Of a DNA stretch of 56,405 nt, positions 1 to 56,405 are shown piece after piece. The translations under genes and the position numbers were made by a program. A model generated the notes under the pieces. The model was not told the origin of the DNA, did not search any database, and saw only the letters and a list, made by a program, of their open reading frames with translations. The DNA is from a virus (taxonomy: Duplodnaviria > Caudoviricetes): the IMG/VR virus record IMGVR_UViG_3300048578_000331, positions 1 to 56,405 of that record; one strand, 5' to 3'. Each line of letters starts with the position of its first letter. Positions within the stretch are counted from its first letter, which is position 1.

Positions 1-1683
1 TCATGCCTGACCAGCCCCGACAGTGCCGTTCAAACCTATGGGCCTTACTTCGCTAAGGAAGTATTCCGGACGATCAAGCACCCTCTGATAGCTGACCTCG
101 CCTTCAAAGCTGTCGATCACGGTCCGTTCCTCATGGCTCATATCTTTATATCGCTTCCGTCCATAGGTGGGTGGAAGCCAATTCTTCCCGCGTGCTGCAA
201 AGAGATTGAATTTTTGCAACACATCCATATCCGTAAAGGTGATGTGGCACGTTCCCTTTTTGTAAAAGGTGACCTCAAAATAGTCCAACTGGATTTTGCT
301 TGACTGCTTGTTCTTGTCTGCCTGCTGGAGCGTGAAGGTAGCGCTATCCACTGTTTTCTTGCCTGACAGGTAATCGAACACCTTTACTATGTCGCATATC
401 TTTTGGCCTACCTGGTAGCCCATAAGTCTGAACTCATTCCATATGTCATCCCATGCACCGTAGAAGGGGATGACCACCCGCTTATTGACTGCAAAGGCAT
501 CGTTTGTACGCCAGCCGTCAAAGTAGTGCCGGTTTTGGCTGTTTTCGTCCCAATGGTGCTTCCGGGTCCAGTCATCGAACAAGGCCATGATGGTTTCCTC
601 TACGCCCATGATGACCTTCTTGCTCAATTCGACCAAAAGCGTACGGATGTTATAGCTGGAAAACTCATAATCAGCCAGACGTTCAACCTGACTGTGCATT
701 TCCTCCTGTAGGTTCGTCGTTAGGTTTTTCGTGAACGTTGGGTTATGAAAAAGGATGGACCAGTATTTTTTTCGCATTGCGCGGATCACATTGTTCTCGG
801 TCATATTCCCTTCATGAGCTTTCAGTTCCAAGACTGGGCTGCTGTATTCTCCAACGCGGTTCTGGATATATGGCTGCAAGGCTTCGTACTCTTCCATAAG
901 TCTGATGCAGCACTCTACTTCAAAATTGTATGAATCAATGAGAGCGTCGTAGTAATCTCCCTTCGCCAGCGCTTCAAATATAGGATCATGCTTCTGCTCC
1001 CGTTTTGCCTTCTCTGTTTCCGTATCAGCACGCAGTTTATCAAGGATTGTGCTGGTCCGGTCAATGTTCCTGGGAATAGTAATACGCACTATTGCAACAT
1101 CAACATTGGCCGTCCGTTCTGCCGCAGCAAAGGCATTCTCTACGTACTCAACCTGAGCCTCATATTTTTGAAGCTGATCCGCAAGAATCTTGCGAGCGAT
1201 CGTGCATGGATTTCTTAACGTTTCAGCATTTAGCAGGCAGACAACAACGCCGCCGTGTTGCTGCATGTCGATGGCCTTCAAAAGATGCTCTGCACCCTTG
1301 TCAAACGGCGGATTCATAAGGATCAGATCATAGGGCTTATGGGTCCGGTAGGTCAGGAAATCGTCGTGTACAACTCGGAAGCTCTTGCCCTTCAAGATGC
1401 TCCGTAGGTCAGGGTCAATCTCAATGCAATCGATATTGAGCTTTTCGACCATCATCCGATCCCTGGTTTCCTGATCTTTGTAATGGCCATAATATTCCGT
1501 GTTCCGCTGACGTGCGTATACCATTGCAAGATCGCCCTTGCCGGCAGAAGGTTCAAGCATGCTTCCGCACTCCTGGAGCTTCAGGCCCTCCAGCATTTTA
1601 TGGGCAAGGTTCAAAGGTGTCGGGTAAAAATTCTTCCTACTTCCATCTGTGGCCGGGAAAAAAGCCAGCTGTTGCATTATCAT
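1..1683 (-). CDS. SAM-dependent amino-DNA methyltransferase with DUF4942-like C-terminal domain
   Basis: NFYPTP, LEPSAGKG (motif I) and ILMNPPF (motif IV); C-terminus with YFEVTFYKKGTCHITF. Confidence 0.85.
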   Translation of the reverse strand: MIMQQLAFFPATDGSRKNFYPTPLNLAHKMLEGLKLQECGSMLEPSAGKGDLAMVYARQRNTEYYGHYKDQETRDRMMVEKLNIDCIEIDPDLRSILKGKSFRVVHDDFLTYRTHKPYDLILMNPPFDKGAEHLLKAIDMQQHGGVVVCLLNAETLRNPCTIARKILADQLQKYEAQVEYVENAFAAAERTANVDVAIVRITIPRNIDRTSTILDKLRADTETEKAKREQKHDPIFEALAKGDYYDALIDSYNFEVECCIRLMEEYEALQPYIQNRVGEYSSPVLELKAHEGNMTENNVIRAMRKKYWSILFHNPTFTKNLTTNLQEEMHSQVERLADYEFSSYNIRTLLVELSKKVIMGVEETIMALFDDWTRKHHWDENSQNRHYFDGWRTNDAFAVNKRVVIPFYGAWDDIWNEFRLMGYQVGQKICDIVKVFDYLSGKKTVDSATFTLQQADKNKQSSKIQLDYFEVTFYKKGTCHITFTDMDVLQKFNLFAARGKNWLPPTYGRKRYKDMSHEERTVIDSFEGEVSYQRVLDRPEYFLSEVRPIGLNGTVGAGQA

Positions 1684-3680
1684 CCCGCCTTTCTTCTGTT
1701 CATGGTTTGCTGACCATTAAGGACGATGGACGAATATGACTGGATAAAAGCCTTCACATCATCCGTCATGTCCCGGTTTGAGTAACCCCGACATTGACGA
1801 ATTACATTGGTCTCTGGATTGACTTCCATCGTATAGAAACTTAGTGCAGGGTTTTCAGCTCTGCGAACAAAGAGAATCACCGTATCCCCGTTTATTACTC
1901 TGCTTGCATATGATCCAACGCAATGATGCAAGTGGTGGCCTTCGTTCACTATCTCCATAATGTGTTCAGGAACGATGACCATGAAGGCACCGGCCCTGTA
2001 GGTGTACTGCTTTTTCCTTAAAGCGTAGAGCTTCTTATAGGCTCCGTCCTGAATTGCTTTGACGTTGGCATTCTGCCTTTCCGCTGCCTGGTCATGAGTA
2101 ATCTGGACATGCCGCGGGAACGATACAAAAGGATTCGACAGGTCATATTTCTGCTGCTGGGCCATGCGTAGGTAGTCGATATACATTTCTTTGTCCAGCT
2201 TGTCCAGCCGTTTGTAATAGTCCAGGATCTTCCGCACTGTGAAGTGTTTACTTAGAGCGACCAGGTATTCAAAGGCAGAGCCCGTTTTGTGGAGTTCAAC
2301 TGCCTCCTGTAGAGAATCACAATGGCCATTCATGAAAAGCTTTTGAAAGCTGTCTAGGTATTCCGGGCCAAGGTTATGCTTTCGCATATAGTCAAAGTGC
2401 TGCTTTTCAATCAACAGCTGCTGATGCAACTTTTTCCCATCACCAACCTTGATTTTGCTGTTTTCGAGCATGGCAAGGGCCAGCTTATCCATGCCGATCT
2501 TCATCAAACTTTCGATCATGGGATAACTGAAAATCTGTCTCATAAGGTGGTTTACGGAATACCTTGACCCGTAATAACCCCGTTGCTTTTTCTGAAACGC
2601 TACCGTTTTATTTACGAATAGATATTCGAGAATTGTTCCGGAGAACACGCCTGGGAGATTGTTAAAATAGACTTCATCGGACAGGAAATAACCAGCATCA
2701 TTCGGCAGCTCCATCCACCTGGTTTCTGTTTTCTGGAATGCCTGTTCGTAAATATATGCCATGAGGAACTTGTTACTGGAATACATGTCACGGCCGTGTT
2801 CATTGATAATGAATGTCGGTTTCTTCGGGTCCCAATACCGTTTGGTAATTTCGTAATGCCTGGCAACAAGACCGCCTGTTGTGGTTTTCTGAATGATCGC
2901 GACTGTCGCCTGATCTGCCAAACTTCTCTTGATGATTCCTGAAGCTTTGTACTTTCCGTTGGCACCGCAGGATGGACAGATGCTATCGGAATTATGCTTT
3001 GGCTCGGTTTTGATTTCATGCACATGCTTGCACCTGGTGCAGTATGCGGTTCTTGGCTTATTGCCTTGCTTTGGCTCAAAGATCAGGAAGTTGAGTTTCA
3101 AGGCATCGTTGTCAACCCAACTCATGAAATCTGCCGGCAGCTCTGGCACCATGGCCATCTGCTCATCAATACGGTCACGAATCTTCTGCCGCTTGCCATC
3201 AAGTATGCTGTCCATAATCTTACGCTGATGATGGATGACGGAAAGGATGCCACCGTAATCACATTCCTTTCTTACGGATCGGTAATACTGACCTATGACT
3301 TCCTTGCTTTCGTCATCCCTGGGGATCAGGCATTTTTCTGTCTGGTATCCCCATATGCACTTGAGGTTGAAAACAGCACCGTCTACCCACTTGCTTTTAT
3401 AGCTGTAGCCGAAAACTTCCGGAGAGCAGACCTGCGTGATATACCTGTCCTTTGTGATGAAGACACGGTAAACCGGCTTTGCATCGCCGGCCTGGACGTC
3501 GATCTGCTTGTAGATGTGAATCAGCAGAAGCCTTTCTCCTTCTACTTCGTGGATATCGGCGAGATAGCAAAATTCCTTGTTCGTCTTGTCTCCATTCCAC
3601 CAGCCATGGTCTATTGTGCGCGGGTAATCGAACTGAGGACATAGCCTTTCCGGTATGGCTGCTAAAAGGGCCTTTTTCAT
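1680..3680 (-). CDS. PcfJ domain-containing protein
   Basis: C-terminal EIVNEGHHLHHCVGSY...ILFVRR...FYTMEV...QCRG signature; CxxC pairs in the N-terminal half. Confidence 0.85.
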   Translation of the reverse strand: MKKALLAAIPERLCPQFDYPRTIDHGWWNGDKTNKEFCYLADIHEVEGERLLLIHIYKQIDVQAGDAKPVYRVFITKDRYITQVCSPEVFGYSYKSKWVDGAVFNLKCIWGYQTEKCLIPRDDESKEVIGQYYRSVRKECDYGGILSVIHHQRKIMDSILDGKRQKIRDRIDEQMAMVPELPADFMSWVDNDALKLNFLIFEPKQGNKPRTAYCTRCKHVHEIKTEPKHNSDSICPSCGANGKYKASGIIKRSLADQATVAIIQKTTTGGLVARHYEITKRYWDPKKPTFIINEHGRDMYSSNKFLMAYIYEQAFQKTETRWMELPNDAGYFLSDEVYFNNLPGVFSGTILEYLFVNKTVAFQKKQRGYYGSRYSVNHLMRQIFSYPMIESLMKIGMDKLALAMLENSKIKVGDGKKLHQQLLIEKQHFDYMRKHNLGPEYLDSFQKLFMNGHCDSLQEAVELHKTGSAFEYLVALSKHFTVRKILDYYKRLDKLDKEMYIDYLRMAQQQKYDLSNPFVSFPRHVQITHDQAAERQNANVKAIQDGAYKKLYALRKKQYTYRAGAFMVIVPEHIMEIVNEGHHLHHCVGSYASRVINGDTVILFVRRAENPALSFYTMEVNPETNVIRQCRGYSNRDMTDDVKAFIQSYSSIVLNGQQTMNRRKAG

Positions 3681-4132
3681 TTTCCTGCACCCCCGAAGTG
3701 CAGATCAAAACCGATTTGCCCATCAACATATCCAGCTATCTTTTTAGTCGGAATGATAACTGGGACAGCTGCAGGAGCTTCAGTCTTTTTTGCAGCGATT
3801 TCAGCTTTCCGCTTTTCCTCTGCTTCCTTGGCTGCCTTCTTGCGGTCTGCCTCTTTTCTCGCTTCCTCTGCATCGTCAAGGGCGAGATATTCACGGACCC
3901 AGCCGTATACTGTGGATTCATCGATGCATGCACAGTTACCGCCATTAGCCTGTTCCCGGGCCTTTTTCGTTACAAAGTCCCATAGCCGTTCCAGAGACTT
4001 CGTTTCTTGCATGAACTGGGAGCGGAAAGCATCATCCGTAACGCCCTGCTCATAAATCCAATCAATGACCTGTTCCGGGCATTTCTTTGCCTTCGCCTTC
4101 TCAGCTGTAAGCTTTGCAACAAATTCCTCCAT
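3677..4132 (-). CDS. PcfK-like / AcrIIA9-family-like protein
   Basis: KSLERLWDFVTKKAREQANGGNCACIDESTVYGWVREY motif; overlaps the start of pcfJ-like gene; start set from RBS AGAAAGGGA. Confidence 0.7.
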   Translation of the reverse strand: MEEFVAKLTAEKAKAKKCPEQVIDWIYEQGVTDDAFRSQFMQETKSLERLWDFVTKKAREQANGGNCACIDESTVYGWVREYLALDDAEEARKEADRKKAAKEAEEKRKAEIAAKKTEAPAAVPVIIPTKKIAGYVDGQIGFDLHFGGAGK

Positions 4133-4138
4133 GGTGGT

Positions 4139-4172
4139 TCCCTTTCTGCCGGGCTTGGCCCCCCGGCTGGGC
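4139..4172 (-). promoter_or_regulatory. Repeated pseudoknot-RBS leader motif, copy A
   Basis: Minus strand GCCC-A-GCCGGG-GGGC-CAAG-CCCGGC-AGAAAGGGA. Confidence 0.7.
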
Positions 4173-4182
4173 GTGTCATGTT

Positions 4183-4395
4183 CTACCACGTTACCCGTTT
4201 GGGGACAAACTCAAGATTGTCATTCTTCACCCTGAAATCAGGTTCTCCCTCAAACTTATTGTTGCATTTAGCGCAGATTTCCGGATTAAATCCCTCCCGT
4301 GGATTGACATCAACACATAAGCTTCCGGCTGGGGTGGAATAAACGGGGCGATCGAAGCGATCATATCCCTTAAATGTAAGCACTAACTTTTTCAT
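4183..4395 (-). CDS. Small phage hypothetical protein (70 aa)
   Basis: RBS AGAAAGGA before MKKLVLTFKGYDRFDRPVY. Confidence 0.7.
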   Translation of the reverse strand: MKKLVLTFKGYDRFDRPVYSTPAGSLCVDVNPREGFNPEICAKCNNKFEGEPDFRVKNDNLEFVPKRVTW

Positions 4396-4399
4396 AGCG

Positions 4400-4434
4400 T
4401 CCTTTCTACGGCGGTTTGGTCCCCGCCGCTGGGC
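4400..4434 (-). promoter_or_regulatory. Repeated pseudoknot-RBS leader motif, copy B (first stem imperfect)
   Basis: GCCC-A-GCGGCGG-GGAC-CAAA-CCGCCGT-AGAAAGGA. Confidence 0.6.
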
Positions 4435-4439
4435 GTTCT

Positions 4440-4904
4440 TCATGATACGCAGGCGATCTTGTGGGTGGTGTGCTCCAGGCCATCAAAGGTACTTGTGAAT
4501 TTCACTTCCTGGGCCTCAAAACCGGGAAGCAATTCATACTCGCCGTTGCCCTTCAAGATGCTCTCAGCGATGTTGTAGGCATAAGCACATTCAAAATATT
4601 CGGATGACTTGCCGACGTTCTTCTGGTGGTCATATGTGCTGATGGGAACGCCACAGAACAACGATCCAAAATAGTCACCGGTGATGATTCCTTCCATCTT
4701 CACGGACGTTGGATAGCTTTTGATCTCATTCATGCACACGGAAGATCCATTATTGCGATCATATTCCCAATGGACTTCACCATAAAGGGGATACCGGCCG
4801 GCCATGATGGCTACGTCCTCAAACCACGCCGCACATTCGTAAGTGTTCCGGCCAACGAAATCTTCCTTGACGATCCTCCAGCCGATTTGAATGCGGTTTC
4901 CCAT
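4440..4904 (-). CDS. Hypothetical protein
   Basis: ORF with RBS AGAAAGGGG before MGNRIQIGW. Confidence 0.7.
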   Translation of the reverse strand: MGNRIQIGWRIVKEDFVGRNTYECAAWFEDVAIMAGRYPLYGEVHWEYDRNNGSSVCMNEIKSYPTSVKMEGIITGDYFGSLFCGVPISTYDHQKNVGKSSEYFECAYAYNIAESILKGNGEYELLPGFEAQEVKFTSTFDGLEHTTHKIACVS

Positions 4905-4910
4905 CTGAGA

Positions 4911-4946
4911 CCCCTTTCTGCCGGGGATTAGCCGCCCCGGCTCGGC
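4911..4946 (-). promoter_or_regulatory. Repeated pseudoknot-RBS leader motif, copy C (compensatory change in first stem)
   Basis: GCCG-A-GCCGGGG-CGGC-TAAT-CCCCGGC-AGAAAGGGG. Confidence 0.7.
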
Positions 4947-4951
4947 ATCGA

Positions 4952-5545
4952 TCAGCAATAGAAAGGTCGCAGCTGGTCATTCCAAACCTCGTAGTACCAG
5001 CGGCTTGTGTTGAACCTGATGTAATGGTAGTCAGTCGCGCAGTAGATGGGGCGGCGGTCGATCTTTGCGCCAGTTTTGCGGCACTGGTGATGACGGTTTG
5101 CCTCTTCTGCGTCGATCTCATGGATGATCGTTATTTTGCTTGGATCAAAATCAAATTCTGAGCAAATCCATTCGATGGCTTCCTCGTCGGTCATGTAATG
5201 AGCAGCGCCGGGAACGCTGCCAGCCAACCGTTGATATTCCGCTTGACTAACGTTGCGGTCGCTTTCGTAGGGCTTCCATTCTTGTTCCTGCTCAAGGGAG
5301 GCGGTGAGCTGTGTGATCTTCTGCTCAAGTTCCTTGATCTGTTGCCTATCCTTGATCTCCGCAGCATGCCGTCTCATGTCACAGCCCCTCTGAATGGTTT
5401 CGGCCATGCCATTTTTATTTGTTGCGTAAGCCTTGCAAAACGCAACCTTGTCGCCGTCGAAGTCCATATAGACTTCTTCAATAGCACTGTAAAGATCGCT
5501 GGTAGGGTAAAAACCGGTTAGTTGCTCGAATTCTTCTCTCATCAT
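4952..5545 (-). CDS. Phage hypothetical protein, first gene of the left accessory operon
   Basis: RBS CAGGAGGT before MMREEFEQLTG; coiled-coil middle segment. Confidence 0.75.
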   Translation of the reverse strand: MMREEFEQLTGFYPTSDLYSAIEEVYMDFDGDKVAFCKAYATNKNGMAETIQRGCDMRRHAAEIKDRQQIKELEQKITQLTASLEQEQEWKPYESDRNVSQAEYQRLAGSVPGAAHYMTDEEAIEWICSEFDFDPSKITIIHEIDAEEANRHHQCRKTGAKIDRRPIYCATDYHYIRFNTSRWYYEVWNDQLRPFYC

Positions 5546-5594
5546 TGCGGTGACCTCCTGATTGCAAAAGCGTAAGAAATTTTTGATTAACTTC

Positions 5595-5623
5595 ATTCTA
5601 CATTACGAAAAAGCAATTGTAAA
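5595..5623 (-). promoter_or_regulatory. Sigma-A-type promoter, copy 1, with overlapping inverted repeat
   Basis: TTTACA-17 bp-TAGAAT with AT-rich upstream tract; near-identical to 10273-10301. Confidence 0.75.
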
Positions 5624-5678
5624 GGGGAATCGTGTATTTTAACAAAATATTTTTATATAATAAACGGTATTAGTGAGC

Positions 5679-5707
5679 AAAACAAAAGCGCCTTTTTGCA
5701 GGCGCTT
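5679..5707 (-). terminator. Intrinsic terminator after the HTH gene
   Basis: AAGCGCCT/AGGCGCTT stem followed by T-tract on the minus strand. Confidence 0.7.
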
Positions 5708-5719
5708 CAATGTCGATTA

Positions 5720-6181
5720 TTAGAACATATGATCTGCGGAACCCTCTCCATAACGCTTGTATAGCCTCTTGGCGGCGTCTTTCCCGATTAGGCTGATGAA
5801 AGGTTTGGCTTCTTCCCATTCAGGGTAATGGACGGCAAAGAACCGCCCTTCTTTGTCTACATAAAGTTCGATGAACCAATCGTTCCATTTTTCAGTATGG
5901 CATAATGCATCGGCCTTTTCTGTGTCATAAATTACTCTGTCTACCATCTGCCGGAAGGAAGGCCCAATACCTTGGCGGCGTAGGGGAATGATACCGGTGG
6001 GCTTGATGTCAAGCTCATGACCAGTAGCGGACATAATGTTTTGCAGCTCCTCTGCTGAAAAGCTGTTACGGCTGAGCTTATTGGTAAAGTTCTGAGGGCT
6101 CATTCCGATAGCTGCAGCGACATCTTTTTTGTCCATGCCGCTGGCTGATATGGCCTTTTCAATTATTTCAACGGCATTCAT
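5720..6181 (-). CDS. XRE-family HTH protein with C-terminal domain of unknown function
   Basis: SGMDKKDVAAAIGMSPQNFTNKLSRNSF helix-turn-helix. Confidence 0.75.
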   Translation of the reverse strand: MNAVEIIEKAISASGMDKKDVAAAIGMSPQNFTNKLSRNSFSAEELQNIMSATGHELDIKPTGIIPLRRQGIGPSFRQMVDRVIYDTEKADALCHTEKWNDWFIELYVDKEGRFFAVHYPEWEEAKPFISLIGKDAAKRLYKRYGEGSADHMF

Positions 6182-6211
6182 TACTGAGCCCCCTTACAAG
6201 TTTTCCATATC

Positions 6212-6240
6212 ATTGTACCCGCATGCTGTTATGGAGTCAA
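6212..6240 (-). promoter_or_regulatory. Sigma-A-type promoter of the HTH gene
   Basis: TTGACT-17 bp-TACAAT about 30 nt upstream of the start. Confidence 0.65.
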
Positions 6241-6257
6241 CGTTTTGGTTCAATAGC

Positions 6258-6296
6258 AAAAGAGCCCGGCGCATACCAACATGCATGCGCCGGGCT
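6258..6296 (-). terminator. Intrinsic terminator ending the right accessory operon
   Basis: AGCCCGGCGCAT/ATGCGCCGGGCT stem then CTTTT. Confidence 0.75.
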
Positions 6297-6307
6297 GTAC
6301 TGGTGCT

Positions 6308-7375
6308 TCATGCGACTGCTGAATTGAGCTGATGCCATAGACGGTGATCCATGTTCAGGACTTCATAGCCGATGACTTCAAGCTCTGTCGCCCGGTCGTA
6401 GGACTTGATGTCTTGGCTTTGGCGGGTGACTGCATTGGCCAGGCCGTACAGTGACAAATCGCCTCCTCGGATCAAATGCTCCAGGACGCCATCACTCTCG
6501 GCCTTGCCAAGGTTGAATTCGTTTGCGGTCAGCTCTACGAAATCCGGAATGCTGGGCGCGTTGATCTTGGCGCCTTTGGCTTCCTTCATCTTCTGGACAA
6601 CCTTGTCGAATCGAATGTCATCCACCACCGCCCGTACGGTGTCTTGGAGCTTCATCAGGAAGGCCCTGTCATCAGCAATCAAGGTTTCGCTGCGGAACAG
6701 TTCATAGTTTTCATCTGCCTCGTTGATCCGGCCGACGTGGTTCCTGCGCGTGGCAGCGTCGTTCACCACCATGCCATTTGAGCAGACCAGGCGGAAGACA
6801 AGCGGCTGAACGCTTACCGCGCTGGCGCCCACTTCGCTGTTGGTGATGATGACGCCTGATTGCACAATATCGCCGGGGACGATCTCCCGTTCAAGGCGCG
6901 GGTTAACGACTTTGATATACAGGCGCTTGTCGGTGATCTCGCAGGATTCCACCCGCGCATCCTTGATCTCTCCCAGGACCGGAAGCACAGCTTCAGATAC
7001 GATGTCATTGTCAATAAGGCGATAGCGATCGGACAGGAAGGCGCGGGCATTGTTGTCCAGCGTGCGCACCAGGCGGGTGGTGGGCTTTTTGTTGAACCAG
7101 CCGTTCACGTTTGTGGCCAGCAGCTCCGGGTACTCGGCCATCATCGTGTCGTAATACTTGGCCGGGATGCCCAAGTGCGTCCCGATCTGCCTGTGTGCCA
7201 GCTCCTGCACCTGCATTGTGCCGATCATGGTTCCCTGCTTCATGATGTCCAGCACCTGCATGCCTTCGATCGCGTCCATATGCAGGTTACGGGTATCAAT
7301 CCGGAAGTCACGCTTTGCGGTCTTCTGCCGCTGGATCTCAATGGCGAGTTCTTGCAGGGTACGTCCAGTTTTCAT
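6308..7375 (-). CDS. DUF932/DUF945-family protein
   Basis: RAFLSDRYRLIDN, ITNSEVG...VFRLVCSNGMV and SLYGLANAVT motifs. Confidence 0.8.
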   Translation of the reverse strand: MKTGRTLQELAIEIQRQKTAKRDFRIDTRNLHMDAIEGMQVLDIMKQGTMIGTMQVQELAHRQIGTHLGIPAKYYDTMMAEYPELLATNVNGWFNKKPTTRLVRTLDNNARAFLSDRYRLIDNDIVSEAVLPVLGEIKDARVESCEITDKRLYIKVVNPRLEREIVPGDIVQSGVIITNSEVGASAVSVQPLVFRLVCSNGMVVNDAATRRNHVGRINEADENYELFRSETLIADDRAFLMKLQDTVRAVVDDIRFDKVVQKMKEAKGAKINAPSIPDFVELTANEFNLGKAESDGVLEHLIRGGDLSLYGLANAVTRQSQDIKSYDRATELEVIGYEVLNMDHRLWHQLNSAVA

Positions 7376-7379
7376 GGGT

Positions 7380-7406
7380 TCCTCACTTTCTCCGGCTGAA
7401 GCCGGA
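7380..7406 (-). promoter_or_regulatory. Hairpin-only variant of the leader motif (D)
   Basis: CCGGC-TTCA-GCCGG-AGAAAGTGAGGA directly before the DUF932 start. Confidence 0.4.
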
Positions 7407-7410
7407 ATCA

Positions 7411-7974
7411 TCATTTCTTGACCTCGGCAATGAGTTCGGGAATGCCGGCCAGTTTGGCAAGACGTTCTCCAAGCTGGGCAGTGGCCAGGCTTTGTACCTG
7501 AGAAGCAACCTTGTCGGTGATATCCTTGACGGTGCGTGTGATGGCGTCGCTGTACATAGGCTCACCGATCTTCTTGGCAAACCACGAAGCCCTAGACATC
7601 GTTTCTCGGGTGCTGTACCCGTCCGTTGGGTGACCGTCCCTGTCAACGTTCTGGGTCATGAAAGCTTCGCACGCTTGCTTGAGCATGTCATTGATGCACA
7701 CGTTCTTTTTGGTTACATCGCCCCATTTGTCGGTGATGTTCCTGGGTTCATTGAAGAAGGCTTCCATCTTGGCGTTGAGCTGATCGCCAATCACCATGGA
7801 CATTCCCTTCATCTTTTCATCCAGGAGAGCATCAACCTTTTGCTGCACAGATTTTTGAGCGGCTGCGCTGATACTGGAAACAACCTTCGCCGATATTTCA
7901 TCACGCAGCGCTTCATCGATTGAGCCGTCCTCGTTGAGGAAATCCAACTCGACTTCCACGGTAAACCTTGCCAT
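7411..7974 (-). CDS. Phage hypothetical helical protein
   Basis: RBS AGGAGGAG before MARFTVEVELD. Confidence 0.75.
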   Translation of the reverse strand: MARFTVEVELDFLNEDGSIDEALRDEISAKVVSSISAAAQKSVQQKVDALLDEKMKGMSMVIGDQLNAKMEAFFNEPRNITDKWGDVTKKNVCINDMLKQACEAFMTQNVDRDGHPTDGYSTRETMSRASWFAKKIGEPMYSDAITRTVKDITDKVASQVQSLATAQLGERLAKLAGIPELIAEVKK

Positions 7975-7984
7975 TTTGCTCCTC

Positions 7985-8176
7985 CTATTTAAGCTCGTAA
8001 TCATTTAGCTCTTTATCGGTCAGTTCACGACTATAAGTGACTTGACCCCAGGCCATGCGACCGATCTCTTTGACGTACTTCTTGTGACCATAGTCCTCAC
8101 ATTCAAGAAGTCCATCTTTGGGTTGACATCCTGGGCCTGGCGGACGTTCTAGCAGGTAGTAGACAAATGTATCCAG
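7985..8176 (-). CDS. DarA (defence-against-restriction) C-terminal-like microprotein, 63 aa, apparent CTG start; absent from the ORF track
   Basis: Manual translation (M)DTFVYYLLERPPGPGCQPKDG...AWGQVTYSRELTDKELNDYELK; AGGAGG 8 nt before CTG. Confidence 0.65.
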   Translation of the reverse strand: MDTFVYYLLERPPGPGCQPKDGLLECEDYGHKKYVKEIGRMAWGQVTYSRELTDKELNDYELK

Positions 8177-8548
8177 TTAAATCGCCTCCTTTTCTTCAGC
8201 GATGCTGCTTTCCACAGAAAGCCGATCAGCAATCAGCGCAATGAACTCCCCATTGGTGGGCTTGCGTCGCTTGGAAACAACCTGGCAGCCAAAAGCCGTG
8301 TTCAGGGCTTCGATATCGCCTTTGGTCCAGGCATACAGGATGGCATGCCGGATACCGCGTTCAACTTTGCCCGCGGTGGTGTTGTGCTTCAGGGCAACGC
8401 CGGGATAAAGCTCTTTTGTGATCTTGTCGATGGTCTCAGGTTTCTCTATGACCATCTTCACAGCATCCTGGATGAAGCGGTAACCTTTGATGCTGGCAGG
8501 CATTCCAGTGTTCAGGAGAATGGTAGACAGACGAGCAGACTGGTTCAT
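8177..8548 (-). CDS. Spo0A C-terminal DNA-binding domain protein without a receiver domain
   Basis: GMPASIKGY...ITKELYP...TTAGKVERGIRHAI...KPTNGEFIALIADRL closely matches the Spo0A effector domain. Confidence 0.92.
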   Translation of the reverse strand: MNQSARLSTILLNTGMPASIKGYRFIQDAVKMVIEKPETIDKITKELYPGVALKHNTTAGKVERGIRHAILYAWTKGDIEALNTAFGCQVVSKRRKPTNGEFIALIADRLSVESSIAEEKEAI

Positions 8549-8554
8549 ATGGTA

Positions 8555-8587
8555 TCCCTTTCTCCCCGTAGGCCCGATGGGACAGGC
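8555..8587 (-). promoter_or_regulatory. Repeated pseudoknot-RBS leader motif, copy E (degenerate)
   Basis: GCCT-G-TCCCATC-GGGC-CTAC-GGGG-AGAAAGGGA. Confidence 0.5.
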
Positions 8588-8612
8588 AGCTTATTGGTGT
8601 TGACCTGGCATC

Positions 8613-8888
8613 TTACCTACCAGAAAAACGCGGCAGGAAAAGACCTTCGACCTTACCGGTTCTGCGGTTCATACAATTCTGAATGCCGCAGAAGTCATGC
8701 GAAAAATTAAAGTTATCTGCAGCCAGCCAATCGTCAAGCCTCATGTCGAATTGATCAAAAGCCTTTTCGATGTCTATGAACTGGGTGCATTGGCTTCCTT
8801 GTGCTATGCCCATGGACTGCGCCCGCTTGACGATCTTGAGAATGGTATCCATGTGATCGCGTTTCGGGGCTTGAACTTGATTTTCCAC
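8613..8888 (-). CDS. Small phage protein (DUF6874-like), GTG start
   Basis: MRLDDWLAADNFNFSHDFCGI...FLPRFS motif; RBS GAAAGGAG. Confidence 0.65.
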   Translation of the reverse strand: MENQVQAPKRDHMDTILKIVKRAQSMGIAQGSQCTQFIDIEKAFDQFDMRLDDWLAADNFNFSHDFCGIQNCMNRRTGKVEGLFLPRFSGR

Positions 8889-8904
8889 GATGATTCTCCT
8901 TTCT

Positions 8905-9072
8905 TTATCGGCAGGGCATGCAGATGACGTGCTTGCCCTCAACCCGCAAAACAAACAGATTGAGATACCCGACATGGACTGGGCACTTGAGAACATCCCC
9001 GCTGCGCGGCATGTGGAAGATGCTCTTCACAAAGGAACCATCCAGCATAACTTTGTAGGCAGTGCGAGACAT
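8905..9072 (-). CDS. 55-aa hypothetical protein, absent from the ORF track
   Basis: Manual translation MSRTAYKVMLDGSFVKSIF...VICMPCR; RBS AAAGAGGA; fills the gap in the operon. Confidence 0.55.
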   Translation of the reverse strand: MSRTAYKVMLDGSFVKSIFHMPRSGDVLKCPVHVGYLNLFVLRVEGKHVICMPCR

Positions 9073-9088
9073 GGGGGAATCCTCCTTT

Positions 9089-9604
9089 CTATCTACGGAG
9101 AGCGGCCAGAATGCTTGGCATTGTTTCCGCTTCGTTCTCTTCCTCGAAATAACACCCGCTTTCGCTGACCTGCACAGCCTTTACGGTATGAACTTCACTT
9201 GTGCCGGCGTTGCTGTCGATCACAAGGATGGCACAGCGATCGCTTTCGTTGATAACGGGAGCGTTTGCATATTGCGCAAACTCAACATAATCGCTTAATC
9301 TTTCCTCGAAAGTTACACAAACGCAATTTGCGGACAAATAGAACCAGTCGCCTTGGCCGTTCCTTTGGTCAACGCTCCGACTGCTGGTAACCCTTCCAAG
9401 ACTGCAATTGTGCATCATGAGGCCATACCGCCTGGTGCTTATGGCTATCCTTGCCTTGCCTTGTTCACGGCTATAGGGATAATCAACGATGAAATCACTG
9501 CTTCCAATGATCCGTTTGTTTGCACCTGTGGCATCGAACATCATCACCTTGCGATTATCCAGGTTGATAGCCACCGCCTTGTGTTGCCGATTCGTAAGAT
9601 TCAT
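9089..9604 (-). CDS. Hypothetical protein
   Basis: ORF with RBS AGAAAGGA. Confidence 0.65.
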   Translation of the reverse strand: MNLTNRQHKAVAINLDNRKVMMFDATGANKRIIGSSDFIVDYPYSREQGKARIAISTRRYGLMMHNCSLGRVTSSRSVDQRNGQGDWFYLSANCVCVTFEERLSDYVEFAQYANAPVINESDRCAILVIDSNAGTSEVHTVKAVQVSESGCYFEEENEAETMPSILAALRR

Positions 9605-9610
9605 AGCTGA

Positions 9611-9644
9611 TCCTTTCTGCCGTGCTTAGCCCCACGGCTGGGCT
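9611..9644 (-). promoter_or_regulatory. Repeated pseudoknot-RBS leader motif, copy F
   Basis: AGCCC-A-GCCGTG-GGGCT-AAG-CACGGC-AGAAAGGA. Confidence 0.7.
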
Positions 9645-9648
9645 GCTG

Positions 9649-9951
9649 TTAAAGCGTCCAGTTATGCCCTACGGCGTTTGCAAGGTTTGATGCAAGGGTG
9701 GTGATTTCATCAACGATGGCTGAAAACCGGACATAATCTTCGAATTGGTGCAAGGCGCGGTTTTTCGTGCTCTGGTCTGCGTTTTCAGCTGAGAGAATAG
9801 CCATAAGGTTACTTTGCAGGCAGCATGAGGTTTGGCCGGTTACTTCCTTGGCCATCTCCTGAAGCTCATTGAATGCATGGTCTCTTGAATCTTTGCACGC
9901 ATCGTATTGAGAAGTGGTCTTTTTTACGGCATCGTGTTCTTTGGCTGTCAT
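9649..9951 (-). CDS. Hypothetical protein
   Basis: ORF with RBS AGAAAGGGA. Confidence 0.65.
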   Translation of the reverse strand: MTAKEHDAVKKTTSQYDACKDSRDHAFNELQEMAKEVTGQTSCCLQSNLMAILSAENADQSTKNRALHQFEDYVRFSAIVDEITTLASNLANAVGHNWTL

Positions 9952-9957
9952 CGGATA

Positions 9958-9994
9958 TCCCTTTCTCCCGGTCTTTCGCCCGGCCGGGAGGGCG
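9958..9994 (-). promoter_or_regulatory. Repeated pseudoknot-RBS leader motif, copy G
   Basis: CGCCC-T-CCCGG-CC-GGGCG-AAAGA-CCGGG-AGAAAGGGA. Confidence 0.65.
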
Positions 9995-9999
9995 TATCA

Positions 10000-10224
10000 T
10001 TAAGCGTTGATGATTTGCTTGGCCAACTTGTACTGAGCCTCTGCCACTTCGTAATTGGCCTTCGCTTTCTTGGCCTGTTCCGCTTGAGCAATTACGCTTT
10101 CCATGTCGTTGATGCCGGCGTATTGGGTTGTGGTCTTTACGGTATTCAGAGCCGTTTCCATCTTGGATTTCGCATCCACCAATTGGGCTTCCAGACTTGC
10201 AAGGATCATTTCGTTCTTCGTCAT
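10000..10224 (-). CDS. Small coiled-coil protein, first gene of the right accessory operon
   Basis: RBS GGAGGG; Ala/Lys/Glu-rich helical sequence. Confidence 0.7.
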   Translation of the reverse strand: MTKNEMILASLEAQLVDAKSKMETALNTVKTTTQYAGINDMESVIAQAEQAKKAKANYEVAEAQYKLAKQIINA

Positions 10225-10272
10225 CTTTTCAACCCTCCGATTACTAATATGTAAGTTTTATTAACTATTATC

Positions 10273-10301
10273 ATTCTACATTACGAAATAGTAATTGTAA
10301 A
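10273..10301 (-). promoter_or_regulatory. Sigma-A-type promoter, copy 2
   Basis: TTTACA-17 bp-TAGAAT; near-identical to 5595-5623. Confidence 0.75.
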
Positions 10302-10343
10302 GGGGTTTTGTGTATTATATAAAAATAATATTGAGAAATAAAC

Positions 10344-10375
10344 AAAAAGCAGAGTGGCTAAGTCACTCTGCTTTT
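10344..10375. terminator. Intrinsic terminator, possibly bidirectional
   Basis: AAAAGCAGAGTGG...TCACTCTGCTTTT inverted repeat. Confidence 0.75.
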
Positions 10376-10392
10376 AAGAAGCGATTTGTGTT

Positions 10393-10548
10393 TTAAGTGC
10401 ACGAAGGACAAGGGACCTTTCCACTACCGCCGCAATGTGTGCAAGTCTCATCTGTGGTTAAATCTGTTCCTGTTCCTGCGCATCTTGAACAATTAAGCTC
10501 ACCAGTGCCATGACAACGTCCGCAAATATCATTTGTTGAGTCAGCCAT
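10393..10548 (-). CDS. 51-aa DnaJ-like CxxCxGxG zinc-finger microprotein (moron); absent from the ORF track
   Basis: MADSTNDICGRCHGTGELNCSRCAGTG...CTHCGGSGKVPCPSCT; RBS GAAAGGAG. Confidence 0.75.
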   Translation of the reverse strand: MADSTNDICGRCHGTGELNCSRCAGTGTDLTTDETCTHCGGSGKVPCPSCT

Positions 10549-10606
10549 GTCGATTCTCCTTTCATCAATTTATTCGTGCAGAGTTAGTTACAACTACAAT
10601 AAAGAT

Positions 10607-10635
10607 AATATAGCATATTAGTGGAAATAATGCAA
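10607..10635 (-). promoter_or_regulatory. Sigma-A-type promoter of the zinc-finger moron
   Basis: TTGCAT-17 bp-TATATT with TGn extended -10. Confidence 0.55.
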
Positions 10636-10669
10636 TCATATGTATATTATGTACTATAATCCCAAAAAC

Positions 10670-10708
10670 AAAAAAAGCGCCCGGCTGGCGTTATACCAGT
10701 CGGGCGTT
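10670..10708 (-). terminator. Terminator ending the late/lysis operon
   Basis: GC-rich stem of about 13 bp followed by a T-tract on the minus strand. Confidence 0.75.
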
Positions 10709-10723
10709 GATTCATAGGCTGCA

Positions 10724-11101
10724 TCAGGGCGAAGAACGGGTGACAGGGTTATTCACAATACCCAATGCAACCAGGATGGGGAGCAGAACATCCAATAGGC
10801 CGTTTACGGTATTCTCAATATCCAAACGGAAAAACAATCGGAAACAATAAGTAACGAATGCACCGATGGCTAACCACACAGCCCAGCTTTGATACCATTT
10901 CTGGTCCCCTTCTCCGAAAAGCTGTCCGTGGACAAGAGGATCATTGATGATACCAAAGGCCACCAGGAGAGGAAGCAGAAGGTTGAGACCGGTTTGTAAA
11001 GGTTCGCTGATGTCAATGCCGGTAACGTTCAGCACGACAAAAGCACCCAGGGCAGCGAGCGCCAACCATAGCGCCCAAGATTTCCAACGACTTTGTTCCA
11101 T
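10724..11101 (-). CDS. Holin with internally duplicated two-TM unit
   Basis: Two copies of QS/QK..W.SWA.WLA...LLP.LVA.GI.N.P. Confidence 0.75.
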   Translation of the reverse strand: MEQSRWKSWALWLALAALGAFVVLNVTGIDISEPLQTGLNLLLPLLVAFGIINDPLVHGQLFGEGDQKWYQSWAVWLAIGAFVTYCFRLFFRLDIENTVNGLLDVLLPILVALGIVNNPVTRSSP

Positions 11102-11135
11102 GATACCATTCCTTTCGTTTGTATTGCAAAGGCAG

Positions 11136-11540
11136 CTACATGGGCCTTATGCTGCATGCATCTGCCGTATTGCCGCGTGGGGGAAATTCCTGGAGCGAAG
11201 ATATGTCTTCCGCATAGCTGTCGATCAGGGAATTGTAGCCCTTCGTGGTATACGAATCATACATTTTGAGCAATGATCCCTTTTCCCGATCTGGGCACCA
11301 TCCGACACGCATATAATGGCTGTGCGCAGTTTCAAGCCGATCGCGGATGATTGTAGCCACATCATCACCGACGCCATGCATGTCATCATTGATCTTGGCA
11401 AGGGATTCAAGCACCTTGGTTTCAAACTCTTTCTTTTTCGCGGCCCTTTTCTTGAGCCATCCTTTGACCTTTATGCCGGCCCCTATGATTCCTCCCAATG
11501 CCCCTACAATTGCAGCTATGCGAAGGATGATCTGCTCCAT
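11136..11540 (-). CDS. Lysis-module membrane protein (holin/XhlA-like, single N-terminal TM)
   Basis: Hydrophobic N-terminus and LLKMYDSYTTKGYNS motif; located between endolysin and holin. Confidence 0.6.
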   Translation of the reverse strand: MEQIILRIAAIVGALGGIIGAGIKVKGWLKKRAAKKKEFETKVLESLAKINDDMHGVGDDVATIIRDRLETAHSHYMRVGWCPDREKGSLLKMYDSYTTKGYNSLIDSYAEDISSLQEFPPRGNTADACSIRPM

Positions 11541-11735
11541 CGGTCGTTCGCCCCATTCTTTTGTTGAATGGCCTGCGCCGCTTGATTTGGCAGCGCAGGC
11601 GGTGACGTGATTTCTGTCGGCGCCTTATGTTGAAACTTGCTCTTTCGACATGCTCTTTTCTAAGTCATAGCATCATCTACCTGATCGTATTTTCCAGGAC
11701 ACTTCACAAGGGCGCTTGCATGATCCGCGGCCTTT

Positions 11736-12728
11736 TTATGACTGCTGTGCGTAGGTTGCGCCTTTATATTGGGCTACGATGTTCTGCGCATCTACGAGCA
11801 CAAGGTCAGGAACGGTGGCTGTATACAGGGTGATAGCAACAGGTTCGTCGCCTGGGGTATCGGCCTCATCATCATCATTCAGATTGATAAGAACAGCCCA
11901 GGTTTTAGGTCCAACCACGCCATCAACGGTCAAACCGTATTCCTTCTGTAGCTTCCGTACGGCTTCATCAGTCTTTTTACCAAAGTCGCCATCGATGCCG
12001 TCACCTGCCGGGCCGTAGGCGCCAAGGTCATATCCAAGTTTTTTCAAGATGCGCTGCACCTGGGAGACGGAATCGCCGTTCGATCCCTTGCGCAAGGTGG
12101 GGTAGTCATCAGCTGGCTCGTAGGGCTTCACTGTGCCCTCTACGGGGATGGCGGCTCCAAACTCGCTGTCCCAGCGCGGACGCCCATAACCGGCTATACG
12201 GACGTAATTCAGGTCATAGCTGCGCCTGCGTACACCGTTGGAAGAATTGCCTTCAATCGTGTATACCTTTTTGCTGTCGGAGCGCTCGACAAGACCAGTA
12301 TGCTGAACAACGTTGGGGTCCGTCCTGTCGGTCGGCCAGAAGAAAATCTGATCTCCGGGCTGGGGAGCACCGAAGGCACCAGGATTGACAAAGTCGAAGA
12401 ACCGACCCTTTGACTTGTAGTAGCCCATACTCCAGCGGCAGCCGGCTCCGCTGCTGTTCATCGGCTGACATTGGAGCTGGCGGCCGACGTCGATGACGTA
12501 GGCGATAGCAAAGCAGTAATCAGTAAAGACATCGCAGTATGCGACGCCTTGCTTTTTGCCGTTGTAGTACGGATACTCCGGGCGCTGCTTGTCAAAGAAG
12601 TCTGCGTACTTGGTAAAGTTGCCATCGCCGGCGTTCGCCTTCGGATCGTAAAGCTGGCTATTTGTTTCCTTCTCCAGGTATCCGATCTCCGCTATAGCTA
12701 CGGCAAGCAAAGCCTTGGGATCATACAT
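11736..12728 (-). CDS. Endolysin with CHAP and peptidoglycan-binding domains
   Basis: AYCDVF (Cys), QHTGLV (His), TIEGNS; LRKGSNG...DGDFG..T...DGVVGPKTW. Confidence 0.88.
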   Translation of the reverse strand: MYDPKALLAVAIAEIGYLEKETNSQLYDPKANAGDGNFTKYADFFDKQRPEYPYYNGKKQGVAYCDVFTDYCFAIAYVIDVGRQLQCQPMNSSGAGCRWSMGYYKSKGRFFDFVNPGAFGAPQPGDQIFFWPTDRTDPNVVQHTGLVERSDSKKVYTIEGNSSNGVRRRSYDLNYVRIAGYGRPRWDSEFGAAIPVEGTVKPYEPADDYPTLRKGSNGDSVSQVQRILKKLGYDLGAYGPAGDGIDGDFGKKTDEAVRKLQKEYGLTVDGVVGPKTWAVLINLNDDDEADTPGDEPVAITLYTATVPDLVLVDAQNIVAQYKGATYAQQS

Positions 12729-12781
12729 TGTATTCACCTCCAAAAACTTAAGAGGCTACGAACTAAATCTGTTCGCAGCCT

Positions 12782-13099
12782 CTATTTGGCTTCTGATTTC
12801 CCCGGCGAGGGAACTGGCGGGGATTCTTTCTTTTCTGTCGGCTCCATTGTTGACACCGGCCCGGCTGAAACAGTTGGAATTACAGGTACAGTCGGCACTG
12901 CGGGCTGTACCATAGGGGAGGTCTGAGAAGCCGGTACAGTCGGCATTTTCGGAGACGCAATTTCTGCCACAGATACAGCCTGGATCAGGTCTTGTGTTTG
13001 GACTACTTGCTTTAATGCTTCGTGATACGGGCCGGAGATTTGAACCATGTGCAATTGTTCCATGAGTTGGCTCTTCTGTTGATGGCTATCAAGGATCAT
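12782..13099 (-). CDS. Hypothetical protein with Pro-rich tail
   Basis: Overlaps the stop of the upstream gene; RBS AAAGGAG. Confidence 0.55.
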   Translation of the reverse strand: MILDSHQQKSQLMEQLHMVQISGPYHEALKQVVQTQDLIQAVSVAEIASPKMPTVPASQTSPMVQPAVPTVPVIPTVSAGPVSTMEPTEKKESPPVPSPGKSEAK

Positions 13100-13557
13100 A
13101 GGGATTCTCCTTTCGTAATAGGTGCTGCTATCTTAGCTGCCGACAACTCTTTAAAGGCTGCCTCCTTGGCAGATATAGCCTCGTTCTTCTGTACTTCCAT
13201 GACATTGGCCCTTTCGGTTTCCTGGGTTAATCGGCATTTTAGATCGGCTTTTTCCATGCGCTCCTTCTCAACTGCTGCCTGGAGATCGCTGATGATGACC
13301 TCCGGGTCGCTCATGCAAAGGAATGTGATCTGGCAGGCGTGCAGGTACGTATAGCCCTTTTGCACGGATGCCGGATTTTCTAGGTCTTCCGGCGAGTAAA
13401 TCTCCCAATCGTTCTTCCCAAGGGCAGCGATTTGCTCAGGCGTTATGCCCTCCGGGAGATCCACACGAAGGGCCGGACGTGCCATTCGTTCATGAAAAAC
13501 CTTATCCCCATAGATGTTTCCTGTGTTGAGAGTGATTTCACCTGCTTTGATTATCAT
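13096..13557 (-). CDS. Hypothetical tail-associated protein with C-terminal coiled coil
   Basis: RBS AAAGGAGG before MIIKAG; position after the tail fibre genes. Confidence 0.6.
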   Translation of the reverse strand: MIIKAGEITLNTGNIYGDKVFHERMARPALRVDLPEGITPEQIAALGKNDWEIYSPEDLENPASVQKGYTYLHACQITFLCMSDPEVIISDLQAAVEKERMEKADLKCRLTQETERANVMEVQKNEAISAKEAAFKELSAAKIAAPITKGESL

Positions 13558-13576
13558 ACCTTTACCTCCTTTATTG

Positions 13577-14113
13577 TCATCCAAGTCCACCTTGGACCAG
13601 GCGCCATATACCACCGTTCACCACGTAGGGCGTTGCTTCCCTTCTCCAAACGCCACCGTTATAAACCCATGGCGTTGCGAATCTCCAGATACCCCCGTTT
13701 ACCACGATGAACGGGAGTTCAATCCATTCGAAATAAACGGTAAGATATCCTGTTGTGTTTGTTCTGATCGTTATGCCGTTGCCGGAACCGCCACTTCTGT
13801 GGACATGAAATGTAAACTGTAATCCTGCAACAGCCAAAAAACGATCATCAAAAGCAGTAAGGGATACGGTTTCTGTATGAAAGGCAGCATTGTTTGAGAA
13901 AAGATTAGTATTAAACGTTCCGTAATATCCAGGCACGCCAAGATCAAGATATACGGATGATACATATGTTGCTATGTTGGTCAGTGTTAGGGTGACACCC
14001 GTAACATGGGCAAGCCTTGTTGTGTCGCCAGATGAATTGGCGTAAAATACGCCTCCATCAGGGAAATCCCCTGGTGTCTGAAAATTTGAAAGGTTTACGG
14101 TAAGTGCTGCCAT
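13577..14113 (-). CDS. Tail-tip/receptor-binding accessory protein, paralog of the tail fibre N-terminal domain
   Basis: Aligns by eye with residues 1-128 of 14122-16818; three P(F/W/Y)..NGG(I/V)WR repeats at the C-terminus. Confidence 0.65.
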   Translation of the reverse strand: MAALTVNLSNFQTPGDFPDGGVFYANSSGDTTRLAHVTGVTLTLTNIATYVSSVYLDLGVPGYYGTFNTNLFSNNAAFHTETVSLTAFDDRFLAVAGLQFTFHVHRSGGSGNGITIRTNTTGYLTVYFEWIELPFIVVNGGIWRFATPWVYNGGVWRREATPYVVNGGIWRLVQGGLG

Positions 14114-14121
14114 ATGTCACC

Positions 14122-16818
14122 TCACCATTGCAGGTAGATGTCGCCCTCTGCTCCCGAGCCTGGGCCAGCCTGCCCGTTTCTTATGTTTCCTGTATGGTAA
14201 ATCTCATTCCACGGTTGATATGCTGCAGCGTCACCGTTTCTCGTTCTAAACGACAATTTCCCTGCAATATTGTAAGACGCAGAAAACATTAATCCGTACC
14301 CGTTCGGATTAAAGTGAACTAGGGGGCCAATCCATGGAGCATTGTTGGCATACGAAAAAGAAACATAATTGTCAACTAAGTTTGCATCTATTCCGGGATA
14401 TGGAACCCAGTTTTTGAATGCTACAAAAGCTGTGTTATCAAGTCCATCAAGTAAATTTGAATCAGCGGCTTTAGCGCCGATGCCCAAATACTTGTTTATA
14501 AGAAACGTTCCGGCCTCCATTATCAGGTTGGATGTAATAAGTACCCCGCCTTGGTTTATTTCAGCATACCCGTCCCCGACATAAAGTCGCATTATCCTAT
14601 TTGTGGTAGCGTTTAACAGGTCAATGCCATAGTGTCTAATACCATTGGCATCTGCACCTACAATCACACTGCCCTGTGACCCAGTATTGTCGATAAGTTG
14701 CGTTATCGCGCCTCTTGTAGGTTGGTTCCAAGAACCTCTGTTCCCCAACCAGTTTGAACCGAAATATATAGAATTTTTAGGATATTGATATCCCAAATAA
14801 TCCCAATATACCACCGGCCCTGTGCTGAATCCAATACCGAAAAATGCTGCCCCAAGATCATTTATGCTTGTCCCCAAGTGCCATGCGCCTTGTGAGTTGG
14901 TGAACCGCATGGTTGAATAAGCAGAGGTTGGATTATCTAGCCTGAGTGGAGTAATTTGCCCTTGGAATGTCATGGGTACAGTTATATTCCCAATGTTCCC
15001 ATCATGGAGTATTTTTCTTGCGGTCTGCCACGCCCCCCCGGAATATGACTGAAAGTAAAACGCATCCGATTCGGCCATGTGCAAAAGTCGGAGCTTGAAC
15101 GTGCTATCTTTGGCTATCGTAAAACCTATTTGGTTATAATCTGTCCGCTTGAAAAATCCGTTTTCGAGTTCGGCGTTTAGGGCCGCTTCGGAGGAAAAGA
15201 TTTTACTTGAAGCCGATTCAATATCCGCTCTCACCTGCGCAGGTGTGCGAGGCACAAGCGCCCCGGTGCCGTTGCCTTTCAGGTAGCTTCCTGCAGCTAC
15301 CTCTCCAAGACCTATGCCGCCAGAGGTTACAGGCCATATGCTGGGTATGTCGATGCCTCCAAACCGTTCATCCAGCGTCATGCCTTTATAGTAGAATTCC
15401 CATGCTGGATTGATCTCCACAGCATCAATTCGCTGGGCGATCATGCCAAAGGCAACGCCGCGACCACCAACTCGGTAGTTCAAAAGCACCTGCTGCGTAG
15501 GCAGGATAGCTACAGCTTCGACGGAGTTGAATTCGTCGGCGATTGCAACCTTGATGACATATGAGCTGTTCGCATCATACCCGCTTCCCTCTACAAAGGC
15601 TTCCCCTGATGCGGCGATATACGTATCAACCTGCACATATTCTCCACCAGCGAAAAGCCGCCTGGATGTGATCATGCTGTCGATAGGATTCTTGCCATCC
15701 AGGTTGGAGAAAGAATATTCGGGAGTTACTTTTGCATACTCACCGCTGTCATTTGGCGTTCCGTCCGGATTACACCTGGCCACATCAAGGTCGATGATCT
15801 GCGGCCTTGCGTATGCCACAAAGGTCACGTTGACGGATGCCGTTTTCTTTCTACCGCGGCTGTCGGTAACTTCGCAGACAAAAGGAACCAGGCCAGCGGC
15901 ATTTACCGGGCCTGTTTCGTAGGGGCTTCCGTTCCCCTGATATCCGCCACCGGTCATCTTTATTTCTGTGATCCAGCTGCCGTATGAACCGGCGATCCCT
16001 TGCCCTGTTAGACGGACGCCGCTGATCTCCTGGACGTATATTCCCCATATACTCGGCACGCCGTTGTTGATCATGTCGGCAGATAATCCGATAAGCGCAG
16101 GGAGAATGCCAGCACCGGCGCGGATTGAAAAGTATTTCGTTACGGTACCGGTCTTTACATCGTCCATATAGGTATCGACTGTGACGGATGCGATACCGCT
16201 TACGGCATCAGGAATGGCATATAACCAGCTAAGGTCAACGGTCAGCACTTCGTTATAGGGTGACGAATGGTGCGTTTCCTCATAATGGGACGATTCGTAA
16301 GTGTCGTACTGGGTCTGAAGCTTCCAGGTGATCTCATGCTCTGCATTCGGATGCGTCGGGGTGATCGTGGCGGTGATCGATTCGCCGGCATCAACCTCTG
16401 CCTTATTCAGCGTGAAATCAGACTGCGGTATGAAATAGTCAATCTCCAGAAGGCCAGATACATTGTCGCGCAGGTTGATCAGATTTCCGGTTCCGCTTAT
16501 GTTTGCACGAACAGTAAAATATACCGTTTCAGAACCAGTATGGATCAACGAGTTCAGGAAAGATGCAAACGCAACTGTCTGGCTATGGATTTCGGAGTTT
16601 TGAGCAAGGGGATTCGTGCTCCCTGTCCCGCCGCCTTTCGTCAGGTCCAGGTAGCAATGCGTTGAATAGCTGCGGATGTTATACAGCGTCAAACGGACAG
16701 CGGTGATAATGGCTGTGGGCACAGCAGTACCGGATGCATAAGCCTGGAATGCGTTCCCCACACGAAGGTCAGCATTCTTGTTCGTGAACGATGACAGACT
16801 AAATTGCATGGTCGGCAT
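14122..16818 (-). CDS. Tail fibre / minor structural protein (DUF859-like core plus fibre modules)
   Basis: VTDSRGR, RCNPDGT and GRGVAFG motifs; ILHDGN/IYHTGN and DSNLLDG fibre motifs. Confidence 0.75.
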   Translation of the reverse strand: MPTMQFSLSSFTNKNADLRVGNAFQAYASGTAVPTAIITAVRLTLYNIRSYSTHCYLDLTKGGGTGSTNPLAQNSEIHSQTVAFASFLNSLIHTGSETVYFTVRANISGTGNLINLRDNVSGLLEIDYFIPQSDFTLNKAEVDAGESITATITPTHPNAEHEITWKLQTQYDTYESSHYEETHHSSPYNEVLTVDLSWLYAIPDAVSGIASVTVDTYMDDVKTGTVTKYFSIRAGAGILPALIGLSADMINNGVPSIWGIYVQEISGVRLTGQGIAGSYGSWITEIKMTGGGYQGNGSPYETGPVNAAGLVPFVCEVTDSRGRKKTASVNVTFVAYARPQIIDLDVARCNPDGTPNDSGEYAKVTPEYSFSNLDGKNPIDSMITSRRLFAGGEYVQVDTYIAASGEAFVEGSGYDANSSYVIKVAIADEFNSVEAVAILPTQQVLLNYRVGGRGVAFGMIAQRIDAVEINPAWEFYYKGMTLDERFGGIDIPSIWPVTSGGIGLGEVAAGSYLKGNGTGALVPRTPAQVRADIESASSKIFSSEAALNAELENGFFKRTDYNQIGFTIAKDSTFKLRLLHMAESDAFYFQSYSGGAWQTARKILHDGNIGNITVPMTFQGQITPLRLDNPTSAYSTMRFTNSQGAWHLGTSINDLGAAFFGIGFSTGPVVYWDYLGYQYPKNSIYFGSNWLGNRGSWNQPTRGAITQLIDNTGSQGSVIVGADANGIRHYGIDLLNATTNRIMRLYVGDGYAEINQGGVLITSNLIMEAGTFLINKYLGIGAKAADSNLLDGLDNTAFVAFKNWVPYPGIDANLVDNYVSFSYANNAPWIGPLVHFNPNGYGLMFSASYNIAGKLSFRTRNGDAAAYQPWNEIYHTGNIRNGQAGPGSGAEGDIYLQW

Positions 16819-18755
16819 CAGGCTTCAGCTCCTATCCATTTATCTGAACAACTACCATTTGACTCTTTTACCCTTGCAACGAAACCAACGGAGATCTGTT
16901 TGCGAATGGTGGCGCTTTCTATTTCCATGTTGTTATCCGTGATTTTTGTAACCTCGTTATTGTGCTGGTCACGGATAGCTACTCGGTCAGCTGCTACCAG
17001 GACAGAAGTGGGGACGTTGCTTTGACCAACGACAACGCCCTGGCTGGTTACACGAAAGCTGGTGGTTACAAGTTCGTTCAATGCCGCAAGTGCAGTACCT
17101 TGTGTATTCACCTGGTTTTGCAAGGATGTAACGCTAAAATTTACACCGTCAAAACCAATAGCATTCTGCCAGGTGGCCCCGCCGTCCTGGGTGAAGCCTA
17201 TCCCATAGTTCGTGCCATCGTAGCATCCAATCCTGATCTGCTTATTGCTGCTTTGCGGAGATATGATATAGATGTTCTGAGCGTCCCAGTAAAACTGATC
17301 ACTGCCGAGAATTTTTATCAGGTTGGCACGCAAAACGCCAGCGGCAATCGAATCCGCAACAATGCCGTTGCCGTCTATGGCTGTCCGCCATTGCCATTGC
17401 CCGGCAATCTTTGCGTTGGCGCACAGGATGCCTTGCCCGGTCAACTTTACGCAGTTGTTCCCGCCTGGGCTTACAAGAATAAGCCCGCCGTCCAGCGGGT
17501 CAGTGTCTATATTTGTCCCGGTGGAAAGGATGCGGGTTATCATCGTATCAAGTATGCCTTGCAGCAGGGACGGATTCGTTGTGGCCACGGAACCGCCGAC
17601 ATTCGCAGATTCTCGTATCCTGGCGATGCTGCTTTCGTTGATGGCGTTCCTGCTTGGCAGGTCCGGAATGATGTTCCCGACCGATACCTTGGATTTTGTA
17701 CGTTTGATGTAATTCCGGCTGAACTCGACGATGTTGGCCTCTACGGATACATTGCTTTCATCGATGATGATCTGCACCGTATCGCCGTACCGGATCGCTT
17801 CGTGTTCTTCCCTGGTCAGAGCTTCGTAGTCGATGATTGTCACAGATACAGTAACCTTGGGCTTGTTTACAAGCTGCAAGGCTTCCCAGGTCAAGCGCAA
17901 CAGCTCTGTAGGATCTTCGCAGCTTTCAAGGATGGCGACATCAAACTTAGGCTTTCCGTTCCTTCCGTAGGCGGCTGTAGCAGCAACGTCCTCTACATAT
18001 TCCTGACCAGCCGGCTTATTGGCTGGATCACCGTTAGCAGTGCTCCAAACGATGTCCTTAAAAGTAATGCGGCGCCCATATGTGGGATCTCCGCTTTCTG
18101 TGACACCAACTTCCTCGCCTTTCCCTCTACCGTATAGGGCCGTTTTCAGGTCGGCAGCTTCGACATGGTATTTATCCTTGCTGATGTCCCGGCCAATCTC
18201 AAGGCGCTTGCCACGGTTGGCACCGGCACGCTGATATACATTGACATAGCGCCCGGTGATCCTGTTGTCATCTATGGTGCATGTGAATTTGAGATAGCAG
18301 CCCCATTTTGCTTTCACCTTGGCAAGGCCGGACCAGCGCGTTTCGTAATAGTAGTTCGTGCTCAAAATGGCGGTGTCTTCAACCGATCCTACTTCCCAAT
18401 CGCTTCCCTCAAGGGCAACCTCGATGGCCATTCCGGCCATGACATCGGATGGCCGTTTATCTGTGATGACTTCATCCAACAGCTCCACCATGGCGAGGTT
18501 TTCAGCATAGATGGAAAATTCTTTGGAACTGCTGCTCTTGTCCAATGAGCGCACTTCAAAAAACTGAAACTCGTTGTCGATGTCCCAGAATCCGATCTTC
18601 ATCAATTCAGCAATATCGATCTTGCTGGAATCGATAGGGAACGTGGCATCTACTGAGAATTCATGCTCGTTATGCACAAAGTCCGTGGCATCGTCACGGA
18701 TGCCGAGAAGGACTTCATCTTTGGACAAGATATAAACATCCACGTTTATAGCCAC
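16818..18755 (-). CDS. Phage tail spike / Tal (prophage endopeptidase-like)
   Basis: TALYGRGKG, IRYGDTV and WRTAIDGNGIVAD motifs; follows the distal tail gene. Confidence 0.8.
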   Translation of the reverse strand: MAINVDVYILSKDEVLLGIRDDATDFVHNEHEFSVDATFPIDSSKIDIAELMKIGFWDIDNEFQFFEVRSLDKSSSSKEFSIYAENLAMVELLDEVITDKRPSDVMAGMAIEVALEGSDWEVGSVEDTAILSTNYYYETRWSGLAKVKAKWGCYLKFTCTIDDNRITGRYVNVYQRAGANRGKRLEIGRDISKDKYHVEAADLKTALYGRGKGEEVGVTESGDPTYGRRITFKDIVWSTANGDPANKPAGQEYVEDVAATAAYGRNGKPKFDVAILESCEDPTELLRLTWEALQLVNKPKVTVSVTIIDYEALTREEHEAIRYGDTVQIIIDESNVSVEANIVEFSRNYIKRTKSKVSVGNIIPDLPSRNAINESSIARIRESANVGGSVATTNPSLLQGILDTMITRILSTGTNIDTDPLDGGLILVSPGGNNCVKLTGQGILCANAKIAGQWQWRTAIDGNGIVADSIAAGVLRANLIKILGSDQFYWDAQNIYIISPQSSNKQIRIGCYDGTNYGIGFTQDGGATWQNAIGFDGVNFSVTSLQNQVNTQGTALAALNELVTTSFRVTSQGVVVGQSNVPTSVLVAADRVAIRDQHNNEVTKITDNNMEIESATIRKQISVGFVARVKESNGSCSDKWIGAEA

Positions 18756-19456
18756 CTTTCATTCCAGGTGATGACACCGCCAGCCGGACCGTAGATGGTT
18801 TGCTGGCCTTTTTGCAGCTGCTGGTAACGGGTCAACAAGGACACCCTTTGAGCAATGCCGTTATGCGTTGCAAGTCGCCGCGCCGTGTCAATGATGATCG
18901 TGCCGCTGGAGAAGCTTCCCATCACCTTGACTACCTTCCCGCCAATGGTCCATTGAGGGTCGGTAAGAGCTGATGAAACGTTATGGGTGATGGTCGGCCA
19001 AACCGGACCATCACCCTGTACTGTGAACTGTGTTCCTGTGTTTGCCGTAGATGGAGTTGTTTGCTCGAAATAGCCATCTGGCACCGTCATAGTGAATAAG
19101 ATGGGGTTGTACCATGTCTTTTGCGTAAGGCTCGGAAAAGCGGCAGAGAGGGCCATTAAGCGGCGTCCTGGGATTGAACTGAATGTAAGAGCCTTAGGGA
19201 CGGCCTTTTCCCCCCAGGTGCGCAGCAAGCCATAGTTTGTAAAGAACGTATCATGCTCAAAGGGAAGCTCCACAGTGATTTGTACAATCCTGGTTCCGAG
19301 GCGTCTTTCTGTGAAATCAGCACCGGCAGCACCATTACGGTCGGTGAGTGCGTTTTCGATGTCCATGGCTCCGATCTCAAAGTCGATGATGGAAATTCCG
19401 GGGACAGCCGATGAAAGCTGTACCCCGTCATAGGTGATTATTTCAGGCGCTGACAT
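18746..19456 (-). CDS. Distal tail protein (Dit)
   Basis: Position after the tape measure gene; ends ITWNERWL. Confidence 0.7.
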   Translation of the reverse strand: MSAPEIITYDGVQLSSAVPGISIIDFEIGAMDIENALTDRNGAAGADFTERRLGTRIVQITVELPFEHDTFFTNYGLLRTWGEKAVPKALTFSSIPGRRLMALSAAFPSLTQKTWYNPILFTMTVPDGYFEQTTPSTANTGTQFTVQGDGPVWPTITHNVSSALTDPQWTIGGKVVKVMGSFSSGTIIIDTARRLATHNGIAQRVSLLTRYQQLQKGQQTIYGPAGGVITWNERWL

Positions 19457-22400
19457 TGCCGTTTCGCCTCCTTGCATCTGCCGTCTTTTTTGCTTGCTTC
19501 CTGCTGATGACTGGCTCAAGGATCGTACCAGCCTTCTCACCGTCGATATTGGCTGCAATCTCAGGTGCCCTGTTCCATATGGCATCTGCAAGCTTGTCAT
19601 AGTCGATCAAGTCTTTGTCGCTGGTATCATCGACGATCTCATAGACGCTTGTGAGTTTGTCATCCCGGCCTGCAGTCAGGTCTTTGCTCTTATCAGAGAC
19701 CGTGGCCTTGACATCTGCCATGATGTCGGTATTTTCTGCTGCCTTGCCGATTCGCCTCATGGCCTTTTGAACATCGTCTTCTGTGGCTTCGATACCTACA
19801 GCGACGCCCAGGCCCATGGGCTTACCAATGACATCACGCAAGAGCTTGGAAGGGGATGCAATGCCGAGGGTCTTTTTTATCCCGCCGACGATGCCGGAGA
19901 AGAACTTCTTTGCTTTGCTGGCGAAGGTTTCTCGCTTGTCTTCCATGCCCTGCATGGCACCTTCGACCATGTTGCCACCGATACCGGCAAGCAACGTAGA
20001 TGGGCTGTGGATACCAAGGAAATCCTTTATGCCTCCGACGATCCCATCAAAGAAGTTCTTTACCTTCTCGCCGATCCAGGAGGCAAGGCTTGTGATGCCT
20101 TCCCATAACCCTTGAACCAATTGAGCACCGACATCGAATAACCCGACAGTAGCTTTGCCGATCCCTTCAAGGATCGCTGTCACGATCTCCGGAAGGCGTT
20201 CCACAAGAACAGGTATAGCTTCGATCAGACCGCCAGCCAAAGCGACGATAAGATCAACGCCAGCCGTGACAATCGTGGGAAGGTTATCGGTAAAGAACGT
20301 AACCAGGGCATCTATGATTTGGGGAAGTGCATCGACTATGGCATCTATGATCTCTGGCAATGCACCGACTAATGCCGTAAGGAGCGTAATACCTGCATCG
20401 ACGATCTGCGGAACCGATTCCGTAAGCGCCGCTGTGATGGCTGAAAGGATTTGCGGCAGCGCGGCAACGATTGTGCTTATAATTTGCGGAAGGGCCGAAA
20501 CCAGCGCAGTCAAAAGCGTGATGCCCGCCTGCACTATGGTCGGCAGGTTATCTGTGAGGAATCCAACGATAGCCTGGATGATGCCTGGCAGAGCGGCGAC
20601 CAGCGTTTCTATGACAACAGGCAGTGCTTCCACCAGGGCATTGAAAAGCTGAACCGCTGCCTCAAGAAGCAGCGGTAGGCTTTCCGTAAGGAAAAGGGTT
20701 ATGGTATTGATGATCTGCGGCAAGGCGGCCAATAGGGCTTCCATGATGGCCGGGAATGCATCTACAATGGCCATCAGGAACGTTATGGCTGCCTGTATGA
20801 GCACTGGGGTCTGCGTAGTGAGGAAATCAAGTATCGCCTGTATGATGGTCGGAAGCAGCTCCAGGAGCATCGGCAGCGCGTTAAGGATGCCTTGCAGCAA
20901 AGCCATCAGCAGCCCGACGCCGGCTTCAACGATCGCCGGAAGCGCTATGGTCAGCGCCTCAACAATTGCGGTGATGATCTGCGGAAGCGCAGTGACCAAC
21001 AGGTCTATTACCGTGGGAAGCGCGTCGACGATTGCCATCAAAAGTGAAACGCCTGCCTGTATCACAACGGGAAGGTTTTCAGTGATGACGGTGACTATCG
21101 CGTCTATGATTGACGGAAGCGCTTCTACCAGAGCGGCGATCACTGTGGGCAGCGCGTTCACGATCGCCATCCAGAACGATATGGCGTTACGGGCCAGTGC
21201 CGGGACGTTCTTTGTGAAGAACGCTGTGATGGACTGAATGAGCGCGGGTAGTACGGCCCTGATCGAATCCAGTACAGCCGGGAGCGCATCTACAAGCGCC
21301 TGAAAAAGCTCCACTGCCGCAGAAGTTATAGCATTCTGCGAATCAAGCAAAAATGTTGTGATGCTGCTTATAAGCGAAGGAAGGGCTACAAGAAGCTGCC
21401 GGACGATTCCGGGGATTGCCTTCACGATTCCGCTAAGTAGTGTTGCTGCCGACTTTGCAAGCTCCGGCCCCTTATCAGTCAGGAATTCCACAATTCCGGC
21501 TATAATTTCTGGCAGCGCATCTACGATAATAGGCAGCGCCGCCATTAACCCATAAGCGATTGAGTTTATGAGGCTCATTCCAGCGTCGAACAGGGCAGGA
21601 AGCGCATCGACAAAGGATTGAGCAAGGCCTACTATGAAAGTTGCCACCTGTGGAAGAAGCAAAGGCATTTTGGTTGTAATGCCGTAAGCAAGTTGTGTGA
21701 TAAGGTCTATGCCGCCTTGGAGTATCAGTGGCAGAACGGTCATGATGCCATTGACAAGGAGCGATCCTACTTCTACCAGAGCACCAGATATGGCCGGCAT
21801 GTTTTTTGTCAAGCCTTGAATGAGGCTTGATATTACGCTGATGCCCGCGCTTATTACAGTCGGTGCAAACGTGGTGATCTTTGTAACGATCTGCGAAAGG
21901 ACATCACCTATAGCTGACGCAAGCCCTGCAAAGCCCCCCTCCTGGAATGCCTTTGCAAGCTGGCCCAGCATGCCCGTTCCTTCTTGAACGATGCTCCTTA
22001 GGGGCTCTTGGACATTTTCATAGAACATAATCCCCAAGTCTTCCAATGCAGACTTGAGCAGTTCTATATCGCCCTTCAGGTTGTCTTGCATGGTGGCGGC
22101 CATGGCTTGCGCCGCGCCGTCAGCATTGTTCATAGCCTCAACAAGCGTATTAAAATCTGCATCGCTTGAGTTCGCAATGGCAAGCAGGCCGGCCATGGCC
22201 TCCTGGCCACCAAGCATTGCGGCGTAGGTTGCTCTCTGCTTTTCGTTAAGCTTACTAAAGCCCTGGCGCATATCGCCCATTATCTCAACAAAGGGCTTCA
22301 TATGTCCCTTTGAATCGGTCAGGCTTATGCCCAGCTTTTTCATGGCAGCTGCGCTTTCCTTCGTGGGCTTCGCCATTCTGGTAAGAGTAGTGCGCAGCGC

Positions 22401-23030
22401 CGTGCCGGCGTTTGATGCCTTTATGCCGGAGTTGGCCATCAAACCGATGGCCACTGACACATCTTCAACGGAATAACCTAACGCGCCAGCAACGGGAGCG
22501 ACATACTTGAATGTCTCTCCCATCATGGCAACGTTAGTATTGCTCTTGTTGGCCGCCTGGGCCATAACATCCGCGAAGTGCCCGGCTTTGGATGCTTCCA
22601 TGCCGAACGCTGTCATGGCGTCCGTTACGATGTCGGATACCATGCCAAGGTCTTCCCCTGCCGCAGCCGCAAGATACATGACGCCGGGTAGGCCGTCCAG
22701 CATCTTTTGCGTATCCCAACCGGCTTGAGCCATATACTTCAACGCCTCTGCTGAATCTGTGGCGCTGAATATGGTTGTGGCACCCATTTCCTTGGCCTTC
22801 GCAGTAAGCTTTGCAAGGTCATCTCCGACAGCTCCGCTGATTGCAGATACTTCGGACATACCTGCTTCAAAGCTCATACCTACCTTGAGCGCATATGTAC
22901 TCGCAGCAGAAAGAGCCGCCGTAATAACTGCCATACCTTTTACAGCGGCTTTGCCCATGGATGCCAGTCCGGAATGAAAACCGGATTGGTCAATCTTGGT
23001 ATCGATATTGATAGAGCCATCGAATCCCAT
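19443..23030 (-). CDS. Tape measure protein
   Basis: TP901-type core (FEAGMSEV...TIFSA), periodic LP.I repeats, LGIHSPS. Confidence 0.93.
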   Translation of the reverse strand: MGFDGSINIDTKIDQSGFHSGLASMGKAAVKGMAVITAALSAASTYALKVGMSFEAGMSEVSAISGAVGDDLAKLTAKAKEMGATTIFSATDSAEALKYMAQAGWDTQKMLDGLPGVMYLAAAAGEDLGMVSDIVTDAMTAFGMEASKAGHFADVMAQAANKSNTNVAMMGETFKYVAPVAGALGYSVEDVSVAIGLMANSGIKASNAGTALRTTLTRMAKPTKESAAAMKKLGISLTDSKGHMKPFVEIMGDMRQGFSKLNEKQRATYAAMLGGQEAMAGLLAIANSSDADFNTLVEAMNNADGAAQAMAATMQDNLKGDIELLKSALEDLGIMFYENVQEPLRSIVQEGTGMLGQLAKAFQEGGFAGLASAIGDVLSQIVTKITTFAPTVISAGISVISSLIQGLTKNMPAISGALVEVGSLLVNGIMTVLPLILQGGIDLITQLAYGITTKMPLLLPQVATFIVGLAQSFVDALPALFDAGMSLINSIAYGLMAALPIIVDALPEIIAGIVEFLTDKGPELAKSAATLLSGIVKAIPGIVRQLLVALPSLISSITTFLLDSQNAITSAAVELFQALVDALPAVLDSIRAVLPALIQSITAFFTKNVPALARNAISFWMAIVNALPTVIAALVEALPSIIDAIVTVITENLPVVIQAGVSLLMAIVDALPTVIDLLVTALPQIITAIVEALTIALPAIVEAGVGLLMALLQGILNALPMLLELLPTIIQAILDFLTTQTPVLIQAAITFLMAIVDAFPAIMEALLAALPQIINTITLFLTESLPLLLEAAVQLFNALVEALPVVIETLVAALPGIIQAIVGFLTDNLPTIVQAGITLLTALVSALPQIISTIVAALPQILSAITAALTESVPQIVDAGITLLTALVGALPEIIDAIVDALPQIIDALVTFFTDNLPTIVTAGVDLIVALAGGLIEAIPVLVERLPEIVTAILEGIGKATVGLFDVGAQLVQGLWEGITSLASWIGEKVKNFFDGIVGGIKDFLGIHSPSTLLAGIGGNMVEGAMQGMEDKRETFASKAKKFFSGIVGGIKKTLGIASPSKLLRDVIGKPMGLGVAVGIEATEDDVQKAMRRIGKAAENTDIMADVKATVSDKSKDLTAGRDDKLTSVYEIVDDTSDKDLIDYDKLADAIWNRAPEIAANIDGEKAGTILEPVISRKQAKKTADARRRNGNVSA

Positions 23031-23085
23031 ACAGTTCACCCTTTCGCGGCGATCTGCACGGCTCAATGGCTCAATGTGCTATAGG

Positions 23086-23265
23086 TTATTTCACTTGCTT
23101 TCCGGCATGGATAACCAACTCAAAAACTTCTTTGCACCCTCTGGTGCATTTCAGCCAAACGCCATGGCATTCGGCGGTATTGTCGTAAATCGTAACCTTT
23201 GCACCACAGTGTGGGCATATTGCCCAATCCTTACGAAGTGGGGGTTTTGGCAATGTTTCGTTCAT
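23086..23265 (-). CDS. 59-aa zinc-ribbon protein (Com-like); absent from the ORF track
   Basis: Manual translation ...WAICPHCGAK...VWLKCTRGCKEVFEL; ATGA overlap with the Gp15-like stop. Confidence 0.7.
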   Translation of the reverse strand: MNETLPKPPLRKDWAICPHCGAKVTIYDNTAECHGVWLKCTRGCKEVFELVIHAGKQVK

Positions 23266-23864
23266 ATTCTGCCTCCGAAAACAGCGCCGGCCGCCATTAC
23301 CTTTTCTTCAGATGATAGCATAGACGGCAACGCATATTTGGCCTGGAGTGAGGCATATCGTTTTCGCTCAGCGCGGTTCTTGATCTGTGACAGATCAGCG
23401 CCGCGGTAACCCATGATCTTGCTGATCTCACATTCTTCATCGAGGCCTTTGAACAATGCGGAGAACTTCCACCAGTGGAGATCGTCTTCAGAAAGGTCGA
23501 TTCCATACTGCTGTACGAACGCAGCATAGATCAGAGGAGCGTCAATGTCATAGTCATAGATTCGCTTTGTGAAAGAGGGGTTTTTGTCGTTTTTCTTTCC
23601 CTTTTTCTCCTTAGCTTCCAGTCCACATCGATAAAACCAAAGGACCGCTTCCGTGGCTTCCTCAATGTTTCGGGGTAGATCGTCGATAAAGAACAGCCTG
23701 AAGGTCTCCTGAAGCTTTTCCTTGTCTGATATTTGGCTGTCAATGATCAACTGCTCAAAAAGTATTCCTGTCCGGAAGCTGGTGGAAATAGGGAAAACCC
23801 TGCCGTCTACCACAAGGGCATCCGGCAGGGCATCGATCAGTATGTTGCAAACTGGCTGGATCAT
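23262..23864 (-). CDS. Gp15-family tail assembly protein
   Basis: YDYDIDAPLIYAAFVQQYGIDL...LHWWKFSALFKGL. Confidence 0.85.
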   Translation of the reverse strand: MIQPVCNILIDALPDALVVDGRVFPISTSFRTGILFEQLIIDSQISDKEKLQETFRLFFIDDLPRNIEEATEAVLWFYRCGLEAKEKKGKKNDKNPSFTKRIYDYDIDAPLIYAAFVQQYGIDLSEDDLHWWKFSALFKGLDEECEISKIMGYRGADLSQIKNRAERKRYASLQAKYALPSMLSSEEKVMAAGAVFGGRI

Positions 23865-24325
23865 TGTTTACCGCGTGCCGCAGCTCTACGCTGTGCCCGG
23901 TTGGAGTAGCGGTCGATGTATGCCTTGCTTTGGGCATCCGATGCTTCCTTTTGCCGTCCGATGAACTGCAAGAGGTTATCATATGCCGCCATGCAAAGCC
24001 GGACGTTGTTTTTTCCACCGGTGATCTTGTCATAGGCTCCATCACCGAGAAGGCCATCGAACAGGTCTTTGAACATGGTGATGTAATGCCGCAGGATGGT
24101 AGAATTGTTGCCGGTCTTGGGTACCGCCTTTTCAGCTTTCTCCATTTTGTCAAAGCATGTTTCATAGCGTTCCGCTACATCGACATCCTGAAGATCAAGT
24201 TCAAAGCGATACCCATTGTATTCCCATTCCGTGGGACCAAGGACAGCAGTTTCTTCGTTTTCCATGTTATCTGCCGGCTTGGTTTCCACAGGGGTGATTT
24301 GGCGCACAGGCTCATTTTTGCTCAT
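23861..24325 (-). CDS. Tail assembly chaperone
   Basis: Between major tail and Gp15-like genes; ends NRAQRRA. Confidence 0.75.
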   Translation of the reverse strand: MSKNEPVRQITPVETKPADNMENEETAVLGPTEWEYNGYRFELDLQDVDVAERYETCFDKMEKAEKAVPKTGNNSTILRHYITMFKDLFDGLLGDGAYDKITGGKNNVRLCMAAYDNLLQFIGRQKEASDAQSKAYIDRYSNRAQRRAAARGKQ

Positions 24326-24349
24326 GGTGTTTATCCTCCGTATTGATGG

Positions 24350-25048
24350 TTAAGCTTCAACCAGGCCAGTAATGGCCGAGGCAAGGCTTGTGGATGCGGT
24401 GTTCACCTGGACCTGAGTGGCGGTCGCGTTGTTGGCTGTTGCTACAGCAGCGGCCAGGGCAGTTTCAAGGGTTGTCCAGGAGCCAGCCGTATAGTCGGCC
24501 TCCGTGAGACCGTAGGCCTGCACGATCAGCGCGTTTAGTGTGGATTTGTTGGAAACGGTGACAGCGCCTTCGACAAACGCGGAACCATCCCAGGTGCCTT
24601 CTACCGGATCGCCGACAGCGCGGAAGTTGCCGGTATAGATCAGGGCGTCGGTACCGTCGCCCTTTGTATCGGGCACGATAGCGTACATACGCTTGTAGGC
24701 TCTGTACTTTGTGGTGGGGCTTGTTGAAACAACCTCAAATTCGTTGACAGAGAGGATTTCCACCCGAGCATCGGAGCCGATCAGCTCACGGTCGGTCACA
24801 AGTACGATACGGGCGGCAACGGGATCCTCGCTGTGAACGTCAATGCTGTAGGCAACAGCCGGGGAATAGCCAACAACGTCCGTGCGTTCACTGCGCTCAT
24901 GGATATATTGACGTGAATATTCCTTGGGGTTCTTGGATTCGTTCAGGGCTGTAAATCCTTCGCCCATCAGAGTCCAGATGGGAACAAGCGTGGTGCCCAG
25001 GTTCATGAGGGATTTCCACGACGCCCTTGCAACAAGAACATTGGTCAT
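24350..25048 (-). CDS. Major tail protein with C-terminal FIVAR-like helical domain
   Basis: MGEGFTALNESKNPKEYSRQYI; YTAGSWTTL..A...ATQVQV..A...L..AI.GL. Confidence 0.8.
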   Translation of the reverse strand: MTNVLVARASWKSLMNLGTTLVPIWTLMGEGFTALNESKNPKEYSRQYIHERSERTDVVGYSPAVAYSIDVHSEDPVAARIVLVTDRELIGSDARVEILSVNEFEVVSTSPTTKYRAYKRMYAIVPDTKGDGTDALIYTGNFRAVGDPVEGTWDGSAFVEGAVTVSNKSTLNALIVQAYGLTEADYTAGSWTTLETALAAAVATANNATATQVQVNTASTSLASAITGLVEA

Positions 25049-25052
25049 GGGG

Positions 25053-25475
25053 TCAGCCTCCTTGCTTGTACTGAAGCGAAAACACAGCCATGAGATCAAC
25101 CATCCCATTATCGTGTTCCGCTGCTGTCGTAGGGGTGGAAGTGTTCTCCACCTTGATTGCCTGCCGGTTGGCTCCCATGGCTGGCAGTGTGGCGGATTTC
25201 AGGTGGTCACACAGTTTTTCAAGGGCTTGAAACCCTTGGAGCTTCAATTGAGTGTCCCGGCCATCTACCCTTGCGTATACGGCGAACGGGTATCGGCCGA
25301 TGAAGCTCCCGTTCACATATTTTCGTTCAACCGGATTACCGGCAAGGCTCTGCATCATCATGGCAGGAGCTGACTTGTCCAGCGATTCGGGCTTTACGGT
25401 GGCGATCTTATCCGGCCATGCGTTCAGCACAGAAAGGACATATTTTGAAACGGCAATATTATCAACTTCTGACAT
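25053..25475 (-). CDS. Tail terminator / head-tail joining protein
   Basis: Position; ERKYVNGSFIGRYPFAVY. Confidence 0.6.
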   Translation of the reverse strand: MSEVDNIAVSKYVLSVLNAWPDKIATVKPESLDKSAPAMMMQSLAGNPVERKYVNGSFIGRYPFAVYARVDGRDTQLKLQGFQALEKLCDHLKSATLPAMGANRQAIKVENTSTPTTAAEHDNGMVDLMAVFSLQYKQGG

Positions 25476-25479
25476 GGTA

Positions 25480-25821
25480 TCACCTCACAGTAATCATGTT
25501 GGCGCCGTTGATCCAGTCTTTCTTCTTGATGGCCTTGGCTTTTTCAAACCATTGGGAAGACGCCTGGGGGTGTTTTGCTCTGGAGAAGTTTGCCTTCGTT
25601 GCGTAATAAACCTTTTTGGCATATGGCGCATTGTAGACAACCTGTCCGCTGCCGATGTTCGTTCCGTTCTGTCCGGACCTCATGAGCTGCCCGGTACGCA
25701 TAGGCACATAGGGGGCGCAGTCCTTGAGCACTTCATTGTCAAGGAATTTCTGCGCTGAAAGGAACCTGGTGGAGAAGCGCTCTTTTGTGTACGCTGTGTT
25801 CATGACCAGCTTTGCATTCAT
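25480..25821 (-). CDS. Minor capsid / head-tail joining protein (A118-like)
   Basis: PYVPMRTGQL...YNAPYA...WFEKAK. Confidence 0.8.
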   Translation of the reverse strand: MNAKLVMNTAYTKERFSTRFLSAQKFLDNEVLKDCAPYVPMRTGQLMRSGQNGTNIGSGQVVYNAPYAKKVYYATKANFSRAKHPQASSQWFEKAKAIKKKDWINGANMITVR

Positions 25822-26237
25822 CGTGCATCAACCTTCCAGCGCCACATTCGCTTGTTACCAGCCTTGCACCTGCGTACCGATATGATCCTGAATGCCTCCG
25901 CTGTCTGAGTTGGCCTGGCAGCCATTGTCACACCTGGAACGATGTAATCTGTTTCGTCGCCTTTCAGTGTCCAGGCTTCATCTTTGTTGGTCAACAGTTT
26001 CCAGACCTCCGGCTCCAGGTAGGGTTTCTCCTTGCTATCTGCATCGACGGCCAGAACTTTGCTGTCGAAAATGCTTAAGCTCAGCGAGTTTGCCGGGGAA
26101 TCTCCCTGCATTCCCCTGGTCACGACACAATAGACGCCGATCAGGGTGGTTCTGTGGAACACTCCACTGCCGCTTTGTGATTCCCCGTCCTGGTTGAACA
26201 GCGTCACTGTATCCCGGATCATCCGGCTAGTGGCCAT
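25818..26237 (-). CDS. Head-tail adaptor / head closure protein
   Basis: DTVTLFN...WTLKGDETDYIV; position. Confidence 0.6.
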   Translation of the reverse strand: MATSRMIRDTVTLFNQDGESQSGSGVFHRTTLIGVYCVVTRGMQGDSPANSLSLSIFDSKVLAVDADSKEKPYLEPEVWKLLTNKDEAWTLKGDETDYIVPGVTMAARPTQTAEAFRIISVRRCKAGNKRMWRWKVDAR

Positions 26238-26649
26238 ACCGTTGGCTGATGCGGTCTGCGAATACGCATCTTTGCATCAGGGGCGTTTTGCGCAGCCAGG
26301 CCAGCGCCATGGGCGACACAGGGATGCCGCCAACCGTGGGCCTGTTCATCATGGACTGTTGATTCGCAGAAATCGAATACCCATCAAGCGATTCGCTCTC
26401 GCCATTGGCGATAGGGGATATGCCGTTGATTGCATCTTCCCCGCCTTGGCAGTATAGGTAATCAGCCTGATACGCCGTGGCTTTCTTGATTGCTTTTTCA
26501 TGCTCTGCCAGCACTTCAGCAGTGATTGGGGTTTGCACTACTGAATCAATGATGTCAGATGCCCTTTCAGCAATTCTGGGGAAATCGCTGTCAGGAATTT
26601 CGCTTCCGTTGAAATCCTGCTTGTAGTATGTCAGGTCGATGTAGGCCAT
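26227..26649 (-). CDS. Head-tail connector protein
   Basis: MAYIDLTYY...RASDIID...ESLDGYSIS. Confidence 0.75.
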   Translation of the reverse strand: MAYIDLTYYKQDFNGSEIPDSDFPRIAERASDIIDSVVQTPITAEVLAEHEKAIKKATAYQADYLYCQGGEDAINGISPIANGESESLDGYSISANQQSMMNRPTVGGIPVSPMALAWLRKTPLMQRCVFADRISQRYGH

Positions 26650-26664
26650 TTGATCACACCCCTA

Positions 26665-27135
26665 TCATTGACCCTCTTTATCGCCCTTTTTTGAGGCTTG
26701 TTTGCCATCTTTGGCTGTGGTGGTGGGATTGGATGGGGTTTCATCCTTGGAAGCTTGTGGGTGGTCATATGGGGCTTGTTTGAGGCCGTTTACGATGGCA
26801 TAGAACTCATCACGTTCTTTTTTGAGCTGATCGTGTTCGTCCAGGAGCTTTTTGTGAACATGGTAGAGCGTCTCATGCTCCGTATAGAGCCTATCGGCCT
26901 CACTACGAAAGTGATCTCGGTCCTTGAGCAGTTCGTCATGCTGCTTCATCAGCGCCATGTGACTGGTAGTGATGGAATCAAGTTCGGCCTTGAGCTGTGC
27001 ATAGCTCTTGGGGGATTCCTGCGGGAGACTATCGCCGGTCTTCGGGTCGATCTCTTTCCACCCTTGAGCTATCAGGCTTCTTGCCTGGATGTCATCCACA
27101 GCAATTTCCTGATTGCCCTTTTTCAAAAGTGACAT
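26665..27135 (-). CDS. Hypothetical head-associated protein with coiled coil
   Basis: Follows the major capsid gene; heptad-repeat segment. Confidence 0.6.
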   Translation of the reverse strand: MSLLKKGNQEIAVDDIQARSLIAQGWKEIDPKTGDSLPQESPKSYAQLKAELDSITTSHMALMKQHDELLKDRDHFRSEADRLYTEHETLYHVHKKLLDEHDQLKKERDEFYAIVNGLKQAPYDHPQASKDETPSNPTTTAKDGKQASKKGDKEGQ

Positions 27136-27155
27136 CGTTTTACCTCCCTACAAAA

Positions 27156-27183
27156 CATAGAGGCGGATTGCTCCGCCTCTATG
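27156..27183 (-). terminator. Terminator after the major capsid gene
   Basis: CATAGAGGCGGA/TCCGCCTCTATG stem then TTTT. Confidence 0.7.
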
Positions 27184-27200
27184 CTTGATCGTTGGATTTA

Positions 27201-28379
27201 TTAGGCTTTTACGGTCAGAGTGGTATTGCCGGTACGGACAACCTTTCCGTCCTTGTTCAGTTCCACCACGCGGATGTGATGGCCAGCAGTCTTTCCGGTC
27301 AGTTTGTCGCCGCTGGCAAAGGCAGTATAGCCCGTGGGCTTCTCGCCAAGCTTGGGTGCAGCGATTGCGCTGGCGTCGATCTTATAGGCCAGGGTATTGA
27401 CTGCATTGTTCCCGGTGACGGTGATGACGGTGTCGCCTGCCGTACCGCCAGATTCAGGGGCAGCAGACGCAACGCTGATGGCCCCTGCGGCGCCTGCATC
27501 AGCAGCCACAAACGCGATGGCATCAGCCTTGTTGGCAAGGATGAACACATCTTCAAACGATTCCTCGTAATAGACGTACTTGCCTTCGCTGGTGGCAGAC
27601 GGTTCGTCAAGCCTGGAGAACTGATAGCTTACAGGGGTGATGACCGCAAGGGGATGGATCAGCGCCATGCTGATCTGTTTTGCTGATGCGCCGACAGCCC
27701 AGCCGGTGGTGAAGTTGTATGCAGTCATCAACAGTTCCGGGGAAACCGATACGATCTGCACCTGATCCAGGGATGTTACAATGCGCGCGATGTTCGGATC
27801 GCCGTTATTGATGTTCCTGGTGACACCGGAAGCATTTTTCAGCAGCGTGGCCACGGCGGGGATCAAATACAGAATGCGGCCGGCAGTGGGTACACGCCTT
27901 TCATCCATTCGCTGCATCAGAGCATCAAAGGTGGTCAGGACGTTGTCTTTGGTGAGAGTAACGATGTCGGGCGCAAATTCCTCGGCCAACCATTCGGAAT
28001 ACACCTTGGAAATGGTGTAGGCATCCATTTCGGGGAACTTCTGCTCGTTGTTCATGGTCGTGGTGATGTTTTCGATGGTCGTCACCATGTTCGTCTGGTC
28101 AACGTCCATGGGGTGAACGAGCGTGCTCCATTTCCGCTGATTGACCAGCGTTTTTGGCACCCATGCATTGTCGTAGTTCCTGGACGCCTGGCTGATTGTG
28201 TCGCGGTTGGCGTTCACGCGGCCGCCCACGGAAATGCTGGGAATCTCAATCGTCTTGGAATTCGACCAGCGATACCGTCCGTTGTTGGGCGTGGAATACA
28301 AAGCGCCGAAATGCAGTACATACGGGAATTGCTGTTCCAAGGCCTGGCCGTAGTCGGTTGCATAGTTAAGAGCCGCCAT
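27201..28379 (-). CDS. Major capsid protein with C-terminal Ig-like extension
   Basis: LNYATDY...EQKFPEMDAY...YYEESFEDVFIL; beta-rich C-terminal domain. Confidence 0.88.
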   Translation of the reverse strand: MAALNYATDYGQALEQQFPYVLHFGALYSTPNNGRYRWSNSKTIEIPSISVGGRVNANRDTISQASRNYDNAWVPKTLVNQRKWSTLVHPMDVDQTNMVTTIENITTTMNNEQKFPEMDAYTISKVYSEWLAEEFAPDIVTLTKDNVLTTFDALMQRMDERRVPTAGRILYLIPAVATLLKNASGVTRNINNGDPNIARIVTSLDQVQIVSVSPELLMTAYNFTTGWAVGASAKQISMALIHPLAVITPVSYQFSRLDEPSATSEGKYVYYEESFEDVFILANKADAIAFVAADAGAAGAISVASAAPESGGTAGDTVITVTGNNAVNTLAYKIDASAIAAPKLGEKPTGYTAFASGDKLTGKTAGHHIRVVELNKDGKVVRTGNTTLTVKA

Positions 28380-28405
28380 GGCGATTCCTCCTTAATGTCT
28401 GGCAA

Positions 28406-29089
28406 CTATTTGTTGCCCTGGTTGTTGTTGGGCTGCGGGGGCTGCCGCACAAAGTTCAATCCGCCACCGGAGAAGAATGAGGCTTTTCCAGACGGATTTC
28501 CATCGGCGCCCTGATTGTTGGTGATCTGTTTGCTGAACTGTGGGGGCTGATGCTGAGCTCCCTGCGGCTGTTTCTGCTTGTTCGGATCGTCACCTTCCGG
28601 GTCCTTTTCCGGCTTGAAGGCGGCCGGGTCAGACTTCTTGAGTTCAGCGACGTAGCCATCAGCGCCGATAAACTTGCCGCCTTCGTATTTGAAGCCCTTG
28701 GTTTTGAAGTCAGCAACAGCAGCTTTCCGGGCCAGCTCAGATGCAAAGGGAACATCAGAGAAGAACTTCTGCGTTGCAAAGTCCAGGGATTGATCCGACA
28801 ACTTGGTTTCAAGCGCCTTGGTGTCGGTATCATACTTGCCTTGGAGTGTGGTCAGCTGCTTGTTCAGTTCTTCGCTGTTACCGGCTTGCTTTTTCAGTTC
28901 GGCAATGTCGGTGTCCCGCTGCTTGAGCTGATCCTTTGTACCCTGGAGTTCAATCTTGGAGGTGGTAAGCTCCTGCTCTTTGGCCGTGAGAGTGGTCTTT
29001 ACCGCCTCAACATCCTTGCCGTTCTCAGCCATGATGGTGTCGATCTGCTCTTTGGTCAGTCCCATGTCCTGGAGTACCTTGCGTTCCAT
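28406..29089 (-). CDS. Scaffolding protein (GP20 family)
   Basis: GLTKEQIDTIMAENGKDVE N-terminus, coiled coil. Confidence 0.88.
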   Translation of the reverse strand: MERKVLQDMGLTKEQIDTIMAENGKDVEAVKTTLTAKEQELTTSKIELQGTKDQLKQRDTDIAELKKQAGNSEELNKQLTTLQGKYDTDTKALETKLSDQSLDFATQKFFSDVPFASELARKAAVADFKTKGFKYEGGKFIGADGYVAELKKSDPAAFKPEKDPEGDDPNKQKQPQGAQHQPPQFSKQITNNQGADGNPSGKASFFSGGGLNFVRQPPQPNNNQGNK

Positions 29090-29111
29090 AATTGTATCTC
29101 CCTTCGAATTA

Positions 29112-29200
29112 CGCTTTTTTGTACGTGGTCAGCGCCACGTTCGGCACGGTTCTTTTACGTCTGCCGGGCCAAAGACATATTCAACGGCCAACACGGCCGA
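29112..29200 (-). ncRNA. Structured leader with two tandem pseudoknots upstream of the scaffold gene (GP20-motif-like cis element)
   Basis: ATGTCT/AGACGT with loop pairing to CCGTGCCGA; ACGTGG/CCACGT with loop CGCT pairing to AGCG. Confidence 0.55.
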
Positions 29201-29207
29201 CTGAACC

Positions 29208-29495
29208 TTATGTAGCAGGAGCAAGTGTATCTTCATCCGCACCCGGGACGATGAAGGGTTTCAAATTCTGTTCAGGCAGCGGAATGGTTGACACGCATAT
29301 GGGCGGCTGCGCCGTGCTGATGATGGACACGTACACCCTACGGGTCTGCTTGATGACTTCCAGTTCTTCATCCGAAAGCTCCCAGCAGCATTCGATAGCT
29401 GGAAGGCCATCATGCTCTGTTTTCCTGGCCGGAAGGTCCTGGTATGCAGGGTGAGTATAGGTTACATTCGACTGCTCCGTTTTGACAGGATTCAT
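29208..29495 (-). CDS. Phage hypothetical protein
   Basis: DLPA...IECCWELSDEELE...QPP motif. Confidence 0.7.
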   Translation of the reverse strand: MNPVKTEQSNVTYTHPAYQDLPARKTEHDGLPAIECCWELSDEELEVIKQTRRVYVSIISTAQPPICVSTIPLPEQNLKPFIVPGADEDTLAPAT

Positions 29496-29509
29496 ATTCC
29501 CTCCTCATG

Positions 29510-29866
29510 TTAAGGGGCAGTTTGGTCGAACTGCCTCTCTGCATTGACTATTACTTCTGCAAGGTGGTAGAACTTCATAGATACGAAATCACAAACCTGT
29601 TCGTCTGTGTATTCATAATTGCCTTTCATGCTGCATTCTTGAAGGAATGCGTGTGTGATTTCATGCCGTAGTGTTTCTTTCATTATGGCAGATAGGTTTT
29701 GCTGAGCGTTTTCCGATTTATCATCCCTGATCTCAAGCAACCCTATCTCATGTACTGATGAATCACAATATCCGGCAAGCCCTTTCAAGCATGATGGCAT
29801 TTCATCAGAATGGCCAGCCTTCACACTGTAAGGCTGGCCACATATGGTTACGGTGAATTGGTTCAT
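29510..29866 (-). CDS. Small HExxH zinc-metallopeptidase-like protein
   Basis: TLRHEITHAFLQE. Confidence 0.7.
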   Translation of the reverse strand: MNQFTVTICGQPYSVKAGHSDEMPSCLKGLAGYCDSSVHEIGLLEIRDDKSENAQQNLSAIMKETLRHEITHAFLQECSMKGNYEYTDEQVCDFVSMKFYHLAEVIVNAERQFDQTAP

Positions 29867-30033
29867 CGCATTCTCCTTATCCATATCTGAATGAACCCTA
29901 AAGTCTCATGGCAGCTATGGCACCACATATGCTTTATATGGCCGTTCGGGGTTTTCTTACCATGCTTTTGTGCTTGTGTATATGAGCTGCATGTTGGGCA
30001 GATGAACCCGCGCATGAATACGGGCTTATTCAT
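29863..30033 (-). CDS. 56-aa zinc-ribbon protein (L33-like); absent from the ORF track
   Basis: FICPTC...GHIKHMWCHSC; overlaps both neighbours; RBS AGGAGG. Confidence 0.65.
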   Translation of the reverse strand: MNKPVFMRGFICPTCSSYTQAQKHGKKTPNGHIKHMWCHSCHETLGFIQIWIRRMR

Positions 30034-31225
30034 TGGCGATTCGCCTCCTGTTGGCCCATACCGCCTTGCTGCTTGTGGAGCGGCCGAAATCCGCTACCTG
30101 CTCCCGTTCCGCTTCCCTTACCCGGCCTGTTCTATGTAGGAAGTCCTTGAGAGCAGCTTCTCGCCTTTTCAGCAGGACGGATGCAGATTGAAAATCTTCC
30201 TTCAGGGAGGCCTCAAGTTCTTCATTTGGAGCCGATTGCATGGCTGCATCCAAAGTGGCGCATTCACGCTTGCTGGAGCGAATTGCACGTTCATATGCCC
30301 TCTGCCGCTGGCTCTCCTCATACATTTCATCGTTGTCACGTCCGGAATTATCGCTGGATGGATCATGGACAAAAGAACGAGTAGAAAGACCGCGATAGAA
30401 AGGATAAAAGCTATGGTAGCAGTTCCAGCCGCAAAGGCCTTCGCCTGTCCCATAGCCCGTTTCGTCATAGAAATTTCCGTAATCACCACTCCTTCCAGAC
30501 ATGCTATAGACTTTACCCTGCCATACAGCGTGTGTGGGGCGTGCCCCTGCATGGCTTGTAACTTCCGCAAGCTCTGTCCCCATATCTTGCATGCGCGCTA
30601 TTTGAAGCTGCGCAGTGGTTTGGTTCAATCCGGTTATGAGTGACCGCCTGGCGGCTGATTCCAAATGCTCTTCACCACCGGCAGGGAAGCCAACTTCGGT
30701 GATCCCCTTCTTAGCCAGATCCTTGACTACCTGGCGGGCGGCCTGGTTGAAGCTGAATGCGCCTGACATGACCTGCATATAGGCTCTGTCAAGCGAATTG
30801 ACGAAAGCATTATAAGCTGTACGCCCAGTGGTGCTTGTGAAATTGACCATGAGGCCGTTTGTCTTCATGATTCCGGCCTCTATGACTTGCTTAAGCGCCA
30901 TGGACATATTGATGGGAGTAGGGGAAAGACCTGCCAACACATGAATGCTATCGTCATATTCAAGAGATTTGCTGCATGCTTCTGATACCAGCTTACGAAT
31001 CTTGCTTTTCGTTCCTGTGCCTGCGTATTTGGAAAGTGCTTCCGTAATGTCTTTTTGGAACATTCCCAGTTCCCGAAGCTTTTGAATCTGCCATTCAGCA
31101 GTTTCGGTGAGGTGTTTTTCAGTCATGAGCCGGCGAGCGATATCAGCTGTAATATCCTGCTCAAGCTGCGAGAACAAGGTAACCATTGGTTCAGCAGCTG
31201 TCATGAGGTAACTTGGAGTCAGCAT
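30026..31225 (-). CDS. Phage minor capsid protein
   Basis: MLTPSYL, SHAGARPTH..WQGKVY and GLCGWNCYHSF. Confidence 0.88.
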   Translation of the reverse strand: MLTPSYLMTAAEPMVTLFSQLEQDITADIARRLMTEKHLTETAEWQIQKLRELGMFQKDITEALSKYAGTGTKSKIRKLVSEACSKSLEYDDSIHVLAGLSPTPINMSMALKQVIEAGIMKTNGLMVNFTSTTGRTAYNAFVNSLDRAYMQVMSGAFSFNQAARQVVKDLAKKGITEVGFPAGGEEHLESAARRSLITGLNQTTAQLQIARMQDMGTELAEVTSHAGARPTHAVWQGKVYSMSGRSGDYGNFYDETGYGTGEGLCGWNCYHSFYPFYRGLSTRSFVHDPSSDNSGRDNDEMYEESQRQRAYERAIRSSKRECATLDAAMQSAPNEELEASLKEDFQSASVLLKRREAALKDFLHRTGRVREAEREQVADFGRSTSSKAVWANRRRIANE

Positions 31226-31238
31226 AACCTATCTCCCC

Positions 31239-32696
31239 TTATTCTTCCTCCTTCTCAGAGCCGACGTCCTCTTCTTTGTCCTTCTTTTTGTCAAAGCCCA
31301 TAAGCTCATCGTCTGTCATGCCTGAACCTTCTGAAAGGCGCCTTTTTGCCTTGGCTTCATCCTCACCATACCATTTAACACGGAATTCCCAAGGAAGCAT
31401 GACGCCTTGGGCTACTTCCTGCATGTCGCGCATGCGCTCGACTTCCGTGTCGGTGACTATGCTGTCATCCCATTTGTACTCCGTTGTGTAGGTGCCAGCA
31501 GATGAGAGTTTATACAGCGTGGCCAGAATGTCCATGGCCTTCACCAATGCATTGATGGCCTTCTGCAAAGCCATCTGAATTGATGTGACGGTGGCGTAAG
31601 TGCGCTGCTTCGACATTTTGAGCTGCGTAGCGGTCATGGCTTCCACGTTCGGATCGGAGTAAGTTCCTCTGGCCAATCCGCAAAGGTCTTCAATCCGCAT
31701 GAGCAAATTGTTCAGGCCTTTCAGGTAATTCGAATCGCGCAGCGCAGGGGAAAATGTCTTCATGAGCGTTTCGGCTGTAGCATTCTTGGGGTCAAGCTTG
31801 TTCGGTCGGAAAAGGCGTTCCTTCCCAACCGGCAGTACAGGTTTGCCACGCTTGTCTAGGCTAAAGACATCTTCGCTTGCATCGATGGCGAGTTCGCCAC
31901 CTTCGTATTCCCAGCATAGGCGTTGAAACTGAAGGTCTGCTTCTTTGATCAGATCTTCTGCTCTTGCGTATACCGATACACCCAATGGGCTCTTCGTATC
32001 GATGGTGTTCCCCAATGGGATTTTGAAGTAAGCAAACAGTGGCGCGTCAAGGTTGTCGATTGAGACCTCAGGCTGAATGGAAGCCCATTCCGCGATGTTC
32101 GCAAGCGCGATTTCTTCACCAATAGAATCCTTCATCATGCTCTTGAACGCCTTATTGGATATGACATATTTCCTGTCATTGGTGAATGAGTGCTGCTCAA
32201 TCCGCGTGTAGTAGGTATTGCCTACAACCATCCGTTCCAAGAACAACGCGCCGGTGATTTCCCCTCTGCTGTTGAACGCCGTGGGGTAAAAGTCATCGGC
32301 TTGGACGTAATCAATGGCTATCTCCGTGCCATCCACATAGGGCTTGAACACAATGCCGCCCTGAGCACAGGCATATTCCGTATTCTTCTGCACGCTTTCC
32401 CGGAATGGGTCAAGCATTGTGTTCAAATACTCCGCTCTTGCTGATCCGAAAACTTTGACCTGCATTTCGAGCGTGACCAGTGTGGAGATTTCTGCAGCAA
32501 TGGCAGATGGCAGTTTGAGGCTTTTCTTATCATGCGCGAGCCATGGGGAGCAGTTGATATACATTTTCATCCACCGCTCTATGGCCTGTACCATGATGTC
32601 AGTAACAGCCACGCCCGGGAAATACTTTGTGATCTTATCAATACCGAACATTTTCGCCGCCACCTGCCTTAACCAATCTATGAGCTTATGGAACAT
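31239..32696 (-). CDS. Portal protein (A118-like)
   Basis: SPLGVSVY, TATQ and WDDSIVTD motifs. Confidence 0.9.
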   Translation of the reverse strand: MFHKLIDWLRQVAAKMFGIDKITKYFPGVAVTDIMVQAIERWMKMYINCSPWLAHDKKSLKLPSAIAAEISTLVTLEMQVKVFGSARAEYLNTMLDPFRESVQKNTEYACAQGGIVFKPYVDGTEIAIDYVQADDFYPTAFNSRGEITGALFLERMVVGNTYYTRIEQHSFTNDRKYVISNKAFKSMMKDSIGEEIALANIAEWASIQPEVSIDNLDAPLFAYFKIPLGNTIDTKSPLGVSVYARAEDLIKEADLQFQRLCWEYEGGELAIDASEDVFSLDKRGKPVLPVGKERLFRPNKLDPKNATAETLMKTFSPALRDSNYLKGLNNLLMRIEDLCGLARGTYSDPNVEAMTATQLKMSKQRTYATVTSIQMALQKAINALVKAMDILATLYKLSSAGTYTTEYKWDDSIVTDTEVERMRDMQEVAQGVMLPWEFRVKWYGEDEAKAKRRLSEGSGMTDDELMGFDKKKDKEEDVGSEKEEE

Positions 32697-34728
32697 CTTT
32701 ACGTCCCTCCTGGTTGGCTTCCATGAACCGCCTTGCATCACGTTCGATGGTAGCCTCGAATGCCTCCAAAGTACCTGTGTCTATGCCGGTTCCTGTAAGG
32801 CGTGTATCCACATCCCTCTTGGAATCCCATTGTGTATTGAGAAGGGCTTCTGCGAATATGCCAGCTGATGGACCTATACGCAACCGCTTTCCGTCCAATA
32901 GGCCGTTCGTCAGGCGGATTCGTGCAATTTCCGGGGATCCCTGAGCAGCACGCAATTGAACAGGGATACTGTTTTCCTGTATGGATGCCCGTATAGCCCT
33001 GTACAATACGGTGTCATCGTCCGGCGTCACATAGTAGGTGTAAGTGATGGGGCAGTATTCTTTGTCTATATGGGCCGTAAAAGCAGCAAAGAGCGAGGAT
33101 ATTGATGAGGCTGGAGAATCACCGCTATAACGCTCTGCATGCAGCACTATTACGCTGTCGTATTGGATTGACATAGCAGTGGCAACAAGGCTTGTACCGC
33201 CCATAGTACCGCCGAGGTAGATACCAACATTCACAAGGTACCCGCCATCCTTCAGCTTTGCCTTGATGGTTTCACTGTCGATGGCATAGGCTGCCGGGTC
33301 CGATGCATATGCTCGGTAGATCAGGCCGCCGACTGTTCCCAGGAGCTTATCAAGGTAAAGGATGCCTTGGGTCGTCGCGTCGACTGTATCCTTGAACTCG
33401 CCGTTCGGGAATGATACCAGGTCGTTGATAAAGTCGTGCTTCCATTGGGCTTCCTCTGGCAAAAAGATGTTTCCTGCTTCGAAGTAGGGAGATACGGCTC
33501 TGGCCCTGTCCTCCTTGCTACCCTGAGGATTGAACGGGACAATGCCTGAAACACGATCTTTGAGAGTGTTGATGACAGCCGGGCCGTTGGCCTTGTCCTC
33601 AACCACTTTCGCGCGTGCTTTCGGATGCTTTGCTGACATGGTGAGCATCGCCGTGATGTTCTCAGTAAACTCCATCTTTTCATTGAGAACATCAACAAAG
33701 TAGTAATTGGCGCCGCTTCGTGCAATGGCAATGCCCGCGCATTTTGCGGAAGATTCCGTATTCTTGAAAGGCAAGTCCCAGGAAAGAATGAGCGTTGCAT
33801 CATCCGGAAGCTTCTTGTAGGTTTTGTTCATCCACTCACGCTTGAAGATGCTGCCGCCTGCCGGTGTGGGCTTCTGCTGGTAGAGGGATGACCAGGCATA
33901 GGAACCAACCGTTTTCTTGGTCCTTTGGGCCCATACTTCATCGAATCCGTATTCCGGCCATAATGCTTGACCAATCTTCCGACCCAGTAAATCATTTTCA
34001 CTGTCGCATATGCACGAAAGAGATATGACGCGCCAGTTTTCAGGTTCGCCCTCATCTGGCTTAAGAAGCTTAGCAACAAGGTCAGCTTCATGCCAGCGTG
34101 TAAGGATTATGATGATCGCTGCGCCCGGTTGAAGTCGTGGATAGAGAGTGCTTTGCCATTCACGCATGATCATTGCGCGTGTTGCTTCTGATTCTGCATC
34201 CTCACGATTTTTGATGGGGTCATCAATTATGAGAAGGTCAGCGCCTTTACCGGTGATACCGCCGCCAATACCTACAGAGAGCATACCGCCCTGGTGGTAT
34301 TCGATGTTCCAGTCGGTCTTTGTGGCCTGCACGCTGGACAATTCGATACCGAATATGGGAGAGCCAAATTCAGCAACTTTGTCACGATTCGAAACACCAA
34401 ATTCAGTGGCAAGATCGCTGCCGTAGCTTACTTCGATGACTCTCTTATCAGGGAACTTTCCGAGGAAATAGCTTGGAAAAGTCTTTGTAACGCTCATGGA
34501 TTTTCCATGGCGTGGCGGCAAAAAAATCATCAGCCGCTTTGTATCGCCGCTGATGACTTTTTCCAGCTCTGAGCATATGAGGTCAAGATGTCTGGCTCTT
34601 TGCCATCTGCCGTGATGCACAAGCTGGACGTAATCGACATAATGCTTTCTCGCCAGCTCATATTTTGCAGCCTGAGCAATGGCCTGCAGTGTGGCAGGCG
34701 AGTAGCCGGCCTTATTTGCCCGGCTCAT
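32686..34728 (-). CDS. terL: Terminase large subunit with an extra C-terminal domain
   Basis: LPPRHGKS (Walker A), LLIIDDP (Walker B), SWD/EDKANG/DTVDA nuclease motifs, then about 215 extra aa. Confidence 0.9.
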   Translation of the reverse strand: MSRANKAGYSPATLQAIAQAAKYELARKHYVDYVQLVHHGRWQRARHLDLICSELEKVISGDTKRLMIFLPPRHGKSMSVTKTFPSYFLGKFPDKRVIEVSYGSDLATEFGVSNRDKVAEFGSPIFGIELSSVQATKTDWNIEYHQGGMLSVGIGGGITGKGADLLIIDDPIKNREDAESEATRAMIMREWQSTLYPRLQPGAAIIIILTRWHEADLVAKLLKPDEGEPENWRVISLSCICDSENDLLGRKIGQALWPEYGFDEVWAQRTKKTVGSYAWSSLYQQKPTPAGGSIFKREWMNKTYKKLPDDATLILSWDLPFKNTESSAKCAGIAIARSGANYYFVDVLNEKMEFTENITAMLTMSAKHPKARAKVVEDKANGPAVINTLKDRVSGIVPFNPQGSKEDRARAVSPYFEAGNIFLPEEAQWKHDFINDLVSFPNGEFKDTVDATTQGILYLDKLLGTVGGLIYRAYASDPAAYAIDSETIKAKLKDGGYLVNVGIYLGGTMGGTSLVATAMSIQYDSVIVLHAERYSGDSPASSISSLFAAFTAHIDKEYCPITYTYYVTPDDDTVLYRAIRASIQENSIPVQLRAAQGSPEIARIRLTNGLLDGKRLRIGPSAGIFAEALLNTQWDSKRDVDTRLTGTGIDTGTLEAFEATIERDARRFMEANQEGRKDVP

Positions 34729-35269
34729 CAGGCGGCACAAGCGCGGCAAGTTGTCTGAGCTCTTCTTCAGACATCTTGCTTAGGTCGGGACCAAAGCCAG
34801 TGCCTTTGATGTTGACATTCTGGCTCTGCGACCATTCACCGCTTTGCTTGCTTCTGTTATTGAGCCAGTACATAAGGGCCATAACGTCCGGTGGAACGCG
34901 CTTGGTGACGGTCCTGATCTTGACGGGCTTGATCGTACCGTCTGTGGCCATTTCGACGATGCGTTCTTCTTCGTTGTATTCAAAGCCCATGCAACGTTCG
35001 TAAAGCTTCCGCTCAGCCCTTGCGTCAGATGGTTCTTTCCCAGCTGTTACGGCCTCGCCAAAGGATGTCAAGACTTTTACCGGTTTACCATCCTTATCTT
35101 TTATCGGTTTACCGTCCTTATCCTCAACGATTTTGTACATCCACCGTATGAAGGTTCTCAAACCTATGCCCATAGCCTGGGCCATTTCCTCATTTGTAGC
35201 ACCTTTGATGGCCAGTGACCAGGCCCAGTCATCGTGATAATCCTTGTTGTATTTGGTGAGTGGAGCCAC
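34712..35269 (-). CDS. terS: Terminase small subunit, GTG start
   Basis: HTH (GATNEEMAQAMGIG), VPPDVMALMYWLNNR, DLSKMSEEEL. Confidence 0.8.
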   Translation of the reverse strand: MAPLTKYNKDYHDDWAWSLAIKGATNEEMAQAMGIGLRTFIRWMYKIVEDKDGKPIKDKDGKPVKVLTSFGEAVTAGKEPSDARAERKLYERCMGFEYNEEERIVEMATDGTIKPVKIRTVTKRVPPDVMALMYWLNNRSKQSGEWSQSQNVNIKGTGFGPDLSKMSEEELRQLAALVPPDEPGK

Positions 35270-35270
35270 A

Positions 35271-36149
35271 TCATTCACCTGCCAAATAGTCTGCGGCGAG
35301 GAATTCAAGGCCCTGCCACAGATTCTTGCTGGAAATGTCCTTTGTTCCGGCCATCTTCTCAAGGGCTTGTTTAATGACCTTTGCGCTGGATGCAGGAATC
35401 TTTCTCCGACCGATAACCGTTTCTATCGGGATCCACTTGGAATCATCCTCAGAATTCTCCCATGCCTCCGACAGCTGGGATAAGTTGCGTTCGAACACCT
35501 TGAGGATGATATCAACAGCGGTCGCAACGTTCTTCACGTTATGGGCAGAAGAAGCGGTTTCCTGAGCATCAAGCCATCGCTCATATTCATCCATCCGAGC
35601 AAGCCAAACGATGTTGGAGTGCTTCACAGTATCGATGGCAGTTTTTATGGCCGTTTGGGCGGCGCTTAATTCGTCTGGAAGGAAAACCATGCTCAAGGTT
35701 TGGAAGGTTAGGTTTGCTTCGCTGATGCTGGCAGCTGAGAACTTTTCAAGCAATTCAAGCGTCCTGTCATCGAGGCCGGAATACTTTTTCAGCTCCGCAT
35801 CGAAAATCTGCTCATATAGCAGCTTGAGGGTAGCAGGATCATCCTGGCCGGCAATCGCGTTATGCGAAAGCTGAATGGCAACCTTCTGTTCCTCCGATAG
35901 CTTATCGTCAGTGGCAAGGCACGTGATCAGTGGCAAGCCAGCTTCGATTGACGCTTTTGTCCGATGATTGCCCGAAAGGCATCTGTACCTGCCGCTTTCC
36001 TCTTTGCACAAAAAGGGAGTGGATGTCAGCTTGCCGTCTCTCCGGATGTTATCGACCAGGCGCATGAATTCCTCATGCTTCATATACCTGGCGTTCGTCT
36101 CGAGCAGCAGGATTTCGCGAGGATCTATCTCAATCACATAGACGTTCAT
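35271..36149 (-). CDS. ParB/Srx N-terminal domain protein
   Basis: NARYM...LVDNIRRDG...LSGNHRTKA. Confidence 0.82.
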   Translation of the reverse strand: MNVYVIEIDPREILLLETNARYMKHEEFMRLVDNIRRDGKLTSTPFLCKEESGRYRCLSGNHRTKASIEAGLPLITCLATDDKLSEEQKVAIQLSHNAIAGQDDPATLKLLYEQIFDAELKKYSGLDDRTLELLEKFSAASISEANLTFQTLSMVFLPDELSAAQTAIKTAIDTVKHSNIVWLARMDEYERWLDAQETASSAHNVKNVATAVDIILKVFERNLSQLSEAWENSEDDSKWIPIETVIGRRKIPASSAKVIKQALEKMAGTKDISSKNLWQGLEFLAADYLAGE

Positions 36150-37543
36150 GCCTCTTCACCCCCTCCGATTTGTGCGTGCTTTTCCTTCCAGAGCTTAAGC
36201 CCTTCCTGAAGCGACCATTCTCCCATGGCAGCACCATAGTTGAGCTGCCATCCGTCGTTGTAGTAGATTTTCGAGGCATCGGTTTCGCCCTCTTCGACGC
36301 CTGGGAGCTGCTTCTTATTGAGCAACCGGAACAGACCACGATATTTCATGGATACAGGCTTCTTTGTGAAAGCCGTTGTTACCAAAGATCGGACACGCTT
36401 ATTCGTCAGCCTTTCAGCAAGGAACTTGCTCTCCTTGCTCAATGCCGCATATAGAACCAGCTTGGCAAGGCGCTTGTACTTCGAAGGGGATACTGGGAAA
36501 TCCGAAAGCAGGTACATGGTCGGGGTGTCTATATGCTTGTCCCAGTTCGACAGGGTAGGGGAAGCAGAGAACGCATATACCCCTATCAGCTTGTCATCCA
36601 CCAGGACACCGTAAGAGGCGGTTTCAGAGCCAGGCTTGATATTAGGGTTCATGTACTGGCTGCGCAGCGCGTGGAAATTCTCACTTTTGAGGGGCATGAT
36701 CTTGATCGTATTGCCTATGTCCTCATCTGTGCCCAAGCGCTCCACAAGCAGGCTGCTCACATTTTGAGAAGGCATAATGATTCGGCTCTTATCGCTCTTG
36801 GCGTAGATGTATAGGGGAACGCCGCGGTTCGTGGTCTGCGAAATGCCGGCAAGGTATTCTTTGAATTCCGGAAGTTCATCATTGGTGCCAAACATGAAAT
36901 GATCACGCTGTGTCATCTTCCGGAACATATCCAGGATGCGGTCCTTGTTGATCATTTCGTACTGCGGCGGCTGCCACTTGATGATGGATTCGATAACCTT
37001 GAACATCTTTTCATAATCGCCGGAGAAAAACGGCGGATAACAAACGAAAGCGGAATCCGCTGGGATTTGGTCAACCAACTCGCAGACATCGCCTTCATAA
37101 AACGATGTCAGGTAAGGGGTGATCTTTTCGATCTTGCCCTTTGTCCTATCGAACAGGTCATTCCATTGATCGCTATAAGCTGCGATCATCTTTGTGTAGT
37201 AGGGGTTGGGCTTTGTCCCAAGGAAAGTGGCCATCTTGGATAGCAGCAGCACAATGGCGATAATGCTTTGATCGTCCTTCATGTAATCCTGAACAAAAGC
37301 CATGGGGCCAGCATATTCAGGATTGAACGATGCATTGAGCTTCTGTCCGGAGAAATACTCTCCAAGCAGGCATGAGTAGATGGTCACATCATTGCCGTGC
37401 AGCCTGGCCGTCGTGATGGGGCGTAATATCCTTTCGATTGTGAAGTTTCCAGAGCATCCGACATAAATGTCGCTCACATTCCAGCTTTTCACCATGGAGC
37501 CAAGAATCTGCTGCACTGTGTTTGGTATTGAGCCGTGGAACAT
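36146..37543 (-). CDS. Putative DNA-modification enzyme: divergent Dam/D12-like SAM-binding domain fused to a Mom/GNAT-like domain
   Basis: FHGSI...YVGCSGNFT...LHGNDV (motifs X-I-II), CYPPF (motif IV-like); C-terminal YGVLVDDKLIGVYAF...YLLSDF. Confidence 0.6.
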   Translation of the reverse strand: MFHGSIPNTVQQILGSMVKSWNVSDIYVGCSGNFTIERILRPITTARLHGNDVTIYSCLLGEYFSGQKLNASFNPEYAGPMAFVQDYMKDDQSIIAIVLLLSKMATFLGTKPNPYYTKMIAAYSDQWNDLFDRTKGKIEKITPYLTSFYEGDVCELVDQIPADSAFVCYPPFFSGDYEKMFKVIESIIKWQPPQYEMINKDRILDMFRKMTQRDHFMFGTNDELPEFKEYLAGISQTTNRGVPLYIYAKSDKSRIIMPSQNVSSLLVERLGTDEDIGNTIKIMPLKSENFHALRSQYMNPNIKPGSETASYGVLVDDKLIGVYAFSASPTLSNWDKHIDTPTMYLLSDFPVSPSKYKRLAKLVLYAALSKESKFLAERLTNKRVRSLVTTAFTKKPVSMKYRGLFRLLNKKQLPGVEEGETDASKIYYNDGWQLNYGAAMGEWSLQEGLKLWKEKHAQIGGGEEA

Positions 37544-37576
37544 AGCCTTTCCTTTCCGCGCTTATAAGCGTCAATG

Positions 37577-37602
37577 AAAAAGCGCACCCATCGGATGCGC
37601 TT
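37577..37602 (-). terminator. Terminator after DUF488
   Basis: AAGCGCATCC/GGGTGCGCTT stem then T-tract. Confidence 0.6.
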
Positions 37603-37627
37603 CGTTGCTGGTATGGATTGAGGGCTA

Positions 37628-38137
37628 TTACCTGTAACCCCATAGCGGGCCCGGGAACATGCTTAACTGTTCGTTTGTGGGTTTGGGTGGTTCTGTCTTA
37701 ACGGAAGCTGTAGGGTGGTTATTTGCGGCTTTTACAGGCTTTGGCGCCGGTGGTGGTGTAGGATCAGGAAGCTCCGCAATCAGTTCCTTTGTGTTCTCAT
37801 ACCACCACTGAGAGAACATCGTGCGATGACACCAATTATCTTCCTTGCGTATGTCTTCATAACACAGCAAGACGATGTCCTTGTTGAAACGCGCCTGAAG
37901 CTCTTCGAGGATCCTGCGGATTTTATAAACGCCGTAACCTTCGAGGCGCTTTCTGTATACCTTTTCGGCTTCTTCCTTGACCTCAAGGCCGTATGCGCCG
38001 TAGGGCATCAGCTCTTTGATCTCGCCGGCGAGCTTATAGCCCAAGTCCCACCGTGGGGAGCCGATTGATATTCTTACGCAAACGTAATCTCCGCTTTTGA
38101 GTGTAGGGTTCGCATACCTGCTTACATAGATGCTCAT
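37628..38137 (-). CDS. DUF488-family protein
   Basis: IYVSRY...VRISIGSPRW...IVLLCYE...WCHR. Confidence 0.8.
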   Translation of the reverse strand: MSIYVSRYANPTLKSGDYVCVRISIGSPRWDLGYKLAGEIKELMPYGAYGLEVKEEAEKVYRKRLEGYGVYKIRRILEELQARFNKDIVLLCYEDIRKEDNWCHRTMFSQWWYENTKELIAELPDPTPPPAPKPVKAANNHPTASVKTEPPKPTNEQLSMFPGPLWGYR

Positions 38138-38204
38138 CTTTGCACACTCCTTGCAGTGCCGAGGCCCGGATCATCACTTCCGAGCAGAAGAATTTCTATA
38201 CTTC

Positions 38205-38233
38205 ATTATACCCCATAACTATCTAAAAAACAA
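38205..38233 (-). promoter_or_regulatory. Putative sigma-A promoter for DUF488
   Basis: TTGTTT-17 bp-TATAAT. Confidence 0.45.
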
Positions 38234-38402
38234 TGAAAATGCTTGAAATTACAGGGGTTATAATTGATTTTGCACTCTGCTCGCAGCCTCTTTGACTGGC
38301 TGTTATTCTTTGAATGAACCTGCCTCGCTTTAGTGAAAGGCCCCGGCCTTATCCTTTGGCCGAGGTCTTTTTTTGGTGTGTCGTATCGGAGCTATGCACG
38401 TT

Positions 38403-38438
38403 AGTATTACCACATCGTAACATGCCCATGCAATGCCC
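38403..38438 (-). promoter_or_regulatory. Putative activator-dependent late promoter
   Basis: GGGCAT direct repeat 11 bp apart, then TGGTAATACT, immediately downstream of the activator gene. Confidence 0.35.
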
Positions 38439-38457
38439 TGTTTTTGCCAGAGGCGGT

Positions 38458-39054
38458 TTAGCTTATCCAATCTATACCGAAAATATAGGCAGAAAGCTTT
38501 TCGCATGCGGCGTCGACGTCCTTGTAAACAGTGCGGAGATCGATGTTTTCAGCTTCAGCTATCTCCTGTGCTGTATTGCCAGGATCAGCTAAATACAATC
38601 TGTCGATGACGCGACACCGCCTGTAGTCTTCCGGCTTTTTAGACATACCGCACCTTTGCGAGTACATGTCTAGCATCTTGTCGATGTGCTCTATGATGAG
38701 CCTTGTTCTTGCAACGCTGGATTTTATGGATGATATCTCCATCCCCCCCGCCCCGCTCTCCCTGGCGATCTCTTCCAGGACATCGTATACGTCCTCATCG
38801 CACTGGTCGATGCTATAGATGGCGCTGTCGCTGTGCGCTTTCAGCTCGCGGTAGATTCTCAGGAGGAGTTTTGTGTTATGAAGCCGCTTGTTCCTTCTTT
38901 CCTCCTTGTCCCGCAGCGCCTTTTTCCTGTATTCCTCCAAGGCCACCTTCGCTGCATGCTCAACGATGAAGGCAATGCCTTCGCGAGAAACCACTATGCC
39001 ATCTTGGTCAGTGAACAGCTGAATGCTTGTGCTTTCCTGCTCTTTCATAGCCAT
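38458..39054 (-). CDS. Late transcriptional activator (sigma region-4-like HTH, RinA/ArpU position)
   Basis: TKLLLRIYR...AQEIAEAENIDLRTVYKD; last gene before the packaging module. Confidence 0.75.
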   Translation of the reverse strand: MAMKEQESTSIQLFTDQDGIVVSREGIAFIVEHAAKVALEEYRKKALRDKEERRNKRLHNTKLLLRIYRELKAHSDSAIYSIDQCDEDVYDVLEEIARESGAGGMEISSIKSSVARTRLIIEHIDKMLDMYSQRCGMSKKPEDYRRCRVIDRLYLADPGNTAQEIAEAENIDLRTVYKDVDAACEKLSAYIFGIDWIS

Positions 39055-39200
39055 CGTCCTCCTGTGTGGATTCCCACTGATTCTCTGCCGCGGCGCTTCC
39101 TGTCATATGCAGCAAGGGCGATGTTGTTCATTCGTCTTTCCTGCATCGTTCGCATGGCATATCTGATGCCATCGACTAAGGAGCCTATGAAACCGAGCAT
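39045..39200 (-). CDS. 51-aa hypothetical protein, absent from the ORF track
   Basis: Manual translation MLGFIGSLVDG...GGRWL; fills the gap and overlaps both neighbours. Confidence 0.4.
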   Translation of the reverse strand: MLGFIGSLVDGIRYAMRTMQERRMNNIALAAYDRKRRGRESVGIHTGGRWL

Positions 39201-39559
39201 ACCGGCATCCCGCCTTTCTTTTGTAATCGGTCCAATGTCGAAAGCGGATCATCGATGATCACGATATCTGCTTTGAGCCCGCCATATGCCCGCTTTGCCT
39301 GTCTCATCAGTTCCTTTGCCTCATTCCGTTCCTTGAGGTATTGCCGGATCAGTGGCACATCCCTATTGAGGATGGACAGGTGCTCCCGCTGGCCGGGCGT
39401 GGCATAAACGGAGAGCAGGCGTGATCTTTCGCTATTCACCTTCCACGCGCGTAGAACTTCATGTTGAGATTGAGGGCATATGATGTGCCAGTGATTTGCC
39501 TTTAGCCATTCCCGGAAATCATCAAGGCTGTTTTTGTGCAGGAGAGCTTTGTTTGCCAT
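39185..39559 (-). CDS. Hypothetical protein
   Basis: RBS AAAGGAG before MANKALLH. Confidence 0.65.
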   Translation of the reverse strand: MANKALLHKNSLDDFREWLKANHWHIICPQSQHEVLRAWKVNSERSRLLSVYATPGQREHLSILNRDVPLIRQYLKERNEAKELMRQAKRAYGGLKADIVIIDDPLSTLDRLQKKGGMPVCSVS

Positions 39560-39563
39560 GGTA

Positions 39564-40073
39564 TTACTCCTTTCCGGCATTCGGCGCAGCGCTGGCACAT
39601 GCACTGCACAAATCAGGCGCTACCCAATAGCAACCGCCTGGGCATGCATGATCATCAGTACATCCGCATACCCGGCACCGGCGCTTTTCTTGCTGCGGTG
39701 AGTCTTCTTCCAGCAACTTATTGCATTCTTCGATCATTTCGCCCAGATCTTCAGAACCCAAATATTCGGTTTCCTCACCGCTGACAACCTCATATGCCAC
39801 ATTGCCGGTAAAGGTCACATCATATTCGCCCTTGATGTCCTGATGGAAAACGGTCCCTGGCGCATAAGGCAGCCTGATCAATTCCCCGCGCTCGATCTTC
39901 CCACGCAGTTCTGCAAGCTCGGCCTGCATGGCGGTGATCTCGTCGTTGGTGAGGCCGGTGTCTTCGTAGGCAGACAACCTGTTTAGCGCCTGTGCTATAG
40001 GGAAACTCTGCAAATGCGAAGCAACATAACTCGCGTCAAACTTGAAACCTTTTATGGTCAGCCTGTCCATCAA
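39564..40073 (-). CDS. Phage hypothetical protein with C-terminal Cys cluster
   Basis: RLSAYEDTGLT; CRVCGCTDDHAC..GCYWV..DLCSAC. Confidence 0.7.
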   Translation of the reverse strand: MMDRLTIKGFKFDASYVASHLQSFPIAQALNRLSAYEDTGLTNDEITAMQAELAELRGKIERGELIRLPYAPGTVFHQDIKGEYDVTFTGNVAYEVVSGEETEYLGSEDLGEMIEECNKLLEEDSPQQEKRRCRVCGCTDDHACPGGCYWVAPDLCSACASAAPNAGKE

Positions 40074-40327
40074 ATTCCCTTCCCTTCAATATCTGGCAGA
40101 TATCTTTTAATCCATTTCAGGCGGCATCTTTTGCATGCAAAATGCGGGTTTTGTAAAATCGCACCGCTTTCAATTCCCAAATCGTAGTAATTTGTGTCTT
40201 GGGCATACTTGTTGCATAACGATTTATTATCCACGAAGCAGTGATATTTTGCCGACGCCGGAATATAACCGTTTGCGGATTGAGAGGTTTCTGAAGGCGC
40301 TGGCAATTGCCATACAGGCCCATTCAT
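40070..40327 (-). CDS. Small Cys/His hypothetical protein
   Basis: KYHCF...SLC...ACKRC. Confidence 0.65.
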   Translation of the reverse strand: MNGPVWQLPAPSETSQSANGYIPASAKYHCFVDNKSLCNKYAQDTNYYDLGIESGAILQNPHFACKRCRLKWIKRYLPDIEGKGI

Positions 40328-40331
40328 AGAC

Positions 40332-41219
40332 TCACCCCTCCCTGCCTGGCTTCTGGCTTGACCATATCAGTATTTCTGTACCATCCCAGTAATGCACTGG
40401 CTTTCCATGAGATTCAGCGTATTCGATTTCGCTCCTGGTGCTTGTCCCAATATAACCACCAACATTGATAACAAGCACGGCGTCTGAAAGGTCAATCTTG
40501 CGCTTGTGCAGCTGATCAAGCATGATCTTTTCTTCCGGTGTGCATCCTGTCATGCCATCATGGGTGGACGCACCTGGGAGAAAGCTTGGCGCCAGAACAA
40601 TCACGCCCTGCATTTCAAGATCGTATTCTGCCTGGCGATAAGCGTCCATGTTCCTAAGTGGACCACAGAGACAGACGATTTCAGGCCTTATAGGATTTGC
40701 ACCGACCAGCTCAGGGCTGCTTTGTTTCCATGCATTGCATACGCCTATTTTCTCTCCGTGTTCGCCTTTATGGTGATATGAACCCTCCCATGGGCAAGAG
40801 GGCTTCCCGTTGTCCGCGCAGGTATCGCACGATTTGACTGGCGCCTGGCTGCTCTCCCATGGCATTGATTCTGATTGCCCTTTAGCAGGCTTCCGTGTCC
40901 AGCACCGCCATGTGACGCCATATACTGTAGAATAGTCGCTGTCTGGATGCGCAAAGTAGTTTATGATGCCATTTGTATCCATCCAATGCGCAGGAACGCC
41001 ACCTGTTCTCTCAATCCACAAAACCGGACATTCTTGGTAGAATTGCACTTCGCGCAGTGTCAGCACTCGGGGCCGTGTTGATTCGTATCCCGCCAGGAGG
41101 GCGCGAACAGATTCGCGGTTGAACGGGGCGCACTTCCCAATTTTGGTGCCGCACTCATCTTGTACGCTATAGGAATAAAGCTGGCCTTTTAAGTCTTTTA
41201 AGGCTTCATCTGGTGTCAT
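40332..41219 (-). CDS. Multidomain protein with C-terminal nucleoside 2-deoxyribosyltransferase-like (DUF4406-like) domain
   Basis: IVCLCG...HKRKIDLSDAVLVINVGGYIGTST.SEIEYA...GKPV. Confidence 0.7.
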   Translation of the reverse strand: MTPDEALKDLKGQLYSYSVQDECGTKIGKCAPFNRESVRALLAGYESTRPRVLTLREVQFYQECPVLWIERTGGVPAHWMDTNGIINYFAHPDSDYSTVYGVTWRCWTRKPAKGQSESMPWESSQAPVKSCDTCADNGKPSCPWEGSYHHKGEHGEKIGVCNAWKQSSPELVGANPIRPEIVCLCGPLRNMDAYRQAEYDLEMQGVIVLAPSFLPGASTHDGMTGCTPEEKIMLDQLHKRKIDLSDAVLVINVGGYIGTSTRSEIEYAESHGKPVHYWDGTEILIWSSQKPGREG

Positions 41220-41238
41220 AATCGAAGTGGCCCCCTTC

Positions 41239-41664
41239 CTAGTCTGTGTAGGCAATGTACTCGAACTCGCCGTTTCCGAAATTTGTGAACCTTCCCCCGA
41301 ACGTGCCTTTGACAACCTTTTCAACATCTTCGCGCGACATGCCAGACGGATATACTCCGTACTTTATCATCGAAAATCCTGTGTGTGATTTCGTCCGATA
41401 GTCAACTTTGGTTTTATCAAACGGCCTTGGCGCATATTCACGCATCAGTAGACCTGGGGCAACGCATACATCTTTAAATTTTGGAGGGTCATCCTCATAC
41501 CCGCAGCTTTGACATGTCAGCTTTTTGTCTGTGCAAGCAGAACAGGGCGGATTGATGTGGCATATACAATTTTTTGTTGCTGGCCAATCCATTTTACCGT
41601 GATGACAAACAGGGCATGAATCCCCTTCCTCAAGAAAGGCGTCGTTTATCATATGTTCAGTCAT
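41239..41664 (-). CDS. Cys-rich hypothetical protein
   Basis: CPVC, CICHINPPCSAC, GTFGGRF. Confidence 0.7.
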   Translation of the reverse strand: MTEHMINDAFLEEGDSCPVCHHGKMDWPATKNCICHINPPCSACTDKKLTCQSCGYEDDPPKFKDVCVAPGLLMREYAPRPFDKTKVDYRTKSHTGFSMIKYGVYPSGMSREDVEKVVKGTFGGRFTNFGNGEFEYIAYTD

Positions 41665-42029
41665 GGGGCCTCCTTGCCGCTACCGCGGCAGTCTGGGCAT
41701 GGCGTGTTGTAATCGTTAGGGTCTGATCTGCCGCCGTGGCATGTATGGCAAGGTTCAATCTTACGGCCGCATCCTGGGCAGTAATCACCATCATAGGGGT
41801 TAATCAAGTCGTTCCCACATTTATCGCAGGACAGATCTCCCAAATCAGAAACAAGAACATGGCAGAAATTATTCTCTTCCTCATCCAGGAGGCGAAGGAT
41901 TTCATCAGCAAGTTTGTCAGCTTGGTCCATATAAACCTTTTTGGGGTAATGGGTGTTATTTCGCAGGCCCATGGCTGTCTTGATATTCTCCGCCGCCGTC
42001 CTGATCGCCGCTGCCGTCTTTTCATTCAT
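41661..42029 (-). CDS. Zinc-finger hypothetical protein
   Basis: CDKC/CPGC/CHTC/CPDCRGSG. Confidence 0.65.
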   Translation of the reverse strand: MNEKTAAAIRTAAENIKTAMGLRNNTHYPKKVYMDQADKLADEILRLLDEEENNFCHVLVSDLGDLSCDKCGNDLINPYDGDYCPGCGRKIEPCHTCHGGRSDPNDYNTPCPDCRGSGKEAP

Positions 42030-42331
42030 ACCACTCTGCCTCCAATCTTTACGAGCCCGGCGCTTGCAACTGTATCAATGGCCATATCTGGCTTGCAGCC
42101 AAGGTGAACAGCCCATTTCGCAAACCATATACCGTAGGCGCAGGTCTCTTTGACTTCCTTTTTCCTTTTTGAAAGAAGGCCGTGAACTGGCTTTATCCTT
42201 CCTTCGTGGGTGTGGTCCTTCACCCAGGCAAGAGACATATCTACCATGCGGGCGGTCTGAGTAGCGCTTATTCCCTTATCCCTCAACGCCTGGGCCCGTT
42301 TGATCAAAGCCAGTCGATCTTGCTTGTTCAT
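42026..42331 (-). CDS. Hypothetical HTH-like protein
   Basis: KGISATQTARMVDMSLAWV; RBS AAGGAG. Confidence 0.55.
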   Translation of the reverse strand: MNKQDRLALIKRAQALRDKGISATQTARMVDMSLAWVKDHTHEGRIKPVHGLLSKRKKEVKETCAYGIWFAKWAVHLGCKPDMAIDTVASAGLVKIGGRVV

Positions 42332-42345
42332 TGTCGGTCGCTCCT

Positions 42346-43083
42346 TCACTTCAAATATGCCGCGAGAGCATCCTTGATCAGATAGGCTTTTCGGTCCCTC
42401 TCGCACATTTCGATAATCCGGAGTCCGAAGGCTCGCCAATCAATATTGCTTGCCTGGTGGTTGAGCTTTCCGATCTTGAACAAATCGACATAATCCTTGG
42501 TGGCATCGTAGAGCATGTAAACTTGCTCAGGATCGATCACCGGTTCGAAGGATACCCAAGTTGTGATGCCTTCTTCATGGGCGCGAAAAAGGCTGGAGAT
42601 TCTGTCCGTTGGCAATGCTGCACCTGGTTCCCAGTATTGAGAATCCTTTTCGTTGTCGCAGGTAAGAGTCGCCGCATAGGCGTGTCCAGGCTTGTATAGG
42701 TCGAAATCCCTGGATGCCTTCATACCTCCCTTGGTGAGCAATTGGAAGTTGTGCTGCCAGTCCAGGAAAATGTTCAGTACGCGCCTGGTAAGCAAATTAT
42801 CCTTATCTACCCCAGGATAGGGATCGCAGGTGAAGTTAAGTAAGACAGGGCGCGTATCTCCCGCACTCTCCATTTCGATCAAGTCCATCTCGATCAGGTC
42901 AAGGATATTTTCCTTCCGTGGGTCGTGGCGGCTGTGAAATGTTTCCTTGTCGATGTGCAGGACGCCAGGCACAAAGCAGTACCGGCATCCATTGGGGCAT
43001 CCGTTGTACAGGTTCAAAGACATGGGGCTATACTCCAGCGCTGCCCCTTTTGGCTTGTATATAATGCGGTATTTGTCCTTCAT
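42346..43083 (-). CDS. Radical SAM protein (SPL-like clade)
   Basis: GCPNGCRYCF (CxxxCxxC), DPY, LTKG, WVSFEPV. Confidence 0.85.
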   Translation of the reverse strand: MKDKYRIIYKPKGAALEYSPMSLNLYNGCPNGCRYCFVPGVLHIDKETFHSRHDPRKENILDLIEMDLIEMESAGDTRPVLLNFTCDPYPGVDKDNLLTRRVLNIFLDWQHNFQLLTKGGMKASRDFDLYKPGHAYAATLTCDNEKDSQYWEPGAALPTDRISSLFRAHEEGITTWVSFEPVIDPEQVYMLYDATKDYVDLFKIGKLNHQASNIDWRAFGLRIIEMCERDRKAYLIKDALAAYLK

Positions 43084-43086
43084 TCC

Positions 43087-43287
43087 CTATACCTTCCCGG
43101 CCCTCATGGCCTTCCATGCCCTGTGCGACCACACGGCATCTTGTTCATTAGCATCCAGTTGCATCCTGTTCTCTTTTCGGCGCTGCTGGTTGCCGGCGTC
43201 ATATGCCTTGTATGCCTCGCATTGGCTGTGGCAACCAAGTGATCGTGACTTGCAGGCGCGGCAAGGGGATTCTGAAATCTGATTCAT
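43087..43287 (-). CDS. Small Cys-rich phage protein
   Basis: PCRAC..R..GCHSQC..Y. Confidence 0.7.
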   Translation of the reverse strand: MNQISESPCRACKSRSLGCHSQCEAYKAYDAGNQQRRKENRMQLDANEQDAVWSHRAWKAMRAGKV

Positions 43288-43478
43288 TGGCTATCACCCC
43301 TTGCCGTGCTGCTTTTTTCGGCTTCATCCACAATTTGAAGGATGATCATTGCCCTTCTGCGGAAGTCCTTCGCATGAATGGGCATGGCATTATCTAGGGC
43401 TTGGCCAACTGCGGAATCATTAAGAATCCCTTGGGCAGCTACCTGGATTTCATCGATCTGCTTTTGTGTCATGATCAC
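43284..43478 (-). CDS. Hypothetical protein
   Basis: RBS AGGTG; overlaps the next gene. Confidence 0.55.
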   Translation of the reverse strand: MIMTQKQIDEIQVAAQGILNDSAVGQALDNAMPIHAKDFRRRAMIILQIVDEAEKSSTARGDSQ

Positions 43479-43489
43479 TGCACCTGCCT

Positions 43490-43756
43490 TTATTGCTTTG
43501 GTAGGAGAGATGCCAGGTTCTTGGGGCCGCCTGTTCTGTGAAGCGCTCTCACAAAAAACGTGTTCATCCGGTATTTGTGGAGAGCTTCCTTATCTTTCAG
43601 GAACAAAAAATCCATAAGGCGGTAGTATAGCCATTTTGGAACAAGGTTGTTTCCCAGGTGCTGCACTGGGCCGTTTGGCCTATTTGTTCCGTTTGCAGGA
43701 TCAGATGCGTTTTGGGACAGCTTGTTCATTTCTTCTTGGGTCATATCGGTGCTCAT
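43490..43756 (-). CDS. Hypothetical protein
   Basis: Start MSTDMT set from RBS. Confidence 0.5.
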   Translation of the reverse strand: MSTDMTQEEMNKLSQNASDPANGTNRPNGPVQHLGNNLVPKWLYYRLMDFLFLKDKEALHKYRMNTFFVRALHRTGGPKNLASLLPKQ

Positions 43757-43769
43757 GCTGTTCTCACTT

Positions 43770-43988
43770 TCAATCTTGCCGAAGGACGGCGTATTTTCCG
43801 ATCTCCCCCTGGTAGAGCAGCGACCTTGCATCAAGAATTTCCTGTGCAAAGTGAACGCTTTCCATGACATCCAGTTTAGGTATGCCCTCTGAATCTTTGT
43901 GCTTGTCGTTCATGGAAATGCTCATAACGCCCTTGGCGAGAGTGTATGTGGCGTATTCGCCTGTGACTTGGGTTGTAGAAAAAGGCAT
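43770..43988 (-). CDS. Hypothetical protein
   Basis: Abuts the ASCH stop; RBS GGAGGT. Confidence 0.55.
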   Translation of the reverse strand: MPFSTTQVTGEYATYTLAKGVMSISMNDKHKDSEGIPKLDVMESVHFAQEILDARSLLYQGEIGKYAVLRQD

Positions 43989-44480
43989 TTAGGCTACCTC
44001 CCTTTCCCAGTTCCAAAGTCCTTGGTGACCCTTACAGGGGATGGGAACCGGAAGCATCTTGACATTCGCTATCTCCCAAGCATAGCGGCCAGGGCGCCAA
44101 TCCCCGAAAAAAAGCTCATTTCCACTTATTGGCTTCCACCAGTGGTCTGGCAGGTCAATACATATGGAATCGCAAAGTCCAGCAGCTTTACCGTCAAACA
44201 TCTTCCAGCACCCGACGAGATCAGCAGTGGCAACGATGCAACCGCGCGGAAGATCCTTTATCTCTGCTTCGATTCCAGCAGCCATGAGCCTCGTGCTCAT
44301 GCGACAGTACATATCCACTCCAACATCAGATATTTTGAACTCACGCAAGGCGGCGTGTATGGCTATCGGGCCACGGTAATTTGTTGCCCAACTCCTGGTT
44401 TCGTAACGCTTATCGGTGTTGCATGCCAATAGGGTGGCCCAAGGCTGCCATACGGACAATGCCTTCATGATCTCTTGCAT
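43989..44480 (-). CDS. ASCH domain protein
   Basis: KALSVWQPWATL...KRYETRSW.T.YRGPIAIHAA...KGHQGLWNW. Confidence 0.9.
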   Translation of the reverse strand: MQEIMKALSVWQPWATLLACNTDKRYETRSWATNYRGPIAIHAALREFKISDVGVDMYCRMSTRLMAAGIEAEIKDLPRGCIVATADLVGCWKMFDGKAAGLCDSICIDLPDHWWKPISGNELFFGDWRPGRYAWEIANVKMLPVPIPCKGHQGLWNWEREVA

Positions 44481-44509
44481 TGGTGCTCCTCCTTCTCATG
44501 TGTGACCTA

Positions 44510-44623
44510 TTAGCGCCTTTTTCTTTTGTGCCTTTTGATCAGGCGACCTGAAAGAATGAACATAGCTGCCGGCATGAACAGCATGAGGAAAATGGCGCTG
44601 GCGAAAACTTTCAGTCCTTTCAT
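44510..44623 (-). CDS. 37-aa hydrophobic peptide with polybasic tail; absent from the ORF track
   Basis: MKGLKVFASAIFLMLFMPAAMFILSGRLIKRHKRKRR; RBS AAAAGGAG. Confidence 0.45.
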   Translation of the reverse strand: MKGLKVFASAIFLMLFMPAAMFILSGRLIKRHKRKRR

Positions 44624-44692
44624 AGGCTTTCTCCTTTTGAATATAGGGGTGGCGTGGCTTTCGCCACGCCGACCGGTTATTTGTTAGTCAAA

Positions 44693-45421
44693 TTAAAGGC
44701 CCTCGGCGGTGGGTAAGTCTTCATCATCATCGTCGCTGTCGTCGTTGTCTTCATCAGAAGGGGAATCATCGTCGTCGGATTCTTCGCCCTCATCGTTCCC
44801 GGATTCATCGAGATCGTCCTCGTTTTCGCCCTCATCGTCCGCGGAATCGTCGGATTCATCATGCTCGCCGTCATATTCGGAACCGCCTTCGCCGGGATAC
44901 CCTTCATGATCCTCGTTATCATCAGCATCCTCGGAGGAGTCTTCCGGAGCCGGAAGCCCTTTCTGTCCCTCTGTGAGGTTCTTTGTGTCGTTGAATCCAT
45001 CCATAGACGGGCCGCCAACCTGGACATCGAAGCCGTTTTTGCGTACATGGCCATAGTTGGAAGCGGATTCCTCGTCGAACATACTGGTTTGCTTTTTCTT
45101 GATGGGCTCGATCGTGAAATTGCCGGCTGCATCCTGGATGATTTCAAAGTCGCCGGTGAACTCGCCTTTGGCCTCATCCTTGAAGGACAGAACGGTGGAC
45201 ACCTTGTGCTTGATGGTGGGGACGACAGCATCCCTGGTATTGTTGATATTTACAGAGGTGGGATCAGGTACAGACTTATGGTCAAGGCCGATGGTGATTT
45301 TAACCGTGATGTCGCCTGTCTCGCATTCGTAATCCTGCATGTTTTTGAGGGTTTCGCGAATCCCCCGGTCGATGTTAGCGCGAAGCTGAGCAAGGGGTGC
45401 ACTTTCGATGGTGATGTACAT
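44693..45421 (-). CDS. Phage protein with a very acidic C-terminal tail
   Basis: RBS GGAGGA; last 75 aa or so dominated by D/E. Confidence 0.75.
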   Translation of the reverse strand: MYITIESAPLAQLRANIDRGIRETLKNMQDYECETGDITVKITIGLDHKSVPDPTSVNINNTRDAVVPTIKHKVSTVLSFKDEAKGEFTGDFEIIQDAAGNFTIEPIKKKQTSMFDEESASNYGHVRKNGFDVQVGGPSMDGFNDTKNLTEGQKGLPAPEDSSEDADDNEDHEGYPGEGGSEYDGEHDESDDSADDEGENEDDLDESGNDEGEESDDDDSPSDEDNDDSDDDDEDLPTAEGL

Positions 45422-45447
45422 AGATTCATCCTCCGTTTTTTCGTTCG

Positions 45448-45648
45448 TCAATCCCGTACAGGGAACGGTAGTCCACATTCGCCTGTATACAGGACAATGT
45501 GGCCTTGTTCAACGGTGACAAGGGAGTGCGGGTCGCAGTATTCATTCATGAATTCCGCCAGCGGCGCTGCAGCCACTTCCAGGGCTTTGTTACGCTCCTC
45601 GTTTGTGTACTTTGGGACTTTCCTCTGTTCGTCCATGCTCTTTTCCAT
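45448..45648 (-). CDS. Hypothetical protein
   Basis: AAAPLAEFMNEYCDPH motif. Confidence 0.6.
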   Translation of the reverse strand: MEKSMDEQRKVPKYTNEERNKALEVAAAPLAEFMNEYCDPHSLVTVEQGHIVLYTGECGLPFPVRD

Positions 45649-45663
45649 TTTTCCTTCCTCCGT

Positions 45664-46023
45664 TTATTTTTTGATATGCTGTTGAATCGTATCATTCATG
45701 GCTGACACAGATGGATAACCATACTTTTCAGCGACGGATTCCGCTTCTGCGCCGCAGTCAAGGTCCCATGATGCATCTGCCGCCCTGGCCTGTTCTTCCA
45801 TTGCCTTTTCCTTTTCGGCTACCTGAAAAAGCTCATCAGGGCTAAGTGGATATGTAATTGTGACGACATTGGGCTTTTCGATTTCTGGGCTACTCTTTGG
45901 CTTTGAACGTCTGCCCTTGAAAATCATGAACAGCCCAATGAGCATCATCGAGGCGCCTGATACAACAGCCAATATTCCAAGGCTATTGCAGAAAAAGATC
46001 AGAAGGAAAATCGGCATCTGCAA
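45664..46023 (-). CDS. Hypothetical membrane protein
   Basis: N-terminal hydrophobic segment. Confidence 0.55.
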   Translation of the reverse strand: MQMPIFLLIFFCNSLGILAVVSGASMMLIGLFMIFKGRRSKPKSSPEIEKPNVVTITYPLSPDELFQVAEKEKAMEEQARAADASWDLDCGAEAESVAEKYGYPSVSAMNDTIQQHIKK

Positions 46024-46043
46024 CTACCCGATACCTCCTTTCA

Positions 46044-46274
46044 TCATGCGTGGCGCTTGATATAACCGTTTCGACATTCTTCGGTGCAAAAGTCCCGCCA
46101 TTCTCCGTTGACCTTGGTGCTCCTCCAACCATTTGCTTCAATATCGGCCTGCGCTTGCCGGTAGTCTGGATGACCTTCATCAAATTCAGTTGAAACGGTC
46201 TTCCCGCATTCATCGCAAGTGCTGATGATCTCGCCTTCTCCGTGGATGAGCCCCCATTCGACTTCCTTGCTCAT
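46044..46274 (-). CDS. Small zinc-finger protein
   Basis: TCDECG...GW...DFCTEEC. Confidence 0.65.
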   Translation of the reverse strand: MSKEVEWGLIHGEGEIISTCDECGKTVSTEFDEGHPDYRQAQADIEANGWRSTKVNGEWRDFCTEECRNGYIKRHA

Positions 46275-46289
46275 GGCAAGCCCTCCGTG

Positions 46290-46793
46290 CTAGATAGCAA
46301 TATTTCGGCCATTTGCTTCATCGTGTTTTCTGTCAATGTACGTGATTCCAACCGCATAAGCCGCCCATATGTCCTTGTAAAAGCCGTAGAACCAATCCTT
46401 GTTCTTGATCGTCCCTTTACCATTTTTCATGTCGTGACTTGCGAAGCGGTCTATTAGTGCCTGCCTTACATTCGCATCCTTCGCTTTTGCGCTGTGACAA
46501 AGATTCATTTTCACGTCGCTGCGATAGATGAACGATACCGGCAGCCCGTACGAAAGCGCGGCTTCTTGAAATCTGCCGATCCAAACGCACGTTTCGAACA
46601 CTTCTCTCCCTACCGCCATGCCGTAGCTTGCAATCATTTCGATGACAACTGAATCGTCAAGCGGCCTTAATTTGATAAACTTGAGTGCTTCTTCGTTTGG
46701 AACCTTTGCAAACACCAGTGGCTTATAACCTTCACCTATGAGCGTGTATGCCGTTTCGATGTTTCCCGGATCGATAGCAAGCAACCTATTCAT
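46290..46793 (-). CDS. RuvC-like Holliday junction resolvase
   Basis: LLAIDPG, VVIEMI and KDIWAAYAV RNase H-fold motifs. Confidence 0.75.
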   Translation of the reverse strand: MNRLLAIDPGNIETAYTLIGEGYKPLVFAKVPNEEALKFIKLRPLDDSVVIEMIASYGMAVGREVFETCVWIGRFQEAALSYGLPVSFIYRSDVKMNLCHSAKAKDANVRQALIDRFASHDMKNGKGTIKNKDWFYGFYKDIWAAYAVGITYIDRKHDEANGRNIAI

Positions 46794-47199
46794 TCACATC
46801 ACCATCTGCATCTTCATCGGATTTCGTAATGTACAAGTAATAGTCGAAGGCCTTGCCCTGGGGGGTACGTTTTTCCTTTCCCTGGCGAACCATGAAGCCG
46901 TTACGGACCATGATGGCCGCTATGGCAACACGGTCATCTTCCTTGAAAATCTTCAGCTTTCCGACATCGCTTTTTGCTGATGGACGGAAGCCGTATAACA
47001 GGTAGTCCAGCGTGACATCGAAATAGTTGGCGAGGGCGATGAGCGTTTTTCCCTCCGGGATGCACCGGCCGAGCTCATATTGACGGATAGCGCTTTCAGA
47101 AATGTCAAGCTCTTCGGAGAGGGCCTTTTGAGTCTTTTCCTTCTTCGAGCGAAGGCGGATGAGGTTTTCAGCAAATTGAAGCTCCAGGTTTTCCATCAT
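46786..47199 (-). CDS. XRE-family HTH protein
   Basis: TQKALSEELDISESAIRQYELG...YFDVTLDYL. Confidence 0.8.
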   Translation of the reverse strand: MMENLELQFAENLIRLRSKKEKTQKALSEELDISESAIRQYELGRCIPEGKTLIALANYFDVTLDYLLYGFRPSAKSDVGKLKIFKEDDRVAIAAIMVRNGFMVRQGKEKRTPQGKAFDYYLYITKSDEDADGDVNE

Positions 47200-48048
47200 C
47201 TATCCCTCCAGTATTTTCCCGATCTCCGCGAACCGCTTCCCGGCTTCCTTCTTGCGCCATGAGACGCTATTGAATAGAACCGGGTAGCAGACTTCAAACA
47301 GACGATCAAATATTCTGGCATACCGTATGTCCGAAGTGTCCTTCATCTGGTCGAGGGTCAAGTTTGTGGTAACGATCATCGGCTTGCCGGATCTGTAGCG
47401 GTCATCGATCATTCCATAGACCTTTTCCATGCCATAGTCTGATGTCCGCTCGGCGCCAAGGTCATCGAAAACCACCAGGCCGGCTCTTTTGATCTCTTCC
47501 GATAAATCCTGTTCAGCATCGCCGTTGAGCTGCAGGATTTTCACAAATGAGGTCATGATAACGCTTGTCCCCTTGCTCATCAGGAAATTGCAAATGCATG
47601 CGGCTGCATAGGTTTTGCCGGTTCCGGTGTCTCCGAATAGCAGCAACCCTTGATTACGCTCGACCATCTGTGAGAAGACTTCTGCATACCTTAGGCAGGT
47701 TTTCATTGCTTTGGGGTTCTGTTTGAAGTCGGCGATATCGAAGGTGCTGTCTACGAACTTGGCTTCCATCAGACTTGCAAGGCGAAGGCGCTTGAGGCGT
47801 TCTACTTCCTCCTGCTCTTTTCTTGACTTCTCAGCTGATTCACAGGCAGCTGCTGCGCATTTGCACATGATAGGGGGAGTGATTTCCTTTGGCGGAGAAA
47901 GCTGGAGCGTCACCCGGCATTGTTTAGCCGTTTTGCATTTTCCACAGTAGAGCAGCCCATCAGCGCCGACGTAATCTCCTGGTGCTCTCGGATTGGCCTT
48001 CTCTGCGCGTGATACAATGGAGAGAAAGATTTTATCTGCTTCATGCAT
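47200..48048 (-). CDS. DnaC/IstB-like helicase loader ATPase
   Basis: GDTGTGKT, VFDDLGAE, IVTTN, RIFDRL. Confidence 0.9.
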   Translation of the reverse strand: MHEADKIFLSIVSRAEKANPRAPGDYVGADGLLYCGKCKTAKQCRVTLQLSPPKEITPPIMCKCAAAACESAEKSRKEQEEVERLKRLRLASLMEAKFVDSTFDIADFKQNPKAMKTCLRYAEVFSQMVERNQGLLLFGDTGTGKTYAAACICNFLMSKGTSVIMTSFVKILQLNGDAEQDLSEEIKRAGLVVFDDLGAERTSDYGMEKVYGMIDDRYRSGKPMIVTTNLTLDQMKDTSDIRYARIFDRLFEVCYPVLFNSVSWRKKEAGKRFAEIGKILEG

Positions 48049-48820
48049 GGGGGACCTCCATAAACTCGCTGTAGGGGTTTCCTTCTTGTGCTCCTACTGG
48101 TGATTTCGCTTGCTTTCGCCTGAATAGCTCCGGACGCTCTTTCCTGATCTTGTCGATCGTCCATGTGAGGATGGCGCGGTAATCGGATTTGTACCGCTTT
48201 CCGTTTGCTCCCTTGTAGTTGTCAAGCGCCTCGATGGCGGCGGCTGTGGCATCATTTCCGTATTGATCAAGCAGCTTTTGGAATTCATCTTCCGTCATGG
48301 TGACAAAGTCGCCATACTTGACTTTCTTTGGCTTTGCTTCTTTGTCAGTGGGGGCATCACCGGATTGGGGCTGATCTGGTTCGGCTGTTTGAGCGTTAAC
48401 AGGGGGTGACGCGGCAGAGGTGGACATGTTTTCCCGAGCCAGTCTGCTTTTTTCCCGAGAAATGCGCTTCCTGCCGGCGTCGTACTCCCTGATTCCCATC
48501 AGCCTAATCCTGTCGCTTTGCCAGTCCGGCCAATCATGAGCAATAAGCTCATGGCCCTCTTTGTCAATCCACTCTTTTTCAACCAGGGCATCAAAGACAT
48601 CCTTAGGATCAAGTTCCTCACTGCATCCAGAAGCAATTACATCAATGACGTCCTCTTCTTCAACACCTTTAAGCCTTCCGTCATCGTCTGCGTTTACAGC
48701 ACACCATAACCAGAATGACGAGAGGAGACCAAGGGCTTCATTGCGTGAGCAGCCAATCCGTTTTGCTAGATGTCTTAGTTTTGGCCCTAGAACCTTGTCG
48801 TGTACACTAATCCAGCCCAC
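48041..48820 (-). CDS. Phage replication initiator / replisome organizer, GTG start
   Basis: WISVHD..L...ALGLL..FWLW; HDWPDWQ; C-terminal YKSDYRAILTW; upstream of the loader gene. Confidence 0.78.
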   Translation of the reverse strand: MGWISVHDKVLGPKLRHLAKRIGCSRNEALGLLSSFWLWCAVNADDDGRLKGVEEEDVIDVIASGCSEELDPKDVFDALVEKEWIDKEGHELIAHDWPDWQSDRIRLMGIREYDAGRKRISREKSRLARENMSTSAASPPVNAQTAEPDQPQSGDAPTDKEAKPKKVKYGDFVTMTEDEFQKLLDQYGNDATAAAIEALDNYKGANGKRYKSDYRAILTWTIDKIRKERPELFRRKQAKSPVGAQEGNPYSEFMEVPHA

Positions 48821-48843
48821 AGGCAGATCACCTGCCTTTTTTG

Positions 48844-49902
48844 TTACTCAAGTTCTGAGGTTTCGTCAGTGCTTTCATCATCGATGGCATTTGCTATGTC
48901 CACATGTCTTTTGAGCTTTTCAATGATGAGTTGGTATGCGTCCAGGGGCATACCTGCGAGCGATTTGAACCCTTCTGAGGTGATAAGCTTTTGGATCGTG
49001 CTCACACCTTCTTCTTTGCCCAACCCCTCAATCGCTAGGGTAAAAAGCTCTATAGACTTTTTTACCTTTGCAGTCACACGAAGATATGAGGAGTAGAGCA
49101 TTCCGATAGTTGATTCGACACCTTCACTCGCAATGATCATCTGGAGAACTTCGATGCCATCCTCTTTCCCAAGGCCATCCGTGGCGAGTTTGAAAAGCTC
49201 CTTGCGTTCTTCTTGGGTAATGGGCCTGTCATCATCTTTTTCATCGCCGTCTTGATCGTCGCCCGGAGCAATGACAGATCCTTCAGTACCAATGACGATA
49301 GGCGGTTTTACGTTTCCTGGCCCACCATCAGGAGTTGCTTCCTCGGCAGTGTAAAGGCCCTGGTAGTCCTTAGGGAAGGCGGCGCGCAGTGCCTGGCTGA
49401 CAGCTACTTTTTCAATCATCGTCGCCGGCTTGGTTCCCCAGTTTGCCATCGGCTTGCCATCCTTGAATTTTTGGTATTCGGCCAATGCTACTTCCTTGTA
49501 GGTTTCGATGTTTCTGCCATTCTTTTGCCTGGTCACACGGCACCAGCCGCCAATCAGAGTTTCAAACGGGTACAGGCAGGTGCCCTCTTTCTGAACAATG
49601 GCTTCTTTCCGCAGGACCACAATGCCGGATGTCCTGCCGTAATACTCCGGATTTTCCTCAGCCCTGCGCTTGTAGGTTTCATATCCTACCACCATCTGGA
49701 AGTCATTTCCGAATTTAATGGCATATGCTTCGCCTACAAACGGATTCAACTTCTGGTATTTGCAGAGCTGCAGAAACATCATGGTTTCCTGGTCTGTTAA
49801 GGGGGTGGAGCCGTGTACCAGATACTTTTTGACTGTTTCCGCATCCAGCTTTACGGGGCCGAGGGCTGTTTCGTACTGCGCAACCATGAGATCGTTTGCC
49901 AT
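48844..49902 (-). CDS. bet: Bet/RecT single-strand annealing protein
   Basis: FLQLCKYQKLNPF..EAY.IKF, W..KPATMIEKVAVSQALR.AFP. Confidence 0.88.
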   Translation of the reverse strand: MANDLMVAQYETALGPVKLDAETVKKYLVHGSTPLTDQETMMFLQLCKYQKLNPFVGEAYAIKFGNDFQMVVGYETYKRRAEENPEYYGRTSGIVVLRKEAIVQKEGTCLYPFETLIGGWCRVTRQKNGRNIETYKEVALAEYQKFKDGKPMANWGTKPATMIEKVAVSQALRAAFPKDYQGLYTAEEATPDGGPGNVKPPIVIGTEGSVIAPGDDQDGDEKDDDRPITQEERKELFKLATDGLGKEDGIEVLQMIIASEGVESTIGMLYSSYLRVTAKVKKSIELFTLAIEGLGKEEGVSTIQKLITSEGFKSLAGMPLDAYQLIIEKLKRHVDIANAIDDESTDETSELE

Positions 49903-49906
49903 GCTT

Positions 49907-50626
49907 CTACCTCCCAATGCTGATCTTAGGAATCTCTTTGTATGTGACGCCGGGGATCCGAATGGTTCCCTTTGAGGACCTGATCAGGCGCATGACTGCG
50001 GCCATGTCAACCGGGCGAATGGGGATGCCAGCCACTTCGAGCGGGACCTCCTTGTCATTGACTGACACAACCTCCCAGTCTTTGCCTGAGGAAACACCCT
50101 GTGCTTTCGGCATGGGAATAAAAAGAGCCGGACCACGGCTGGCAGATTCGGAAACAACAGCTTCGGTGAAAAGGTCTTGTGCCTTTTCCTGATCGCCAGC
50201 CTCACCAGCGGCAATCGCTTCATCAAGCTTTTTCTTTGCTTCCTCTTCTGCCTTGCGGCGCTGCTCTTCTTCCTGGGCTTTCCGCTTGATTTCCTGCTCC
50301 CGCAGGAATGCGCCCATTGTCAGCTTCAGGGTGCTTTCGGCTTTTGTAAGCGGATCAAGCATTTGGCGTTCCCTGTCGCATGCTGCTTTGTGGGCCTGGT
50401 TGGCGGCATCCTTGATGGGCTTGAAGAAATCCTTGACATCAGCCATTTTCTGCTTTAGGTTCCGGCCGAATGCGGCCGCCTGCTGGTATTCATCATCATT
50501 CGTGATGACAATAGCTTCAGCGGAAAGCTGAACGCTGCTGACGGTCTTTTCGAGTTCGTGTTCCGCCTTTTCCATGATGCCTGGGATTACCGCGATTACC
50601 GATTCGTTGAGATTACGAGCTTCCAT
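49907..50626 (-). CDS. Coiled-coil recombination-module protein
   Basis: Between nuclease and Bet; ends IPGV.Y.E. Confidence 0.65.
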   Translation of the reverse strand: MEARNLNESVIAVIPGIMEKAEHELEKTVSSVQLSAEAIVITNDDEYQQAAAFGRNLKQKMADVKDFFKPIKDAANQAHKAACDRERQMLDPLTKAESTLKLTMGAFLREQEIKRKAQEEEQRRKAEEEAKKKLDEAIAAGEAGDQEKAQDLFTEAVVSESASRGPALFIPMPKAQGVSSGKDWEVVSVNDKEVPLEVAGIPIRPVDMAAVMRLIRSSKGTIRIPGVTYKEIPKISIGR

Positions 50627-50629
50627 GTG

Positions 50630-51250
50630 TTACCTCCCAATTTTGTATTTTTGGATATGGCCCCATATGGTGTACAGAGCCACAAACACTTCCAGGGATT
50701 CTCGATCATTTACCGGGTAGGGATCGAACGTGTACTGTCCATTTTGCTGTAGGTGCAGTATGGCCTTGCCCTGAACTTCCAGACCGTGGCTGGCATATGC
50801 GGTTGCATATCCGGCAAGCTGGACGCCTGTGAGCATCCGATTGATGGTGGCGCTTGTCTTCGTGTCGATGAGAACCAGCTTTCCATTGATCAGGCAAAAG
50901 AGGTCCGCCGTTCCGGCATAGCGCAGGATTTTGTGGTATACACGGCATTCTGTTCCGATGACTTGAGCGCCAGTATCACGCTGCCACTTGACAAAAGCAT
51001 CAAAATAGCCAATGTAGGCCGATGGGATATCTTTAATACCGACGTTTACGTAATTCTCAATGGCGTTATGAATCGCTGTGCCGCGGTCTGCTGCCGCATT
51101 CAAGGTACTTTCATCAATGCCTTTGTACAGAGCTTCCGAAAGAGGGCGCATGATCGTTGTCACGCTTGGGAGCTGAATCCCCTTGAGCTTGTAGATATGC
51201 TTGGCTTCATCAAACGCCAATTCATCAAATGCCGGGATAACAATACTCAA
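50630..51250 (-). CDS. PD-(D/E)XK exonuclease, probable Bet partner
   Basis: LPSVTTI, RGTAIH, YAGTAD, LIDTKT, QLAGY. Confidence 0.85.
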   Translation of the reverse strand: MSIVIPAFDELAFDEAKHIYKLKGIQLPSVTTIMRPLSEALYKGIDESTLNAAADRGTAIHNAIENYVNVGIKDIPSAYIGYFDAFVKWQRDTGAQVIGTECRVYHKILRYAGTADLFCLINGKLVLIDTKTSATINRMLTGVQLAGYATAYASHGLEVQGKAILHLQQNGQYTFDPYPVNDRESLEVFVALYTIWGHIQKYKIGR

Positions 51251-51479
51251 CGCTATCGCCCTTTCGTGCTTGCTTGATCGGATACCCTACAGATTCCAAG
51301 AGTTCGCTTTTTGTCATGCCGTCAAGGCAGATCTCACATACAGGGCCTTTTTCCAAATCGGCATATCGATCATCGGCATAAATGCCTTCGTGGCATTGGA
51401 CGCAGGTGTGAATAGGAGCCGGCGTTTCCTCATGCGGACATCCCCGCATGCAGGGGGTATGTAGGCACATGCTGCACAT
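51225..51479 (-). CDS. Small Cys-rich protein
   Basis: MCSMCLHTPC..GCP...CVQC...CEIC. Confidence 0.7.
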   Translation of the reverse strand: MCSMCLHTPCMRGCPHEETPAPIHTCVQCHEGIYADDRYADLEKGPVCEICLDGMTKSELLESVGYPIKQARKGDSVEYCYPGI

Positions 51480-51714
51480 AAACCGGGCCCTCCGTTCTTT
51501 GCAGTTCGATGTATGCTGCAAGCATGTAGCTGTTCAAAAGATAATTCCGTATCTCATCAGCCAAAAGGATCGGAACATAAGACTCTTCCTGACCTGCCGC
51601 CTTTGCTTTGTGGGTTGTATAGCTGAGGATCTCTTCGAAGGTATCATCATCAAGCGGGGCGCCTGATTCCTTTTCCATCAGCTTCCGGACATCCGAAATC
51701 TCCGAGCTTATCAC
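51430..51714 (-). CDS. Hypothetical protein, GTG start
   Basis: RBS AAAGGAGG; YVPILLADEI. Confidence 0.6.
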   Translation of the reverse strand: MISSEISDVRKLMEKESGAPLDDDTFEEILSYTTHKAKAAGQEESYVPILLADEIRNYLLNSYMLAAYIELQRTEGPVYVQHVPTYPLHAGMSA

Positions 51715-51859
51715 TGGCCTTGCCTCCTTTCTCCACTTCCGTAACGAACAAGGCAATGTTCAGGACTTCCATGGTTTTGATAGCTTTCTTGAGCTCCGCA
51801 TCCGATTTGATTCCGTATCTATCAGCAAGGCGCTTTTTCATTTCTGAAGCAGGTATCAT
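51650..51859 (-). CDS. Hypothetical protein
   Basis: YGIKSDAEL..A motif; overlaps the upstream stop. Confidence 0.55.
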   Translation of the reverse strand: MIPASEMKKRLADRYGIKSDAELKKAIKTMEVLNIALFVTEVEKGGKASDKLGDFGCPEADGKGIRRPA

Positions 51860-52362
51860 CCGTTATTACCTACTCTCCGCTTTTGCTGAACTCCAAATAA
51901 GCGCATGCGGTGGACCGCTTTTTGCAGGTTATCCAGGTAGGAAACCTGTTCCAAGAAGTCGGCTTTTTCATCGTCCTGTACTTTACCGTCAGCTGCTATT
52001 TCAGCCAGGCGGTTGAGTAGGTTCTTGATCTTTTCTGGCGAAAGGCCGCAAATGAGCTTCAGAACAGCACTTTCAAGCGTACAGGAATCCGTAGGTATCG
52101 GCTCTCCGCTTCCGATGGGGCATTCATTCGCGCAATACTGAGCCTTTAGCTGTGGAGCGTTGTATAGGTCAGACATGAGAACAACCTTGTCGACAGGAAC
52201 AACCTTTGTGTTACCCAGTTCGTAGTCAGCCAGAGAAGATACCGAAACCCCAAGCAGTTCTGCAGCTCCTTCGCGGGAAGATAGCTTGTCATTGTATGCT
52301 GAGGCTGCTTTCCTGCACTGAAAGTAGCAGTTGTGGTTCTCTTTCATCTGGCCGTTTGCCAT
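51856..52362 (-). CDS. XRE-family HTH regulator in the CII-like position
   Basis: SREGAAELLGVSVSSLADYELG...YCANECPIG. Confidence 0.8.
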   Translation of the reverse strand: MANGQMKENHNCYFQCRKAASAYNDKLSSREGAAELLGVSVSSLADYELGNTKVVPVDKVVLMSDLYNAPQLKAQYCANECPIGSGEPIPTDSCTLESAVLKLICGLSPEKIKNLLNRLAEIAADGKVQDDEKADFLEQVSYLDNLQKAVHRMRLFGVQQKRRVGNNG

Positions 52363-52393
52363 TTTGGGCACCTACGCTTTCGTGTTATCATCG

Positions 52394-52618
52394 TTACGGG
52401 TTGGTAATTTTGCTGCCGTAGAACATGCCCCACATTTCCGAAATCTCAATCTTAAGAACGTCAGCAATTCTTAATGCGACTTCTGGGGAAGGACGGCGCC
52501 TTCCGGTTTCACAGTCAGAAATCATTTGTTGCGTGACTTTTGCCTGTGTCGCAAGCTCCTCCTGCGTCAGATTAGCTTCTTCCCGCTTATCTCTTAGGTT
52601 CTGCTGCACCTGCTTCAC
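52394..52618 (-). CDS. Cro-like repressor
   Basis: LTQEELA...VTQQMISDCETGRRRPS; divergent from CI. Confidence 0.85.
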   Translation of the reverse strand: MKQVQQNLRDKREEANLTQEELATQAKVTQQMISDCETGRRRPSPEVALRIADVLKIEISEMWGMFYGSKITNP

Positions 52619-52635
52619 CTCCTGATTGCTGTATT

Positions 52636-52742
52636 AACAGCAGAATGTGGTATTTATCTGTATCTTACCGCGTTGTGCTGTACGTGTCAAGAGGAAATAT
52701 CGCAATTCGCTGTTTTATTTTTACGTCATTCCGCTGTATTAT
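52636..52742. promoter_or_regulatory. Lysis/lysogeny switch: lytic promoter and four operator-like sites
   Basis: Minus-strand TTGACA-17 bp-TAAGAT (52662-52690); TACNGC-N5-GCTGTA-like sites at 52636, 52666, 52698 and 52722. Confidence 0.7.
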
Positions 52743-52758
52743 TGAATGGGGTGATTTT

Positions 52759-53175
52759 GTGTGGGGTGACAGGATAAAAACTCTTCGAGAGAAGCGAAAT
52801 TTAACACAGTCGGCTCTAGGTGACTTGCTTGATGTTCAGCAGCAGACAATAGCGGGCTGGGAGAAGGAAAAGCGTTCGCCTGATATTGATGCTTTTATAA
52901 AACTGGCTAATTTTTTCCATGTTTCTCTTGATTACCTTGTAGGCAGAACAGATGAGCCTTTCTATGTGTCTGTAGACCAATGTGAAGCAGAAACGGAAAT
53001 CCTGTTTTCAACAACAAAAAAACTCCCCGAGCAAAAGCCCGGGGAGGCTGTGGCCACAGCATCCGCTTCAATCAGTTCTGCTGCCGTTCAGTCAATGAGT
53101 CGGCAAGAACTTGAATCATTTGTTGAAGGCCTCGTCCGCAAAGCGATTGAGGGTCAACAAAAAAGCGGAAATTAA
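52759..53175 (+). CDS. CI-like repressor (XRE HTH, no peptidase domain), GTG start
   Basis: LTQSALG...QQQTIAGWEKEKRSPD...FHVSLDYLVGRTD. Confidence 0.82.
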   Translation: MWGDRIKTLREKRNLTQSALGDLLDVQQQTIAGWEKEKRSPDIDAFIKLANFFHVSLDYLVGRTDEPFYVSVDQCEAETEILFSTTKKLPEQKPGEAVATASASISSAAVQSMSRQELESFVEGLVRKAIEGQQKSGN

Positions 53176-53433
53176 CTATTAATTCGGTTGTGCTTTCCTG
53201 CATCACACTCCCGTCATCTGGGGATATAGTCACCGATGCCAAGATCGACCGTTGATCGTTTATCATCTGTGTACCCCTTAATATAGGGGCAGCCACCTAA
53301 AAAATTTCGCATGCGACGATTGCATTATATAACATCATGGTAAATTATGCACATGGAAAATATTTACCAAAGGGACCAAGAGAAAACACGAATGAAACGG
53401 CGTAAGCCGTTCAATGAAAGGTGGTATCCCAAT

Positions 53434-53934
53434 ATGCAGAGGCGCATTGCTTTCCTGGTGGCGATCTTTTTAATGGCTTTGTCAATGGCTCCTGGACTGG
53501 CTGAGCAGGCAGCCCCAGTGACCGAAGCCCTTGTAACTTCTAGCGTGGATATCGCAAATGATCCGGTTCTCGTTGAAAAGACCCTTGGCGATTACTATGT
53601 GGCCATTACCGGGGCAACCGTAACCAAGGACTACGAAGGGAAGCCCTGCATTGCATTCTCGTTCAGGTGGTCACATAACGAGAAAGACGCTCAGTCCTTC
53701 CTACTGGCTTTCGGAATCACGCCATTCCAAAATGGCATTGAGCTTGAACGTGCTATCATGGCGGACGGAGTTGATACGAAACAAACCATGCTGGATGTGA
53801 AGGCGGGTTTTCAGCAGAATGTGCAGGTGGCATACGTCCTCGCGGATACAACGTCAAAGGTCGATATCGAAGTAGCTGAACTGTTCAATTTTACGGGAGA
53901 CGATAAGCTTACGTTCGCTTTCAATCTCCAATAA
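53434..53934 (+). CDS. DUF5067-like exported protein (lysogenic conversion / superinfection-exclusion candidate)
   Basis: Signal peptide; DYEGKP and FQNGIEL motifs. Confidence 0.7.
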   Translation: MQRRIAFLVAIFLMALSMAPGLAEQAAPVTEALVTSSVDIANDPVLVEKTLGDYYVAITGATVTKDYEGKPCIAFSFRWSHNEKDAQSFLLAFGITPFQNGIELERAIMADGVDTKQTMLDVKAGFQQNVQVAYVLADTTSKVDIEVAELFNFTGDDKLTFAFNLQ

Positions 53935-53967
53935 GAATCGTTTGGTAATGATGCAGCGGGAGGGAAT

Positions 53968-54324
53968 ATGTCAGTCTTCATTGATCGTGTGCAGGCGCTT
54001 CTTGAAGAAAAAGGCTTAAGTCAGAAATGGCTTGCCGATCAATCCAATTTGTCGCCGGCAAACATATCGCGCTATTTGAGCGGTATTCATACACCGAACA
54101 TCGAAATCATCATGCCCATTGCAAGCGCTTTATCGGTTTCGGTTGATTACCTGCTCGGGTTGACCGATGTACAATCACCAAGAGGGAAGATCGACGAAAT
54201 AGCCTTCGCACTGCTGACAACCGTTTCTAAGGCGAGCACCAGGGATAAGCATATCATAGCTTGCATCCTGAAGGATTATGCTGAACCTCCAGAAATGCGG
54301 CTGATCGATAAGGCAATATTATAA
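53968..54324 (+). CDS. XRE-family HTH regulator
   Basis: LSQKWLA...SPANISRYLSG..TP...VSVDYLLGLTD. Confidence 0.85.
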   Translation: MSVFIDRVQALLEEKGLSQKWLADQSNLSPANISRYLSGIHTPNIEIIMPIASALSVSVDYLLGLTDVQSPRGKIDEIAFALLTTVSKASTRDKHIIACILKDYAEPPEMRLIDKAIL

Positions 54325-54444
54325 CAAGGATGGTCCTGCTAAGGCAGGGCCTTCTTGTATACCGTAGCTTCTATGTTACGTTACTATCTCGTATTCCTAT
54401 ATCTTATATACTCCTAGTATATAGTATATATATAGTCCCTGTTT

Positions 54445-54647
54445 TTGTGACAGTCCATAGGACGCGTCCTAGGACAGTCCAGTGGATGCGTCCAGCGGAC
54501 AGTCCAGTGGATGCGAACCGGAAACCATTGAGAATTAAGGGTTTACCATTTGCTTACAAATGAGGCAATTCCCTGATTTTAGCAATGCGCAATTTTTTTG
54601 TGTTGTGACAGTCCATAGGACGCGTCCAGCGGACAGTCCAGCGGACA
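54445..54647. repeat. Two clusters of 12-13-bp palindromic GGAC(A/GC)GTCC tandem repeats (iteron-like)
   Basis: About 6 units at 54447-54519 and about 4 at 54605-54647; 25-bp TTGTGACAGTCCATAGGACGCGTCC is identical in both. Confidence 0.85.
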
Positions 54648-54659
54648 AAAGGAGTGTAT

Positions 54660-56405
54660 ATGGCAAAGAAGCAGTTGACCGCGTCCATTGCTGAAAAGAA
54701 AGCGGCGCTTTATATTCGCGTTTCTACTCATTGGCAGGTTGACAAAGATTCATTGCCGCTCCAGCGGCAAGACCTGATAAACTATTCGAAATACGTCCTT
54801 GGCATAGAAGACTATGTTGTTTTCGAGGATCCAGGGTATTCTGCGAAGAATACTGACCGTCCGGATTATCAGGCCATGCTTGCCAGAGTAAGGATGGGTG
54901 AATTTAGCCATCTACTTGTCTGGAAGATCGATAGGATCAGCCGTAACCTCCTGGACTTTGTAGCAATGTATGATGAGATCAAGTCACTCGGGGTTATTTT
55001 TGTCAGCAAGAATGAGCAGTTCGATACTTCAACCGCGATGGGTGAGGCCATGCTAAAAATCATCCTCGTGTTCGCTGAGCTTGAGCGGAACATGACATCA
55101 GAACGCGTTACGGCTGTTATGCTTTCACGTGCGAGCCAGGGGCAATGGAACGGCGGCAAAATCCCCATGGGATATGCGCTTAACAGCGAAACAGGAGAAT
55201 TTACGATCATTGAAGCAGAGGCGAAAATAATCATCACTTTGTTTGAACTATATGCTTCCGGAAAGTCACTCTTGGCCATAGCGCGGCTGATGAATGAAAA
55301 GGGCATCAAAGCGAAAAGTGGGGCGGTCTGGACGCCTACAACAATTTGGATAATATTGACTAACCCGTTTTATTATGGGGCGCTGCGCTATAATTACCGA
55401 AATGAGCAAAAGGGGCCTCGTGAATGGTTCTTCAAACCAGAAAAAGAATGGATCATAACCGAGGATCATCATCAGGCTATTATATCAAAAAGCCTATTCG
55501 ATGAATGTCAAAAAATACTTGATCGTAGGAACTCAAAGAAAAGAGAAACGCCGAAAACCTATGAGCGGAAAAACATTCATATCTTCGCCGGGCTGTTGAA
55601 ATGTGCCTCATGCGGAAGCAGCATGGCCGCTACAATTGACCGGCCGCGGGCTGATGGAAGCAGGCCATCAGTGTATTTGTGCTCTCGTCGGCGAAGGTTC
55701 AACGATTGCAAAAACAAATATATCTCAGATATGACAATTGGCCCTTTTGCATTTAACTATATCTCAAACCTGATACGTGCGGAAAGAAGCTTCGGGAGAT
55801 CCACATCAATCGACGTTTTCAGAAAAAAGCTTCTGCGTGGCCAGGCCATGGAAAGTGTGTCAGGAATTCAGCAAGACGGACTAACTGAGCTTTATGATCT
55901 CATCAGAGGTCAGAAGTATGGCTATCAGCCTTATGTCCCACATGGCACGACAGAAGAAGCGAAGGAGAACGATCTTGATGCAAGAGAACGCCTTGTCGAG
56001 GAAAAGAAGAAGCATGAACGCGCTTTGTCACGCCTAAAGGCCCTTTACCTATACAGCGAAGATGCACTTCCTGAAAAGGACTATTTGATAGAGCGGGCCC
56101 GACTGATGGAAGCCATAGCGGGAATTGATAGGCGCCTGGCTGAAGACTCCCAGCCTGAAGATGATTCACAGTTCCTTATGAGCGATGAGCTTATGCCGGC
56201 TGCATATTACTATGATTTTGTGCAGCAATTGCTTGATCGCCGAGAAGTAGATTTCCAAGCTTTGGTCAAGGATTCGGACCCAAGGATACTCAAGGATTTT
56301 CTCAATTCCGTCGTGCAAAACTTTTGTATTTTGGACGGTAAAATTCTATCCATACGGTTCAAAAACGGCCTTGAGCAGGTATTTACGTACAATGATAGAG
56401 AATAG
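54660..56405 (+). CDS. Large serine recombinase (integrase)
   Basis: YIRVST catalytic motif, DRISR, recombinase domain, CASC zinc ribbon, coiled coil. Confidence 0.95.
   Translation: MAKKQLTASIAEKKAALYIRVSTHWQVDKDSLPLQRQDLINYSKYVLGIEDYVVFEDPGYSAKNTDRPDYQAMLARVRMGEFSHLLVWKIDRISRNLLDFVAMYDEIKSLGVIFVSKNEQFDTSTAMGEAMLKIILVFAELERNMTSERVTAVMLSRASQGQWNGGKIPMGYALNSETGEFTIIEAEAKIIITLFELYASGKSLLAIARLMNEKGIKAKSGAVWTPTTIWIILTNPFYYGALRYNYRNEQKGPREWFFKPEKEWIITEDHHQAIISKSLFDECQKILDRRNSKKRETPKTYERKNIHIFAGLLKCASCGSSMAATIDRPRADGSRPSVYLCSRRRRFNDCKNKYISDMTIGPFAFNYISNLIRAERSFGRSTSIDVFRKKLLRGQAMESVSGIQQDGLTELYDLIRGQKYGYQPYVPHGTTEEAKENDLDARERLVEEKKKHERALSRLKALYLYSEDALPEKDYLIERARLMEAIAGIDRRLAEDSQPEDDSQFLMSDELMPAAYYYDFVQQLLDRREVDFQALVKDSDPRILKDFLNSVVQNFCILDGKILSIRFKNGLEQVFTYNDRE

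Follow-up and report, generated by a model that had tools for sequence, protein, structure and literature searches.

Among the closest described counterparts of the element analysed here are the SAS/ESAS repeats (start-associated sequences with extended inverted repeats) of Cluster K mycobacteriophages, repeats that contain a ribosome-binding site, lie a few bases before start codons and had no function known to their authors (PMC3203893). The parts of that paper available to us describe, as in our gut phage, a repeated motif in one orientation, found only outside the structural half of the genome and placed before genes of different families; an inverted repeat whose spacer varies stands ahead of about half of the copies, and attention is drawn to pairing with the 16S rRNA 3' end, much like the Shine-Dalgarno (SD) register described below. 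SAS differs in being defined by a conserved 13-nt sequence (PMC3203893), which is not enriched in the window (the whole stretch of 56,405 nucleotides analysed here; 13 matches vs. 13.5 expected), and ESAS in its 17-bp, sequence-conserved arms, its actinobacterial hosts and, in those parts of the paper, the lack of any described pseudoknot (PMC3203893). As far as the available text of PMC2839356 goes, the PeSL cassettes of T4-type phages are likewise small repeated stem-loop units that separate small, dispensable ORFs in plastic regions, where they mark points of gene shuffling. A PeSL, however, consists of an early promoter and a terminator stem-loop (PMC2839356, same portion), whereas the window elements are intra-operon pseudoknots joined to an SD, and no promoter-like or terminator-like site falls on any of the six. 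Firmicutes intercistronic stem-loops, known from the cip-cel operon of Ruminiclostridium (PMC10311766) and from cggR-gapA and glnRA of B. subtilis (bioRxiv 10.1101/2023.03.12.532304), share G+C-richness, location in operon gaps and the bacterial class of the hosts, and in the sections of these sources at hand they protect processed ends and set cistron stoichiometry. As presented there they are single, locus-unique hairpins, neither mobile nor knotted, and hold no fixed SD register.

In topology and dimensions the element also resembles H-type recoding sites and the rpsO/S15 and T4 gene 32 operators, which lie 5-10 nt past a decoding site or adjoin a ribosome-binding site. In the classical H-type geometry a 1-nt loop spans a stem of 6-7 bp, and the other loop, rich in A, crosses a short stem. 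Unlike the recoding sites, the phage element has no slippery site or in-frame extension, and unlike the operators, each serving a single gene, it occurs in many copies before unrelated genes.

Copies in the phage genome and their operon setting

The initial annotation placed the element in six intergenic gaps of the minus strand, and on reading the sequence we find all six with the layout it gave (Table 1). Five are clear copies (4172, 4434, 4946, 9644 and 9994, named by site); the sixth, 8587, is degenerate, with a stem 2 of merely 4 bp, a 3-nt junction (ATC), a final S2b A shared with the SD, and an alternative fold favoured by RNAfold. Two copies had been called imperfect: 4434 is so, with three of four stem 1 pairs and one G-U pair in stem 2, but pairing in 9644 is perfect. 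Copy 4946 is of the majority family type, its core identical in three other loci (L013, L041, L073), and 4172 has a near-identical counterpart in locus L281. Copy 9994 is set apart as a variant by its 2-nt junction, and the same variant recurs with one L3 change at L163:929-968. The hairpin-only variant reported before DUF932 is present, without stem 1.

Table 1. Element copies, a hairpin relative and promoter-like sites in the window
Feature	Coordinates	Strand	Layout	Parts	Downstream
Pseudoknot + SD, copy 4172	4172-4139	-	GCCC-A-GCCGGG-GGGC-CAAG-CCCGGC, then AGAAAGGGA	S1a 4172-4169, L1 A 4168, S2a 4167-4162, S1b 4161-4158, L3 4157-4154, S2b 4153-4148, SD 4147-4139	ATG 4132; 151 aa, 3677-4132
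Pseudoknot + SD, copy 4434	4434-4400	-	GCCC-A-GCGGCGG-GGAC-CAAA-CCGCCGT, then AGAAAGGA	S1a 4434-4431, L1 4430, S2a 4429-4423, S1b GGAC 4422-4419, L3 4418-4415, S2b 4414-4408, SD 4407-4400	ATG 4395; 70 aa, 4183-4395, phrog_31748
Pseudoknot + SD, copy 4946	4946-4911	-	GCCG-A-GCCGGGG-CGGC-TAAT-CCCCGGC, then AGAAAGGGG	S1a GCCG 4946-4943, L1 4942, S2a 4941-4935, S1b CGGC 4934-4931, L3 TAAT 4930-4927, S2b 4926-4920, SD 4919-4911	ATG 4904; 154 aa, 4440-4904
Degenerate copy 8587	8587-8555	-	GCCT-G-TCCC-ATC-GGGC-CTACG-GGGA	S1a 8587-8584, S2a 8582-8579, S1b 8575-8572, S2b 8566-8563, SD 8563-8555	Spo0A_C, 8177-8548 (Pfam Spo0A_C match 3e-36)
Pseudoknot + SD, copy 9644	9644-9611	-	AGCCC-A-GCCGTG-GGGCT-AAG-CACGGC, then AGAAAGGA	S1a AGCCC 9644-9640, L1 9639, S2a GCCGTG 9638-9633, S1b GGGCT 9632-9628, L3 AAG 9627-9625, S2b CACGGC 9624-9619, SD 9618-9611	ATG 9604; 171 aa, 9089-9604
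Variant pseudoknot + SD, copy 9994	9993-9958	-	GCCC-T-CCCGG-CC-GGGC-GAAAGA-CCGGG, then AGAAAGGGA	S1a GCCC 9993-9990, L1 T 9989, S2a CCCGG 9988-9984, junction CC, S1b GGGC 9981-9978, L3 GAAAGA 9977-9972, S2b CCGGG 9971-9967, SD 9966-9958	ATG 9951; 100 aa, 9649-9951
Hairpin-only relative	7406-7381	-	TCCGGC-TTCA-GCCGGA, then GAAAGTGAGG	hairpin 7406-7391	DUF932
Promoter-like site	5595-5623	-	10/12 matches		heads operon of copies 4946, 4434, 4172
Promoter-like twin	10273-10301		10/12 matches		heads operon of copies 9994, 9644, 8587

We seeded a covariance model of stem 2 and its flanks with 13 foreign copies and two from the window (4946, 59 bits; 4434, 43.6 bits) and searched the entire window with it, all filters disabled. 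Two non-seed copies scored well (4172, 38 bits, E 2e-7; 9644, 29 bits, E 3.5e-5), followed by 9994 (17.4 bits, E 0.028), while 8587 was at noise level (8 bits, E 5.6) and the hairpin at 7406-7391 went undetected. The next best match elsewhere in the window reached 12.4 bits (E 0.49); that is, this search gave no further copy in the 56-kb genome, and since no other match rose above noise the motif is missing from the replication, packaging and structural modules, in agreement with the initial annotation. The window has 20 occurrences of AGAAAGG, where 8.5 would be expected. The first gene behind either promoter-like site has no pseudoknot, and the window copies stand strictly between genes.

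Covariation and the predicted fold

The element spans 25-28 nt: a 4-bp stem 1, a one-base L1 (usually A), a G+C-rich stem 2 of 6-7 bp, typically no junction bases, and an A/T-rich second loop of 3-6 nt. The interleaved order S1a-S2a-S1b-S2b proposed from the six window copies is borne out by covariation in many independent relatives, which supports reading the element as an H-type pseudoknot. Across 128 distinct cmsearch hits, 98% of stem 1 and 99% of stem 2 cells are paired, values reached in 0 of 500 shuffles, and sliding the 3' partner by 1-3 columns lowers pairing to 28-56%. Stem 2 covaries freely, its sequence being wholly different between copies. The outer pair of stem 1 takes four forms both in the cmsearch hits (GC 51, AU 33, CG 9, GU 6, with 8 unpaired) and in a set of 108 elements (GC 43, AT 31, CG 15, GT 6); the position one further outward showed no covariation in the 108, and stem 1 is therefore taken as 4 bp. 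Its inner pair changes from G-C to C-G in the subtype of the window: with S1a fixed as GCCC, the partner was GGGC or GGCT in 6/6 real hairpins and never the majority CGGC. Rare forms include TCCC/GGGA, GCTG/CAGC, CCCG/CGGG, GGC/GCC, TTG/CAA and GTA/TAC. Two of the four stem 1 pairs are near-invariant, in part because the search patterns fixed them. Among the unpaired bases, conservation is seen in L1 (A), in L3 (as a rule TAAT, CAAT or ATAT) and directly 3' of the knot (A in 90/108). Knots lie beyond the model of RNAfold, which on the window copies preferred to pair an upstream CCC with the SD GGG.

Distribution and register with the ribosome

Scanning viral contigs by pattern turned up this layout at more than 230 loci, with hosts mostly among Oscillospiraceae, Lachnospiraceae and other Clostridia; the element, as recognized by sequence, is common to hundreds of gut and rumen Clostridia phages. 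It matched no family in Rfam 15, the novelty check proposed at the outset, and we found no description of it in the literature; by these searches it is an uncatalogued candidate RNA family. Copies concentrate in arrays of small ORFs (143 downstream proteins, median length 82 aa, fall into 120 clusters). The element keeps to the coding strand: ORFs in the sense direction flank 72 of 104 elements, antisense ones 13. An upstream ORF ended nearby at 80 of 96 elements, with the knot 5-10 nt past the stop codon in 59 of these 80, after an A/C-rich spacer that carries an A two bases before stem 1 in 85/108; at 21/96 there was no start codon within 80 nt downstream.

For the register with the ribosome we took 73 junctions from loci retrieved by a pattern that set no constraint on downstream sequence, and measured the end of the knot against the base that pairs with the final U of the 16S tail. 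The offset was 0 in 28/73 (38%), with AGAAAGG directly following the last base of the knot as it does in all six window copies, as against two junctions at -1 and one at +1 (all negative offsets, 13/73; all positive, 32/73). AGAAAGG is complementary to CCTTTCT, the seven bases that precede the terminal A in the 16S rRNA gene of the host family, a gene that ends GGATCACCTCC-TTTCTA (four genomes of one host's family, tail read from the gene sequence). Of 22 abutting SDs, 20 begin with the first A of AGAAAGGAGG and only 4 reach GGAG, while those more than 1 nt from the knot reach GGAG in 22/27. The description of the element as fused to the ribosome-binding site thus fits all six window copies but only about four in ten family members (28/73), and with 21/96 elements also lacking a start codon, the knot must work without an abutting SD as well. 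Separately, the spike at offset 0 may partly reflect knot and SD being inherited together as one repeat unit.

Possible functions of the element

The data favour a ribosome-linked role. Our tentative preference, which we hold possible and no firmer, is a portable intercistronic module for small accessory genes that docks ribosomes and protects mRNA. The knot would supply the downstream gene with its own ready-made docking site in the gap between co-transcribed genes. The 3' tail of the 30S subunit would pair with AGAAAGG, and, speculatively, the SD/anti-SD helix might stack end-on upon stem 2, so that stem 1, stem 2 and the SD helix would form a single extended stack; such stacking would strengthen a weak 'tail-type' SD and also keep G+C-rich neighbouring sequence away from the SD. 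The rigid fold and a parked ribosome could block exonucleases in both directions (5'-to-3' and 3'-to-5'), making each gene a separately stable, translatable unit, and genes behind the module would be swappable between phages because it is self-contained and shared. In the available text of the two Firmicutes reports, a 5' hairpin protects a cggR/gapA cleavage product from RNase J1 (bioRxiv 10.1101/2023.03.12.532304) and, in a Clostridia operon, transcript stability is governed by GC-rich stem-loops between the genes (PMC10311766). Mismatches showed no strand asymmetry (20 G-U vs. 13 A-C), which we count against this RNA-level module.

Somewhat unlikely, though the strongest competitor, is an element mainly for selective RNA processing and stabilisation, its SD contact being secondary: an RNase Y-like endonuclease would cut the A/C-rich spacer, and the knot would cap both products, shielding the downstream fragment from RNase J at its 5' end and the upstream one from 3' exonucleases at its 3' end, leaving unequal amounts per cistron. 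The stop-to-knot spacing, the spacer composition with its conserved A and the elements without an abutting SD agree with this, as does structure kept while sequence is free, expected of a steric block; a Twister-P5 ribozyme between knot copies in locus L085 suggests operons cut between genes, and precedents exist in the consulted portions of PMC10311766 and bioRxiv 10.1101/2023.03.12.532304. Yet in all known cases a plain hairpin is enough, which leaves stem 1 without a reason, and this reading accounts for neither the precise offset of 0 relative to the 16S tail nor the loss of the GGAGG core. The RNase J barrier raised in the initial annotation is neither supported nor excluded by these data.

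A further suggestion of that annotation, a cassette boundary, receives suggestive support from gene neighbourhoods. In 52 non-independent pairs sharing an upstream protein (19 families; knot-bearing boundaries only), the neighbour across the knot differed while the 5' neighbour was kept in 10 pairs, and the reverse occurred in none. One upstream gene end was joined to five downstream sequences and one downstream sequence to three upstream ones. Together with the diversity of downstream genes, the grouping in small-ORF arrays and the precedent of PeSLs in T4-type phages (PMC2839356, in the part available), this could point to an element that is mainly a recombination linker, a shared G+C-rich repeat offering phage recombinases short homology for swapping 'knot-RBS-ORF' cassettes, with the RNA fold incidental or acting as a single-stranded DNA structure. 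We think this improbable, in that homologous exchange requires sequence identity rather than compensatory change, whereas the two stems covary and the sequence of stem 2 is entirely different from copy to copy, and an interleaved stem 1 is useless in duplex DNA. Nucleotide-level breaks showed no clear lean, falling on the knot side in 7/18 pairs and on the other side in 4/18 (again non-independent and at knot-bearing boundaries only).

More doubtful still is an operator through which a trans-acting phage or host protein or small RNA would co-regulate an early/accessory regulon by blocking or trapping 30S, the way the rpsO/S15 and T4 gene 32 pseudoknot operators act. Several copies per phage limited to two operons, a knot adjoining the SD and the conserved unpaired bases named above would suit it, but these bases are very few for specific recognition, the phages that carry the element number in the hundreds and are otherwise unrelated, and a non-systematic look gave no candidate binding protein common to them. 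Even less credible is that stem 2 alone forms in vivo and stem 1 covariation reflects subfamily descent: stem 1 is short, two of its pairs vary little and hairpin-only relatives exist (7406-7391 among them), but four outer pair types occur across different loops and neighbours, the inner pair is flipped in the GCCC subtype, exotic forms (TTG/CAA, GTA/TAC, TCCC/GGGA) are found, and the loop lengths suit knot geometry. Finally, we give almost no credence to a recoding signal stimulating read-through or frameshifting as at retroviral gag-pol, for although spacing and knot dimensions resemble those of recoding stimulators, an independent SD and start codon come after each knot, copy 9994 lies behind two consecutive stops (TAA TGA), the stop codon is TAA in 44 cases, TGA in 21 and TAG in 1, and the downstream frame relative to the upstream one is uniform (22/20/24, n = 66).

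Copies in the window and in other genomes

Reading the window sequence confirmed all six minus-strand sites that the initial annotation had laid out as two interleaved stems running into a Shine-Dalgarno (SD) sequence, and corrected its account of their quality: of the two copies called imperfect, the one starting at 4434 does have a stem-1 mismatch, the one at 9644 is perfect, and the worst is another, at 8587. We scored the whole genome, filters off, with R1, a covariance model (seeded with 13 foreign copies and window copies 4946 and 4434) of stem 2 and its flanks, SD included, from which stem 1 was left out. The window seeds reached 59 and 44 bits and the non-seed copies 38, 29 and 17; copy 8587, at 8 bits, was noise, and nothing beyond the window copies exceeded 12.4 bits genome-wide. 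The motif is thus confined to the accessory operons, as had been supposed, with five good copies and one degenerate. Complete phage records carry one to three copies each, grouped among small ORFs, so that six in the window is many.

The element is found well beyond this phage. In IMG/VR, a pattern fixing only the stem 2 ends and the SD matched at least 119 loci and one fixing only the 5′ half at least 119 more, while two patterns of narrower design matched 9 and 26; a scan of prokaryotes, one genome per species, gave 41. AGAAAGG was fixed in three of these patterns (the stem 2 ends plus SD, prokaryote and 9-locus scans) and three stem-1 pairs in two (the 5′-half and 26-locus scans). Of the 110 distinct matches listed for the 5′-half scan, 99 carried the GGC that completes the 3′ strand of stem 2. 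The covariance-model search of phages proposed at the outset also extended the family: in the pattern-scan loci R1 found 39 distinct extra copies fitting none of the search patterns, with very different stem 2 sequences (e.g., CCCCGCC/GGCGGGG, GCGGCG/CGCCGC and GCCCCAG/CTGGGGC) and with stem 1 complete (4/4) in 21 and at 3/4 in 10, under a parse that maximised stem 1. A generic pseudoknot descriptor alone was too unspecific for such a search, with 383 matches in real loci vs. 123 in shuffled ones; in the window it matched three true copies and three coding-region sites.

The prokaryote loci lay mostly in MAGs from guts and rumens labelled Oscillospiraceae, Ruminococcaceae, Lachnospiraceae, Acutalibacteraceae or Clostridia, and chance or misbinning may account for the few matches in other phyla. 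Three relatives fetched by their DUF932 proteins (L001-L003, 44–55% identity) showed no element with two hairpin detectors or R1, so the motif is not bound to the DUF932 gene. In the GenBank phage collection, the only blastn matches to the whole region were two fragments without annotation, both to DUF932, and a 49-nt family member used as query matched one record, that of Dulem virus 34, within a gap that bears no annotation. Six loci (L123, L124, L140, L166, L203 and L228), on G+C-richer contigs, carry a second, apparently different conserved element with the same 5′ half; its flanks are conserved (upstream ...GAGTAGG, downstream ...GACTGCGGGAGCGG), no RBS lies close by, and the element may represent a further structured RNA.

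The knot family is both widespread and uncatalogued. Its novelty relative to Rfam 15 (4227 models) was upheld, since no family reached gathering score on any element tested. At E ≤ 10, window positions 3900-10400 gave five chance snoRNA-like matches, none on an element, and L128, a locus with three to four copies, gave one, off the copies; among ten further loci searched at gathering score, only Type-P5 twister in L085 was found, off the elements. We found no description of the element in the literature searched, including passages of 10.64898/2026.09.22.753630, 10.64898/2026.10.21.760802, PMC8040213 and PMC5737381; the supplementary tables of the last two (for PMC8040213, 3161 candidate gut RNAs) may list it.

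Evidence for the two helices

Pairs were counted on two model-derived alignments (48 and 128 distinct rows) into which the knot was written, R1 itself being blind to stem 1. Stem-1 cells were paired at 93% and 98%, respectively, in sequences that are phylogenetically not independent, and stem-2 cells at 100% and 99%, with double changes in 6 of the 7 stem-2 pairs. In a shuffle control 0 of 500 reached the observed values, for every measure and both alignments, and sliding the partner by 1–3 columns lowered pairing to 18–56%. The outer stem-1 pair was GC 51, AU 33, CG 9, GU 6 and unpaired 8 in the 128-row alignment; an independent count on 5′-anchored matches (n = 108) gave GC 43, AT 31, CG 15, GT 6, AC 4 and other 9. 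The next position outward showed no covariation in those 108 matches, so stem 1 is exactly 4 bp.

The patterns had fixed the other three stem-1 pairs, and we therefore added a scan with S1a fixed as GCCC, the window subtype, in place of the majority GCCG/CGGC. All six hairpin-bearing matches had a fitting S1b, GGGC in five and GGCT in one (with S1a shifted to AGCC), and none had the majority CGGC; the inner stem-1 pair in this subtype is a flip from G-C to C-G. Rare forms of stem 1 include GCTG/CAGC, TCCC/GGGA, GGC/GCC, GGG/CCC, TTG/CAA and GTA/TAC. The stem is short, and its two middle pairs seldom vary.

In H-type pseudoknots a loop of about 1–2 nt spans a stem 2 of 6–7 bp, and one of at least 3 nt spans a stem 1 of 4–5 bp. 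The element fits this geometry: L1 is 1 nt, L3 is mostly 4 nt and A/T-rich, and of the 37 pattern-independent matches that were parsed, 28 have a stem 2 of 6 or 7 bp. With compensatory change in both helices and loop lengths that fit, the H-type arrangement first proposed (S1a-S2a-S1b-S2b), a structural pseudoknot, is the reading that these comparisons support. Mismatches counted to tell which strand folds were G-U 20 and A-C 13, with no strand asymmetry.

Two other pairings were rejected. RNAfold, which does not model knots, pairs the upstream CCC with the SD GGG in window copies, but this is no conserved feature, as the SD stays constant across differing S1a sequences (ACCG, CCCG, GGC, TTG and others). 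A mini-hairpin of the start of S2a with S1b leaves the A-U and C-G outer pairs unexplained.

Setting between genes and possible mosaic junctions

The window record is a complete virus on one contig of 56,405 bp, with its knot copies in two leftward operons. A receiver-less Spo0A_C gene, a GP20-b RNA and extended SDs of GAAAGGAG type before window genes together point to a phage of spore-forming Clostridia.

Annotated features of the window and of one locus with a ribozyme between knot copies
Feature	Position	Strand	Remarks
Spo0A_C gene	8177-8548	-	Pfam 3e-36; C-terminal DNA-binding domain only, receiver-less; degenerate knot copy 8587 in front
GP20-b RNA (RF03003)	29110-29170	-	38.7 bits, above gathering score; sole Rfam family found in the genome
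Twin promoter-like sites	10301-10273 and 5623-5595	-	TTTACA-17-TAGAAT, near-identical; one at the head of each accessory operon
Third promoter-like site	6212-6240		At the head of a stand-alone HTH gene between both operons
Terminator-like hairpins	6296-6263 and 5708-5685		With the separate HTH gene, divide both operons
Type-P5 twister ribozyme	L085:2588-2647	+	52 bits, E 8.6e-8; uncultured phage; between knot copies 2216-2253 and 3898-3935

None of the six window copies directly follows a promoter or has a promoter-like or terminator-like site of its own, which sets the element apart from the PeSL of T4-type phages, in which an early promoter of the sigma-70 type is combined with a terminator stem-loop. 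We also rejected an intrinsic terminator, as purine runs rather than a T run follow the elements. Firmicute intergenic stabiliser stem-loops differ in being plain hairpins unique to each locus, whereas the element is a knot family. SAS/ESAS of Cluster K mycobacteriophages resembles it in having one orientation, just before start codons, at non-structural genes only; this is a likeness of behaviour and not of membership, SAS/ESAS being defined by a sequence consensus absent from the window elements. The 13-nt SAS consensus given in PMC3203893 had 13 matches at ≤3 mismatches vs. 13.5 expected, none at the start sites of the region. Linkers of this general kind, cis-acting and repeated among the accessory genes of phages, are already known; what would be new is the stacking mechanism discussed below, if it holds.

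Elements are co-oriented with genes: 72 of 104 have sense ORFs on either side and 13 of 104 have antisense ORFs, and 80 of the 96 distinct elements lie downstream of an ORF of 60 or more codons on their own strand. The stop codon and stem 1 are 5–10 nt apart in 59 of these 80 (in the window copies 4, 5, 5, 6, 10 and 27 nt). A terminating ribosome covers about 5–10 nt past the stop codon; the closeness of the knot to the stop may simply be the greatest that escapes unwinding. In the 5′-half scan loci the A/C-rich spacer has an A at the second position 5′ of stem 1 in 85 of 108 copies, and many copies also share a longer upstream word of type TGACCGACAC(G/A).

Downstream, 75 of the 96 elements have an SD and its start codon no more than 80 nt away. 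The genes there are short and unrelated (143 proteins in 120 clusters, median 82 aa), and of ten representatives six had no PHROG, three fell in PHROGs of unknown function and one was an enzyme of the 'moron' class. One small-protein family, phrog_31748, has members behind a knot in two phages that otherwise differ (window 4183-4395, minus strand; L125:11389-11628, minus strand).

Exchange of genes at the element was examined in 52 element pairs with a common upstream protein, which come from 19 families, are not independent and cover knot-bearing boundaries only. Both neighbours were kept in 14 pairs, the 5′ neighbour alone in 10 (a break across the knot), the across-knot neighbour alone in none, and neither in 28. 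Nucleotide-level mosaic comparison placed breaks on the knot side in 7 of 18 and on the other side in 4 of 18, and among the 5′-half scan loci there are examples of a single flank joined to several unlike partners. The neighbour counts and the joined flanks hint that mosaic junctions lie at the element, and such exchange is likely a by-product of a common repeat, not a selected function.

Register with the 16S rRNA tail and candidate functions

The 16S genes of four genomes of a host's family (no 16S rRNA was found in five host MAGs) terminate in GGATCACCTCC-TTTCTA, so that AGAAAGG is complementary to the seven bases immediately 5′ of the terminal A. We measured the offset between the last base of the knot and the mRNA base that would pair with the last U of the 16S tail, counting only 5′-half scan loci, in which downstream sequence was left free. 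Of 73 junctions, 28 had offset 0, flanked by only two at −1 and one at +1; the ranges −4 to −1 and +1 to +6 held 13 and 24 in total, and 8 lay at +10 or more. The SD abutted the knot in 22 cases, gaplessly in 21; of these 22 SDs, 20 began at the first A of AGAAAGGAGG and only 4 extended to the GGAG core, vs. 22 of 27 for SDs more than 1 nt from the knot. All six window copies have zero offset and no GGAG core; at knot-free GAAAGG sites before start codons in the window, AG came next in 8 of 16, as counted from a listing of such sites. In a smaller replicate, with another stem 2, purine runs began at the first post-knot base in most intact copies.

What the element does, whether docking, stabilizing or blocking nucleases, we infer from these sequence regularities. 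The SD/anti-SD helix could stack on stem 2, which would firm up a weak tail-type SD and shield it from adjacent sequence, and the rigid fold with its bound ribosome could stop exonucleases. Tentatively, and as a possibility that we regard as rather doubtful, the element would then be a new kind of ribosome docking site: a portable pseudoknot ending at the base that pairs with the 16S tail, with stacking of the SD helix replacing the GGAGG core, which would serve phages of Clostridia as an adaptor for plugging in and swapping small genes and act at once as translation enhancer, nuclease block and cassette boundary.

An element for mRNA processing or stability remains a strong alternative, compatible with stacking rather than exclusive of it, and the twister ribozyme between two knots in L085 hints at cutting between genes of these operons. 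Stimulation of recoding (read-through or frameshift) at the preceding stop is disfavoured, with downstream frames even (22/20/24 of 66), TAA as the stop in 44 of 66 and a double stop ahead of copy 9994. A DNA operator is disfavoured because pairing is kept while the sequence is free.

If fold and ribosome register are functional, a widespread RNA family has been missing from the catalogues, and a simple testable rule would follow, namely, that structure combined with a weak 'tail-type' SD can draw in Firmicute ribosomes. The family sits among the small accessory genes, which of all parts of gut and rumen phage genomes are understood least; it suggests how phages keep freely swapped genes expressible, and could be used as a small insulator when operons are designed for Clostridia and Bacilli. 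With the covariance model, annotation also gains a marker for the starts of short genes often missed by gene callers.

Plain G+C-rich hairpins without stem 1 also abut core-type SDs outside the accessory region of the window, at 41650-41680 and about 22180-22210, both on the minus strand; an example from the non-accessory ORFs reads TGCCGC-GGTA-GCGGCA, then AGGAGG.
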